Positions 1-40,133 of a stretch of 40,133 nt of DNA are shown here, piece by piece (the first letter of the stretch is position 1; each line of letters begins with the position of its first letter). Location of the stretch: the NCBI GenBank assembly GCA_027339965.1, contig DAHWNL010000032.1, positions 1-40,133 on the forward strand, written 5' to 3'. Made by a program: the position numbers and the translations under genes. The notes beneath the pieces are model-generated. The model made no database searches. It was not told the origin of the DNA and saw only the letters and a list, made by a program, of their open reading frames with translations. Source of the DNA: Granulicella sp. Its GTDB lineage: Bacteria > Acidobacteriota > Terriglobia > Terriglobales > Acidobacteriaceae.

Positions 1-976
1 GTTGAGATTCAGCCCAGTAGCAGGTGAAGACGCCTAAAAACCAGAGGATGGTCATGCAGGCGAGCACGGCCCAGCCGTGTTTGGGTGAGCCGACCATCTT
101 GCCGAGGGTAACAACCAGACCGGCAGGAATCAGAAGAATCGAGAGCATTTCCAGAAAGTTGGTGAGCGGAGTTGGGTTCTCAAAGGGATGCGCGCTGTTG
201 GCGTTGAAGAAGCCACCGCCGTTGGTGCCGAGTTCCTTGATGGACTCCTGGGAGGCTGTGGGGCCCTGGGCGATGGTTTGCGTGGTCACTGTGCTGGTGG
301 TTGTCTTGCCGTCGGCTCCGGTGGATGTGGCCGTCATCGGCTGGACCAAAGTAGCTGTCGTGTAGGGCTTCAGGTTATCGATCACGCCCTGGGACGTGTA
401 GACCAGCGCCAGAACGATGGAGATAGGCAGAAGGATCCAGAGAGTTGCGCGGGTCACGTCAACCCAGAAGTTGCCCAGGGTCTTCATCTCGCGCCGAACG
501 ATACCGCGGATGAAGGCAATGGCAAGGGCGATGCCAGTGGCAGCGGACCAGAAGTTATGCGTGGCGAGTCCAAGCATCTGAGTGAGATAGCTCATGGTGG
601 ACTCTGGAGTGTAAGCCTGCCAGTTGGTGTTGGTGGAGAAGGAGACGGCGGTGTTGAGGGCGAGCGCAGGCGCTACTCCGGGCAGGTGCTGCGGGTTGAA
701 GGGGAGGTAAACCTGCAGGCGCTGAATGACGTAAGTGAGAACTACCGTGGCCGCCGTAAAGACGAGCATGGCGACGCAGTACTCCGTCCAACGCATCTCC
801 TCGTTGGGGTTGACGCCGGTGAGGCGGTAGAGAAGCCGCTCGCAGGGTATAAGAACGGGATCCAGCCAGGTGCGGCGGCCCTCAAAGACTCGAGCCATGT
901 AAAGGCCCATGGGCTTGGCGAGCAGCAGAGTAAGGGTGATGAACAGGGTAATTTGAAGCCAGCCGTTGAGCGACAT
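1..976 (-). CDS. kdpA: K+-transporting ATPase subunit A, 5' part (runs off the window edge)
   Basis: Manual minus-strand translation from ATG 976 gives MSLNGWLQITLFITLTLLLAKPMGLYMARVFEG, with KdpA motifs NTAVSFSTNTNWQAY and IKELGTNGGGFFNANSAHPFENPT. Absent from the ORF track. Confidence 0.97.
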   Translation of the reverse strand, partial: MSLNGWLQITLFITLTLLLAKPMGLYMARVFEGRRTWLDPVLIPCERLLYRLTGVNPNEEMRWTEYCVAMLVFTAATVVLTYVIQRLQVYLPFNPQHLPGVAPALALNTAVSFSTNTNWQAYTPESTMSYLTQMLGLATHNFWSAATGIALAIAFIRGIVRREMKTLGNFWVDVTRATLWILLPISIVLALVYTSQGVIDNLKPYTTATLVQPMTATSTGADGKTTTSTVTTQTIAQGPTASQESIKELGTNGGGFFNANSAHPFENPTPLTNFLEMLSILLIPAGLVVTLGKMVGSPKHGWAVLACMTILWFLGVFTCYWAESQ

Positions 977-1062
977 TAGAACTTCTCCGGACGCAGGAGT
1001 GCGTAAACAAGATAAGCGAGCAACAGAGCGCTGATGATCAGGAGAATGACGTCTTCTATCAT
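976..1062 (-). CDS. kdpF: KdpF small membrane subunit (28 aa)
   Basis: MIEDVILLIISALLLAYLVYALLRPEKF*, with the typical YLxYALLRPEKF end. Its stop overlaps the kdpA start (TAATG); AGGAGG RBS upstream. Confidence 0.95.
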   Translation of the reverse strand: MIEDVILLIISALLLAYLVYALLRPEKF

Positions 1063-1157
1063 CGCTTGCCTCCTCTCAGGTGTTCACAGCCGTGGATGTA
1101 GAGAATGGACAGGGGAAAGAGGACGGCAAGGGTGATCAGTGCAACTAGATCGGCCAT
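1059..1157 (-). CDS. Small hydrophobic peptide (32 aa) upstream of kdpF
   Basis: MADLVALITLAVLFPLSILYIHGCEHLRGGKR*: one TM-like stretch, GGAG RBS, stop overlaps the kdpF start (ATGA). Confidence 0.75.
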   Translation of the reverse strand: MADLVALITLAVLFPLSILYIHGCEHLRGGKR

Positions 1158-1442
1158 GGGTTTGCTCCGTTAGCGGATGATTTGGCTGAGAACTTGACAA
1201 GGATGTATGGCGAACTCCTGCCAATTGAGGTTGAAACGAGTACACAGGAGAGGCTGAGAGGCTGCGTCGTGATCCAGCTTGCCAACCGCCCAAGAGCTGG
1301 ACAAGCGGATGTTCGAGATGTCTCGGCCTGCGCTAAGGGCCGATGGGGCATTGCGGGCAGCGGAATGTGTGGCCATCGCTTTCATTTCAACCTCGATTGT
1401 TATTGGAAGGTTGTAGGGCGTAGGAAGTCTATAGAGAAGTCG

Positions 1443-2129
1443 TTAAGAACTTGTAAGTTCAGAGCGCAGCCGATAGCCCACCCAAGGTTCGCTTGTGATG
1501 AACCGGGAGCTGTCGGTGGGATCCAGTTTCTTGCGTAGTTGCGCGATGAGAACGCGAAGGTACTCGGGTTGATCTTCGCCTGCGGGTCCCCAGATCTGCC
1601 GCAGAAGATACTTGTGGGCGAGGACGCGATTGGGGTTATTGGCGAAGAGAAGGAGGAGGTCGAACTCCTTGGGGGTTAGGTGAACCTCGACCTCGCCGAC
1701 CCGGACGACTCGAGCAGCGGAGTCGATGAACAGGCAGCCTACCGTGAGATGGGCAGGCGGAGGCTCTGTTTGGTTGATCTTGCGCAGATTGGCTCGGACG
1801 CGCGCCAAGAGTTCAGGCATGCTGAATGGTTTGGTGACGTAATCGTCAGCGCCCTCATCGAGGGCGTTGATCTTCATGGTCTCCTGTTCACGGACGGAAA
1901 GGACGATGATGGGGGTATCAGAGATGCGGCGGATGGCTCGGGTGAGTTCGATTCCCCCCATCTCCGGCATGCCGAGATCCGTGATGATCAGATCCGGAGA
2001 TTGGGTGCGGAAGAGGTCAAAGGCCTGCATGCCGTTATCGGCGACAACGACCTCATAGCCATAGCTCCGCAGTGAGGTGCGCAGCACACGGGTAATCTGT
2101 CGTTCATCGTCTACTACAAGGATGCGCAT
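1443..2129 (-). CDS. kdpE: OmpR-family response regulator KdpE
   Basis: MRILVVDDE receiver domain, GADDYVTKPF, winged-helix LTPKEFDLL...YLRVLIAQLRKKL; kdp context. Start placed at ATG 2129. Confidence 0.93.
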   Translation of the reverse strand: MRILVVDDERQITRVLRTSLRSYGYEVVVADNGMQAFDLFRTQSPDLIITDLGMPEMGGIELTRAIRRISDTPIIVLSVREQETMKINALDEGADDYVTKPFSMPELLARVRANLRKINQTEPPPAHLTVGCLFIDSAARVVRVGEVEVHLTPKEFDLLLLFANNPNRVLAHKYLLRQIWGPAGEDQPEYLRVLIAQLRKKLDPTDSSRFITSEPWVGYRLRSELTSS

Positions 2130-2203
2130 GGGGCAGGTCCTGGGCGCTCTGCTTAGGCCAGGTTCGGCCAAGGGATCGCATGATTCTCATGAATGTCCAG
2201 GTT

Positions 2204-3355
2204 CTAATGGATCTCCTGGTTGATGATGTGCAGGTCGACGTGCGGAGCTTCCGAGAGAAAACGCTGGATGGCCAGGAAATACAGGTACTTGCGCAGGCCG
2301 TGGAGAGCCGAGCGGCCGAACATGGCCTGGGTGATGCGATGCTCGGTGATGAATGCGGCGGTAGCGGAGGCGATGTGCTTGCCTGGGGCAAGATGGATGA
2401 TGTGGGCACCCAGGTTCTCCGCGAACTTGATGCTGGCCTCCAGGTTGCGCTTGCACTCTGCGGACTCATCCTTCTCGGACTGGACGTGGAGAACATAGAG
2501 TTCTCCCCCCAACCCCTCGGCCAGCCGGGCGCCACGGGCAATCAGGTCTCGGGCCTGAGGACGGGAGCTGATGCATACGGCCACCTTCTCCGAGACCGAC
2601 CAGTGCGGGCCAAGCTGCTTGCGCTTGACGTAGTTATCCAATGTTCGGTCGACGGCGCGGGTGACGCGATGCAGCGCCATCTCACGCAAGGCAATCAGGT
2701 TACCCCGGCGGAAGAAGTTGGCAAGAGCACGCTCGGCGCGGTCGACCGGGTAAATGTCGCCGCGCTTCATGCGTGTGACCAGGGCCTCGGGCGTCAGGTC
2801 GGAGATGACGATCTCGTCAGCGCGGTCAAGAACCCAGTCTGGAACCGTCTCGCGGACGGGGATTCCGGTGAGGCTCTGAACGCGGGGGGTAAGGCTTTCA
2901 ATGTGCTGTACGTTGATGGTGCTGAGGACGTCGATGTTGGCCTCCAGAATGAGGAAGACGTCTTCATATCGTTTGGCGTTGCGGCTGCCTGCGATGTTGG
3001 TGTGGGCTAACTCGTCGATGAGCACAACCTGGGGACTGCGGGCGATGATGGCGTCCACATCCATCTCCTGGAAGAGGGTCCCCTTGTAGTCGATCTCGCG
3101 GGTGGGTACGTGCTCCAGCCGGGCGGCGAGTTCAGCGGTAACCTTACGCCCGTGGGATTCGACGACTCCAATCACGACATCCTCGCCGCGCTGGCGGCGG
3201 CGAATGCCTTCGCTCAGCATGCTGAACGTTTTGCCCACGCCAGGGGCGTAGCCCAGGAAGACCTTGAAGCGACCGCGAGCCTTTTCCGGCTCGGCAGCAA
3301 TCAACCAATCTTCGGGAGTTTTGCGGGGTGTAGAGTCGGCTTGCAAATTATACAA
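2204..3355 (-). CDS. kdpD: Stand-alone soluble KdpD N-terminal protein (KdpD domain + Usp domain)
   Basis: KVFLGYAPGVGKT (Walker A), LIDELAHTN, NVQHIESL, GNLIALRE, then a Usp-like domain (VAVCISS...LYVLHV). No TM or kinase part. The start may be TTG 3346. Confidence 0.92.
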   Translation of the reverse strand: MYNLQADSTPRKTPEDWLIAAEPEKARGRFKVFLGYAPGVGKTFSMLSEGIRRRQRGEDVVIGVVESHGRKVTAELAARLEHVPTREIDYKGTLFQEMDVDAIIARSPQVVLIDELAHTNIAGSRNAKRYEDVFLILEANIDVLSTINVQHIESLTPRVQSLTGIPVRETVPDWVLDRADEIVISDLTPEALVTRMKRGDIYPVDRAERALANFFRRGNLIALREMALHRVTRAVDRTLDNYVKRKQLGPHWSVSEKVAVCISSRPQARDLIARGARLAEGLGGELYVLHVQSEKDESAECKRNLEASIKFAENLGAHIIHLAPGKHIASATAAFITEHRITQAMFGRSALHGLRKYLYFLAIQRFLSEAPHVDLHIINQEIH

Positions 3356-3362
3356 TCTCCTT

Positions 3363-4802
3363 GTGAACGCTCAACGTCTGGTGGAAGTCTTCCGGTGGTC
3401 GGCCGCAGCAGTCATGCTGACGGGAATTGTAGCTGTATTTCATCTCTGGGTACACCTCAACTCCACCACGGTAGCGTTGACGTTGCTGTTGCTGGTCTTA
3501 TTTTTGGCCGCGAGATGGGGCTTGCGTTATGCTTTGGCCACGTCCATCGCAGCTACCGCAGCGTATAACTTCTATTTTCTTCGAAAACTTGAGCGTCTTA
3601 CCATCAATGATCCTCAGGTTTGGTTAAACATCTTCGCCTTTTTGACGGTCGCCGTGGTGGGCAGTCGCCTATCAGAGCGGGTGCGGAAGGAAGGCTCCGA
3701 CGCGCGACGCAGGCAGGCAGAGTTGGAGGTGCTGTACGGCTTAAGCCGGCAGCTTCTTCAGACGGAGAACCTGCCCAGCCTGCTCAACGCTATCAGTCCG
3801 GCAATCATGCTGGTGACGCGGGCCGACGCCGTCATGTTGTATCTGCTGGAAGGAGATAGGCGGTATCTGGCCGGAGACGGATCCGGGATTTCGCTGGACG
3901 ATATTGCTTTGCGCCAACTGGCGGAGACGCTGCCTGCTCCCGAGACCACGGTTTCCAAGCAGGCGCGGATTCCGCTGCGCGTGGGTGTCAGGCCGCGCGG
4001 GCTTCTTCTAATCAATGGGGTGAGCCTGTCCGTGGAGACGCTGGAGGCGATTGCGGGATTGATCTCGGCATCGATTGACCGGGCGCAGGCGCTGGAGGAT
4101 CTGACACGTGGGGAGGCTTCCAAAGAGAGCGAACGGCTTCGGTCGCTGATGATCGACTCGATCACTCACGAACTGCGCACGCCGCTAACGGCGATCAAGG
4201 CGGCCGCCTCGACCTTGCTGCTGCCCAAGGAGTTGGATGAAGACGAACGCCGGGAGCTGCTGACGGTGATCAACGAGGAGAGCGACCGGCTGAATCAACT
4301 GGTCTCTGAGGCGGTGGAGATGGCGCAACTGGATACCAGAGAGGTCCACATGACCTTTGCGCCGGCATCCATTGGGGCGCTGGTGGAGAAGGCGCTGACG
4401 TACTGCTCCAGCCTGCTGGACAAGCACGAGGTGAAGGTGGATATACCCGACCTGCCGGCCGTGAAGGCGGACGCGGACTATATCACCAAGGTGCTGACAA
4501 ACCTGATAGAGAATGCGGCGAAGTACTCGGCGGAAGGAACGCCGATCTGCATCTCAGCGGAACTGAAGGACGGTATGGTCAGCGTGAGCGTGGCCGATCG
4601 GGGCATGGGGGTCGATCTATCGGAACAGAGCTTGATCTTTGAACGGTTCTACCGGGCGAACGTTCCCAGCCAGCAGAGTTGGGGGACGGGCATGGGGCTG
4701 GCGATCAGCAGAGCCATCATCGAAGCGCACCATGGGACGCTGTCTGTGACCAGCCAGCTTGGGGAGGGATCGGTGTTCAGCTTTACGCTGCCGGTGGCGT
4801 GA
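3363..4802 (+). CDS. KdpD C-terminal half: 4-TM (DUF4118-like) + GAF-like + HisKA/HATPase sensor kinase
   Basis: Four hydrophobic segments, H-box SITHELRTPLTAI, N-box NLIENAAKYS, DRGMG, FERFYR, GTGMGLAI. Start uncertain (GTG 3363 or ATG 3414). Confidence 0.9.
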   Translation: MNAQRLVEVFRWSAAAVMLTGIVAVFHLWVHLNSTTVALTLLLLVLFLAARWGLRYALATSIAATAAYNFYFLRKLERLTINDPQVWLNIFAFLTVAVVGSRLSERVRKEGSDARRRQAELEVLYGLSRQLLQTENLPSLLNAISPAIMLVTRADAVMLYLLEGDRRYLAGDGSGISLDDIALRQLAETLPAPETTVSKQARIPLRVGVRPRGLLLINGVSLSVETLEAIAGLISASIDRAQALEDLTRGEASKESERLRSLMIDSITHELRTPLTAIKAAASTLLLPKELDEDERRELLTVINEESDRLNQLVSEAVEMAQLDTREVHMTFAPASIGALVEKALTYCSSLLDKHEVKVDIPDLPAVKADADYITKVLTNLIENAAKYSAEGTPICISAELKDGMVSVSVADRGMGVDLSEQSLIFERFYRANVPSQQSWGTGMGLAISRAIIEAHHGTLSVTSQLGEGSVFSFTLPVA

Positions 4803-5323
4803 GACCAACGCGCGACAGGGATGAGCCGGGTGGGCGTTGGTCCGCGGGCGGGTAGCGTCGTGCGGTCTGGGTGGACGAGCAACAGGCGAACAACGGGCGT
4901 TTTGTCGATGAACAGGCGCTTTACTGATGGTTGCGCCGTGCTGGGGTGAGCAGGAGTGGGGTGGGGTTGCCCGGCGCAGAAGGGCGTGCGCTGAGGCAGG
5001 AGTGCTGGGATTGGCGATTCAACATCCGCGTTTCACGCGGAGCGAGTGGCGTGCGAGAGGAGACTTTCGCCGATGACAGTCGCCAACGGGTTCCACCTTT
5101 CCGCCAATCGATCTATGCAGATCTCCTCCATTTTTCTCAAGACAGAGTTTTTGACCCGACCTTAGGATCATTCCGTAATTCCTCTCGTGCGGATAGCGAT
5201 GCCGTGACAGGTTTTCGGTCTGGTGTTTTCAAGCGGGGGGTGCTTCCCCTGGCTCGGCTTGATGGCTTATCCGCAGAACCGAAGTTGAAAACGATTGAAG
5301 AATGGATGCGCCCAGGAGGTTGG

Positions 5324-8300
5324 ATGAGAGCCTTATGTTGTTGTTTGTCTGTCTGCCTGTTGGCGGCTGGAGCAGGGTGGTTCATGCCTGCTGCGGTTCT
5401 GGCCCAAGCGACGACTGCTTCGATTCATGGGATCGTAGCTGATCCGACGGGCGCATTGCTCGCCGGTGCGACGGTGACCGTGACCAATACCAGTACGGGG
5501 ATATCTACGGCACGGAAGACCGATAGGGAGGGATACTATGTGTTTCCCGACCTGCATATTGGGGGTCCATACACGGTTCGAATCGAGGAGACGGGCTTTC
5601 AAACTTCGATTGTGAGCGGTATCAAGCTTGATCTGAGTTCGGAGCGGGAGATCGATGCGACGCTGCGAGTCGGCTCCGCGTCGCAGACCGTTCAGGTGAG
5701 CTCCTCCGCAGTGCAGGTGGAGACGTCTGACGTCCAGCTTAAAACTGTGGTGGGCGCCGCGGAGATCGAAGAGTTGCCGCTGCTCGGGCGAGACGCAGTG
5801 GAACTGCAAAAGACCGCTCCGGGAGTGGTGGAGGCTGACGACCGCGAGGGCACATTCTCCACCAACGGCAGCCAGACTCAGGAGAATTCCTATCTACTGG
5901 ACGGGACCGATATTAACGATATTCTTCTGAATACGCCGGGCATCACGGTCAATCCGGATGCGCTGGCGGAGATCAATATCATCTCCAGCACGCTTGCTCC
6001 GGAGTTCAGCCGCAACTCCGGAGCGATTGTGGATGAGACGTTGAAGAGTGGAACAAATCAGTTTCATGGCAACGGTTTTGAGTTTTATCGCGACACGTTT
6101 CTGAACAACGGAAACTACTTTTCCGCAACCAGGCCGGTCTTCCACCAGAACGTCTTTGGCGGGACGCTGGGCGGGCCGATCCTGAAGGGGCATGCGTTCT
6201 TTTTTGTAGCCTATCAGGGTCTGCGCAGCCGCACGGCGCAGACGCAGCTTACGCAGGTCTTCGATGCGCTGCAGAGGGGCGGTGATTTTTCAGGAGATGG
6301 CGGCTTTTCCAGCAATCCGATTCCGTTCCCTGGCGGTCTCCAGGGCCCGGCAGGCTTTTGCCCCGCGGGAACGCCATGGAACACGTGTTTCCCGAACTCG
6401 CGGGCGCCGGTCTCCGACTTCAATTCGATCGCGCTCAAACTGCTCAATGAATATGTCCCCAAGCCGAACTATACGAGCGGCGGGATCAACTACTACAACT
6501 TCAACGCACCGAATACTGCAGGAGACGATCAGGGCATTATCCGCATCGACGATCAGTTGACGGCGAAGGATGCGCTCTGGGCCTCCACGATCTTTGACTC
6601 GAGCCCCAGCACGAATACTTTGCCGCTGCCATCGACGGAATCCACCGGAACCGGGGCCAATCTGCCGGGATTTGAGGCCGACAATGCGTCGCATATCAAG
6701 ATATTCAATGCTTCGTGGACGCGTCTGATCAACAGTACTACGGTGAATGAGCTGCGAGCCGGTTACTTCCGCTTCAACTTCGCGGAACTGGAGCCGGCTC
6801 CGACGACGCTGGCGGCTCCATCCTCCTTCGGGTTCAATATTGTGCCGCAGGATGCGGCGGCTGGAACTCTGCCGTTCATCAACGTTACGGGATATTTTGC
6901 GCTCGGCTTCAGCACCAATGGACCGCAGCCACGCAAGGATGAGAACTATGTCTACTTCGACAACTTCAGCAAGGTGGTAGGGAGCCATAGCCTGAAGTTT
7001 GGAGCGACTATAGAACGTTTTGTCTTCAGCAATCCTTTCTATTCCGACAATAGCGGCGCCTTCAGTTTTGTGGGCTCCGGAACATACAGCACGGGCGATC
7101 CGGCTGCAGATTTTCTCTTCGGAGTTCCTGCCACCTATAGTCAGGGGTCAGGCTATTTTGTGGATGTGCGGGCCTCGCAATACTATGGGTATGCGCAAGA
7201 CCACTGGATGGTTTCCGATACGCTGACGTTGACTTATGGCCTTGGGTATGACACGGAGACGCCGTTCGAGAACCTGCAATATCAGGGCGTAGGCGTTACC
7301 TGCTGGCTGCCCAGCGATGTGCAATCGAAGGTCTTTCCCGACGCTCCTCCCGGGCTGCTCTATCCGGGCGATGCAGGGTGCAACAGGAACGGCGGGCCGG
7401 TAACGCATTGGGATCATCTGTCTCCGCGGGTGGGCTTTGCCTGGTCTCCGGCGAAGGGGTTAGGCTCCGTCTTCGGGCCGGCGGGCGAACACGCGTTCGT
7501 ATTTCGCGGCGGCTTCGGGATCTATTGGAATCGGCCGCAGGCGGAGGGGACGCAAGAGAATTCGAACGATCCGCCCTTTTCGCTGAATAGCGTGGGAGCA
7601 GCGGGATTGGGTGGAAGTCCGAGCTTTGCGAATCCCTTTCAGGACATCGCTGACAGGCCAGGCGCGTCTTATACGGCAAATCCCTTTCCTTATCAGGTTC
7701 CGAGGCCGGGCCAGAACGTCAGCTTCGCCTCGCTGTATCCACTGGAGATGGATAACCTTACGTCCGCCTTCGATGTTCCATACACGTATAACTTCAACCT
7801 AAATCTTCAGCGGTCGCTGGCCAGCAACCTGGTGCTGACGATTGGCTATGTGGGGTCGCTGGGGCAGAGGCTGATGCGCGCGGGAGAGGGTGACAGGATT
7901 ACGCAGGCCGGGCAACATGCCTGCCTGAGCGGTACGGGAACAGGCGCACCGATCCGTCTGGACGGCGGCACGTTTACTTGCGTGCAACTGGCCTCTGCGC
8001 AGTCGCTCTACTTTCCGGGAGACAAGACGCAGCCTGCAGCTGTGCCGGGTTCCCAGGTTCCAGGACTGTTCCCGAACGGGCTTCCGTATTATCTGTCCAT
8101 CGGTGGAATGTATACGAATGGCTCTTCCAACTACAATTCGCTTCAGGTTTCGCTGGTGAAGGCGCCCTCGCATGGGCTGTACTTTACGCTTGCCTATACG
8201 TACAGCCACGGCCTGGATAATGCGTCGAGTCTTGAGGATTCGGTGGCCAACGGGTATGGGACGAACTATGTGCCGGGGTTCCGGCATTTGAGTTACGGCG

Positions 8301-8911
8301 ACTCAGCCTACGATGCGCGAAATAGGCTGGTTGCTCTCTATGACTACGCGGTTCCTTTGGTGCATGGGCTGGGTGGAGGTCCGTTGGCGCGTTCCATCCT
8401 GGGTGGATGGAACTTCGCCGGAATTACCGCGCTACAGAGCGGCTTTCCGGTGACGATTTACGACGGCGGAGTCTATAACTCGCTGTATTGCGATGAGTTC
8501 AGTTTTGTCAATTGCCCGGACGTACCCAACACATCGACGTTCCGTATTAAGACGCTGAATCCGCGACGGCCGGGAAATTACTGGTTCAATCCCGCCACGT
8601 TCTCCCAGGAGCCGATTGGAACGTTTGGCAATGTGAAGCGGAATTTCTTCCATGGTCCTGGATTCAACTACTCGAATGTGGAGATCTACAAGAATATTCC
8701 GCTGGGAGGTACGAACGCCGCGCGGTATGTGCAGCTTCGGCTGGAGGCGTATAACGTCTTCAACCACGCAAACTTTGCAAACCCAAATGGCAACTACGGT
8801 GCCGGAGCCCCTGCGTTTGGCGCCATCAGTTCGGTTGATCAACCGGTGAACCCCAGCGGTGATCCACAGCCGGCGCGCGCCATTCAGTTGGCTGGGAAGG
8901 TTTACTTCTAG
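5324..8911 (+). CDS. Oar-like TonB-dependent outer-membrane receptor with N-terminal carboxypeptidase-regulatory-like domain
   Basis: Signal peptide, GIVADPTGALLAGATVTVTN, KSGTNQFHG, C-terminal ARAIQLAGKVYF ending in Phe. AGGAGG precedes ATG 5324. Confidence 0.92.
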   Translation: MRALCCCLSVCLLAAGAGWFMPAAVLAQATTASIHGIVADPTGALLAGATVTVTNTSTGISTARKTDREGYYVFPDLHIGGPYTVRIEETGFQTSIVSGIKLDLSSEREIDATLRVGSASQTVQVSSSAVQVETSDVQLKTVVGAAEIEELPLLGRDAVELQKTAPGVVEADDREGTFSTNGSQTQENSYLLDGTDINDILLNTPGITVNPDALAEINIISSTLAPEFSRNSGAIVDETLKSGTNQFHGNGFEFYRDTFLNNGNYFSATRPVFHQNVFGGTLGGPILKGHAFFFVAYQGLRSRTAQTQLTQVFDALQRGGDFSGDGGFSSNPIPFPGGLQGPAGFCPAGTPWNTCFPNSRAPVSDFNSIALKLLNEYVPKPNYTSGGINYYNFNAPNTAGDDQGIIRIDDQLTAKDALWASTIFDSSPSTNTLPLPSTESTGTGANLPGFEADNASHIKIFNASWTRLINSTTVNELRAGYFRFNFAELEPAPTTLAAPSSFGFNIVPQDAAAGTLPFINVTGYFALGFSTNGPQPRKDENYVYFDNFSKVVGSHSLKFGATIERFVFSNPFYSDNSGAFSFVGSGTYSTGDPAADFLFGVPATYSQGSGYFVDVRASQYYGYAQDHWMVSDTLTLTYGLGYDTETPFENLQYQGVGVTCWLPSDVQSKVFPDAPPGLLYPGDAGCNRNGGPVTHWDHLSPRVGFAWSPAKGLGSVFGPAGEHAFVFRGGFGIYWNRPQAEGTQENSNDPPFSLNSVGAAGLGGSPSFANPFQDIADRPGASYTANPFPYQVPRPGQNVSFASLYPLEMDNLTSAFDVPYTYNFNLNLQRSLASNLVLTIGYVGSLGQRLMRAGEGDRITQAGQHACLSGTGTGAPIRLDGGTFTCVQLASAQSLYFPGDKTQPAAVPGSQVPGLFPNGLPYYLSIGGMYTNGSSNYNSLQVSLVKAPSHGLYFTLAYTYSHGLDNASSLEDSVANGYGTNYVPGFRHLSYGDSAYDARNRLVALYDYAVPLVHGLGGGPLARSILGGWNFAGITALQSGFPVTIYDGGVYNSLYCDEFSFVNCPDVPNTSTFRIKTLNPRRPGNYWFNPATFSQEPIGTFGNVKRNFFHGPGFNYSNVEIYKNIPLGGTNAARYVQLRLEAYNVFNHANFANPNGNYGAGAPAFGAISSVDQPVNPSGDPQPARAIQLAGKVYF

Positions 8912-9092
8912 TGGAAGTGGATGGAGGGGCCAAGGGCGAGTTGAGTGCATGGCCGGTATGCTGCCGACGCCTGGCCAAGGAGAGGTGCGGCGTAAGGAAT
9001 TTGCAGGGAGACAGCTTTACGCGACTGCGTGTTCCATAGCTTCTCCATGATTGGAACGATGAGAGCTTTAGCAGAAGAAAGGATAGCTTACG

Positions 9093-9665
9093 ATGCCACA
9101 TATCGCACTGCCAGAGGGCTTGAATGGGATTCGAAGCGCGATGGCCTTCCGTCCCGAGGTTGCCCAGCCACTGAGTGAACTTGCCGAGGTGCTTCTGCAT
9201 GGACCCCATTCTCTAACCGCAGGCGAGCGAGAGTTGATTGCTACCTACGTATCGTCGCTGAATGGCTGCTATTACTGCCAGATGAGTCACGGGGCCATTG
9301 CGGCTGCGCACCTGGATGGCAATGAGGAACTGGTAAGGTGCGTAAAGGAAGATTTCCGCCGTGCCGAGATCTCCGACAAGCTTAAGGCGCTGTTGGAGAT
9401 TGCTGCAAAGGTGCAAAGGAGCGGAAGGAACGTGACTGCGGAAGACGCGGCGAATGCGCGCCGGTACGGAGCTACGGATCTGGAGATTCACGATACGGTA
9501 TTGATTGCGGCTTTCTTCTGCATGTGTAACCGGTACGTTGATGGCCTGGCTACGACACAGCCTGGCGACGAAGCCCTGTACCGGGAGCGCGGCAAGCAGG
9601 TTGCATGTGAGGGATACGTCAGCGCCGGCAAGACTTATCAGCCGCCCGCGGCTAGAACACGGTAA
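9093..9665 (+). CDS. AhpD/carboxymuconolactone-decarboxylase-family peroxidase-related protein (paralog 1)
   Basis: ERELIATYVSSLNGCYYCQMSH (E...CxxC...H signature). Confidence 0.9.
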   Translation: MPHIALPEGLNGIRSAMAFRPEVAQPLSELAEVLLHGPHSLTAGERELIATYVSSLNGCYYCQMSHGAIAAAHLDGNEELVRCVKEDFRRAEISDKLKALLEIAAKVQRSGRNVTAEDAANARRYGATDLEIHDTVLIAAFFCMCNRYVDGLATTQPGDEALYRERGKQVACEGYVSAGKTYQPPAARTR

Positions 9666-9675
9666 GGAGGAGACT

Positions 9676-10209
9676 ATGCCACATATCACTCTGCAGGAAG
9701 GACTGCCCGGCATCAGCGCCGGATTCGCTTTTCGCCCCGAGACGGCCAAGCCCATGCGCGAATTGGCTCATATTCTTCTCCATGAGCCGGGGCCGCTAAC
9801 GCCGGGAGAGAGGGAGTTGATTGCCACCTATGTCTCTGCGCGCAACGATTGCTATTTCTGCCAGGCCAGTCACGGCGGTGCAGCCGCTGCGCACCTGGGC
9901 AGCGAAGAGGTGGTGCAGAAGGTGAAGGTGGACCCGGAGGCTGCGCCCGTTTCCGCAAAGCTGAGGGCGCTGTTGAACATTGCCGGCAAGGTGCAGAGCG
10001 GAGGAAAGAATGTGAGCGAGGACGATGTTGCCCGGGCGCGCGAGTTGGGAGCTACGGACCGTGAGATTCACGATACGGTGCTGATTGCGGCGGCTTTTTG
10101 CATGTACAACCGCTATGTCGATGGCCTGGGAACATGGCAGCCGGAAGATGCATCGATGTATGCCCAGATGGGTAAGCATCTGGCAGAGCACGGATACCGG
10201 AAGCCCTGA
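9676..10209 (+). CDS. AhpD/CMD-family peroxidase-related protein (paralog 2)
   Basis: ERELIATYVSARNDCYFCQASH. AAGGAGG RBS before ATG 9676 (MPHITL), matching the starts of the other paralogs. Confidence 0.9.
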   Translation: MPHITLQEGLPGISAGFAFRPETAKPMRELAHILLHEPGPLTPGERELIATYVSARNDCYFCQASHGGAAAAHLGSEEVVQKVKVDPEAAPVSAKLRALLNIAGKVQSGGKNVSEDDVARARELGATDREIHDTVLIAAAFCMYNRYVDGLGTWQPEDASMYAQMGKHLAEHGYRKP

Positions 10210-10242
10210 CGTGGAGCAGTGGTCAGACTGGAGTAACGCCCT

Positions 10243-11562
10243 TTGAATTCTTCAGCCGCTGAACAAGGTTACCCGGAGGAGAGCCTACGGTATCCGGGAT
10301 GGCGAGTGGTGGTGATCTGCCAGATTGGCGTGCTCACCGGAATCGCCACGATTTTCTTCTCCATTTTTACTCTGTTTCTCAAGCCCTGGCAGGTTGAGTT
10401 TGGGTGGAGCAGAGAACAGATTGCGCAGGCGTTCAGCACTGCCGCGATTACGGTCGCAATCTGCTCGCCCCTGATGGGGAGAGTTCTGGATCGATTTGAG
10501 CCGCGGAAGGTGATTGCCGCCATGATGGTGGCCTTCGGGCTGGGTTTTGCGTCGCTTGCCTGGCTGACTCCATCTACCGGACATCTTTATAGCACTGCGG
10601 TTTTTCTGGGCGTGACTGGCACGGGAACCTATCAGCTTGGCTACGCTCGGATTGTGGCCAGTTGGTTCCAGCGCCGTTTGGGTACGGCGCTTTCTGTAGT
10701 GGTAGCCGGCTCAGGCGTGGGGTCACTGTTTTTCCCTCCACTGGTGCAGCACTGCATTACGGTTTATGGCTGGCGCAGCACCACGCTGCTGCTGGCGGCT
10801 CTGCCCGTGCTGCTCGGGGCGCCACTCACCTTCCTATTTGCACCTTCTGCTGGACGTTCATCCGCGCCGCGGGATGAGAGGAAGGATGCAGCGCCGGGAT
10901 TGGGCTGGAGGCAGGCACTGGCGGGCCGCAGTTTCTGGCTGCTGGCGCTTGGAGTGTGTGCGATGTCGTTGGCCGAGAATGGCATCACGGTGCATCTGGC
11001 TCCGATGCTGAGCGATCGCGGACTGGCGGCCTCGCATGCAGCGCTGGTCGTCTCTTTTCTGGGCGGGGCCAGCGTTGGCGGTAGGCTGCTGCTCGGTTGG
11101 GTGCTGGATTATCTTGAGGGATCCTATCTTGCGATGGGTTCGTTGCTATTGGCCGGAGCCGGATTGTTTCTGCTGGGCCACGCGCATAGCTTTCCTGCGG
11201 CGATTGGCGCTGCTGTGCTTGCAGGGCTGGGCATGGGGTGCGAGTTCGATCTGATGCCTTACATTCTGAAACGCTACTTCGGGATTCGTTCGTTTTCCAC
11301 CATGTATGGGCTTCTCTACACGGGCTATGCGACGGCGGGGGCTATTGCTCCGCTGGTGATGGGCAGGATCTATGACGCAACCGGGTCCTATACCGTGATT
11401 GTCTCCATCTTTTCGGGGTGTACTGCGGTTGCAGGCCTTTGCATGTTGGCGTTGCCTGCCTACACCAACGCCGAAGAGATTGCTGTTGGCGCTGAGTCCC
11501 GGGAACCATCGGCGAAGGTTGCGGACGCGCGGGACGACGCTGATCCGGAGTACGTCGGCTGA
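10243..11562 (+). CDS. MFS transporter (OFA/MCT-like)
   Basis: About 12 hydrophobic segments; motif A GRVLDRFEPR and GWVLDY; WFQRRLGTALS. Confidence 0.9.
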   Translation: MNSSAAEQGYPEESLRYPGWRVVVICQIGVLTGIATIFFSIFTLFLKPWQVEFGWSREQIAQAFSTAAITVAICSPLMGRVLDRFEPRKVIAAMMVAFGLGFASLAWLTPSTGHLYSTAVFLGVTGTGTYQLGYARIVASWFQRRLGTALSVVVAGSGVGSLFFPPLVQHCITVYGWRSTTLLLAALPVLLGAPLTFLFAPSAGRSSAPRDERKDAAPGLGWRQALAGRSFWLLALGVCAMSLAENGITVHLAPMLSDRGLAASHAALVVSFLGGASVGGRLLLGWVLDYLEGSYLAMGSLLLAGAGLFLLGHAHSFPAAIGAAVLAGLGMGCEFDLMPYILKRYFGIRSFSTMYGLLYTGYATAGAIAPLVMGRIYDATGSYTVIVSIFSGCTAVAGLCMLALPAYTNAEEIAVGAESREPSAKVADARDDADPEYVG

Positions 11563-11673
11563 GCGTGCTGAGTCTTGCGGGAGATAGAGAGCGCGGGGCT
11601 CCGCTTTGCGGTTGGCGGGGGTGCGGGTGTGCGTCTGCCTGGCCGTAACGGTTTTCGGCAATAATATACAAGG

Positions 11674-11901
11674 CTAACCAAATTCAATTGTAATCCCGGC
11701 TAGAAGCTCCTCTGGTTGAATTACCAATCCTCGGCAAATCTCTTCCATCGTATCCAGCCGCATATTAAACAGGCCGCGCTCGATTCTGCTTAAATAAGGC
11801 CGGGTCAGATTGATGCGTCGGGCCAATTCTGTCTGAGAAATACCCTTTGCCGACCGAATGGTCTGTATACGCACTCCGAGTTGTTCAGCGAAATCATGCA
11901 T
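11674..11901 (-). CDS. XRE/Cro-C1 HTH regulator (controller-protein-like), IS passenger
   Basis: LGVRIQTIRSAKGISQTELARRINLTRPYLSRIERG; the stop codon lies inside the left IR. Confidence 0.88.
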   Translation of the reverse strand: MHDFAEQLGVRIQTIRSAKGISQTELARRINLTRPYLSRIERGLFNMRLDTMEEICRGLVIQPEELLAGITIEFG

Positions 11902-11993
11902 GGATTGTGTAAAGTTTAGCACAATACATGTTTTCCTATGCCACATGCCTTGCCTTTCGTAACCAACAGGAGCATTATCATCCAAGGTGCATC

Positions 11994-12446
11994 ATGGCAA
12001 TCGACCTACAGACCATAGAAGAACGTTTGGCGAAGGCCAAGGAAGAGGCTGCGTTTTGGGAGAAGGCCCGAGCAATCTTGGAGGACCCGAGATTGAAGGA
12101 CCTTATTACGCCACAACCACGCCCGGTATCGTCGGCCCAAAGTACGTTTACGCAGGCGGCAGCGCCTCGCGCCTACGGCGAACTGAAAAGCCGCGTGTAT
12201 GCTGTTTTACCCGACGCCGATACCTACGCAAGCTCGACCACGCAGCAGATCGTGGACAATCTGATCGAAGCGGGCTACGTATTTCAAGCGAAAGAGCCGA
12301 CGATAGCAGTTAACGGGGCGCTGGTAGCGCTTGAGGGCCAAGGGCTCGCGGAGGCGTATGGGAAGCGCGGGAACGCAAAACTGTGGAGGAAGAAGAGACA
12401 GAAAAGGGAGGAGCAAAACCAAGAGGCTCCCGAAGGAGCCTCCTAG
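11994..12446 (+). CDS. Hypothetical protein (N-terminal coiled coil, possible C-terminal winged helix), IS passenger
   Basis: MAIDLQTIEERLAKAKEEAAFWEKARAIL heptad pattern, then TTQQIVDNLIEAGY...VNGALVALE...KLWR; AAGGTG upstream. The fold is inferred. Confidence 0.7.
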   Translation: MAIDLQTIEERLAKAKEEAAFWEKARAILEDPRLKDLITPQPRPVSSAQSTFTQAAAPRAYGELKSRVYAVLPDADTYASSTTQQIVDNLIEAGYVFQAKEPTIAVNGALVALEGQGLAEAYGKRGNAKLWRKKRQKREEQNQEAPEGAS

Positions 12447-12638
12447 ACATTGACGTTAGCCTACACCCGGAGACTTGGTAAGGGCCGAAGGGTGGGCGAA
12501 CAGAGAGGAGGTGAGCAGCTTGCTCCTCTTTATCACAGAGCAGATTGGGGTCCCGCAAGGGGCCCCGTCTGTTCACTGCCACAGTAACCCATTTTCCCAA
12601 TCATTGCAAGATAACCGTTAGGGGAGTACCCTTTTGGT

Positions 12639-12815
12639 ATGAAGATTGAGCCATCCTCATCAAACCAGGAGAACCAGGCATTTACGAATGCCCTTTCTAA
12701 GGTTCTTTCCGCTCCTCGGACAAAGTCAGCAGGTCTCTCGCGGAAACGAACCGAAACACGATCCTCTGGTATCTCTTCCGTAAAGGCCCCCTCAATTGGC
12801 GGCGCTTCGCGTTAG
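12639..12815 (+). CDS. Small basic ORF (58 aa) convergent on the transposase
   Basis: MKIEPSSSNQENQAFTNALSKVLSAPRTKSAGLSRKRTETR...; GGGGAG upstream; its stop overlaps the transposase stop. Confidence 0.45.
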   Translation: MKIEPSSSNQENQAFTNALSKVLSAPRTKSAGLSRKRTETRSSGISSVKAPSIGGASR

Positions 12816-13762
12816 CATGACCCTGCCACCTGTCCGGTAACCTCTACCCAAGTCAGCCGCTTCCCCGCGATCTGCGATAAGGCTATAGCGAATCTGTCAG
12901 CATTCGTTACCTTGGGATCCTTCCGACTGCGATTGTTGAACCGGAACGATTGCTCGTCAAGGTAGCGGAACAGATGGAACGGTGCCACGCTCACATAGGT
13001 TCCATTCAGGCACCGCTTCACAAGGCTCCAGAAGTTCTCCAACCCGTTCGTGTGGATGTGGCCCCGCACGTATTCAGCAGCGTGGTTCACAATTTGGTGA
13101 ACGTATTCCTTTTCCAGTCCCCAATAGGAATGCAGTTCATCGGTCAGAATCTCCGCGCCGGGTTCGACATGCTTCTTGATGTGGCCTTGCAGCGTGGCCC
13201 GCTCCCGGTCATCCACAGCCATCGTGCGAACCTTGCCGCCCCGCTCAAGGATGCCGAAAGCGATGGACTTTCCTCCCCGGTTTGTAAGCTCCATCTTCTT
13301 GAGCCGCTTCGATATGTGCATATTCCGAGCCTTGCCGCCGATGAACGATTCATCTACTTCAACCTGTCCGCCCAGCTTGGTATTGTGTTCGTCCTGTAGC
13401 GCCTTGCGGAGCCTCTGAAGCATGAACCACGCGCTTTTCTGAGTCACGCCGATGGTGGCCGCAACCTCATAGCTGCTGATCCCGTTCTTGCAGTTCACCA
13501 GCATCCACAGCGTCACAAGCCACTTGTCGAGCGAGAGCGGCGAATCTTCAAACACCGTGCCGACCTTGACGGAAAACTGCTTCTTGCAAGCCTTGCACTT
13601 CCAACGCCACTGCGTAGCCAGCCAATAGTGCTCCTGTCCGCCACAATTGGGGCAGGTAGGCTTCCCGTCCGGCCAGCGCATCGCAGCAACCGCATCAACG
13701 CAGTTCTGAGGGTTGGCGAAGAATTTAATTGCCTCTGTTAGGGTTGGCGTCTGTTCGCTCAT
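12812..13762 (-). CDS. IS1595-family (ISXO2-like) transposase
   Basis: Zn ribbon CPNC...CKAC, HTH, VEVDESFIGG, ILTDE, HTNGLENFWSLVKR, YLDEQSFRFN; uninterrupted frame. Confidence 0.96.
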   Translation of the reverse strand: MSEQTPTLTEAIKFFANPQNCVDAVAAMRWPDGKPTCPNCGGQEHYWLATQWRWKCKACKKQFSVKVGTVFEDSPLSLDKWLVTLWMLVNCKNGISSYEVAATIGVTQKSAWFMLQRLRKALQDEHNTKLGGQVEVDESFIGGKARNMHISKRLKKMELTNRGGKSIAFGILERGGKVRTMAVDDRERATLQGHIKKHVEPGAEILTDELHSYWGLEKEYVHQIVNHAAEYVRGHIHTNGLENFWSLVKRCLNGTYVSVAPFHLFRYLDEQSFRFNNRSRKDPKVTNADRFAIALSQIAGKRLTWVEVTGQVAGSC

Positions 13763-13875
13763 CTCGTTAACCTGATAGAACAAGTATGGCTTAATTCCTT
13801 TGGTTAGTCAAGTATATTATTGCCCGGTTTTCTGATGGTACGCAGCAGCGGATCGAGGGATGGATGAAATCCTGC

Positions 13876-15849
13876 TCATTGCTCTTGTCTGGCTGTCTGA
13901 AGGTATTCCACATACCCGAGCAGCGCTCCCCAATGGTAGAAGCGGTCGCTGTTCTTCACGTCGTCGCCCTCGCCGAGGATGGCGTTGTAGTTTTCATGAA
14001 CGTGGCGATGCTGTTGCCACTCGCGGAGAAACAAGGCGTAGGACCTGGACGCTAACGCAGCCTGCGCCGTCGGCAGAGGGTAGTTGCAGAGGCCAAGGTA
14101 GACGAGGTAATTCATGGGGCCCCAGATGCGGCCTCGCCAATAGTTCTGATCGCGAAATGCGGGATCGTTTCGCGCAATCGAGGGGAGCACCCACTGGCCC
14201 CAGAACTCGGCCGGGTTCATCAGGTGTTGCCGCACCATCTGGCTTGCCTGTGCCGCAGTGGGAGCATGCGCCAGCATGGGATAAAAGTTGGTGGGAGAGA
14301 GCCGCCGGCTGAACTTGCCCGTATGCAGATCCTTGTTCAGGTAGATTCCCTCGGCCGGCGCCCAAAGCGTCTGCAACTTCACGCGAAACGCCGCACTGCG
14401 CGCTCGCAATGCCTTCGCATCCGCAGTCTTGTCCAGCACGTCGGCAATGGTGGCCAATGCATCGCAGTCGGCGATGTACAGGCTCATCAGACCGACGTCG
14501 GCGAACTCGAGTCCATGCCGCCTGGGGTCGTATACGGCATCGTCGTACATCGGGCTGTTATCGAGGCCAGACTCGAGGATCGCTCCCGCGCGGGTTCCAC
14601 GCGAGCCATCTTCGAGATTGCCGGGCGGGTTCTGTCCATCGCTGCCCCAGGCCAGGTAGCCGTCCATCTGGCGATGTCTGGGCCACCACTGGTTCCACTT
14701 CAGCAGCGCGGGATAGGCATCCTGAAGCAGCCATCGGTCGTGGTACTTCTGGTACAGGCCAAGCACCGTGATGGAGCCCACAGGGGGCTCTGAGCGGTCA
14801 AAGCTCTTCCAATTTCCACCCCTGGCGTAGTTGGGGATGAAGCCCTCGGCGGTGCTGGTGCGCAGCGTTTCGATGGCGTCCGCATAGGCCAGATCGCGAT
14901 CGCCTACCGACGCCATGGTAGCCGCGAAAAAGGTGTCCCAGTCAAAGATGACGTACCCGCCCCACTGAACGCTCCAGATGCGGCTGACCGGAGAGACGAC
15001 CCGGCCTTGCTCGGGTTCGAAGATTGTGTCCCAGCCCAGCGTGGTCTGGATCGCATCCACGATGGGACTGGTCTTTGCATTGCTGGAGAGCGACGCCTGA
15101 TAGGCTGCATGCTGCCGGTGAAGGATTGCTTTGATCTGTTCCAGGCTGCGCCTATGGCCTGTGCTGATCGCCACGGGACCGGTGAGATCGGCTGCGAAGT
15201 AGGGGCCGCCGACGCCGGGTTGCGGCAGCGTGGCTGGGGATGGTGTTTGGCAGGTGCAGAAGACATGGATGGTTGCCGTGGGCGTGATGGCCTCGATGGC
15301 ATCGCCATGCCAGCCCACCATTCCGGGGCGGTTCCACAGCAAGTCGACGGAAAAGAATGCGGTTGGCGCAAGTCCCCCTGATGGGATCGCCACAGGGCTG
15401 ACCAGCATCACCAGGTCTGCGCCGTCGTGAGCGCTCTGCACCCGCCACTGGTCGGATTTCCAGGACACCTGCAGATCGGTGTAGCTGCCGTCCCACGCAT
15501 GAGGGCCGGGCCTCACCTGCTCCGCTGTGGGATCGAGCCTCCCAATGAGCACCTCGGGCAGAAAGGCATTGCCCGATTCCGTGGTGTTGTGCTCGATGCC
15601 GAGATGGATCGCCAGACCCTCCGGCAGCAGCACCTGAGTGGTGACGCTGCGCGTATCCCAAGTGTTCCATCCCCGCGCCAGACGCTGCTGTACGGCCTTG
15701 TACTCCGCCGACTCCGGCGGCAGCGGAACCACTGCGGCGGCACTTGGATGCGCCTGGCCAAACATGGGCAGCGAATACCCGAATGCCGCAGCCAAAGCAA
15801 CTCTGCAGAGAAACGCCGCAGTGCCTCTGGAAGCAATGCCAACTCTCAT
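13876..15849 (-). CDS. Secreted (alpha/alpha)6-barrel glycoside hydrolase, GH63/MGH1/trehalase-like
   Basis: Signal peptide; FDWDTFF, SEPPV, ESGLDNSPMYD, YWRGRIWGPMNY, HENYN. Confidence 0.85.
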   Translation of the reverse strand: MRVGIASRGTAAFLCRVALAAAFGYSLPMFGQAHPSAAAVVPLPPESAEYKAVQQRLARGWNTWDTRSVTTQVLLPEGLAIHLGIEHNTTESGNAFLPEVLIGRLDPTAEQVRPGPHAWDGSYTDLQVSWKSDQWRVQSAHDGADLVMLVSPVAIPSGGLAPTAFFSVDLLWNRPGMVGWHGDAIEAITPTATIHVFCTCQTPSPATLPQPGVGGPYFAADLTGPVAISTGHRRSLEQIKAILHRQHAAYQASLSSNAKTSPIVDAIQTTLGWDTIFEPEQGRVVSPVSRIWSVQWGGYVIFDWDTFFAATMASVGDRDLAYADAIETLRTSTAEGFIPNYARGGNWKSFDRSEPPVGSITVLGLYQKYHDRWLLQDAYPALLKWNQWWPRHRQMDGYLAWGSDGQNPPGNLEDGSRGTRAGAILESGLDNSPMYDDAVYDPRRHGLEFADVGLMSLYIADCDALATIADVLDKTADAKALRARSAAFRVKLQTLWAPAEGIYLNKDLHTGKFSRRLSPTNFYPMLAHAPTAAQASQMVRQHLMNPAEFWGQWVLPSIARNDPAFRDQNYWRGRIWGPMNYLVYLGLCNYPLPTAQAALASRSYALFLREWQQHRHVHENYNAILGEGDDVKNSDRFYHWGALLGYVEYLQTARQEQ

Positions 15850-15944
15850 CTAAACTCCTTGCTTGCGCAGGCGTCGGCTACCTTCCCATCACTTTCGCTG
15901 CCCGGCTGTTTGGTGTATACCGTGCTGTTGGGCGTTGGCGAGTG

Positions 15945-15972
15945 AGCATCGATTGCAACATGCTATCGATAC
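15945..15972. promoter_or_regulatory. Possible LacI-family operator pair upstream of the GH63-like gene
   Basis: GCATCGATTGCAACATGCTATCGATAC: two ATCGAT-centred sites forming an imperfect dyad about 100 bp upstream of the start. Confidence 0.4.
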
Positions 15973-16303
15973 CAGCACGCTGTCGAATGCAGGCCGCTAT
16001 CCATAGCAGCAAAAGGGTACCACGAGAAGGGCCAGCATCGCCGGGATCTGCGCCCGGAGCACAGTCTCATAGACCGTCTGATCTGCGAGCGCCTTCACCT
16101 CATGTCCAGACCTCGTCAGACCGAGCGCGAGGGCGCCTGGTGCGTCACCATTGCCAGTGATGCGAATTTATTTGTAATTTTATTTCGCTTTCAAACTTTG
16201 AAATCTTTGTCTTCGTTTGCCGGTTGCGCCATGGGTCCGGTGGATTGGCGCGGGATGACCGAGGATTGGATCGGCCTGAGCAGGAACAAAATCGTCCCGG
16301 GCT

Positions 16304-17338
16304 CTATGGCTTGAGGTGGCCGGCGTACTCCGCGTCGACGATGTTGCGCTGTACGGCTTTCATGGTATCTGCGTCCGGCATGCCTGCGGTCATCACGCCC
16401 TCAAAGAAGTAGCCCGTGGCCCAGTTGCTGTTGTCGCCTCCGGTGCCGAGGATGATCGCGCCTTCCTGTTTCATCGGTTGATAGCGCTTCGGTAGAGGGA
16501 TGACGCCAGTGGTGGTCAGGCCGCCGTTCTGGGCGTTGCCCTGGTAGATGGCATAGGAGTGTTGACCGTCGTTGGCGCCCATGTCCGTAACAAAGCTTGT
16601 ACCCGCTGCTACAGGAAGGCGACCGTAGATGCCGTTCTCCATATCCAGTCCCGCAATCGGCCGGCACGGACTGCCCTTGCACTTGATGTTGATCGCATCC
16701 ATGTGGCCGGCATCGTTGTCCAGGTTGTTGATCTCGGCATTCCCCAGGTCAAAACAACACTTTGAGTTCAGATGGAGAGCGGAGGTGACCATGTAGACGC
16801 CTTCGGGCTGACCATCGATGGACGTGCCCACAGGGGCGTCATTGCGATAGCCAACGCCAGGCGATACGGCGATGCCATACACAGGATGTCCGTGGACGGT
16901 GATCGGAAGCGCATCGGCTTTGGCGGGCACGTCGTAGCCATTGGGCCCAGGACCACGAGCTGCGCCGCCCGGCGGCGCAGGAATAAGGTCATTATGCTTG
17001 GGAGACTGGTCGTAGATCTTCACAATGCTGCATCGGGTGTGGGTACAAAAGGCATTCTGCTGTGATGCGTCCGCGTAGCCGTCGCGGAGAAGACCGATAT
17101 TGATGGAGGCCTCATCGGACTGGCGCATCACCTGGTAAAGAGGGCCCCTGTACCCGTGATAAAGGGCGCGAGTGGTGCTGTAGGCGGCGACGCAAGGAGT
17201 TTGTGCGGCAAAGATGTCGCAAGGACGGCGGCTGAAGGCATGCGCGGAGGCGATGCCAACCTGGCAGGTGGCGACTCCCAGAAGAATTCGCCGAAGCCGA
17301 CGAAACTCCGCGAAACAGGATTTAGATCGGGGTTTCAT
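16304..17338 (-). CDS. GH54 alpha-L-arabinofuranosidase B catalytic domain protein
   Basis: PCDIF...PCVAAYSTTRALY, CCFDLGNAE, DMENG, GAIILGTGGDNSN, FFEGVMT; signal peptide; no CBM42. Confidence 0.9.
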   Translation of the reverse strand: MKPRSKSCFAEFRRLRRILLGVATCQVGIASAHAFSRRPCDIFAAQTPCVAAYSTTRALYHGYRGPLYQVMRQSDEASINIGLLRDGYADASQQNAFCTHTRCSIVKIYDQSPKHNDLIPAPPGGAARGPGPNGYDVPAKADALPITVHGHPVYGIAVSPGVGYRNDAPVGTSIDGQPEGVYMVTSALHLNSKCCFDLGNAEINNLDNDAGHMDAINIKCKGSPCRPIAGLDMENGIYGRLPVAAGTSFVTDMGANDGQHSYAIYQGNAQNGGLTTTGVIPLPKRYQPMKQEGAIILGTGGDNSNWATGYFFEGVMTAGMPDADTMKAVQRNIVDAEYAGHLKP

Positions 17339-17665
17339 GGAATATTCGTCCTCTCCTTGGATGTTGAAGGTTGCTTTTCCGGGTTTTCCGCCTCTCGCTT
17401 GGGCCGCAATGTTTACGAGGCGAGAGCCGCGAAAGAAGAGATCATGCATGTATCCCGCCCATCTTAGTCAACCGCAGCGAACCTTGTCCATATGACTGCG
17501 AACTACCGCTATGGCTCTGCCTGGGCCCTCTGGCAGGGTGCTCTGGATTGCGGTTGAATCAAAGCCGAGGGCAGACGAGCTTGGCAACGCCGGCCGGGTT
17601 GCCGGTCCTCCTCCTTTTGGTGGATTGTAAGGGCGCCAAACGGGAGACTAAACTTCCACGTGAAC

Positions 17666-17692
17666 TGTCAGAGCTTCAATGGAAGTCTCATC
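17666..17692 (+). promoter_or_regulatory. Possible ECF41-type promoter
   Basis: TGTCAGA-N16-CATC against the ECF41 consensus TGTCACA-N16-CGTC, 28 bp before a CMD-family gene. Confidence 0.45.
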
Positions 17693-17720
17693 TTCCACTT
17701 CAAATGCAAAGGACAAAAGG

Positions 17721-18293
17721 ATGCCGCACATCAACCTGCCTGATGGACTCTATGGTATTCGCAGCGCCATGGCGTTTCGCCCCGAGACGGCAAAGCCTCT
17801 GAACGAGTTGGCTCAGGTTTTGCTCTCGGATGCTCACACGCTCTCTTCCGGGGACCGCGAGCTGATCGCAACCTACACCTCTTCTCTCAACGACTGCCAC
17901 TACTGCCAGAGCATTCATGGGGCGGTGGCGGCGGCACACCTGGAGGGCGACGAGGCCTTGGTGAGCCGGGTAAAGGCGGACTTTCAGCATGCGCAGATCT
18001 CCGAGAAGCTGAAGGCGCTGCTGGTGATCGCTGCGAAGGTGCAAGAGAGCGGGAGGAAGGTGACCGCGGCGGATGTGGAGCGAGCGCGTGGCCTGGGAGC
18101 GACAGATCTTGAGATTCACGATACGGTATTGATTGCTGCCGCGTTCTGCATGTATAACCGCTACGTGGATGGCTTGGCCACCGTGCAGCCGCAGGACGAG
18201 ACGATGTATCGGGAGCGTGGGAAGATCGTTGCTCGCGAGGGTTACGTCAGGGTCAGCAAAAGCTATCTACCCCAGACGGGCAAAGCCGGCTGA
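17721..18293 (+). CDS. AhpD/CMD-family peroxidase-related protein (paralog 3)
   Basis: DRELIATYTSSLNDCHYCQSIH; colinear with paralog 1 along its whole length. Confidence 0.9.
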   Translation: MPHINLPDGLYGIRSAMAFRPETAKPLNELAQVLLSDAHTLSSGDRELIATYTSSLNDCHYCQSIHGAVAAAHLEGDEALVSRVKADFQHAQISEKLKALLVIAAKVQESGRKVTAADVERARGLGATDLEIHDTVLIAAAFCMYNRYVDGLATVQPQDETMYRERGKIVAREGYVRVSKSYLPQTGKAG

Positions 18294-18348
18294 GGCGGCA
18301 GCGGGTGAGCAAGGCCGTTGGGGCGACCACTTGAGCGGTGGGCGTCAG

Positions 18349-18382
18349 ATACAACCGAAGCGAACCCTCGCGCCGGTTGTAT
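18349..18382. terminator. Hairpin between convergent genes
   Basis: ATACAACCG / CGGTTGTAT 9-bp stem plus inner GCGA/TCGC; no clear U-tract. Confidence 0.45.
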
Positions 18383-18388
18383 TGGTCC

Positions 18389-19948
18389 TCAGGCGGTAGA
18401 GGATGCATCGGCCAGTGCTGCCGCAATTGCTGTTCCGATCGGAGAGCCCAACCCCGTGCAGGCATTCCATCCGGGGCCGGCGGAGAAGGCTCCGTTGTTT
18501 CCTGAAGTGATGGGGCGGAAGGCGCTGGGGTTGGCATAGAGCGTAGGGTTGAGGAAGCCGGCGGAGGCGCTGCGGGACTGGTTGATGAGGGCGGTGAGCG
18601 CCGCCCAGAGCGGTGCGACGGCGCTGGTGCCGCCCACGACCTCCTGCTGGCCGTCAACGAAGATGTTGTAGCCGGTCTCGGGTGAGGCGTTGCCAGCGAC
18701 GTCCGGGACGCCGCGGCCACCGGTTGAAGTGGTGGGTGCGGGGACGTTGGCGTAGGATTGCCAGGAGGGTAGAGGAAAGACGGTGCTGACGCCGCCGCCG
18801 GTGGCACCGCCCTGGCTGCCGTCGTTCCAGACCACCTCGCTTAGGATGGTGGATCCGCTGGATGTCAGTTGAGTTCCTCCGCAGCCGGTGACGTAGGGGC
18901 TGGAGGCGGGGAAGTCGACGTGGTTGCCGCTGAGTCCGTCGCCTGAGCCCTGGTCGCCGGAGGCGACGGTGATTGTGATACCGAGCGCGGCGGCGGATTG
19001 GCAGGCATCGTTGAGCGCGGAGAGCGAGGAAGAGGTCCAGCTTGCCTCCGGCGCTCCCCAACTGATGGAGAGGATCGAGGGGTTGTGGGTGGTGTCATGG
19101 ACGGCGGTGGTGACGGCGTCGATGAAGCCCTGATCGGTGTTGGGTGTGAAGTAGACGGCGATCTGCGCGCCGTTGGCGATGGAGCCGGCGACCTCAATGT
19201 CCAGCGCCACCTCGGCGTCCGCGCTGCTGGCGGTGGTGGGGGAGTTGGCTCCGCCGTCGACAGAGATGGAGGTGACGGTAGGCGTGGCCAGACCAAGCCC
19301 GGAGAAGTAAGTGGTGAGGTCGCTGGGATTGTAGCCCCCGCCAAGTTCGATGATGCCGATGGTCTGGCCTGCGCCGGTTACTCCGGTGGGAAAGTTGTAC
19401 AGTGCGGCGACCTGGGGAGGGTTGTAGCTGGCCCCAGTCTGTTGTGCTTTGAGCCTTTTCGGCGGGCTGAGGATTCGGATGTGGGGCCGGGCCAGGGGAC
19501 GTGTGTCCAGCCCGATTACCGCTTCCACCAGTTCGGCGTGCTCCTGGGGCAGGGAGATCTCGCCGGTGAAGGCGCAGAAGAGGCTCTCCTCAAGCTGGTA
19601 GTTGTGCAACTGGACGGCAAATGCCTGTTCCAGGTTGCGCACCGGCCCGCGTAGCACCAGCGTGCGCCGTGGCAGACTGGAGGCGTTCTCATCCACGGAG
19701 AGGCCAAACTCATGGGCGAAGCGGCGCAGCGCGGCGAAGCTGGTGGGGTCAGCGGCGAATCTGCGGTTGAACTCCTCGCGCGAGACTCTGCCGCCGGGCA
19801 GTGCTTCGAGAGAGAGCGGCGTTTTGCGCTTCACCAGAACGGAGACGCTCAGAATCTGTTCAGGCGCAGACGGTCCGGCATCGATTGCGTTGGGCGGTGC
19901 GGTGCGTTGGCTGCCGGGAAGCGGAACTCGGGAAGATGGAGACGTCAT
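18389..19948 (-). CDS. S53 sedolisin/kumamolisin-like peptidase with prodomain
   Basis: EVALDIE, SISWG, ASGDQG, GRGVPDV, GGTSAVAP, GWNACTGLGSP. Confidence 0.95.
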   Translation of the reverse strand: MTSPSSRVPLPGSQRTAPPNAIDAGPSAPEQILSVSVLVKRKTPLSLEALPGGRVSREEFNRRFAADPTSFAALRRFAHEFGLSVDENASSLPRRTLVLRGPVRNLEQAFAVQLHNYQLEESLFCAFTGEISLPQEHAELVEAVIGLDTRPLARPHIRILSPPKRLKAQQTGASYNPPQVAALYNFPTGVTGAGQTIGIIELGGGYNPSDLTTYFSGLGLATPTVTSISVDGGANSPTTASSADAEVALDIEVAGSIANGAQIAVYFTPNTDQGFIDAVTTAVHDTTHNPSILSISWGAPEASWTSSSLSALNDACQSAAALGITITVASGDQGSGDGLSGNHVDFPASSPYVTGCGGTQLTSSGSTILSEVVWNDGSQGGATGGGVSTVFPLPSWQSYANVPAPTTSTGGRGVPDVAGNASPETGYNIFVDGQQEVVGGTSAVAPLWAALTALINQSRSASAGFLNPTLYANPSAFRPITSGNNGAFSAGPGWNACTGLGSPIGTAIAAALADASSTA

Positions 19949-20187
19949 GGCACCTCGCTGGAACTTGCGGATAGTTGGAGGGGTCAATCGACCACAAGGT
20001 TGCTTGCCGGCGCCGTGCCGTGAATCTTTGAACGTCTGCTCGTTGGTTGGAGTTCTGCTGGCCGAGCACAGGTTCGGCATCCGGCAAAATCACGTCTCCA
20101 AAGTCACATCTCCAAAATCACATTTCCAGGACGCGAGCTGTGGGACACCCCTCTCCGCCGCCGGCCATGTAGTATGCTTCTTTGTCT

Positions 20188-20568
20188 ATGAGCCACAGCT
20201 TCTCCGCCATGCTGCACGTTTCCGGCGACGTTCGCGATGCCATTGCCTTTTATGGGAGGGCGTTCGACGCTACGCTCGGCTGGAGTACGCCCCCATCCGC
20301 GGGTATGGTGGCGCAACTCCTGGTGCATGGCGCTGAGTTCTGGGTGCATCCGGCCAGTGAAGAGATTGGCAATCCGTCGCCGGCAGATCTGGGTGGCACG
20401 GCGGTCCGGTTGATGCTCATCGTGGAAGATCCAGATGCCGTCTTCGCTCAGGCAGTGGCTGCTGGCGCTGTGGTTCGGTCCCCCATGCAGGACCACGACT
20501 ATGGATGGCGAGATGGCTCGGTGCAGGATCCGTTTGGTCATCGCTGGGAGATCGGCAGGCCGTTGTAG
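20188..20568 (+). CDS. VOC/glyoxalase (PhnB-like) protein
   Basis: AIAFYGRAF...VEDPDAVFAQAVAAGA...YGWRDGSVQDPFGHRWEI. Confidence 0.9.
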   Translation: MSHSFSAMLHVSGDVRDAIAFYGRAFDATLGWSTPPSAGMVAQLLVHGAEFWVHPASEEIGNPSPADLGGTAVRLMLIVEDPDAVFAQAVAAGAVVRSPMQDHDYGWRDGSVQDPFGHRWEIGRPL

Positions 20569-20778
20569 CTCGCACCAGGAGGGGGCCCGCTGGACCTCTG
20601 TAACCACCTGTCACAGCGCAGCCGGTTTGCTCCGCAGGAGAAATCGAGGCCCAGACTTTGCCCATGATTCAGCTCGTGCGCCAGTTGGCCCGGAGTGCGA
20701 TAACTCTTGCTCTTGCTGCGCAAACTCTTGGCAGAAAACATTCGCAACGGGCTGGAGAATGGTCCTGGTTGCTCGCGT

Positions 20779-21498
20779 TCAGTGACCGACTGCTTGCAGG
20801 AGGAGGGTGAGGCCGATCAGCAGCAAGCCGCCAAAGACGTACTTTAGAAAGACTGCTCCAGAGATTCGCTGGTTGATCATTCGTCCCAGGATGACGGCCG
20901 GAAGCATCGCGGGCAGGGAGTAGAGGTACTCTCGCGTCACCACGCGTGTCCATAGACCGGCACTCCAGAAGCCCACCATCCCCAGGAAGCTGGCAGGCAG
21001 AAAGTAGGCGTGCAGTGTAGCCCGAAACTGCTGCGGAGACCATCGCCGCAGGGCGCCGTAGATCACCAGCGGCGGCCCGTTCATGCCAAACGCTCCTCCC
21101 AAGACGCCGGCCAGAAAGCCGGCCAGGAGCAGCGCCGTATGATGCCAATCCTCTTCCAGCGTGAATCCATCTTTCGCCAGCAGCGAATAGCTCGCGAAGC
21201 CGACAAGCAAGGCTCCGAGGCTGCCCTTGACCCACCCAGGCGGCGCATGAGTCAGCAGCAAGAGGCCCAGGGGCACGCCGAAGACCGTGGCTGCCAGCAA
21301 TCCGGCGGCGCTGTGCAGGCGAATCTGGCGCCAGTCCTGAGTCACCACCAGGGCTGCGATGGAGATGGACAGCAGAACAGCCAGCGGGGCAGCGACGCTC
21401 ACCGGCATAAATAATGCCAGCAGCGGCACGGCGATCAGTGCTTCGCCGAATCCAAACGACGATCGCACCAGGGTCGCCAGGAATACGACGAGCATCAC
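20779..21498 (-). CDS. TauE/SafE (TSUP) family exporter
   Basis: SSFGFGEALIAVP and GVLGGAFGMNGPP repeats; multi-TM. Start uncertain. Confidence 0.85.
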   Translation of the reverse strand: MMLVVFLATLVRSSFGFGEALIAVPLLALFMPVSVAAPLAVLLSISIAALVVTQDWRQIRLHSAAGLLAATVFGVPLGLLLLTHAPPGWVKGSLGALLVGFASYSLLAKDGFTLEEDWHHTALLLAGFLAGVLGGAFGMNGPPLVIYGALRRWSPQQFRATLHAYFLPASFLGMVGFWSAGLWTRVVTREYLYSLPAMLPAVILGRMINQRISGAVFLKYVFGGLLLIGLTLLLQAVGH

Positions 21499-21668
21499 GA
21501 ATGGAAGCGAAGCGTGAATGGTCTCTCCCGGTAGGCGTCGGTTCGGTGTTCCGTTGGCGAGCGCGGGCCTCTGAGCCTTACGGCCGGTTGCGCCCGACCT
21601 GACAGGGGATAGCGGGAGCCAAGCTCCACGTGTCTGCTTCAGGGACGAATCTGATTCGGGAGCAGGCT

Positions 21669-22322
21669 CTAATATCCGTTGGCGATCAGGTAAGCAGGCG
21701 TCAGCCAGTTCTGCTGGGAGGCGGCGCGCTGCGCGGCGGCGTACTTGGCCAGAGTATCGGTTTCGATGTTGACCCGCTCTCCGGGCTGGAGTGTGTGCAG
21801 GTTGGTTGCTCGGTAGGTGTGCGGGATGATGGCAATCTCGATGCGGGGAAGATCCAGGCGCGCGACGGTGAGGCTGATGCCATTGATGGTGATGGATCCC
21901 TGCGAGATGACCTGAGACGCGAGATGGTCCGGGATCTCCACGATGAGACGCCAGTCAGTTGTTGCCAGGTCGCTGTGCAGGGGAAGCAGAGAGACCAGCG
22001 ATCCCGTGGCGTCCACATGCCCCTGCACCACGTGCCCGCCCAGTGGAGATCCGGCAGGGGTGGGAAGTTCCAGGTTGACGGTGGCGCCGGAGGAGAGGTC
22101 GCTGAGGTTGGTTCGGGCCAGCGTCTCTACAGCCAGATCAGCGGCGAAGTGGGCGCTCTCCGGGAGCGGGATCGCCGTAAGGCAGACGCCGTTGACCGCG
22201 ATGCTGTCGCCGATATGCCAGCGGCCGTGGAGCTGCGGGGCGGAGATGACCATGCGGGTTGCTCCCGCGCCGGGGGTAATGGAAACAACCGTGCCCGTGG
22301 TTTCAATGAGTCCGGTGAACAT
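21669..22322 (-). CDS. ribE: Riboflavin synthase (alpha chain)
   Basis: Canonical MFTGLIE start, GDSIAVNGVCLT, GGHVVQGHVD. Confidence 0.96.
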   Translation of the reverse strand: MFTGLIETTGTVVSITPGAGATRMVISAPQLHGRWHIGDSIAVNGVCLTAIPLPESAHFAADLAVETLARTNLSDLSSGATVNLELPTPAGSPLGGHVVQGHVDATGSLVSLLPLHSDLATTDWRLIVEIPDHLASQVISQGSITINGISLTVARLDLPRIEIAIIPHTYRATNLHTLQPGERVNIETDTLAKYAAAQRAASQQNWLTPAYLIANGY

Positions 22323-22365
22323 AAGAAGAGTATAGAGAACCGGCGACCCCGATTTTCGGGCTGGG

Positions 22366-23559
22366 TCAGAGGACTCCGGCCCAGGGGTCGTGGAGGTAGC
22401 CGACGGTGCGGTGGTCTTCACCGTTGGGGGTGAGATCCGAAGGGAAGGTGGAGTGGGTGGTATGGATGAGGCGCTGTTGGAGGGCCTGGGGCGAGCCGAA
22501 GTTGGCAGCGAAGGGGATCGCGTCGTCCCCGAGGTGGATCCGACTGGAGTAGAGTACGACGCGATCGACCAGATCGGAGGTGAGAAAGCTGTCGTTGACC
22601 TGGGAGCCGGCCTCTACCAGGAGGCTGAGAATCTGGCGTTGGGCCAGCTCAGCGAGCACGGCATGGAGGTCCAGATGATGGTGCAGGGTGGGGATCTGGC
22701 GAACCTCTGCGTTGTGGGAGGCGAGGCGAGAGGCCCGGGCGGCGAGGTCCGGGTCAGAGCTGGTGAGGTGCGGGAAAGATAGCAGCAGCAGGTCGTTGGC
22801 GGCGGAGGTGACGAGGTGAGAGTCTAGGGGGGTGCGCAGAGCGCCGTCCAGAACGACGCGCAGCAGCGGACGGCGGCGCGGGAGTCCGGTGCGGTCCGTG
22901 AGCGAGGGATTGTCGGCCAGGATGGTCCCGATGCCGGTGAGAATGGCGTCGGAGGCGTGGCGCAAGAGTTGAGCATCGGCCCGGGCGGCTGCTCCCGTGA
23001 TCCAGTGGGGTGCCTTGTTTGTTCGGGTGGCTGGAGCAGGGGCGAGTTTGCCATCGGCTGACAGCGCGGCTTTGAGGGTGACGAAGGGGCGCCGATGCTG
23101 CACGAAATGGGCGAAGGCATCGTTGAGACGCCGGGACTGCCGGGCTAACGGATGATCTGGATCAAGGAGGATGACATCGATGCCGGCGGCGCGAAGGCGG
23201 GACAGCCCCTGGCCGCGGACCAGAGGGTTGGGGTCCACGGTGGCTACGACGCTGCGCGCGATGCCTGCGGCGATGAGTGCGTTGGCGCAGGGCCCCGTCC
23301 GTCCCTGGTGGGAGCAAGGTTCGAGTGTGACGTAGGCGGTGGCTCCGCGAACGGTGTGGCCCAGCTCGGAGGCTTGTTTGAGCGCGACAATCTCGGCGTG
23401 ATGGCGCTTGTCATAGCTGTGCGCACCCTCCCCGACGAGGTGTTCGTCGCGGGTAAGCACGCAGCCAACCGTGGGGTTGGGGCTGGCGAAGGCTGCGGCC
23501 TGCCCGGCGAGACTGAGGGCTCGAGTGAGAAAGAGCTCGTCCTGGAGCGTGAAAGGCAT
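22366..23559 (-). CDS. ribD: Bifunctional riboflavin deaminase/reductase
   Basis: PNPTVGCV, HAE, TLEPCSHQGRTGPC, GIGTILADNP, LLVEAG. Confidence 0.96.
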   Translation of the reverse strand: MPFTLQDELFLTRALSLAGQAAAFASPNPTVGCVLTRDEHLVGEGAHSYDKRHHAEIVALKQASELGHTVRGATAYVTLEPCSHQGRTGPCANALIAAGIARSVVATVDPNPLVRGQGLSRLRAAGIDVILLDPDHPLARQSRRLNDAFAHFVQHRRPFVTLKAALSADGKLAPAPATRTNKAPHWITGAAARADAQLLRHASDAILTGIGTILADNPSLTDRTGLPRRRPLLRVVLDGALRTPLDSHLVTSAANDLLLLSFPHLTSSDPDLAARASRLASHNAEVRQIPTLHHHLDLHAVLAELAQRQILSLLVEAGSQVNDSFLTSDLVDRVVLYSSRIHLGDDAIPFAANFGSPQALQQRLIHTTHSTFPSDLTPNGEDHRTVGYLHDPWAGVL

Positions 23560-23705
23560 CCGAGATCAGCATAGCTGCAATCACCTTGTGATGGAGCGTC
23601 GGCAGAGGCAGCAGGGGATCGCAGAGCTCGGGCCGTGACTTGGTTTGTTGCCGCAAGGGTGATGTGCACCGGGCTTTGTTGCACGGTCATCGAAGCTCGA
23701 AAGGG

Positions 23706-24719
23706 CTAATTTAGAAGAGCGTCGACGAAGGCCTCGGCGTCGAACGGGATGATGTCTTCCAGTTTCTCGCCAATACCGGCATAACGGACGGGAAGGCCCA
23801 ACTCCTGTGCAATGGCGACGACGATTCCGCCCTTGGCGCTGCCATCCAGCTTGGTAAGGATGATGCCGGTGACGTGCGCGGCCTCGGTGAAGAGGCGAGC
23901 CTGCTGGAGTCCGTTCTGGCCCGTGGTGGCATCAATCACCAGCAGCGTCTGATGTGGTGCTCCGGGGAGCAGGCGCTCGGCGGTGCGGCGCATCTTATCT
24001 AACTCCTTCATGAGGTCGGACTTGGTGTGCAGGCGACCGGCGGTATCCACGATCAGCATTCCGGTGGAGCGTGCCTTGGCCGCAGTGAGTGCATCGAACA
24101 GCGCGGCGGAGGGGTCACCGCCCTGGCGGGTGCGAATCAGATCGACAGAGGAGCGTTGCGCCCAGACTTCGAGTTGCTCTATGGCGGCAGCGCGAAAGGT
24201 GTCGGCAGCGCAGAGGAGCACGGTGTGGCCTTCCCGGCGGAAGAGAGCGGCCAGCTTGCCGCTGGTCGTGGTCTTTCCTGTGCCGTTGACGCCTACCATC
24301 ATGATCACCTCGGGCGGAGCTGCGGGGTGCGCCACAGGCGTCTCCACGGAGCAGAGGATGCGGAGGATCTCCTGTTTCAGGAGAAGCTTGAGCGAGGCTC
24401 CGTCCGCGATGCCGTGCTGGAGTGCCCGTTCACGCAATACCTGGAGAATCTGGTTGGTAGTAGTGGACCCGATATCGCAGGATAAAAGGGCCAGTTCCAG
24501 GTCGTCGAGCGAGGCTTCGTCCACCTCGCGCGTCAGGGCGATGACCGAGGCCAGGGAACTGGACAGCGACTCGCGGGTGCGGGCGACGGCCCTCTTCATG
24601 CGGGCTAACAAGCCACCCGTCACGGCGGCTTCGCCTGCGGGCGAGGGCGGTGTGGCTTGCATCTGGGTTGTAGTGCCCGAGGACGGGTTATCGCGCTTGC
24701 CGAAGATTGAAAAGGCCAT
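23706..24719 (-). CDS. ftsY: SRP receptor FtsY
   Basis: [32 protein letters not shown]. Confidence 0.97.
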
Positions 24720-24745
24720 CCGTTCCAGTTTAGCGGAGCAGGTTG

Positions 24746-25741
24746 TTACTCGATGCGCCCCGGCCGAGCCATGAGCTCACCTATGGCATCCAAGGGGGAT
24801 TTGCCGTGGTGAAGGATGGCCTCCACTTGTTCGGTGATCGGCATCTCCACGCCATGGCGGCGAGCCAGACCAAGCGCCGCAGCCGTGGTCAGGATGCCTT
24901 CAGCCACCTTGCCATTGAGCTGTGCGATCACTTCATGAAGTTTCTTCCCTCTGCCGAGTTCCATGCCCACCGCCCGGTTGCGGGAAAGGCCTGCGGTGCA
25001 GGTAAGCACCAGGTCACCGATGCCGGAGAGGCCGGACATGGTCTCCCGGCGGCCACCGCAAGCCATCGTAAGACGTGCAATCTCCGCATTGCCGCGGGTG
25101 ATCAGCGCGGCGGTGGCGTTATGCCCCAGTTCCAGTCCCGTCACCACGCCGGCAGCTACGGCGATGACGTTCTTGAGCGCGCCTCCAAGTTCGGTGCCAA
25201 TGACATCCTGGTTGCGGTAGGCGCGTAAGGAGGCCGAGCTGAAGTCGTCCTGCAGACGTTTGCCCAAAGCTGGATCCTCTATGGCCACGGCAATGGCGGT
25301 GGGCATGCCCGTGGCGACTTCATAGGCGAAGGAGGGTCCCCCCAGGGCGCCGACGGGGTTGGCGGGGGCGTACTCGGAGATGATCTGCGACATGCGCAGG
25401 AAGGTTCGCTCTTCAATCCCCTTGCTGGCGGAGAGCAGCACCTGCCGGGGGCCGAGCAGCGGAGCCAATTGCAGCATGATGGAGCGAAGCGCCTGCGATG
25501 GCGTTACGCACAGCACCAGATCCGCGCTCGCCACGGCATGCTCCAGGTCGTGGGTAATGCGCAGGCCGGGAGGAAGATGAAAGCCGGGCAGATAGCGATC
25601 ATTGACGAAGCTCTCTGTCAGTTGCAGGGCGTGGTCGGGAGAGTGGGCCCAAAGGGCGAGTTGGTGACCGCCACGTCGAGCCAGCGAGATGGTAAGCGCA
25701 GTTCCCCAGGCGCCTGCCCCGATGACAGCGATGCGGCTCAT
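24746..25741 (-). CDS. gpsA: NAD(P)H-dependent glycerol-3-phosphate dehydrogenase
   Basis: GAGAWGTAL, SKGIE, GGALKNVIA, GDLVLTC...SRN. Confidence 0.96.
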   Translation of the reverse strand: MSRIAVIGAGAWGTALTISLARRGGHQLALWAHSPDHALQLTESFVNDRYLPGFHLPPGLRITHDLEHAVASADLVLCVTPSQALRSIMLQLAPLLGPRQVLLSASKGIEERTFLRMSQIISEYAPANPVGALGGPSFAYEVATGMPTAIAVAIEDPALGKRLQDDFSSASLRAYRNQDVIGTELGGALKNVIAVAAGVVTGLELGHNATAALITRGNAEIARLTMACGGRRETMSGLSGIGDLVLTCTAGLSRNRAVGMELGRGKKLHEVIAQLNGKVAEGILTTAAALGLARRHGVEMPITEQVEAILHHGKSPLDAIGELMARPGRIE

Positions 25742-26409
25742 GGCTCAGCCCTTTTTGGTGTGGTGCGGGCCTTGCCGTCTTCCGCTGCGGCGGCGCTCTT
25801 TTTACTGCCCAGGCGGTTTTCCGTACCGCGCAGCAAGCGCCGTATGTTGGCCTGATGCTTGGCAACGGTGAGCATCGCAATGGCGCTGAGCCCGGCGAGA
25901 AGGGCGTTAGAGCGCTGCTGCTGGAGCAGGAGCGCGAACAGAGGAATGGAGAAAGCTGCCAGAACGGAACCGAGCGAGACGTAGCGGGTGATGGCGACGA
26001 CGAAAGCAAAGACCCCGGTGGCGGCCAAGGCCACCATCGGCGTGAGCGCCAGGAAGACGCCCAACGCGGTGGCGATTCCCTTGCCGCCGCGGAAGCGCAG
26101 CCAAACTGGGAAGATATGACCGGTTACAGCAGCTACTGCAGCGCATACGGCCAGCGTGGAGGGGCCGTGAGCGGCCGGCGGGGCGATGTGCGTGGTGAGA
26201 AAGACGCTGAGATAGCCCTTGAGAGCGTCACACAGGAGGGTCAGCAGGCCGAGGGATGTTCCCCCGGCGCGGGCCACGTTGGTGGCGCCGATGTTGCCGC
26301 TGCCAACGGCGCGAACATCCTCTTTCCGCAGGAGCCGAACCAGCAGATAGCCAAAAGGGATGGAGCCGAGCAGATAGGCCGTTGCGAGCGTCAGGAGCCA
26401 GAGGGTCAT
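25738..26409 (-). CDS. plsY: Glycerol-3-phosphate acyltransferase PlsY
   Basis: YLLGSIPFG, GSGNIGATN, GGKGIAT, HQANIRRL...E. Confidence 0.96.
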   Translation of the reverse strand: MTLWLLTLATAYLLGSIPFGYLLVRLLRKEDVRAVGSGNIGATNVARAGGTSLGLLTLLCDALKGYLSVFLTTHIAPPAAHGPSTLAVCAAVAAVTGHIFPVWLRFRGGKGIATALGVFLALTPMVALAATGVFAFVVAITRYVSLGSVLAAFSIPLFALLLQQQRSNALLAGLSAIAMLTVAKHQANIRRLLRGTENRLGSKKSAAAAEDGKARTTPKRAEP

Positions 26410-26505
26410 GGTCTTCGAAGATGAGTGTAGCAGCCTGGAATTTCAGATGGATCGGCTGTTGCAACGGCAACTTTCAGCGAAGCCCTGGTGCGGCTCCGGG
26501 GGGAC

Positions 26506-27759
26506 CTAGAGAAGGTGCCGACGCAGCATCTCCAGGGCGTGCTGGGCAGCCCAGAGACGGATCCGGTCGCGACTCCCTCGGAGGGTGATCTCGTGAACCT
26601 GAGTCTCCTTGCCGTCGGTAAGGGCAAGGTAGACCAGCCCGACGGGCTTTTGAGCGTCTCTACCGCGCGGAGCACCCGGGCCGGCGATGCCGGTGATACT
26701 CAAGGCCAGGGAGCTTCCGACGCGGCGGCGGATTCCTTCCGCCAGGGCGCGGGCCACGGCCTCGGAGACGGCTCCGTGCTCGTCGATCAGATAGGAAGGA
26801 ACGTCGGCCAGCGCCGTCTTGCTACGGTTGGAGTACGCAATGGCGCCGCCCAGAAATACGCGCGAGCTGTTGGGAATGGAGGTCAGTCGCTGACCAATGA
26901 GACCACCCGTACAGCTCTCAGCGACGGCCAGGGTTTGGTGGCGGACGCCAAGCATCAGCAGAACTACCTCCTCCAGCGACTCACCATTGCTGGAGAAGAC
27001 ATCGTCGCCCATCTCCCTGGAGACCGCGTCGGCGACGGCCTCCACGCGCGCTTCGGCTTCCACCAGAGTTGGCTTGACGCAGGAGAAGTGAAGCTGGATT
27101 TCGGCATTGCCCGCGAGGATGGTGGTCTGGACGTCCGGGAACGTCTTGTAGATGGGCGCGCAGCGGGCGTCCACATGGCTCTCCGCAAGCAGCGTCATGC
27201 GCAGTTGACGGCGGGCAAGGTGGTTGGGGGATAGGGCGGCGGCCAGACGCGGCTTGCACTCGGAATCGAAGATCGGCTGAAGTTCAGCCGGAGGGCCGGG
27301 AAGAAGAGCGACGAGCTTGCGGCTGCCATTGAAGGTGATCTCGATCCACTGCCCAGGAGCGCTGCCGTTGCGGTTGGGAAGAATGGTTGAGCCATGGATA
27401 TGGTCCGCCTGGCGGCGGTTGTTCTCAGTCATCTGCAGGTTGCGGGAGGCGAAGCGTTGCTGTAACTCATCCAGAAGGAGTGGGTCACGCTCCAGGGCAA
27501 GTTGCAGGGCTTGCGCCACGCACTCCCGGGTCAGGTCGTCTTCTGTCGGTCCAAGGCCGCCGGAGAGAATCACGATATCAGAGCGTTTAAGGGCGACCTC
27601 GACGCTTAAGGTGAGGTGTTCGCGCTGATCTCCAACGATGGTTTTGAAGGCTACCTTCACGCCCAGCTCATTGAGGCCGGCTGTGAGATAGAGGGAGTTG
27701 GTGTCTTGCCGGTACGGCGTAAGCAACTCAGAGCCAACGGCGATGATCTCGGCGAGCAT
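26506..27759 (-). CDS. cinA: CinA (competence/damage-inducible protein with NMN deamidase domain)
   Basis: GSELL, DTNS, GGLGPTEDDLT, LPGPP, AESCTGG, TGIAGP. Confidence 0.95.
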   Translation of the reverse strand: MLAEIIAVGSELLTPYRQDTNSLYLTAGLNELGVKVAFKTIVGDQREHLTLSVEVALKRSDIVILSGGLGPTEDDLTRECVAQALQLALERDPLLLDELQQRFASRNLQMTENNRRQADHIHGSTILPNRNGSAPGQWIEITFNGSRKLVALLPGPPAELQPIFDSECKPRLAAALSPNHLARRQLRMTLLAESHVDARCAPIYKTFPDVQTTILAGNAEIQLHFSCVKPTLVEAEARVEAVADAVSREMGDDVFSSNGESLEEVVLLMLGVRHQTLAVAESCTGGLIGQRLTSIPNSSRVFLGGAIAYSNRSKTALADVPSYLIDEHGAVSEAVARALAEGIRRRVGSSLALSITGIAGPGAPRGRDAQKPVGLVYLALTDGKETQVHEITLRGSRDRIRLWAAQHALEMLRRHLL

Positions 27760-28037
27760 TTCTCTTCATGGTACCCTGCCCGGCCCCGCCTCAGAAGACC
27801 AACGGGATGGATGAAGCCATGGAGGGAGACTGAAAGAGGCTGATGTTGTTCGACGCCGGAGGGGGCTCGTGAGGCGCGAGATTAGCCGCAATTCGCGGAG
27901 ATCTCAGAAGAGCCGTGGCAGCCGCAGATTGCTTGCAGGGTGTGCCCAATGTTTCGGCCGAAGTTAAGCACAAAAAAGAGGAGATTTGCACAGATTTTTT
28001 GTGTTGCAAAGCTCGATTTTCGTGCGACGATTCTCTG

Positions 28038-28302
28038 CAACGGAAGAGAGATCTTCCAGAGAAGAGAGAAGAGTCGGAGGCAGCGAGGCTCGGACGCGAG
28101 ACTCACTTTGGGCAACCAGAGGCAAGCTGGCAAAGACAAGGCTCGCAGTCTTGGACGCCAAGAAGGAACGAAGGACCGTCGGGCTAGCCCGCAGGTTCTG
28201 AGGGACGACGAGGCCGTCAGGGAATGACCTGGGACCGAAGCCAGATCTTCGAAAGATTCGGACAGCAGAGGGGCGGGTTCTCGAAAGGGGACCGGCCCTT
28301 TT
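28038..28302 (+). ncRNA. Candidate stand-alone structured sRNA
   Basis: Promoter-like TTGCAA-N16-(TGc)GACGAT, a series of hairpins with GNRA loops, and a + strand intrinsic terminator between two minus-strand genes. Confidence 0.6.
28267..28302 (+). terminator. Intrinsic terminator
   Basis: GGGC-G-GGTTCTC-GAAA-GGGGACC-G-GCCC-TTTT; the G-U pairs and U-tract favour the + strand. Confidence 0.7.
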
Positions 28303-28455
28303 GCATTTGTTTGCAACCGGGGCCGGGTCTTGGGTGGGAGAGCGCCGCGGGGTGTTCCGGCCGCGGGCGGCGCGCAGGTTTCAAAGGTGGCGCCTCCCAG
28401 GTTTGGGTCTTGAGGTCGCGGTGGTCTTGTGGCGCCAAGTGTCTCCGCAGCCGGG

Positions 28456-29601
28456 TCAGATCAATGGCAGGCCCTGGATGCCCAGGTCGGCGTGATAGAG
28501 GGTGGAGTTGGTGGCCAGCGCCGCGCAGCCGTCATCCAGGAAGCAAAGGCCGATCAGGTCATTGCCGGCCACAATCAGTTCAGACTCCAGACCGCCGGTC
28601 TCGCGGGGGATCCACAAGCGGACGAGTCCGCGATGGCCGCGCAGAGAGGCTGCCACGTAGAGACTGCCATCGACATCAAACGCCATGCCCTGGGGGCGGC
28701 CGAGGCCGCGGTGGAAGATGCTGGTTTCGCCGTGAGGATTGATGGCGTAGATGGGCTGGTGAGAGCTGTAGGTCGGGGTGGTGACCAACAGTGTTCCATC
28801 GGGGTGGAAACAGAGGTGATAGAAGGCGGTAGAGGGCTCGAGCGTCGCGAAGACGAAGATCTCTCCGGCAGCGCCTGGTTGCTGCGGCCTGAGAACGAGA
28901 GGATCTTCGCGATCCGGATCCAGGGCTGCAGGGACGATTTTGAAGATGGTTCCTGAGCGGTCGCCGACAAACAGATTCCCGTCGCGATCGAAGGCGATGC
29001 CGGTGGCAATGCCCATGCCTTCGGCAAAGGTGGAGATGACTCCCGTTGGGGTGATGCGGTAGATGGTCCCTTCCGAGCGCGAGCTGGCATAGAGGTTGGC
29101 ATCGCGGCCAAACGCCAGAGCCGAGACATTGAGCAGGCCACGGGTAAAGGCTGTCACCTGCAGATCGCGAGCAACGCGATAGATGGAGACGGGAACCTGT
29201 TCTCCACGCGGACCGGAGACCATGGCGAAGAGGTTGCCATCGGCGTCCACGGCAGGGTTGGAGATGACGTGCAGATCTTCCACCATGGGAACGCCGATAT
29301 TGGCGTGGATGTGGTTGCTGATCAAACCATGGTTCCGCAGAGAGAGTCCGGAGGAGATGGCGCCCGATGGTACGCGAATCACGGCGCGCGTTGAACGAGC
29401 CATATCAAAGGTGGCCGGGATCTCTCCGAAGAAGGCTGACGGCAGTTGCGGTGGGTCAGAGGGATGGGCCGGGTCAGTGCCAAGCAGATGGGAGCCGAAG
29501 ACCTCAAAGCTGCCCCCCGGGATGGCCGAGCGGGGGTAGAGGCTGTCCAGACGTGGCGCTGCGGGAACGGACGAAAAGCGAGATGGGTGGAGCAGAGGCA
29601 T
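28456..29601 (-). CDS. IPT-like domain + SMP-30/gluconolactonase-like beta-propeller protein
   Basis: Repeated blades (GIAFDRDGNLFVGD, GMAFDVDGSLYVA) after a PRLDSLYP...G Ig-like start. Start placed at ATG 29601. Confidence 0.75.
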   Translation of the reverse strand: MPLLHPSRFSSVPAAPRLDSLYPRSAIPGGSFEVFGSHLLGTDPAHPSDPPQLPSAFFGEIPATFDMARSTRAVIRVPSGAISSGLSLRNHGLISNHIHANIGVPMVEDLHVISNPAVDADGNLFAMVSGPRGEQVPVSIYRVARDLQVTAFTRGLLNVSALAFGRDANLYASSRSEGTIYRITPTGVISTFAEGMGIATGIAFDRDGNLFVGDRSGTIFKIVPAALDPDREDPLVLRPQQPGAAGEIFVFATLEPSTAFYHLCFHPDGTLLVTTPTYSSHQPIYAINPHGETSIFHRGLGRPQGMAFDVDGSLYVAASLRGHRGLVRLWIPRETGGLESELIVAGNDLIGLCFLDDGCAALATNSTLYHADLGIQGLPLI

Positions 29602-29656
29602 TTGATGGTTAGGGTATGCGTGGTGGAGCGGAGATGCAAATGGACGGCGAAAGGGT

Positions 29657-30148
29657 TCAGTGAATATGTGGCCCAAGGTGCTGAATGCCTGCTCCACAGA
29701 CAAAAGCAAGCAGGCCGGCTGCGACGTCGTCCAGCATGATGCCCATGCCTTCAGGGAGAGCCTCCAGGCGGCGGATGGGCCAAGGCTTGGTGATATCGAA
29801 GAGACGAAAGAGAACCAGCGCCAGCAGAGCATGCTTCCAGTCGGGCGGCACAAGGATGAGAGCGAAGAGTTGACCAGCCACTTCATCGATCACGACAAAG
29901 CCAGGGTCTTTGCGTCCAGCCTCGCGCGCGGTGCGAGTGGAGACGGGAACGCCGATCACGGTGACCATGATCGCCGCCACCAAAGTCGCCACGGCCAGGC
30001 TGGCCGTGGTTGCAGCTAGAATATGGGCAGCGGAGTACCAGAGCAGGACCGCCGCAACCGAGCCGTAGGTGCCGGGTCCCGGCGCAAGATAGCCTGCTCC
30101 GAAAAAGGTGGCGAGGGTCCAGGCCCAGCGAGTCTTTGATGTGGCCAT
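29657..30148 (-). CDS. pgpA: Phosphatidylglycerophosphatase A
   Basis: PGPGTYGS, DPGFVVIDEVAG, FRLFDITKPWP, GIMLDDVAAG. Confidence 0.95.
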   Translation of the reverse strand: MATSKTRWAWTLATFFGAGYLAPGPGTYGSVAAVLLWYSAAHILAATTASLAVATLVAAIMVTVIGVPVSTRTAREAGRKDPGFVVIDEVAGQLFALILVPPDWKHALLALVLFRLFDITKPWPIRRLEALPEGMGIMLDDVAAGLLAFVCGAGIQHLGPHIH

Positions 30149-30447
30149 TGGAAGATTGTACGAGCTTCGGATCGAGAGAGCCTTTGCGCAGCGATCCGCA
30201 TAGGCTTCGCAGTCCATGCTGATCACGGTTCTGCGTGCTCGAGGCGAGGACGAGGGAGCCTCTGGCCCAGGCTAGGTTCCGGGTCGCATCCGTGGAACTG
30301 ACGGAGGCTAGAGCGGAGAGTCCTCGACGTCTTCCGCTAAAGCGTTTTCAGTGCAGGTGTAACGCGAGGCCTCGACCTCCATGGGCGTTTTCCCCAATGA
30401 AAACGCCCCTGCACGCCCTCTCCGGTGTACCCATCAACACCGAAATG

Positions 30448-30612
30448 CTATAGATCGGGGTCGAGAATGGGCGAGGAGATTCGATAGTCTCCCGAGGCCC
30501 ATTTTCCCAGATCAATGGTGCGGCAGCGGTCAGAGCAGAACGGCGCATCCGGGCTATCCAAGGCGACGTCTTTGCGGCAGATCGGGCAACGGAAGATTTT
30601 GGCGATGGTCAT
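30448..30612 (-). CDS. yacG: DNA gyrase inhibitor YacG (54 aa)
   Basis: Manual translation MTIAKIFRCPICRKDVALDSPDAPFCSDRCRTIDLGKWASGDYRISSPILDPDL*, with the CPxC...PFCSxRC...DLGxW signature. Absent from the ORF track. Confidence 0.92.
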   Translation of the reverse strand: MTIAKIFRCPICRKDVALDSPDAPFCSDRCRTIDLGKWASGDYRISSPILDPDL

Positions 30613-30737
30613 GGGCTTGACGACTGTTCATTGAAGAGTGAGGTGAGGGCCATGTTTTGCGCGAGAGCCTCAAAGCCAAGGGGTTGAAGGAGTACATGCG
30701 CTTGGCTGCTGCCAGTCCGGTCAGGGACACACCGGAT

Positions 30738-32480
30738 CTAGCCGAGGATCGTTGCGACCAGGTCGAAGTCGTGCGAGGCGGTAATTTGGGCGCGGTGAAA
30801 GCTTCCAGGGATGAGGCTCTCATGGGGGCCAAAGTCATTGATAAGGATCTTGCCGTCAATTTCGGGGGCCTGTTCGAGCGAGCGTGCCTGCCAAAGCAGG
30901 TCTGTCTCATCGCTTTGCCCCTCCACCAGGATCTCGAGTTCGCGGCCGATCCAACGTTTGCGAGCACGCTTGCTGATCCTTTGTTGCAGCTTCATGAGCT
31001 TGCGGCGGCGGGATTCAATGGTGCGCTTCGGCACTTTGTCTTCGAGGGCGAAGGCACCGGCACCCTCCTCGTCCGAGTAGCTGAAGACTCCCAGCCAATC
31101 GATCTGAGCGGCTTCCACAAAAGAGCAGAGTTCCCGGAACTCTGCTTCGGTTTCGCCGGGGAAGCCGACGATAAAGCTGGTGCGCAGAACCAGATTCGGG
31201 ACGATCGCTCTGGCTTGAGAGATCATCTGGAGAAACCTCTCCGCGCTGCCGCCGCGCTTCATGCGCTTCAAAACCGCAGAGGAAGCGTGCTGCAGAGGCA
31301 CGTCCAAGTACTTTGCGATGTTGTCATGATGAGCGATGGCCTTGAGCAGGCGCGGGGTGATTTTGTTGGGGTAGGCGTAGAGGAAGCGCAGCCACTTAAG
31401 GCCGGGTAAAGAAGCCAGGGCCTCCAGAAGGTCGGCCAAATCCGGGCGTCTCAGGCCGGCCGCAGCGGCATCCCCGGGCACCAGGGATGCGGCGGAAGAT
31501 CCATCGGCAGCGGCCAAAGAGCCGTCTTCTCCGCTTGGATGCAGTGGAAGGCTGGGCGGCAGATCTTCTCCGTAACAGGTAGTGTCCTGGCCGATCAGGG
31601 TGATCTCTCGGACGCCCTGAGCGATCAAAGACTGAGCCTCTGCGATGATGCTGGCTAGGGGACGAGAGCGGAACTTGCCGCGCAACTGCGGAATGATGCA
31701 GAAGCTGCACGGGTGATCACAGCCCTCGGCAATCTTGATATAGGCTGAGGCGCGCGGCGTGGAGAGGATGCGGGGCGTCTGGTCTGAGTAGAGATAAGTG
31801 GGCAGTGAGGAGGCTGCGCCATCCCACGCCTGGCGCGAGAAGCGCCCTTGCTGCTCGCGCAGCTCCCCCTCAGGGCGGGATCGGGCCGAGCGATCGGTGC
31901 CGGAGGTTGGTTTCGTTTTTGGGGCAGCCGCTTCGTACTGGAGTTGCGGACTGGACGCGCGGGGATGGGAGTGCTGCAAAACGGAACTGGCGTGGCGCTC
32001 GATCCGAACCGGCTCAGAGGAGCCGCTGGCAAGGATGGGGAAGAGGGGATTGGCTGCCGGGCGAGCGAGTCCAGCGGCTTGAAGGATGGACTCCAACTCA
32101 TCGGTGCCCACGACAGCGTCCACTTCCGGGATGTTGGCTTGGATCTCATCGCGATACCGTTCCACCAGGCAGCCGGCTACGATAAGCCGCCGGGCGCGGC
32201 CTCCCCGGGAGACCTTGTGCTGCGCCATCTCGAGGATGGCGTCCACAGACTCCTGCTTGGCGGAATCTATGAAGGAGCAGGTGTTGACCACCAGGATGTC
32301 GGCGTCTTCCGCGTGGGGGGTGATGCGGGCTCCGCCTCGATCCAACAGCCCCATCATCACCTCGGAGTCCACCAGGTTCTTGGGGCAGCCAAGAGAGACG
32401 AAGCCGACCTTTGGGCTTCTCGGCTCCGCTTCGGTCAAGGCTTCAGAGGGAGCCAAGGAGAGTGTGGTGGAGATGGTCAC
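30738..32480 (-). CDS. rimO: Ribosomal protein S12 methylthiotransferase RimO
   Basis: LGCPKNLVDSE, NTCSFI, radical-SAM CDHPCSFC, APEIDG TRAM domain. Confidence 0.96.
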   Translation of the reverse strand: MTISTTLSLAPSEALTEAEPRSPKVGFVSLGCPKNLVDSEVMMGLLDRGGARITPHAEDADILVVNTCSFIDSAKQESVDAILEMAQHKVSRGGRARRLIVAGCLVERYRDEIQANIPEVDAVVGTDELESILQAAGLARPAANPLFPILASGSSEPVRIERHASSVLQHSHPRASSPQLQYEAAAPKTKPTSGTDRSARSRPEGELREQQGRFSRQAWDGAASSLPTYLYSDQTPRILSTPRASAYIKIAEGCDHPCSFCIIPQLRGKFRSRPLASIIAEAQSLIAQGVREITLIGQDTTCYGEDLPPSLPLHPSGEDGSLAAADGSSAASLVPGDAAAAGLRRPDLADLLEALASLPGLKWLRFLYAYPNKITPRLLKAIAHHDNIAKYLDVPLQHASSAVLKRMKRGGSAERFLQMISQARAIVPNLVLRTSFIVGFPGETEAEFRELCSFVEAAQIDWLGVFSYSDEEGAGAFALEDKVPKRTIESRRRKLMKLQQRISKRARKRWIGRELEILVEGQSDETDLLWQARSLEQAPEIDGKILINDFGPHESLIPGSFHRAQITASHDFDLVATILG

Positions 32481-32567
32481 AACACCTTATTTTATCATGT
32501 TTTACGCTGGTTTTAGAGGTGCGGTCGGATGGGTCGCATTGGAAGCCGGGCCAGGTGGCGCGGAGGC

Positions 32568-32897
32568 CTACTGGATGCGCCGGGTGAGCGGCTGCATCAA
32601 CAAGGTGGGTTCGGGTTTGGGCGCGGCGAACGCAGTGACGACGACGCCGTTGGTTTCGAAGTGAGAGATGGCATGACTACCCGCGTGGCCGAGCATGATC
32701 GCCTTACGAAGGATCTGGAGATGGCGGCGAGAGTCGTTGAGAAAATGACGGCTGATGGCGTGGTCATAATCCAGGACGAGGTTGTAGGCAGCCTCGCACT
32801 TCGGGCAGCAGAGAGGCTCTTCCAGCCAGCGATGGAAGGTCGCCGGCGGAAGCGGCGCGGCTGGGTCAGTCCCGGAACGAATGGCGGCGATGATCAT
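32568..32897 (-). CDS. Hypothetical protein with CxxC and His cluster (possible metal binding)
   Basis: MIIAAIRSG...LCCPKCEAAYNL...GHAGSHAISHFETNGV; clean frame upstream of rimO. Confidence 0.65.
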   Translation of the reverse strand: MIIAAIRSGTDPAAPLPPATFHRWLEEPLCCPKCEAAYNLVLDYDHAISRHFLNDSRRHLQILRKAIMLGHAGSHAISHFETNGVVVTAFAAPKPEPTLLMQPLTRRIQ

Positions 32898-32988
32898 CAA
32901 GGATATTGAGTCGAAGCGCAGAGAACACAACCCTGGATCCCTGAATCCTCAAGGGTTGCCAGCGGTCTGGACCGTCGGAAAACGGTTT

Positions 32989-33169
32989 GCTCCGGGGCTC
33001 CGATCCCTGCTCCGTTCCCTGATGATACAGCCCAGTTCGCCATCCGGCGCTGAACGTCATTGAATCAAAACCATTCTTTTCTCGGTGGAGATCGGTGAGC
33101 GGCGAATGGCTTCGCTGGAAGCTGTCCAGGCAGGGAGCGTGACAGAGGATCGGGGCAGAGGACCGGGGC
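32989..33169 (+). other. Long interrupted rod-like hairpin (candidate ncRNA or decayed inverted-repeat element)
   Basis: Eight nested colinear helices; coordinates are given in the finding. Confidence 0.55.
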
Positions 33170-33218
33170 CGGCGGCTTGATCGCTCATTTGGCAAGGTCA
33201 AGTGATCGGCGGAAACAT

Positions 33219-33443
33219 TCTTCTCCAGCCGCGTTTGTACTTGCGGCAGGCGCGATGTTCAGCAATCGGCACGCGCGGCTGGCCATACAAATGATGACAT
33301 GGATGGTTGGACTCTTGGCAGGGCTGGTGTGGGCACCGCTTCTGATCGCTCACCTCAGAGAGCCTTTTCTTGGGTCCGAGCTCGCTGAGACCCTTCTGGT
33401 TACCGGCGCTGCCTGGAGATTGGGAGACTCGACGCATCTTTAG
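33219..33443 (+). pseudogene. Probable C-terminal remnant of a DoxX-like membrane protein
   Basis: AAFVLAAGAMFSNRHARLA...LVWAPLLIAH...SELAETLLVTGAAW resembles DoxX-like C-termini from recall; no credible start or N-terminal part. Confidence 0.45.
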
Positions 33444-34312
33444 GGACGGAGGTGAGCCGAGAGGAACCCGGCGAGATCTGCCGGGCCAGGTGGGTGGTTG
33501 AGGATCAAGGTGGGAGTGGAGAGGTGATGCAGTGGGCCGGAAAGAGGAAACGGCTCATTGAAAATCTGCCGGAAGGGAACGAGTTTGGATCGAGGATCCC
33601 GGCGGACCCGTTCCGCCAGGTCCCCGTCAGGCGATTGAAGGATGACCGCCGGCAAGATGGGGTTTTCAGCGCAGAGATGAACCGCCAGGGATGCCCCCAG
33701 CCCAAGGCCATAGACAACGATGGAGGATGGCGGGATGGAGCGCGTGGAGATGAGATAGGCGAGCGCGGTTTCCGCGTCGGCTTGCATGGTGGTCTCCGTG
33801 GGGTGAACTCCGCCTGAGCGGCCGTATCCGCGATAGTCGAAGAGGAGAACATTGAGATTCTCCTGATGCAGCAGCCGCGCGGCGGGAAGAGCGTCAGCGC
33901 TGGAGCCATCGCCGGAGTGCAGGATCAAGGCGCTGCGCAGCGTTTCGGATTGGGCCGGGATCCACCAGCCGGTAAGCTGGGGAAGGCCAGAGCGATCCAC
34001 GCCGAACTGAACTGGAGTGAAAGGCAGATGGAAGGATGCCGGGGTGCTGGCAATGCTGCGAGATGGGTGCAGAACAAGCTGCCACTGGGTACGCGAGAAG
34101 ATAATGCAGATGGTGGCGTAGGCGCAGAGGAAGGCGGCGAGGAAGACAGCGGCGAGCGCCTTCAGAATCCAACCAAGCTCAACGAGGGGAATCATCTCTG
34201 TGGGCCCGCTGGCGGGCGGGGTGCCGGGGTGATAGCGTGGTTGCATCCGCGGAGCCTTGGCCGGCGTGGTCGCCGAGGATCTGCTGCGGGAAGGCTTGGA
34301 GTTGGCAGGCAT
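33440..34312 (-). CDS. Membrane-anchored alpha/beta-hydrolase-fold protein, apparently lacking the catalytic Ser
   Basis: TM anchor, LTGWWIP, FDYRGYGRSGG; the nucleophile elbow reads YGLGLG. Confidence 0.8.
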   Translation of the reverse strand: MPANSKPSRSRSSATTPAKAPRMQPRYHPGTPPASGPTEMIPLVELGWILKALAAVFLAAFLCAYATICIIFSRTQWQLVLHPSRSIASTPASFHLPFTPVQFGVDRSGLPQLTGWWIPAQSETLRSALILHSGDGSSADALPAARLLHQENLNVLLFDYRGYGRSGGVHPTETTMQADAETALAYLISTRSIPPSSIVVYGLGLGASLAVHLCAENPILPAVILQSPDGDLAERVRRDPRSKLVPFRQIFNEPFPLSGPLHHLSTPTLILNHPPGPADLAGFLSAHLRP

Positions 34313-34470
34313 GGTGCTTCGAGTTCACCTCCAGCATCTCATGGCAAGCGGCCGCAGATGCAGAGAGTCAACAGGATCTGCCATCGGAGTGGCTCCGGGA
34401 AGGGTTCAAGCCGAACCGAAGGCTGAGAACTTGGAAGCTGAACAACGAAGAGAAACATCGGGAGAGGGAC

Positions 34471-34797
34471 GTGGGTGAATGGGTTCGGTTGTGTAGCCTG
34501 GCAGAGGCTCCGGAACAGGATCAAGTGATGGAAGCGGACGCAAAGGGAGTGCCTATCTGCCTGGCGCATGTCGAGGGAAGATATGCTGCGCTGGGTAACG
34601 TCTGCCCTCACCGGCAAGGGCCGCTCGGCGGAGGCTGGATTGAGGGAGGCGCGGTGGTTTGTCCATGGCACGCCTGGGCGTTCGATCTGAACTCCGGGAA
34701 GGCGGTTGCGCCGGCCAAGGGGCGTGTCGCGATCTATCCGGTGAAGCGGGTGGAAGAAGATCTATGGGTGGAGATACCGCAGGAGTCGGCCGTATGA
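34471..34797 (+). CDS. Rieske [2Fe-2S] ferredoxin (NirD-like fold)
   Basis: CPHRQGPL...CPWHAWAFD; GTG start after GGAGAGG. Confidence 0.92.
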   Translation: MGEWVRLCSLAEAPEQDQVMEADAKGVPICLAHVEGRYAALGNVCPHRQGPLGGGWIEGGAVVCPWHAWAFDLNSGKAVAPAKGRVAIYPVKRVEEDLWVEIPQESAV

Positions 34798-34945
34798 TGG
34801 GAACACATCGCTCGGCCGTGCCCTGCGCTCCTGATTGCCCTGGTGGAGAGGAAACGAGGGAGTTCACGGGCGTCTCCCGCCGCTTGGTTCGCAGGCGTCT
34901 CCCACTTGGCTTGATGGAGTGAGGGAATCGGAACTCTCGCTCCAG

Positions 34946-34974
34946 GTGACTTTGAAGGCGTGTGCTGATAGAAT
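34946..34974 (+). promoter_or_regulatory. Sigma70-type extended -10 promoter for carA
   Basis: GTGACT-N17-TAGAAT with a TGn extension. Confidence 0.5.
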
Positions 34975-35041
34975 CAAGTGATCCTCTCGCTAACTTGCCG
35001 TACACGGGGCGAACGATCAATCTCAGCATAAGGGAGAGGGT

Positions 35042-36184
35042 ATGCAAGCGGTTCTCGCCCTCGAAGACGGGCGCCTGTTCAGGGGTAAGGCACACGGATC
35101 GTTCTGCGAGCGTGTCGGTGAGGTGGTTTTCAATACCTCCATGACCGGCTATCAGGAGATCTTCACCGACCCTTCCTATTCTGGTCAGATTGTGGTTCTG
35201 ACCACACCTCATGTGGGAAATTACGGAACTTCGCCAAGCGATGCGGAGTCCGTGCGGCCCTACATCGAAGGGTTGGTGGCTCGGGAGTTCTCCCTTGTGA
35301 GCTCGAACTGGCGATCGACCGAGGTAGCCGACGAATATCTGGAACGAAACGGCGTGCCGGTGATCTCCGAAATTGATACCCGGGCAGTGGTTCGGCATCT
35401 GCGTGAGAAAGGATGCCTGCGCGGGGTGATTTCAACCGCCGTGGAGGACACCGATGCTCTGGTGGCCAAGGCGAGGGCGCACAAGAAGATGGAAGGCACA
35501 GACCTGGCCAGTTTGGTGACCACGGCAAAGCCCTATGTGTGGGATCAGAGTGAGCCGAAGAATGAGACCGGCGAGAAGCTGCTGCCGGAAGCCGATGAAG
35601 AAGCCGGTTTGAAGGCCGTCTTGCACGTGGTGGCTTATGACTTTGGCATCAAGCAGAACATCCTGCGCATGCTGGCCCGGGAGAACTGCCGGGTGACGGT
35701 GGTTCCGGCAACGACCAGCGCTAGGGATGTGATGGCCATGGCTCCCGATGGAGTTTTCTTCTCCAATGGCCCCGGAGATCCAGAGCCGCTACAGTATGCG
35801 GTGCAGAACGTACGGGAGCTGAAGGGCAAGGTGCCGATGTTTGGAATCTGCCTGGGGCACCAGGTCTTTGGCATCGCGCTGGGAGGAAAGACCTACAAGT
35901 TGAAGTTCGGCCACCACGGCGGCAACCACCCCATCAAGAACCTGGAGACCGGCAAGGTGGAGATCACGGCGCAGAACCACAACTTCAACGTGGATCCCGA
36001 GAGTTTGCCCGCTGATGTGGTCCAGACCCACATCAACCTGAATGACAATACGCTGGCCGGGCTGCGGCATAAGACGGATCCGATGTTCAGCGTGCAGTAT
36101 CACCCGGAGGCCAGCCCCGGCCCACATGACTCGCGTTATCTGTTTCGGGATTTCCGAAAGATGATGGAGCAATGGAAAAAGTGA
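35042..36184 (+). CDS. carA: Carbamoyl-phosphate synthase small subunit
   Basis: [40 protein letters not shown]. Confidence 0.98.
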
Positions 36185-36515
36185 AGCCGGCAGGTGAAGA
36201 AACCGTGCCGTCGGTTCCGTACCCCGAGATGACGAGGGAGAACATCGATCCGTGCGAGGGCGTCTGACTGTACGCTCCTGGATTTACAGCGCGGATACGG
36301 CCACCGAAGGGAAGCAAAGGATGGAAGCTGTAGATGCAAGCGCACGCCTCTTGCCGGTCTTGTGAAGATCGGAATGCGGAGTGAGCCAATGCAGTCGGGT
36401 CGGCGCGAATTGTTTTGTCGCGAGCTGGGGTTGATCTCGACGCAAATTAAGAGCGGTGAAACTGCAAGCTTCGCTCAAGCAAGGTAAGCAGCGGGTTCAG
36501 GAGATTGGGTAAGAG

Positions 36516-39500
36516 ATGCCACGCAGGAATGACATCACGAAGATACTGGTGATCGGCTCCGGGCCGATTGTGATCGGGCAATCGGCGGAGTTCGACTACT
36601 CCGGAACACAGGCTTGCAAGGCGCTTAAGGCTGAAGGGTACGAGGTTGTGCTGGTGAACTCCAACCCTGCTTCCATCATGACGGATCCGGAGGTGGCTGA
36701 CCGGACGTATGTCGAGCCGCTGACGGTCGGGTACCTGACTGAGATCCTGCGTGAAGAGACAGAGCGGATGAAGCGCCTCGGCCAGTCCGGGATCTTTGCC
36801 GTATTGCCCACGGTAGGTGGACAGACAGCGTTGAACCTGGCGGTGGATCTGGCGGACGGAGGAGTACTGGAGCAGTACGGCGTTGAGTTGATCGGCGCCA
36901 AACTGGGACCGATCAAAAAGGCCGAAGACCGGCTTCTGTTCAAGGACGCGATGAACAAGATCGGTCTGGATATGCCCAGATCCATGCTGGTGAACAACAC
37001 CGGCAGCGGGTTGGAGTATGCCGGTAAGATCGGATTTCCGGTGGTGATTCGGCCTAGTTTTACCCTAGGCGGCTCCGGAGGAGGCATTGCCTATAACCGC
37101 GAGGAGTTGATGGAGATCCTCTCTCGCGGACTGGATCTTTCGCCAGTGCATGAGTGCCTTCTGGAAGAGAGCGTGCTGGGTTGGAAGGAGTACGAGATGG
37201 AGGTGGTGCGCGACCTGAAGGACAACGTCGTCATCATCTGCTCCATTGAGAACTTCGATCCCATGGGGGTTCATACCGGGGATTCGATTACCGTGGCTCC
37301 GGCGCAGACCCTGACCGACCGCGAGTTTCAGAGGATGCGCGATGCTTCTATTGCCGTGATGCGAGAGATTGGCGTTGAGACGGGTGGGAGCAATGTGCAG
37401 TTCGCGGTGAACCCCCAGAACGGGCGCATGACGGTGATCGAGATGAATCCGCGCGTCTCGCGGTCCAGCGCGCTAGCCAGCAAGGCTACCGGATTTCCCA
37501 TCGCCAAGATCGCCGCGCGGCTGGCCGTGGGTTACACCCTGGATGAGTTGCAGAATGACATCACCAAGGCCACGCCGGCCTGTTTTGAGCCGACCATCGA
37601 TTACGTGGTGGTGAAGGTTCCCAAGTGGCAGTTTGAGAAGTTTCCCGGCTCCGATGACACGCTGGCCCCCCAGATGAAAAGCGTGGGTGAGGTGATGGCC
37701 ATCGGCAGAACCTTTAAAGAAGCTCTGATGAAGGCCATGCGGTCTTTGGAGACGGGGAAGAAGGGCACCGCAGACAGCATCGATCCGCGCCGGCAGCGGC
37801 AGAAGATGGTGACCCCAAGCCCGGACCGGATGGCCTACGTTCGTTACGCCTTTGAGCATGGATGGAGCGTGCGCGACGTAGCTCGCTTCACTCAGATGGA
37901 TCCCTGGTTTCTGCATCAGATGAAACAGATCGCCGATGAAATGAAGCTGGTTGCTGGGGTAGGAATCGAGAAGCTCGGCGCCGCTGAGCTGCGCAGGGCC
38001 AAGCGGATGGGTTTGAGCGACGCTCGCCTGGCGATGGCCTTTGGTCTTCCAGACGAAGCGTCTTCTGGGGCGGATAAAGTCCGAGATCTGCGCAAGAAGC
38101 TGGGAGTGAAGCCGGTGTACAAGTTGGTGGACACCTGCGCCGCGGAGTTCGAAAGCCGGACGCCTTATCTTTATAGCTGCTATGACGAAGAAGATGAAGC
38201 TTCGCCAACCGCGAACAAGAAGGTGATCATCCTGGGCAGCGGGCCCAACCGGATCGGGCAGGGAATCGAGTTCGATTACTGCTGCTGCCACGCCGCCTTT
38301 GCTCTGCGCGATGACGGATACGAGACGATCATGGTCAACTGCAATCCAGAGACCGTTTCCACGGACTATGACACCAGCGACCGGTTGTACTTTGAGCCGC
38401 TGACCCTGGAGGATGTGCTGGCGGTCTACGAGCATGAGGCCAGTGGAGGAGCGCAGATCGGGATGATCGTGCAGTTTGGCGGGCAGACGCCGCTGAACCT
38501 AAGCCTGCCGTTGAAGGCAGCCGGCGTGCCAATCATCGGGACCTCGCCGGAGTCGATTGATCTGGCTGAGGACCGCAAGCGGTTTGGAAAGCTGATCGAA
38601 GAACTGGGGATACCACAGCCCCAGGGCGCCATGGCGACCAGCGTGGAAGAGGCTCTGGCGGGAGCTCGGCGGGTCGAGTTTCCGGTGCTGGTTCGGCCAA
38701 GTTATGTGCTGGGCGGCCGCGCGATGGTGATCGCCTACGACGAGGCCGATGTGGTGCGTTATATGTCTACAGCCATCGAGTACTCGCAGGAGCGGCCGGT
38801 GCTGATCGACCACTTTCTGGAGGATGCGCAGGAGGTGGACGTGGATGCGCTCTGTGATGGCGAGGATGTTGTGATTGCCGGCATCATGCAGCACATTGAA
38901 GAGGCCGGCGTACACTCTGGCGACTCCAGTTGCGTGCTGCCGGCGGTGGACCTGAGCCCGGAGGTGCTGGAGACGATCCGTGGCTATACGCGCAAGCTGG
39001 TGATGCGGCTGAATGTGATCGGGCTTGCCAACTTGCAGTTTGCTGTACAGCGCGGCAAGGTGTTTGTGATTGAGGTGAATCCGCGGGCTTCGCGCACGGT
39101 GCCTTACGTCTCCAAGGCGACTGGCGTGCAGTTGGCCAAGATTGCCTCACGGCTGATGACCGGCAGGACCCTCAAGGAACTGCTTCCAGCGCAAGTGGCC
39201 GGCGGCAAGGATCTCAGCACGGGTGAACACTTCTTTGTGAAGTCGCCTGTGTTCCCGTGGGGCAAGTTCCAGGGCGTCGATCCGGTGCTGGGGCCGGAGA
39301 TGCGCTCCACGGGTGAGGTGATGGGGGTGGGCAGGACCTTTGGCGAGGCGTTTGCCAAGGCGCAGATTGCGGCGGGTCAACGCTTGCCCACCGAGGGAAC
39401 GATCTTCTTTAGCGTGAACGCTCACGACAAGCTGGTGCTGGCCCCATTGGCGCGACGGTTTGTGGACATGGGGTTCAAGCTGGTGGCCACGCATGGAACC

Positions 39501-39797
39501 GCCGATGTGCTGGAAGCTGCTGGGATGCAGGTAGAGCGCATCTTCGCCGTCAAGGAGGGTCGGCCAAACGTCGTGGATCTGATCAAGGGCGATCGGATTC
39601 AGCTCATCGTCAACACGCCCAGTGGCCAGATGAGCGTCTTCGATGAGGCGGCGATTCGAAGAGCGGCGGTAAGCGCAAGGCTGGCCACGATTACCACCTT
39701 GGCGGCTGCGCGAGCGGCAGCCGATGGAATTGAGGCTTTGCAGAAGGGTGAGTATCACGTGGAGTCGTTGCAGGATCTGCACGCAGCCAGGACCTAA
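36516..39797 (+). CDS. carB: Carbamoyl-phosphate synthase large subunit
   Basis: [20 protein letters not shown], two ATP-grasp domains, C-terminal MGS domain. Confidence 0.98.
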
Positions 39798-39963
39798 CGC
39801 TGAGTGTGGCGTGAGGGATTTCGCCCTTGCCGTACCCGGACAAGCCACGTCCCGCGTCGGCCACGCTCCATGAGATGAGACGTTACCCCAAGCTCCGACA
39901 TAAGCAGCTAGGTCGTTGACTATCTGCTTAACTTCGCCACGAAGTTCCTTAAGGCCTGCTGAT

Positions 39964-40133
39964 TAGAGCATTCTGCATAATGCTGTAGACTACAGATGGC
40001 GACTCTTCCGCGACGCAAAGCGTATGGCTAAAGCCTACGAGGGGGAATATCGCCGCAATTTTCTTTCAGCTTATGAGCAGGGATACGGCACGCTGGAGGA
40101 ATTGGCGGCGGAATTTCGCGTCAGTCTGGGGTG
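39964..40133 (+). mobile_element. Left end of an IS630-like element (truncated by the window)
   Basis: TAGAGCATT end-like sequence at 39964, followed by a transposase-like HTH ORF. The right end is not visible. Confidence 0.65.
40024..40133 (+). CDS. IS630-like transposase N-terminal HTH (partial)
   Basis: MAKAYEGEYRRNFLSAYEQGYGTLEELAAEFRVSLG..., similar to the AYSxDLR...A.RFxVS start of IS630 transposases. Confidence 0.7.
   Translation, partial: MAKAYEGEYRRNFLSAYEQGYGTLEELAAEFRVSLG

Follow-up and report, generated by a model that had tools for sequence, protein, structure and literature searches.

The window analysed here, a stretch of 40,133 nucleotides from a Granulicella contig, contains an IS1595-family element of 2168 bp at positions 11657-13824. 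Its features and those of its borders, each with the basis for its assignment, are as follows.

11649-11656: target-site duplication, left copy, CGGTTTTC (visible in the sequence itself)
11657-11682, + strand: cargo-side terminal inverted repeat, GGCAATAATATACAAGGCTAACCAAA (repeat search)
11674-11901, - strand: XRE-family HTH repressor gene, 75 aa, reading outward (Pfam HTH_3, 2.6e-12)
11904-11925: operator-like palindrome ATTGTG-N10-CACAAT, 22 bp (motif search, unique in the window)
11994-12446, + strand: ORF150, 150 aa, of a family without a name (homologue clusters, AlphaFold2)
12409-12446, - strand: terminator-like hairpin on the transposase strand, with a 12-bp stem and a UUCG loop, then a U-rich run (folding)
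12502-12531, + strand: second hairpin, then CTCTTTATC; a weak terminator-like site for ORF150 (folding)
12538-12573, + strand: third hairpin, very stable, with a GCAA loop, strand-asymmetric (folding)
12639-12815, + strand: ORF58, a diverged member of the small basic protein family of the clade (profile of 38 relatives)
12812-13762, - strand: IS1595-family transposase, 316 aa from the ATG at 13762 (Pfam, NCBIfam, alignment)
13783-13811, - strand: promoter-like site for the transposase, with a -35 box TTGACT within the inverted repeat (consensus match only)
13799-13824, - strand: transposase-side terminal inverted repeat (repeat search)
13825-13832: right copy of the target-site duplication, CGGTTTTC (read directly; identical to 11649-11656)

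The two terminal inverted repeats are 26 nt each and complementary at 23 of the 26 positions, and their pattern gives 2 matches in the window versus 0.00 expected from shuffles. As expected for an IS1595 element, the repeats are accompanied by an 8-bp duplication, which is perfect on both sides. The flanking genes, an MFS gene (10243-11562, + strand) and a gene for an MGH1-like glycosidase (13876-15849, - strand), converge on the insertion, and the GC content is 0.48-0.58 within the element versus 0.58-0.65 outside of it. The element, whose transposase is also intact and within whose borders XRE, ORF150, and ORF58 all lie, is an intact IS1595-family transporter IS, and its insertion is probably recent; the initial annotation had likewise described an intact element inserted between convergent genes. 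Its further statement, that more than half of the element is cargo, stands when everything outside the transposase unit is counted (1155 of the 2168 bp), but not once ORF58 is assigned to the backbone, as is done below, when 982 bp (45%) are left.

The transposase has the hallmark of its family, an N-terminal zinc ribbon together with an ISXO2-like DDE domain. It matches Pfam DDE_Tnp_IS1595 (PF12762) over all of positions 1-153 of 153 (5.8e-40, 137 bits against a cut-off of 27), Pfam Zn_ribbon_IS1595 (PF12760; 1.3e-11, 44.7 bits, cut-off 25.4), and NCBIfam transpos_IS1595 (NF033547; 179 bits, cut-off 75). An alignment of 56 transposases contains 68 columns at which the window residue is present in at least 98% of the rows; consequently, the window transposase departs from no near-invariant position. 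Among the conserved positions that it keeps are the Zn-ribbon cysteines, D144, D215, E249/N250, and K256/R257. The TTGAC box of the promoter-like site is also kept in the transposase-side repeat of relatives.

The element presumably belongs to the group 'ISNwi1+' of Siguier, Gagnevin & Chandler 2009, and its ends, GGCAATAATAT and GGTAATTATAT, resemble the 'ggnnatTAT' of ISNwi1-type ends; ISfinder characterises the ISNwi1 / ISNwi1+ subgroup by its own end sequence and catalytic motif. Like other IS1595 transporter ISs, it has a Zn-ribbon and ISXO2-like DDE transposase, repeats beginning with GG, an 8-bp duplication, and internal passenger genes, and its clade spans 1.8-4.3 kb; unlike them, it carries XRE and a member of the ORF150 family as cargo. 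In PMC3129680 and PMC9330008, the concept of the transporter IS (tIS) is attributed to Siguier et al. 2009. The element itself is ordinary, in that passenger genes have been known in IS1595 elements from 2009 onwards.

This IS1595 clade, of which the 2168-bp element is a member, is common in Acidobacteriota. A set of 80 related transposase loci, mostly from Acidobacteriota MAGs, includes 58 complete elements with perfect 8-bp duplications; these range from 1788 to 4274 bp (median 2478), have GGCAATAATATAC... termini in common, and without exception contain extra DNA. The usual layout of the clade runs from an inverted repeat through the transposase, a convergent basic protein of about 60 aa, and a variable cargo slot to the second inverted repeat. 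Relatives found on plasmids are annotated merely as 'IS1595 family transposase'.

The small convergent ORF had initially been counted as cargo. The ORF is present as ORF58, convergent with the transposase and with overlapping stop codons, but the family to which it belongs is part of the backbone: the basic protein is found in 46 of 55 related elements, in 36 of which it is convergent and abuts the transposase stop, while in 2 it is adjacent on the same strand and in 8 it lies elsewhere in the cargo. The profile of 38 relatives matches the ORF58 frame (E 1.6e-4) in the N-terminal half only (HMM positions 10-32), ORF58 having lost the C-terminal motif of its family. Among 24 sequence pairs of the small protein, there are 287, 251, and 549 differences at codon positions 1, 2, and 3, respectively, as expected for a coding gene. 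On the strength of these comparisons, ORF58 is a backbone gene of the IS clade rather than cargo, and the family, conserved as it is within the clade, may provide an accessory transposition factor. It comprises at least 1625 clusters at E<=1e-3, with no match in Pfam, PHROG, or PDB sequences and no description of the clade's small convergent ORF in the searchable literature; AlphaFold2 (AF2) predicts a helical hairpin at low confidence (pLDDT 67).

What fills the slot differs among the relatives. In the locus with the closest transposase (L001, 92% amino acid identity), DNA similarity to the window ends at the transposase stop, and a P-loop ATPase gene occupies the slot in place of the window cargo. 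A Pfam match is obtained for 23 of the 118 cargo ORFs of relatives, whose slots contain HipA N+C, PemK/MazF, GNAT+TacA, GmrSD, HEPN, and DUF1828, together with two recurring families, DUF3800 (7 elements) and RelA_SpoT (3 elements); PADLOC identifies PDC-S33, HEC-06, and PDC-M24B among the cargo proteins of relatives (3 of the 38 scanned). Tn3-family transposons carry toxin-antitoxin passengers. The cargo of Tn7-like elements is reported to be rich in defence genes (PMC8649781). The IS clade is like such transposons in its conserved backbone and variable slot and in the HipA, MazF, GNAT/TacA, RelA-SpoT, GmrSD, and HEPN genes that the slot holds; it is unlike them in that its elements are far smaller, with a single-gene transposition machinery, and in that no toxin or defence effector can be recognised in the cargo of the window element.

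Within these 80 loci, tblastn finds the window cassette in none, and a profile search finds a remote ORF150 homologue in one (hhalign probability 95%, E 2.6e-8). That locus, L008, is a distinct IS1595 element whose 30-nt repeats are perfect; its duplication is CCAAGTAC, and its transposase is 58% identical to that of the window. At the DNA level, only the inverted repeats are matched when the cargo is compared with the 80 loci and with the rest of the window, and no search returned XRE plus ORF150-family genes as known IS1595 cargo. Judged by these searches, related IS1595 elements do not share the cassette as a conserved feature, and its absence from 80 relatives (tblastn) argues that XRE and ORF150 are dispensable.

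The XRE gene, as noted initially, ends within the inverted repeat (stop TAG at 11674-11676). Its homologues are 72-82% identical to it, and it retains all 36 invariant columns of their alignment; where the gene enters the repeat, its C-terminus deviates from theirs. The protein matches the PADLOC profiles Control_protein (5.9e-14, positions 10-74 of 77) and capH as well as a PHROG transcriptional repressor (9.7e-11). The palindrome lies in the 92-bp intergenic region between the divergent starts of XRE and ORF150 and has 1 match in the window versus 0.01 expected; on the basis of this single palindrome, we infer a putative XRE operator. A small XRE HTH protein of 75 aa that matches Control_protein, with a palindrome just upstream of its own gene, is reminiscent of the controller (C) proteins of restriction-modification systems, although generic XRE similarity could give the same match. 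Unlike the case of C proteins, there is no restriction endonuclease or methyltransferase gene in the element or its flanks.

ORF150 consists of a heptad helix (residues 5-29), a disordered linker (39-57), a winged helix (59-133), and a basic tail, which agrees with the coiled-coil/wHTH-like gene of the initial annotation. AlphaFold2 predicts the winged helix with pLDDT 88-96 across residues 61-130 and the N-terminal helix at low confidence (pLDDT 58-67), where the hydrophobic residues L5-I8-L12-A15-A19-W22-A26-L29 follow the 3-4 heptad spacing when read from the sequence. Conservation within the family, which comprises 36 homologue clusters and 153 representative clusters, is highest in the N-terminal helix and helix 3/wing. 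For a helix that recognises DNA, helix 3 (IAVNGALVALE) is unusually hydrophobic, so the winged helix could bind protein or RNA instead. There is no significant match to ORF150 in Pfam, NCBIfam, PADLOC, PHROGs, or PDB sequences and none by tblastn against plasmids, and Foldseek returns only generic winged-helix matches (best E 4.8e-3 in PDB and 2.5e-3 in BFVD), with linker-histone globular domains among the best. The Atlas search yielded only clusters of hypothetical proteins from Acidobacteriota, together with a lead to HARE-HTH (PF05066) that scored 0.88; ORF150 and 35 close homologues do not match that domain, and among 36 remote relatives P0280 does (38.5 bits, cut-off 25.9) while P0198 falls below the cut-off at 24.1 bits. 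(It should be noted that P0229, a protein of 2673 aa that came up as a relative, was set aside as a spidroin-type repeat protein.)

These two proteins are of a regulatory type, in line with the initial view that the cargo is neither resistance nor metabolic. The same annotation entertained an addiction or defence function. In a module of this kind, ORF150 would inhibit growth or act against phage, XRE would restrain it as antitoxin or repressor, and the cassette would serve to stabilise the IS or to protect the host. Indirect support comes from the toxin-antitoxin and defence-type genes in the same slot of relatives; such a role would also fit the controller-protein and capH matches of XRE and the presence of ORF150 homologues on many short contigs, as with multi-copy elements. 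However, no toxin or defence effector is identified within the cassette by Pfam, NCBIfam, PADLOC, or PHROG: ORF150 belongs to no toxin family in these collections and contains no domain of a toxin, nuclease, or other enzyme, the winged helix being its only confident domain, and the matches of XRE to antitoxin families (NCBIfam) are all far below the cut-offs. In addition, XRE (-) and ORF150 (+), with 92 bp between their starts, are divergent and form no operon, unlike the co-transcribed pair of a type II toxin-antitoxin system. Given this balance, we consider an addiction or defence function unlikely.

Downstream of ORF150 lies the hairpin-rich spacer that the initial annotation had pointed out. 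Its RNA (12410-12640, + strand) folds with z = -3.65, and 0 of 200 shuffles fold as well. The first hairpin, embedded in the last eight codons of ORF150, has a predicted stability of -21.8 kcal/mol and accounts for 95% of the ensemble. The second, taken alone, folds no better than shuffles (z = -0.88). The third, which has no U-run, reaches -31.1 kcal/mol on the + strand versus -20.3 on the - strand, with z = -4.70 (0 of 200 shuffles as stable) versus -1.79. Among the 36 ORF150 homologues, 16 have tails with an ...EAPEG... ending; in 5, two changes occur together such that, in terms of codons, a Watson-Crick pair is preserved (T/V in two, S/E in two, L/R in one), and another tail, that of P0030, ends with the peptide given by the same DNA in another frame. 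The hairpin in the 3' end of ORF150 thus appears to be conserved at the level of nucleic acid, the covariation being deduced from amino acids only. The hairpin motif GGCTCCYNNRGGAGCC is present in 0 of the 80 related loci and occurs once in the window, and consequently is not a general repeat of these genomes.

An RNA partner was part of the module as first conceived; in a reading of this kind, the 190-nt spacer would encode a structured non-coding RNA that acts with ORF150 or XRE. The folding of the spacer and the stability and strand asymmetry of the third hairpin are what one would expect from such an RNA. Nevertheless, Rfam 15 gives 0 matches at E<=1 across 11400-14100, no promoter is detected for the spacer, and the structure resolves into three separate stem-loops with terminator-like anatomy. 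Moreover, the spacer has no DNA similarity to the 80 loci or the rest of the window, and the small ORF of relatives usually touches or overlaps the cargo gene upstream of it, so that no spacer is left. A protein-RNA module is therefore highly improbable; the spacer hairpins look like terminators or insulators.

A further reading is that XRE and ORF150 set the output of the transposase. This might occur through control of antisense transcription that enters the convergent transposase gene from the ORF150 side, or through XRE transcription that, in a circular or tandem form, runs out across the repeat and reaches the transposase gene. Phage Mu has a divergent repressor/ner arrangement, which such a layout would resemble. 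XRE does read outward and ends 17 nt from the tip of the element with no terminator between, ORF150 and ORF58 are both directed into the transposase gene from its 3' end, and a second IS1595 element, L008, contains the remote ORF150 homologue. On the other hand, a cassette found in 0 of 80 relatives by tblastn and 1 of 80 by profile is not needed for transposition in the clade, where other cargo families recur as well, and in a search of the window the palindrome did not recur close to the transposase promoter or the repeats. Three hairpins also separate ORF150 from the transposase. Control of transposition is quite unlikely as the role of the cassette.

The absence of the cassette from all 80 relatives (tblastn) could also mean that it is a functionless hitch-hiker, captured by chance and now decaying. 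The loss of the C-terminal motif from ORF58 and the altered C-terminus of XRE at the repeat would agree with decay. Yet both reading frames are open, XRE keeps its full set of invariant columns, none of the invariant columns of the ORF150 family is altered in ORF150 itself (36 sequences, with 14 columns invariant and 20 near-invariant), and the family is a broad one. For these reasons chance capture is very unlikely.

Taken together, these analyses give somewhat better than an even chance to the reading that this transporter IS carries a self-regulated, two-gene DNA-binding cassette with hairpins as insulators. In such a cassette, a dimer of XRE would bind the 22-bp palindrome and thereby set both its own level and that of ORF150. 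ORF150 would dimerise through its conserved N-terminal helix, with its wing and basic tail binding nucleic acid. Transcription would stop at the three hairpins that separate ORF150 from the transposase, which would thereby insulate the cassette against the convergent transposase unit and not act as a separate RNA partner; the hairpin in the last eight codons of ORF150, in particular, would be a UUCG-loop terminator for the transposase strand. The cassette would then be one of many interchangeable passengers, a self-regulated DNA-binding module that has no enzymatic effector.

A bolder version of this reading, which we regard as speculative and rather improbable, makes the Acidobacteriota clade a modular shuttle, with the transposase and a basic ~60-aa accessory protein not recognised before as a fixed backbone and a swappable slot by which toxin-antitoxin, defence, and regulatory cassettes spread, and makes ORF150 a nucleoid-associated 'stealth' protein under an XRE repressor. 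ORF150 would, in that event, tune the silencing or expression of element or host DNA. The nucleoid-associated proteins H-NS and Rok, the latter with a winged helix, combine an oligomerisation helix, a linker, and a DNA-binding domain; ORF150 has the same layout, plus a basic tail, but gives no sequence or specific fold match to them, so that the resemblance is purely architectural.

In the window element, an uncharacterised two-regulator cassette is available in clean, intact form, and the 153 representative clusters of the ORF150 family have no annotation. Its relatives display a regular backbone-plus-slot design, with a slot that is often of the toxin-antitoxin or defence type, in Acidobacteriota, whose mobile elements have been little studied; a further feature of the clade is its large family of small basic proteins, which has no name and is tied to the transposase gene. 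Experimental confirmation of any of these three would add to the routes by which transposons of very small size are known to move adaptive or selfish genes. Outside the window, the longest contigs of the XRE clusters P0302 and P0304 are equal in size to those of the ORF150 clusters P0012 and P0023 (41986 and 3421), and their contig counts are nearly equal as well; going by these matching sizes, which involve 2 of the 3 non-self XRE clusters, the homologues of XRE and ORF150 appear to travel together.

The element at 11657-13824 is an intact transporter insertion sequence of the IS1595 family, and probably belongs to the 'ISNwi1+' group within it. Its backbone consists of a transposase and a small protein; its cargo consists of two genes of DNA-binding type on either side of a palindrome, and stable hairpins separate this cargo from the transposase. 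The features are arranged as follows.

10243-11562, plus strand: MFS transporter gene, its stop facing the left side of the element
11674-11901, minus strand: XRE helix-turn-helix (HTH) gene, 75 aa (HTH_3, 2.6e-12)
11904-11925: palindrome ATTGTG-N10-CACAAT, next to the XRE start (1 match in the window vs 0.01 expected)
11994-12446, plus strand: ORF150, a 150-aa gene of its own family, with a winged-helix domain predicted by AF2
12423-12442: hairpin 1, found by RNA folding, inside the last eight codons of ORF150
12538-12573, plus strand: hairpin 3 (-31.1 kcal/mol, z = -4.70), far less stable on the minus strand
12639-12815, plus strand: ORF58, a small ORF
12812-13762, minus strand: IS1595 transposase, matching DDE and zinc-ribbon IS1595 models, both well above cut-offs
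13876-15849, minus strand: MGH1-like glycosidase gene, its stop facing the right side of the element

The inverted repeats (11657-11682 and 13799-13824; 26 nt) are complementary at 23 of 26 positions, and their pattern has 2 matches in the window vs 0 in 100 shuffles. Both are flanked by the 8-bp duplication CGGTTTTC (11649-11656 and 13825-13832), and these positions give an element of 2168 bp inserted between the stops of the transporter and glycosidase genes. The transposase looks intact from its sequence: when 56 transposases are aligned, at least 98% of the rows agree with it at each of 68 columns, so that it departs from none of the near-invariant positions. The initial annotation, which had described near-perfect repeats, a perfect duplication, an insertion between convergent genes and an intact transposase, was thus correct on all of these points.

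A genome scan with the window transposase returned 591 relatives, and analysis was carried out on the best 80 of these (52-92% identity), almost all from Acidobacteriota MAGs. Scripts seeking ends of the GGCAATAATATACTTGAC type together with an 8-bp duplication identified complete elements with a perfect duplication at 58 of the 80 loci; nine loci have both ends and an imperfect duplication, and 13 have a single end within the stretch covered, many of them ending at a contig edge. Lengths of the complete elements range from 1788 to 4274 bp (median 2478); all 58 contain 0.8-3.3 kb of extra DNA, and none is a bare 1-kb IS. This agrees with the transporter ISs of the IS1595 family, a concept that two later papers (PMC3129680, PMC9330008) attribute to Siguier et al. 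2009. The transposase adjoins one repeat in 55 of the 58, and in the other three (L006, L008 and L054) there is cargo upstream of it. Target duplications in these elements, such as CTAGTTAG and CAAATTAG, have C at position 1 (41/58), G at position 8 (40/58) and an AT-rich core, a preference for which the window's duplication is atypical. More distant IS1595 transposases (36-40% identity) are found on a Methylocystis plasmid (L081) and a Roseomonas plasmid (L082); in both, hypothetical genes follow the transposase, and the latter also has a PIN-domain gene.

All-against-all comparison of the ORFs from 55 complete elements grouped together small proteins of roughly 60 aa from 46 of them, which have in common a basic tail after the motif F..F...L..VLSVPHSEIKAKLDAEKR. 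In 36 of the 46 elements the gene converges on the transposase gene, meeting or overlapping its stop; in 2 it is the neighbour on the same strand, and in 8 it lies elsewhere in the cargo. Often it runs a few bases into the 3' end of a larger gene upstream. The family occurs in loci L004-L078, for example at L076:4951-5130(-) and L017:4942-5103(-), and ORF58 is its window member. Judged from this distribution, the small convergent ORF, which had been counted as cargo, is instead part of the backbone of the clade. Differences at codon positions 1/2/3 number 287/251/549 over 24 non-independent sequence pairs, as expected of a coding gene. A profile of 38 relatives' proteins, window excluded, was run on 1175 six-frame segments of the window and of L001, the locus with the closest transposase; it matched the L001 small ORF (3.1e-7) and window 12615-12812(+) (1.6e-4), with the next best match at 0.74. 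The window match covers the N-terminal half only (NQAFTNALSKVLSAPR), and because the central SEIK..AEK helix of the family is unrecognisable in the profile alignment, ORF58 is by sequence a diverged, possibly decaying, member. At E<=1e-3, at least 1625 clusters, from 1879 candidates, belong to the family; all are 'hypothetical', and none has a Pfam domain. AF2 gives a helical hairpin at low confidence, and the small basic protein may be an accessory factor.

The cargo position, in contrast to the backbone, is variable. In the best 80 of the 591 relatives, tblastn found ORF150 at no locus, ORF58 at no locus and a single weak XRE match, in L011, outside that locus's element. Similarity between L001 (92% aa identity in the transposase) and window DNA ends exactly at the transposase stop. 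By these comparisons the XRE-ORF150 cassette is not part of the IS lineage. In L001:4949-5680 the locus has a small ORF of its own, after which a P-loop ATPase gene of SMC_N/AAA_23/AAA_15 type starts and is truncated by the contig edge.

Pfam matches were obtained for 23 of the 118 ORFs scanned in the relatives' cargo, the other 95 having none. They comprise DUF3800 (7 elements, including L006), RelA_SpoT (3 elements), XRE HTH and DUF6941 (2 elements each), HipA N- and C-terminal domains, GmrSD, PemK/MazF, GNAT with TacA, HEPN, DUF1828, DUF2513 and a weak Cas2-like match. PADLOC recognises 3 of 38 relatives' cargo proteins (PDC-S33, HEC-06 and PDC-M24B), and the toxin-antitoxin and defence-type genes in the slot are HipA, MazF, GNAT+TacA, RelA_SpoT/PDC-S33, GmrSD/HEC-06, HEPN and DUF1828/PDC-M24B. 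Cargo of this type is seen in L007, L013, L023, L033, L040, L044, L062, L073, L074 and others. Tn7-like transposons are known for cargo rich in defence genes (PMC8649781). The relatives' cargo types favor an addiction or defence role for the window cassette as well, but the cassette lacks any effector domain and its genes are divergent, and such a role is unlikely.

The XRE gene has as its best defence-library match the restriction-modification 'Control_protein' profile (5.9e-14, nearly full-length). Its stop codon lies inside the inverted repeat, as had been noted, and its final residues are unlike those of homologues. ORF150 starts 92 bp away on the opposite strand; searches of Pfam, NCBIfam, PADLOC, PHROGs and PDB sequences gave nothing for it. 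It is nevertheless, on sequence grounds, a member of a real family, with homologues in 36 clusters (42-100% identity) and, at E<=1e-3, in 153 representative clusters, nearly all stand-alone and 130-170 aa long; that the cassette is a decaying hitch-hiker is very unlikely. Many ORF150 homologues lie on 1-4 kb contigs, as multi-copy elements yield in assemblies. For two of the three non-self XRE clusters, the longest contig has the same size as in ORF150 clusters (41986, 3421) and contig counts are near-equal; from these figures the pair seems to travel together elsewhere.

An AF2 model of ORF150 from the 36-sequence alignment begins with a long helix at the N terminus (residues 5-29, modelled at low confidence), continues through a disordered linker (39-57) and leads into a confident helix-strand-helix-helix-strand-strand domain (59-133; pLDDT 88-96 over 61-130), in keeping with the coiled-coil/winged-helix-like divergent gene originally described. 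The helix has clean 3-4 hydrophobic spacing and carries many of the family's invariant residues, and may serve in dimerisation or partner binding. The suggested Foldseek search returned generic winged helices (Fur DNA-binding, linker-histone globular, Z-alpha, PadR; best E 4.8e-3), and a viral structure library gave the same picture. HARE-HTH, carried by 2 of 36 remote relatives scanned and also pointed to by the Atlas with a high score, is a lead only.

One remote ORF150 homologue was found among the relatives, at L008:1514-1981, upstream of the transposase and on the same strand (profile search E 5.6e-6; hhalign probability 95%, E 2.6e-8). Its host is a distinct 3205-bp IS1595 element (L008:673-3877), whose 30-nt repeats are perfect and whose target duplication is CCAAGTAC. 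This element is enclosed by a larger inverted repeat (624-648 and 3878-3902), and at ~2020-2133 L008 has a tRNA-like stretch with a CCA end and no ARAGORN call. The recurrence of the homologue, together with the outward reading of XRE, would fit a cassette that controls transposition; however, the cassette's absence from the 80 best relatives and the lack of an operator near the transposase promoter make this distinctly unlikely.

The hairpin-rich spacer of the initial annotation is confirmed, as 12410-12640 folds into three stem-loops. On the transposase strand, hairpin 1 has a 12-bp stem and a UUCG loop followed by a U-rich run (-21.8 kcal/mol, 95% of the ensemble); hairpin 2 is not better than shuffles. 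The C-terminal peptide of the ORF150 family, ...QEAPEGAS, is the translation of hairpin 1, and its EAPEG tail is kept in 16 of 36 homologues. Stem-pairing codons are changed as T/V (2/36), S/E (2/36) or L/R (1/36), each double change keeping a Watson-Crick pair at the codon level, and a pair-breaking single change occurs once in the 36. Three have a PAEAG tail, which can also encode a hairpin, and that of one homologous cluster, P0030 (LPKEPPRH), is the window hairpin DNA read in another frame; the tail is of another kind in 2 and absent or truncated in 8. These patterns, taken from protein tails only, argue that hairpin 1 is conserved as a nucleic-acid feature. The simplest reading of the hairpins is that they halt transcription between the ORF150 unit and the convergent transposase unit. 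The RNA partner once proposed is without support, 11400-14100 having no match in Rfam at E<=1, and a protein-plus-RNA module is most improbable.

The explanation we somewhat favor is a joint one, in which XRE would bind the palindrome and so control its own gene and ORF150, ORF150 would dimerise and bind nucleic acid, and the hairpins would terminate or insulate convergent transcription. Full-text searches turned up no paper on Acidobacteria IS1595 cargo, the XRE-ORF150 pair or the clade's small basic protein, some of which may be covered in the founding 2009 paper or in ISfinder/TnPedia.

GC content is 0.48-0.58 within the element vs 0.58-0.65 outside, where the window is ordinary chromosomal DNA with Kdp genes, an outer-membrane barrel protein, carbamoyl-phosphate synthase and others. 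The KdpD sensor domain (2204-3355, minus strand) and the DUF4118-HisKA-HATPase kinase part (3264-4802, plus strand), usually a single protein, are here separate opposite-strand ORFs overlapping by ~90 bp; they adjoin a response regulator gene (1443-2171, minus strand) and kdpA (2-976, minus strand). An ARAGORN call of 'tRNA-???' with a four-base anticodon at 5360-5452 (plus strand), within the outer-membrane barrel gene (4931-8911), is probably a false positive.

Follow-up and report, generated by a model that had tools for sequence, protein, structure and literature searches.

Type I toxin-antitoxin loci such as hok/sok and, in Bacillus, bsrG/SR4 and txpA/RatA have 3′-overlapping or cis-antisense RNAs. 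Insertion sequences (ISs) also encode translational control of their transposases, as exemplified by RNA-OUT/RNA-IN of IS10 and by IS200, in which a hairpin in the 5′ untranslated region of tnpA is accompanied by the antisense RNA art200. The consulted part of the survey by Coray et al. 2017 (PMC5367252) states that, with the exception of SymE, each known family of type I toxins was found in one phylum only; the same part names Proteobacteria and Firmicutes for some of the families, and none from Acidobacteria. From the latter phylum, the consulted part of Mukai et al. 2017 (PMC5389517) describes polycistrons of irregular tRNAs and allo-tRNAs located near transposon and toxin-antitoxin genes. 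In the literature on IS1595 and antisense RNA we found no description of an RNA partner for IS1595.

Here we analyzed a segment of the window, that is, of the whole stretch of 40,133 nt of Granulicella sp. DNA, in which a hairpin-dense region with a hidden Shine-Dalgarno (SD) sequence had been noticed inside an IS1595-type element. Our preferred reading, to which we assign a probability of about one half, is a translationally locked mRNA of a small open reading frame (sORF1) that is paired with a cis-antisense RNA, resembles a type I toxin-antitoxin pair in its construction and resides in the passenger module of the IS.

The element and its passenger genes

The IS1595-family element carrying the module (11657–13824) is complete. 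Its 26-nt inverted repeats (IRL, 11657–11682; IRR, 13799–13824; 88% complementary) are flanked by an 8-bp target duplication, CGGTTTTC, read from the sequence at 11649–11656 and 13825–13832. An 8-bp target duplication is a trait of the IS1595 family, and membership in this family is further indicated by the terminal inverted repeats, an empty site and a transposase with an N-terminal zinc ribbon. The empty-site joint, which leads from 11648 directly to 13825 and skips 2176 nt, is present in contigs of three of the four DNA runs. The insertion is polymorphic in metagenomes, i.e. in natural populations, and the element is therefore probably active; it is present as a single copy in its own genome.

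The transposase gene, IS1595/ISXO2-like (12812–13783, minus strand; Pfam DDE_Tnp_IS1595, E = 5.8e−40, and Zn_ribbon_IS1595, E = 1.3e−11), is convergent with the passenger operon. An XRE-type HTH regulator (11674–11901, minus strand; Pfam HTH_3, E = 2.6e−12), with the ATG at 11901 as the likely start and a longest frame extending to 11985, is divergent from the gene of a 150-aa orphan protein; homologues of the regulator occupy the same upstream and divergent position in nine of 11 related loci, as found with tblastn. The 150-aa protein (11994–12446, plus strand) comprises an N-terminal helix, a linker, a winged-helix domain (about residues 59–133) and a basic tail. It matches no Pfam or NCBIfam family and has 36 homologues if the window's own protein is counted in. 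The AlphaFold2 model has a mean pLDDT of 74, and Foldseek returned generic winged-helix matches only (Fur, linker histone, Z-alpha; E = 0.005 or worse, none at E ≤ 0.001). Neither the profile of the protein, run against 400 other genomes of the phylum (0/400 matched), nor a protein-pattern search of genome contigs found any further relative.

A second small frame, sORF2 (58 aa; 12639–12815, plus strand), belongs to a small-protein family that accompanies IS1595-type transposases. It has no Pfam family; its own family, with 65 representatives at E ≤ 0.001, is characterized by the motif F..(A/F)(L/M).(K/R)(V/L)(L/V)..P. Relatives occur in 18 of 400 other genomes of the phylum, and in 13 of 24 loci a convergent transposase is located directly downstream. 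The regions upstream of sORF2 in 14 other IS1595 loci share no common hairpin-plus-sORF1 unit, which indicates that this unit goes with the 150-aa gene and not with the IS backbone. No link between the RNA and the IS1595 transposase itself emerged: in the related locus L010 the module stands in a phage-like context without any transposase. Antisense control of the transposase through an 11/12 complementarity between 12566–12577 and 13748–13759, in the transposase start region, was likewise rejected, as this match is found in the window only. The sequence GAACAGA at transposase codons 3–5 is also peculiar to the window; the corresponding regions of L014, L015, L018, L004 and L007 lack it.

Hairpins on opposite strands

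The block at 12417–12575 has 72–79% nucleotide identity to the related loci L010 and L013, compared with 54–58% for the 150-aa gene and 41–45% for the next 63 nt. The original prediction treated the four hairpins of this region (H1–H4) as one RNA in a non-coding segment. They are not one RNA: H1 is a minus-strand element, and H2–H4 belong to the plus strand. The term non-coding is only partly right, since H1 is located within the final codons of the gene for the 150-aa protein and the start of a small ORF lies inside the segment.

H1 (12411–12446) has the arms GAGGCTCC-CGAA-GGAGCCTC at 12423–12442 in the plus-strand reading. On the minus strand it forms a GC-rich 10-bp stem (12421–12444) with a UUCG loop, followed immediately by a U-tail, the complement of 12411–12420, and a terminator scan called it on this strand (12 pairs counted, tail TTTTGCTCCT). 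Across eight relatives all 80 pair cells are paired on the minus strand versus 72/80 on the plus strand, the eight plus-strand mismatches all being of the A-C type that reads G-U on the minus strand. The minus-strand loop is UUCG in seven relatives and UACG in one, and compensatory changes affect three of the ten pairs. The covariation score was reached by 0/500 shuffles on either strand, and RNAalifold gave −22.3 kcal/mol for the minus strand versus −15.2 for the plus strand. Strand-specific pairing, the UUCG/UACG loop and the U-tail together identify H1 as an intrinsic terminator within the end of the 150-aa gene. H1 thereby dictates the conserved C-terminal peptide QEAPEGAS, encoded by the last eight codons of that gene. 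That a terminator on one strand can dictate a conserved C-terminal peptide on the other calls for caution in reading conserved tails as functional motifs. H1 is also found where tRNA-like genes occupy the slot behind it (L004, L007), and so may do no more than protect the module against antisense transcription of whatever origin.

H2–H4 (12455–12574) are plus-strand structures. The plus strand of 12415–12600 folds at −76.9 kcal/mol versus −60.6 ± 4.2 in 200 dinucleotide-shuffled sequences (z = −3.92; 0/200 as good), and for the minus strand z is −1.59, with 14/200 shuffles as good. Among three close sequences only (the window, L010 and L013), 112 of the 119 pair cells are paired on the plus strand versus 99 on the minus strand, RNAalifold gives −49.6 versus −38.2 kcal/mol, respectively, and compensatory changes are seen in five of the 48 predicted pairs. 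The contigs from the four DNA runs contain no sequence variants in 12420–12600 and hence add no covariation.

The first of these structures, H2 (12455–12501), is a long imperfect hairpin in which GCCTACACCC (12459–12468) pairs with GGGTGGGC (12490–12497), preceded by a conserved single-stranded motif, AGACATTGAYGTYAGCC (12445–12461). Of its 47 cells on the plus strand 39 are Watson-Crick and seven G-U, the latter being mismatches on the minus strand. In H3 (12502–12531), AGAGGAG (12504–12510) pairs with CTCCTCT (12523–12529), so that AGGAGGTGA (12506–12514) is enclosed. H4 (12538–12574), situated inside sORF1, is a 16-bp hairpin with inner arms GGGGTCCC-GCAA-GGGGCCCC at 12547–12566 and an outer stem formed by GAGCAGAU with GUCUGUUC. 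Its counterpart in L013 has a UUCG loop instead of GCAA, and two of its pairs are changed on both sides or to U-A. GCAA and UUCG are both stable tetraloop types.

TCTGTTC had been proposed to pair alternatively with GAACAGA or AGCAGA, giving two folds. The motifs exist, TCTGTTC at 12568–12574 and GAACAGA at 12498–12504 as described and AGCAGA one base away from its described position, at 12539–12544. The two folds did not hold up: when TCTGTTC is made to pair with GAACAGA, the fold is 7.6 kcal/mol less stable (−53.4 versus −61.0) and the SD hairpin is still closed, and GAACAGA is not conserved, reading GGGCGGA in L010.

Known RNA families were sought with Rfam cmscan over 11000–14500 at E ≤ 10. 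The segment 12400–12640 had no match, the only two matches (E = 2 and 7.7) lying outside it and being at chance level, and no family, including Sok, RatA, SR4, tRNA, tmRNA and RNA-OUT, reached the gathering threshold. A covariance model of H2–H4 (R1), built from the three close sequences, recovered, among 36 sources, its three training sequences alone. A single match in 150 genomes of the family (21.8 bits) was discarded, since it lies inside a 379-aa ORF. Because R1 misses distant relatives, the similar layout there may be analogy rather than homology.

A small ORF with a paired SD and a predicted antisense RNA

The SD sequence AGGAGGTG (12506–12513) sits 8 nt upstream of sORF1, a 33-codon frame (MLLFITEQIGVPQGAPSV...; 12520–12621, plus strand) which opens with TTG and closes with TAG at 12619–12621. 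H3 pairs the SD with sORF1 codons 2–4 and carries the TTG start (12520) in its apical part. All elements of the hairpin cluster with its hidden SD and TTG-initiated frame, as first described, are present in the sequence. An SD and an ATG, TTG or GTG start, separated by a 4–9 nt spacer and followed by an ORF of 22–53 codons, occupy the corresponding position downstream of the 150-aa gene in 7/7 distinct relatives without tRNA-like cargo. In each of the seven the SD is base-paired, with a probability of being unpaired of 0.00–0.19 (0.19 in the window), compared with a median of 0.29 for 19 ORF starts of the window used as a control, two of which are at or below 0.19. The idea of a translationally locked mRNA is strengthened by these observations: as judged by folding, the sORF1 mRNA appears to be structured so that initiation of translation is blocked, as in type I toxin mRNAs, and sORF1 is within the size usual for type I toxins (under 60 aa).

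The peptide itself is poorly conserved. Its length varies between subgroups from 22 to 53 aa, and close relatives can be aligned over the first 18 codons only, the tail being unalignable even among them. Differences by codon position sum to 27/24/42, a weak coding signal confounded by RNA structure; the minus-strand mirror frame is as good (3.02 versus 2.94 BLOSUM62 per residue). The sORF1 peptide has no Atlas match and a low recognition value (1382). In a close relative, a called protein (P0037) is an in-frame fusion of sORF1 to sORF2; its residues 1–40, searched among shorter proteins, retrieved no short homologue. Going by its sequence, the window's peptide does not look like a toxin: a hydrophobic membrane-active peptide is expected of type I loci, and sORF1 of the window has no stretch of transmembrane length.

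We presume that sORF1 is translated. Alternatively, H2–H4 might represent a structured, untranslated element, i.e. an RNA that acts in cis or binds a protein (the winged-helix, basic-tail protein, for instance) or an mRNA processing or stability element, in which the SD-like purine run is a helix strand only. Both the primary sequence and the helices are indeed more conserved than the adjoining protein gene, the sORF1 tail is unconserved and the peptide has no relatives. In addition, the slot after H1 seems to take RNA genes, because in L004, L007 and L014 it is filled by structured tRNA-like RNAs (Rfam tRNA, 50–59 bits; a tmRNA-like acceptor/T-arm piece, 36 bits). Nevertheless, we consider this alternative unlikely: a correctly spaced SD with ATG, TTG or GTG and an open frame recurs in all seven relatives, which are otherwise unalignable, and the segment matches no Rfam family. 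Moreover, sORF1 of L015 and L018 has the same length (34 codons) and identical first three and last residues, including an Arg encoded synonymously by AGA in one and CGT in the other.

The irregular tRNA-like genes found directly after H1 in L004, L005, L007 and L014 comprise a D-armless, G3:U70, CCA-ending mini acceptor/T-arm RNA and a tRNA(UGG) with a variable arm of 26–28 nt. A tRNA-like nature of the window's own segment was rejected, since there is no ARAGORN gene (L001) and no tRNA or tmRNA match in Rfam even at E ≤ 10. A 21-nt degenerate DNA pattern had 0 matches in genome contigs and 0 in viral contigs, and a 431-nt DNA query matched one of 60 relatives, over merely 22 nt of hairpin. 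It is tempting, if highly speculative, to view the slot directly after H1 as one in which structured RNAs can be exchanged, each cooperating with the XRE regulator and with the winged-helix, basic-tail protein of 150 aa, the cargo being a locked small-ORF mRNA plus antisense RNA in the window and six distinct relatives and irregular tRNA-like RNAs in others. The module would then be a new kind of mobile protein-RNA system (serving, e.g., addiction, defence or translation tampering) on IS1595 elements, phage-like elements and tmRNA-gene islands of Acidobacteria.

According to the preferred reading, a locked sORF1 mRNA with an antisense partner, the segment would be the overlap of two convergent RNAs from the IS passenger module. 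On the plus strand, transcription of the gene for the 150-aa winged-helix protein would continue into a structured leader formed by H2, H3 and H4, and, with H3 pairing the strong SD with the first codons, sORF1 would be translationally locked by default. In the opposite direction, the C(UUCG)G hairpin H1 and its U-tail would end a read-through transposase mRNA or, more specifically, an antisense RNA of ~160 nt starting near 12574 from a conserved TTGCAA-17-TACTGT promoter. Such an antisense RNA would have full complementarity to H4, to the region around the sORF1 start and to H2, and hence would govern how well the sORF1 mRNA is translated or how stable it is, in the manner of cis-antisense and type I pairs; this control by the predicted RNA is probable.

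The putative minus-strand promoter (12581–12609) has its −35 hexamer TTGCAA at 12609→12604 and its −10 hexamer TACTGT at 12586→12581, separated by a 17-nt spacer. L010 and L013 retain the two hexamers, and the spacer between them varies. The consensus is matched at 7/12 positions in the window and L010, at 9/12 in L013 and at 10/12 in L018, which has an analogous TTGACA-16-GACAAT at the same relative place; L016 and L012 have none at that threshold. The −35 hexamer is palindromic and is shared with a predicted plus-strand promoter of sORF2 (12604–12632; 7/12), whose −10, TACCCT (12627–12632), stands 6 nt before the ATG; therefore, the predicted sORF2 mRNA would be leaderless. This −10 is TACTCT in L013 and is not kept in L010, where sORF2 is truncated. 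Directly past the conserved block, TTGCAA and the two −10-like hexamers are the sole conserved islands, and the same back-to-back layout recurs in L018. A further plus-strand promoter candidate at the conserved TTGACG (12450–12455) was rejected, having no usable −10 in the window or L010. H1 and the conserved minus-strand promoter-like pair bracket exactly the conserved block. From this arrangement the type I-like logic suggested at the outset gains support; the minus-strand antisense RNA itself is inferred.

It is also conceivable that the segment holds merely terminators and RNA-stabilising hairpins between the convergent passenger operon and transposase. Such an arrangement would fit H1, a good minus-strand terminator, the GC-rich H4, flanked by complementary A-rich and U-rich arms in a two-way terminator layout, and the canonical plus-strand terminator (a stem plus UGUUUUUU) that follows sORF1 in L016. 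We regard this explanation as quite improbable. Four hairpins exceed what termination needs, H2 and H3 have no U-tail, and H4, with its poor U-tract (GUCUGUUCAC), is contained in an open frame that closes 45 nt downstream of it. On the plus strand H4 falls outside the terminator definition (tail GTCTGTTCAC), and the sole terminator-like call for this strand of the segment concerns the apical portion of H3, with 5 pairs and the tail CTCTTTATCA (12513–12525). Furthermore, terminators usually keep shape rather than sequence, whereas sequence conservation here is higher than in the coding gene and the SD pairing is kept in 7/7 relatives. Finally, a true type I addiction module stabilising the IS or the host replicon, with sORF1 as toxic peptide and the minus-strand RNA as antitoxin, would account for the small ORF, the inert folded mRNA with a buried SD, the convergent overlapping antisense unit with a promoter-like site and a terminator, the location on a mobile element and the 20-odd-residue hydrophobic stretch of the L018 peptide, but is very doubtful, because the window's peptide, MLLFITEQIGVPQGAPSVHCHSNPFSQSLQDNR, is not membrane-like, the peptides differ widely between subgroups, sORF1 and sORF2 are fused in a close relative without apparent harm, and known type I families are mostly single-phylum, with none from Acidobacteria in the consulted part of PMC5367252.

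Comparison with known systems

If the preferred reading is correct, an antisense-controlled, translationally locked small gene is carried as IS1595-family cargo in Acidobacteria, a phylum that the consulted part of the 2017 survey (PMC5367252) names for no type I family. The locus resembles type I toxin-antitoxin pairs in having a small ORF whose mRNA is extensively folded and has a paired SD, a predicted convergent antisense unit over the start region and a location on a mobile element. It differs from them in that there is no sequence or Rfam match, the window's peptide is not hydrophobic, the antisense RNA is a prediction and the ORF forms the distal portion of an operon that also encodes a winged-helix protein and has an XRE regulator. 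As in IS10 and IS200, an IS carries an SD-sequestering hairpin and an antisense RNA (here predicted); however, the ORF that is locked here does not encode the transposase, the 11/12 match is absent from L014, L015 and L018, and the module is also found without a transposase, in L010. H1 on the minus strand, with its GC-rich 10-bp stem, UUCG loop and U-rich tail, is like Rho-independent terminators, but it is embedded in the final eight codons of a gene on the plus strand, and H2–H4 do not fit the terminator definition. Unlike the loci in the consulted part of Mukai et al. (PMC5389517), the window's segment contains an SD with an ORF and matches neither tRNA nor tmRNA. The phylum, the habitats and the association with mobile elements are nevertheless the same, and irregular tRNA-like genes do follow H1 in four related loci. 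These genes, occupying the same slot, offer a tangible genomic entry point to the tRNA-like RNAs of Acidobacteria, as yet unexplained, from that study.

The IS1595 element and the module captured in it

The hairpin-dense segment lies inside a complete IS1595-family element, bounded by 26-nt terminal inverted repeats (11657-11682 and 13799-13824) and flanked at both ends by an 8-bp target duplication, CGGTTTTC. Leftmost in the element is an XRE-type HTH gene on the minus strand, followed by an orphan 150-aa gene (11994-12446, plus strand), the hairpin segment, a 58-aa ORF (sORF2, 12639-12815, plus strand) and a convergent transposase gene (12812-13783, minus strand) with DDE_Tnp_IS1595 and zinc-ribbon domains. 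The element is present in a single copy in its own genome. Its insertion is polymorphic in the sampled populations, because the empty site (joint 11648->13825) occurs in contigs of three of the four public DNA runs and the word depth of these contigs exceeds that of the IS-bearing ones; given the empty site, the insertion is also probably recent. A likely operator for the XRE regulator is an inverted repeat, TTGTG-N10-CACAA (11903-11925), which lies where the HTH gene starts, within the HTH/150-aa divergent promoter region. The ORF list also holds two tandem paralogues (9093-9665 and 9676-10209), both starting MPHI(A/T)L(P/Q)EGL, immediately upstream of the transporter gene preceding the IS.

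No family was found for the 150-aa protein. Its AlphaFold2 model, based on 36 homologues including the window's own, has an N-terminal helix, a disordered linker and a winged-helix domain, for which Foldseek returned generic winged-helix matches only. Almost all homologues are metagenomic; the protein was found in none of 400 other genomes of the phylum, and a pattern scan of one-genome-per-species contigs retrieved no relatives. We compared 15 metagenome loci (about nine distinct) and one locus from a viral collection. Nine of 11 loci have the divergent HTH gene together with the 150-aa gene, and in most an IS1595-type transposase lies downstream. No such transposase follows in L010, which has a phage integrase and terminase, or in L005, which has a tRNA array; the transposase of L004 is part of a separate short IS inserted beside the module. 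This argues that the unit consists of the HTH gene, the 150-aa gene and whatever comes after, and the arrangement in the window indicates that the whole unit has been captured between IS ends. In L018, positions 1-90 belong to the 3' part of a genuine tmRNA gene (Rfam 52 bits), about 380 nt upstream of the 150-aa homologue; this copy is apparently part of an island that has integrated at ssrA.

Hairpins assigned to opposite strands

The observation of a hairpin-dense segment is confirmed: the four inverted repeats, the AGGAGGTGA motif and the TTG at 12520 opening a 33-codon frame (sORF1, 12520-12621, plus strand) are all where the original prediction placed them, and AGCAGA is present one base away, at 12539-12544. 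The plus-strand fold of 12415-12600 reaches -76.9 kcal/mol, compared with -60.6 +/- 4.2 for 200 dinucleotide shuffles (z -3.92; none as good). The minus-strand fold is unremarkable (z -1.59; 14 of 200 shuffles as good). The Rfam scan that had been proposed matched no family in the segment, even at E <= 10.

The four hairpins had been taken for parts of one RNA, but comparison of relatives divides them between the strands. A stable hairpin at or just after the 150-aa stop codon, H1 (12421-12444), recurs in every relative. In an alignment of eight distinct sequences (L016, with another loop length, was left out of the minus-strand count and contributes gap cells only to the plus-strand count), standard pairs form in 80/80 cells on the minus strand and 72/80 on the plus strand, with RNAalifold energies of -22.3 and -15.2 kcal/mol, respectively. 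All plus-strand mismatches are A-C or C-A, that is, G-U on the minus strand. Both-sided changes affect 3 of 10 pairs (9 cells), and the covariation score was reached by none of 500 shuffles on either strand. Read as minus-strand RNA, the loop is UUCG in seven sequences and UACG in one, closed by a C-G pair; a U-rich tail follows in most sequences (UUGGUUUUG in the window), and a pattern scan identified H1 as a minus-strand terminator. These features point to the minus strand as the one to which H1 belongs. H1 overlaps the last codons of the plus-strand 150-aa gene. The C-terminal QEAPEGAS is the translation of this terminator hairpin (12423-12446), which explains why no other tail motif is as well conserved in this otherwise divergent protein. 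Its variants QEATEVAS and QEASEEAS represent compensatory stem changes, and homologue P0030 carries the H1 nucleotides in another frame, which the hairpin also explains.

The sequence downstream is common to the window and two metagenome types, L009/L010 and L013. For these three sequences RNAalifold recovered H1, H2 (12455-12501), H3 (12502-12531) and H4 (12538-12574) with 48 pairs, five of them showing compensatory change; in H4 the loop is swapped from GCAA to UUCG, and stem pairs change from C-G to G-C and from U-G to U-A. H2-H4 have 112 of 119 cells paired on the plus strand and 99 on the minus strand (consensus folds of -49.6 and -38.2 kcal/mol), because 15 plus-strand G-U cells become mismatches on the minus strand, which argues for assigning these hairpins to the plus strand. 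A switch between two alternative folds, also predicted originally, found no support. Between the window and its close relatives, identity is 72-79% in block 12417-12575, compared with 54-58% for the 150-aa gene, 41-45% for the 63 nt after H4 and 25-42% for sORF2; no other part of the module is as constrained as this block.

Segment 12566-12577 matches 13748-13759 as a direct repeat of 12 nt (11/12), so that the plus-strand RNA past H4 is complementary to the transposase mRNA at codons 2-5. As a candidate for transposase control this was rejected: the repeat is absent from three relatives, and the complementarity is therefore probably due to chance.

Two small ORFs and promoter-like islands

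A start codon, TTG or ATG, lies 7-8 nt downstream of AGGAGGTG in the window, L010 and L013 and opens a frame. The first 18 codons of this frame are alignable, xLF(I/L)x(E/Q)QI(G/A)VP(Q/S)G(A/T)xSV, beyond which sequence, frame and length diverge, giving 22, 33 and 41 codons. Four more distant types (L015, L018, L016/L019 and L012) are unalignable at the nucleotide level; the covariance model proposed originally could be built from the three close sequences but did not find them. Each has at the equivalent place a long hairpin, then a Shine-Dalgarno (SD) sequence (GGAGG, GAGG or GGAG) 4-9 nt before an ATG, and one or two stable hairpins within the ensuing frame of 34-53 codons. In L015 and L018 this frame has exactly 34 codons, starting MIR, with Arg encoded by AGA and CGT, respectively, and ending VSVKNG(A/T)PS. 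The predicted locking of the small ORF held up, the SD being predicted as paired in all seven loci (P(unpaired) 0.19, 0.04, 0.00, 0.14, 0.02, 0.03 and 0.07; mean over all positions 0.35-0.47). Among 19 long window ORFs with an SD-like motif, used as a control, the median was 0.29 and only two had values <= 0.19.

Evidence for sORF1 translation is suggestive, not decisive. Differences at codon positions 1/2/3 number 27/24/42 (four non-independent pairs), and the sORF1 frame has the best BLOSUM62 score per residue on the plus strand (2.94; others 1.27 and 2.10), compared with 3.02 for the mirror minus-strand frame. A search for look-alikes of the peptide found none. The rival reading as an untranslated structured RNA or a protein-binding site is unlikely. 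P0037, a 98-aa protein from the gene caller in another assembly, is sORF1 fused in frame to sORF2, because the spacer length differs by 1 nt.

Little is shared by the three close sequences past TCTGTT(C) apart from small islands: ACAGTA/ACGGTA/ACATTA (12581-12586), palindromic TTGCAA (12604-12609) and T(A/G)C(C/T)CT (12627-12632). On the minus strand these form the pairs TTGCAA-17-TACTGT (window), TTGCAA-17-TACCGT (L010) and TTGCAA-16-GATAAT (L013), with unconserved spacers. The predicted start near 12574 coincides with the exact edge of the conserved block, and the predicted RNA would end at H1 after about 160 nt. In the plus-strand reading, TTGCAA-17-TACCCT, 6 nt separate the end of the pair from the ATG of sORF2, which could be expressed from a leaderless mRNA, since it has no SD. 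Between sORF1 and sORF2 of L018 the pairs are likewise back to back (minus strand TTGACA-16-GACAAT, 10/12); L015 has a weaker candidate, while L016 and L012 have no pair at the threshold used. All these promoters are predictions only, made from consensus matching and backed by conservation.

A profile of six sORF2 sequences gathered 65 representative proteins of 46-100 aa, typified by ...PKPSAKN..GDF..FT.FMRRLV.VPHSEIKAKLDAEK... (motif F..F..FMRRLV.VPHSEIK). The family is absent from Pfam; among 400 other genomes of the phylum, 18 contain a member. After dropping the window's own and two places inside frames of 707 and 554 aa from the 27 listed, 24 loci were kept. An IS1595-type transposase is convergent and directly downstream (tail-to-tail) in 13, convergent about 1 kb away in one, upstream in the same direction in three, and absent within 1.5 kb in seven. 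sORF2 looks like an accessory gene conserved in this IS subgroup and belonging to the IS backbone. Upstream regions of these loci are diverse and lack the hairpin-plus-sORF1 unit, which argues that the latter travels with the 150-aa gene.

A putative locked ORF with antisense RNA, and known systems

We favor, with a probability of about 0.5, a scenario where a plus-strand operon under the XRE regulator would continue past the 150-aa stop codon into a leader, in which H3 would occlude the strong sORF1 SD. The minus strand would supply RNA complementary to H2, H4 and the start region of sORF1, either as transposase mRNA extended at its 3' end or, more specifically, as a short antisense RNA from the TTGCAA promoter, and H1 would end this RNA before antisense ran into the 150-aa gene. 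Within this scenario, an antisense RNA with its own promoter is conceivable, if somewhat short of an even chance. The original interpretation is thus retained for the locked small ORF and abandoned for the single RNA, the switch and the transposase partner. What emerges is a predicted RNA architecture that is conserved and well supported, carried by a probably active IS of a phylum that has been little studied.

That the hairpins act as terminators and stabilizers only, as the minus-strand features of H1 would allow, is improbable alongside the paired SD. A genuinely toxic peptide would be a special, sharper case of the locked-ORF scenario and is slightly less probable still: the window peptide has no membrane-like stretch and so fails, by sequence, the hydrophobic-toxin feature of type I systems. 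Signals at the DNA level take the small remainder.

In L004 (1205-1379), L005 (850-1024), L007 (3461-3633) and L014 (about 1935-2050) the slot right after H1 is occupied by irregular tRNA-like genes instead of the hairpin-plus-sORF1 unit. One RNA is ~70 nt long and D-armless, with a G3:U70 acceptor stem, a T-arm and encoded CCA; it scores 36 bits with the Rfam tmRNA model, whose threshold is 47. The second, a UGG-anticodon tRNA, has a variable arm of 26-28 nt and scores 50-59 bits with the Rfam tRNA model. ARAGORN called none of them. Directly downstream of the L005 module, eight minus-strand tRNA genes (1056-2017; Tyr, Ser, five Leu isoacceptors and Cys) are transcribed towards H1. The slot genes recall the irregular tRNA polycistrons that Mukai et al. 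(PMC5389517) report near transposon and toxin-antitoxin genes in Acidobacteria.

The segment itself is a member of no Rfam family and is not of the IS10/IS200 kind of transposase control; to judge by their listings, the papers retrieved for IS1595 and antisense RNA describe no antisense RNA of IS1595. Type I toxin families other than SymE are each reported from a single phylum (Coray et al. 2017, PMC5367252). The hydrophobic toxin of type I systems aside, the segment resembles type I toxin-antitoxin and cis-antisense pairs in logic, and the scenario proposed above would share their layout.
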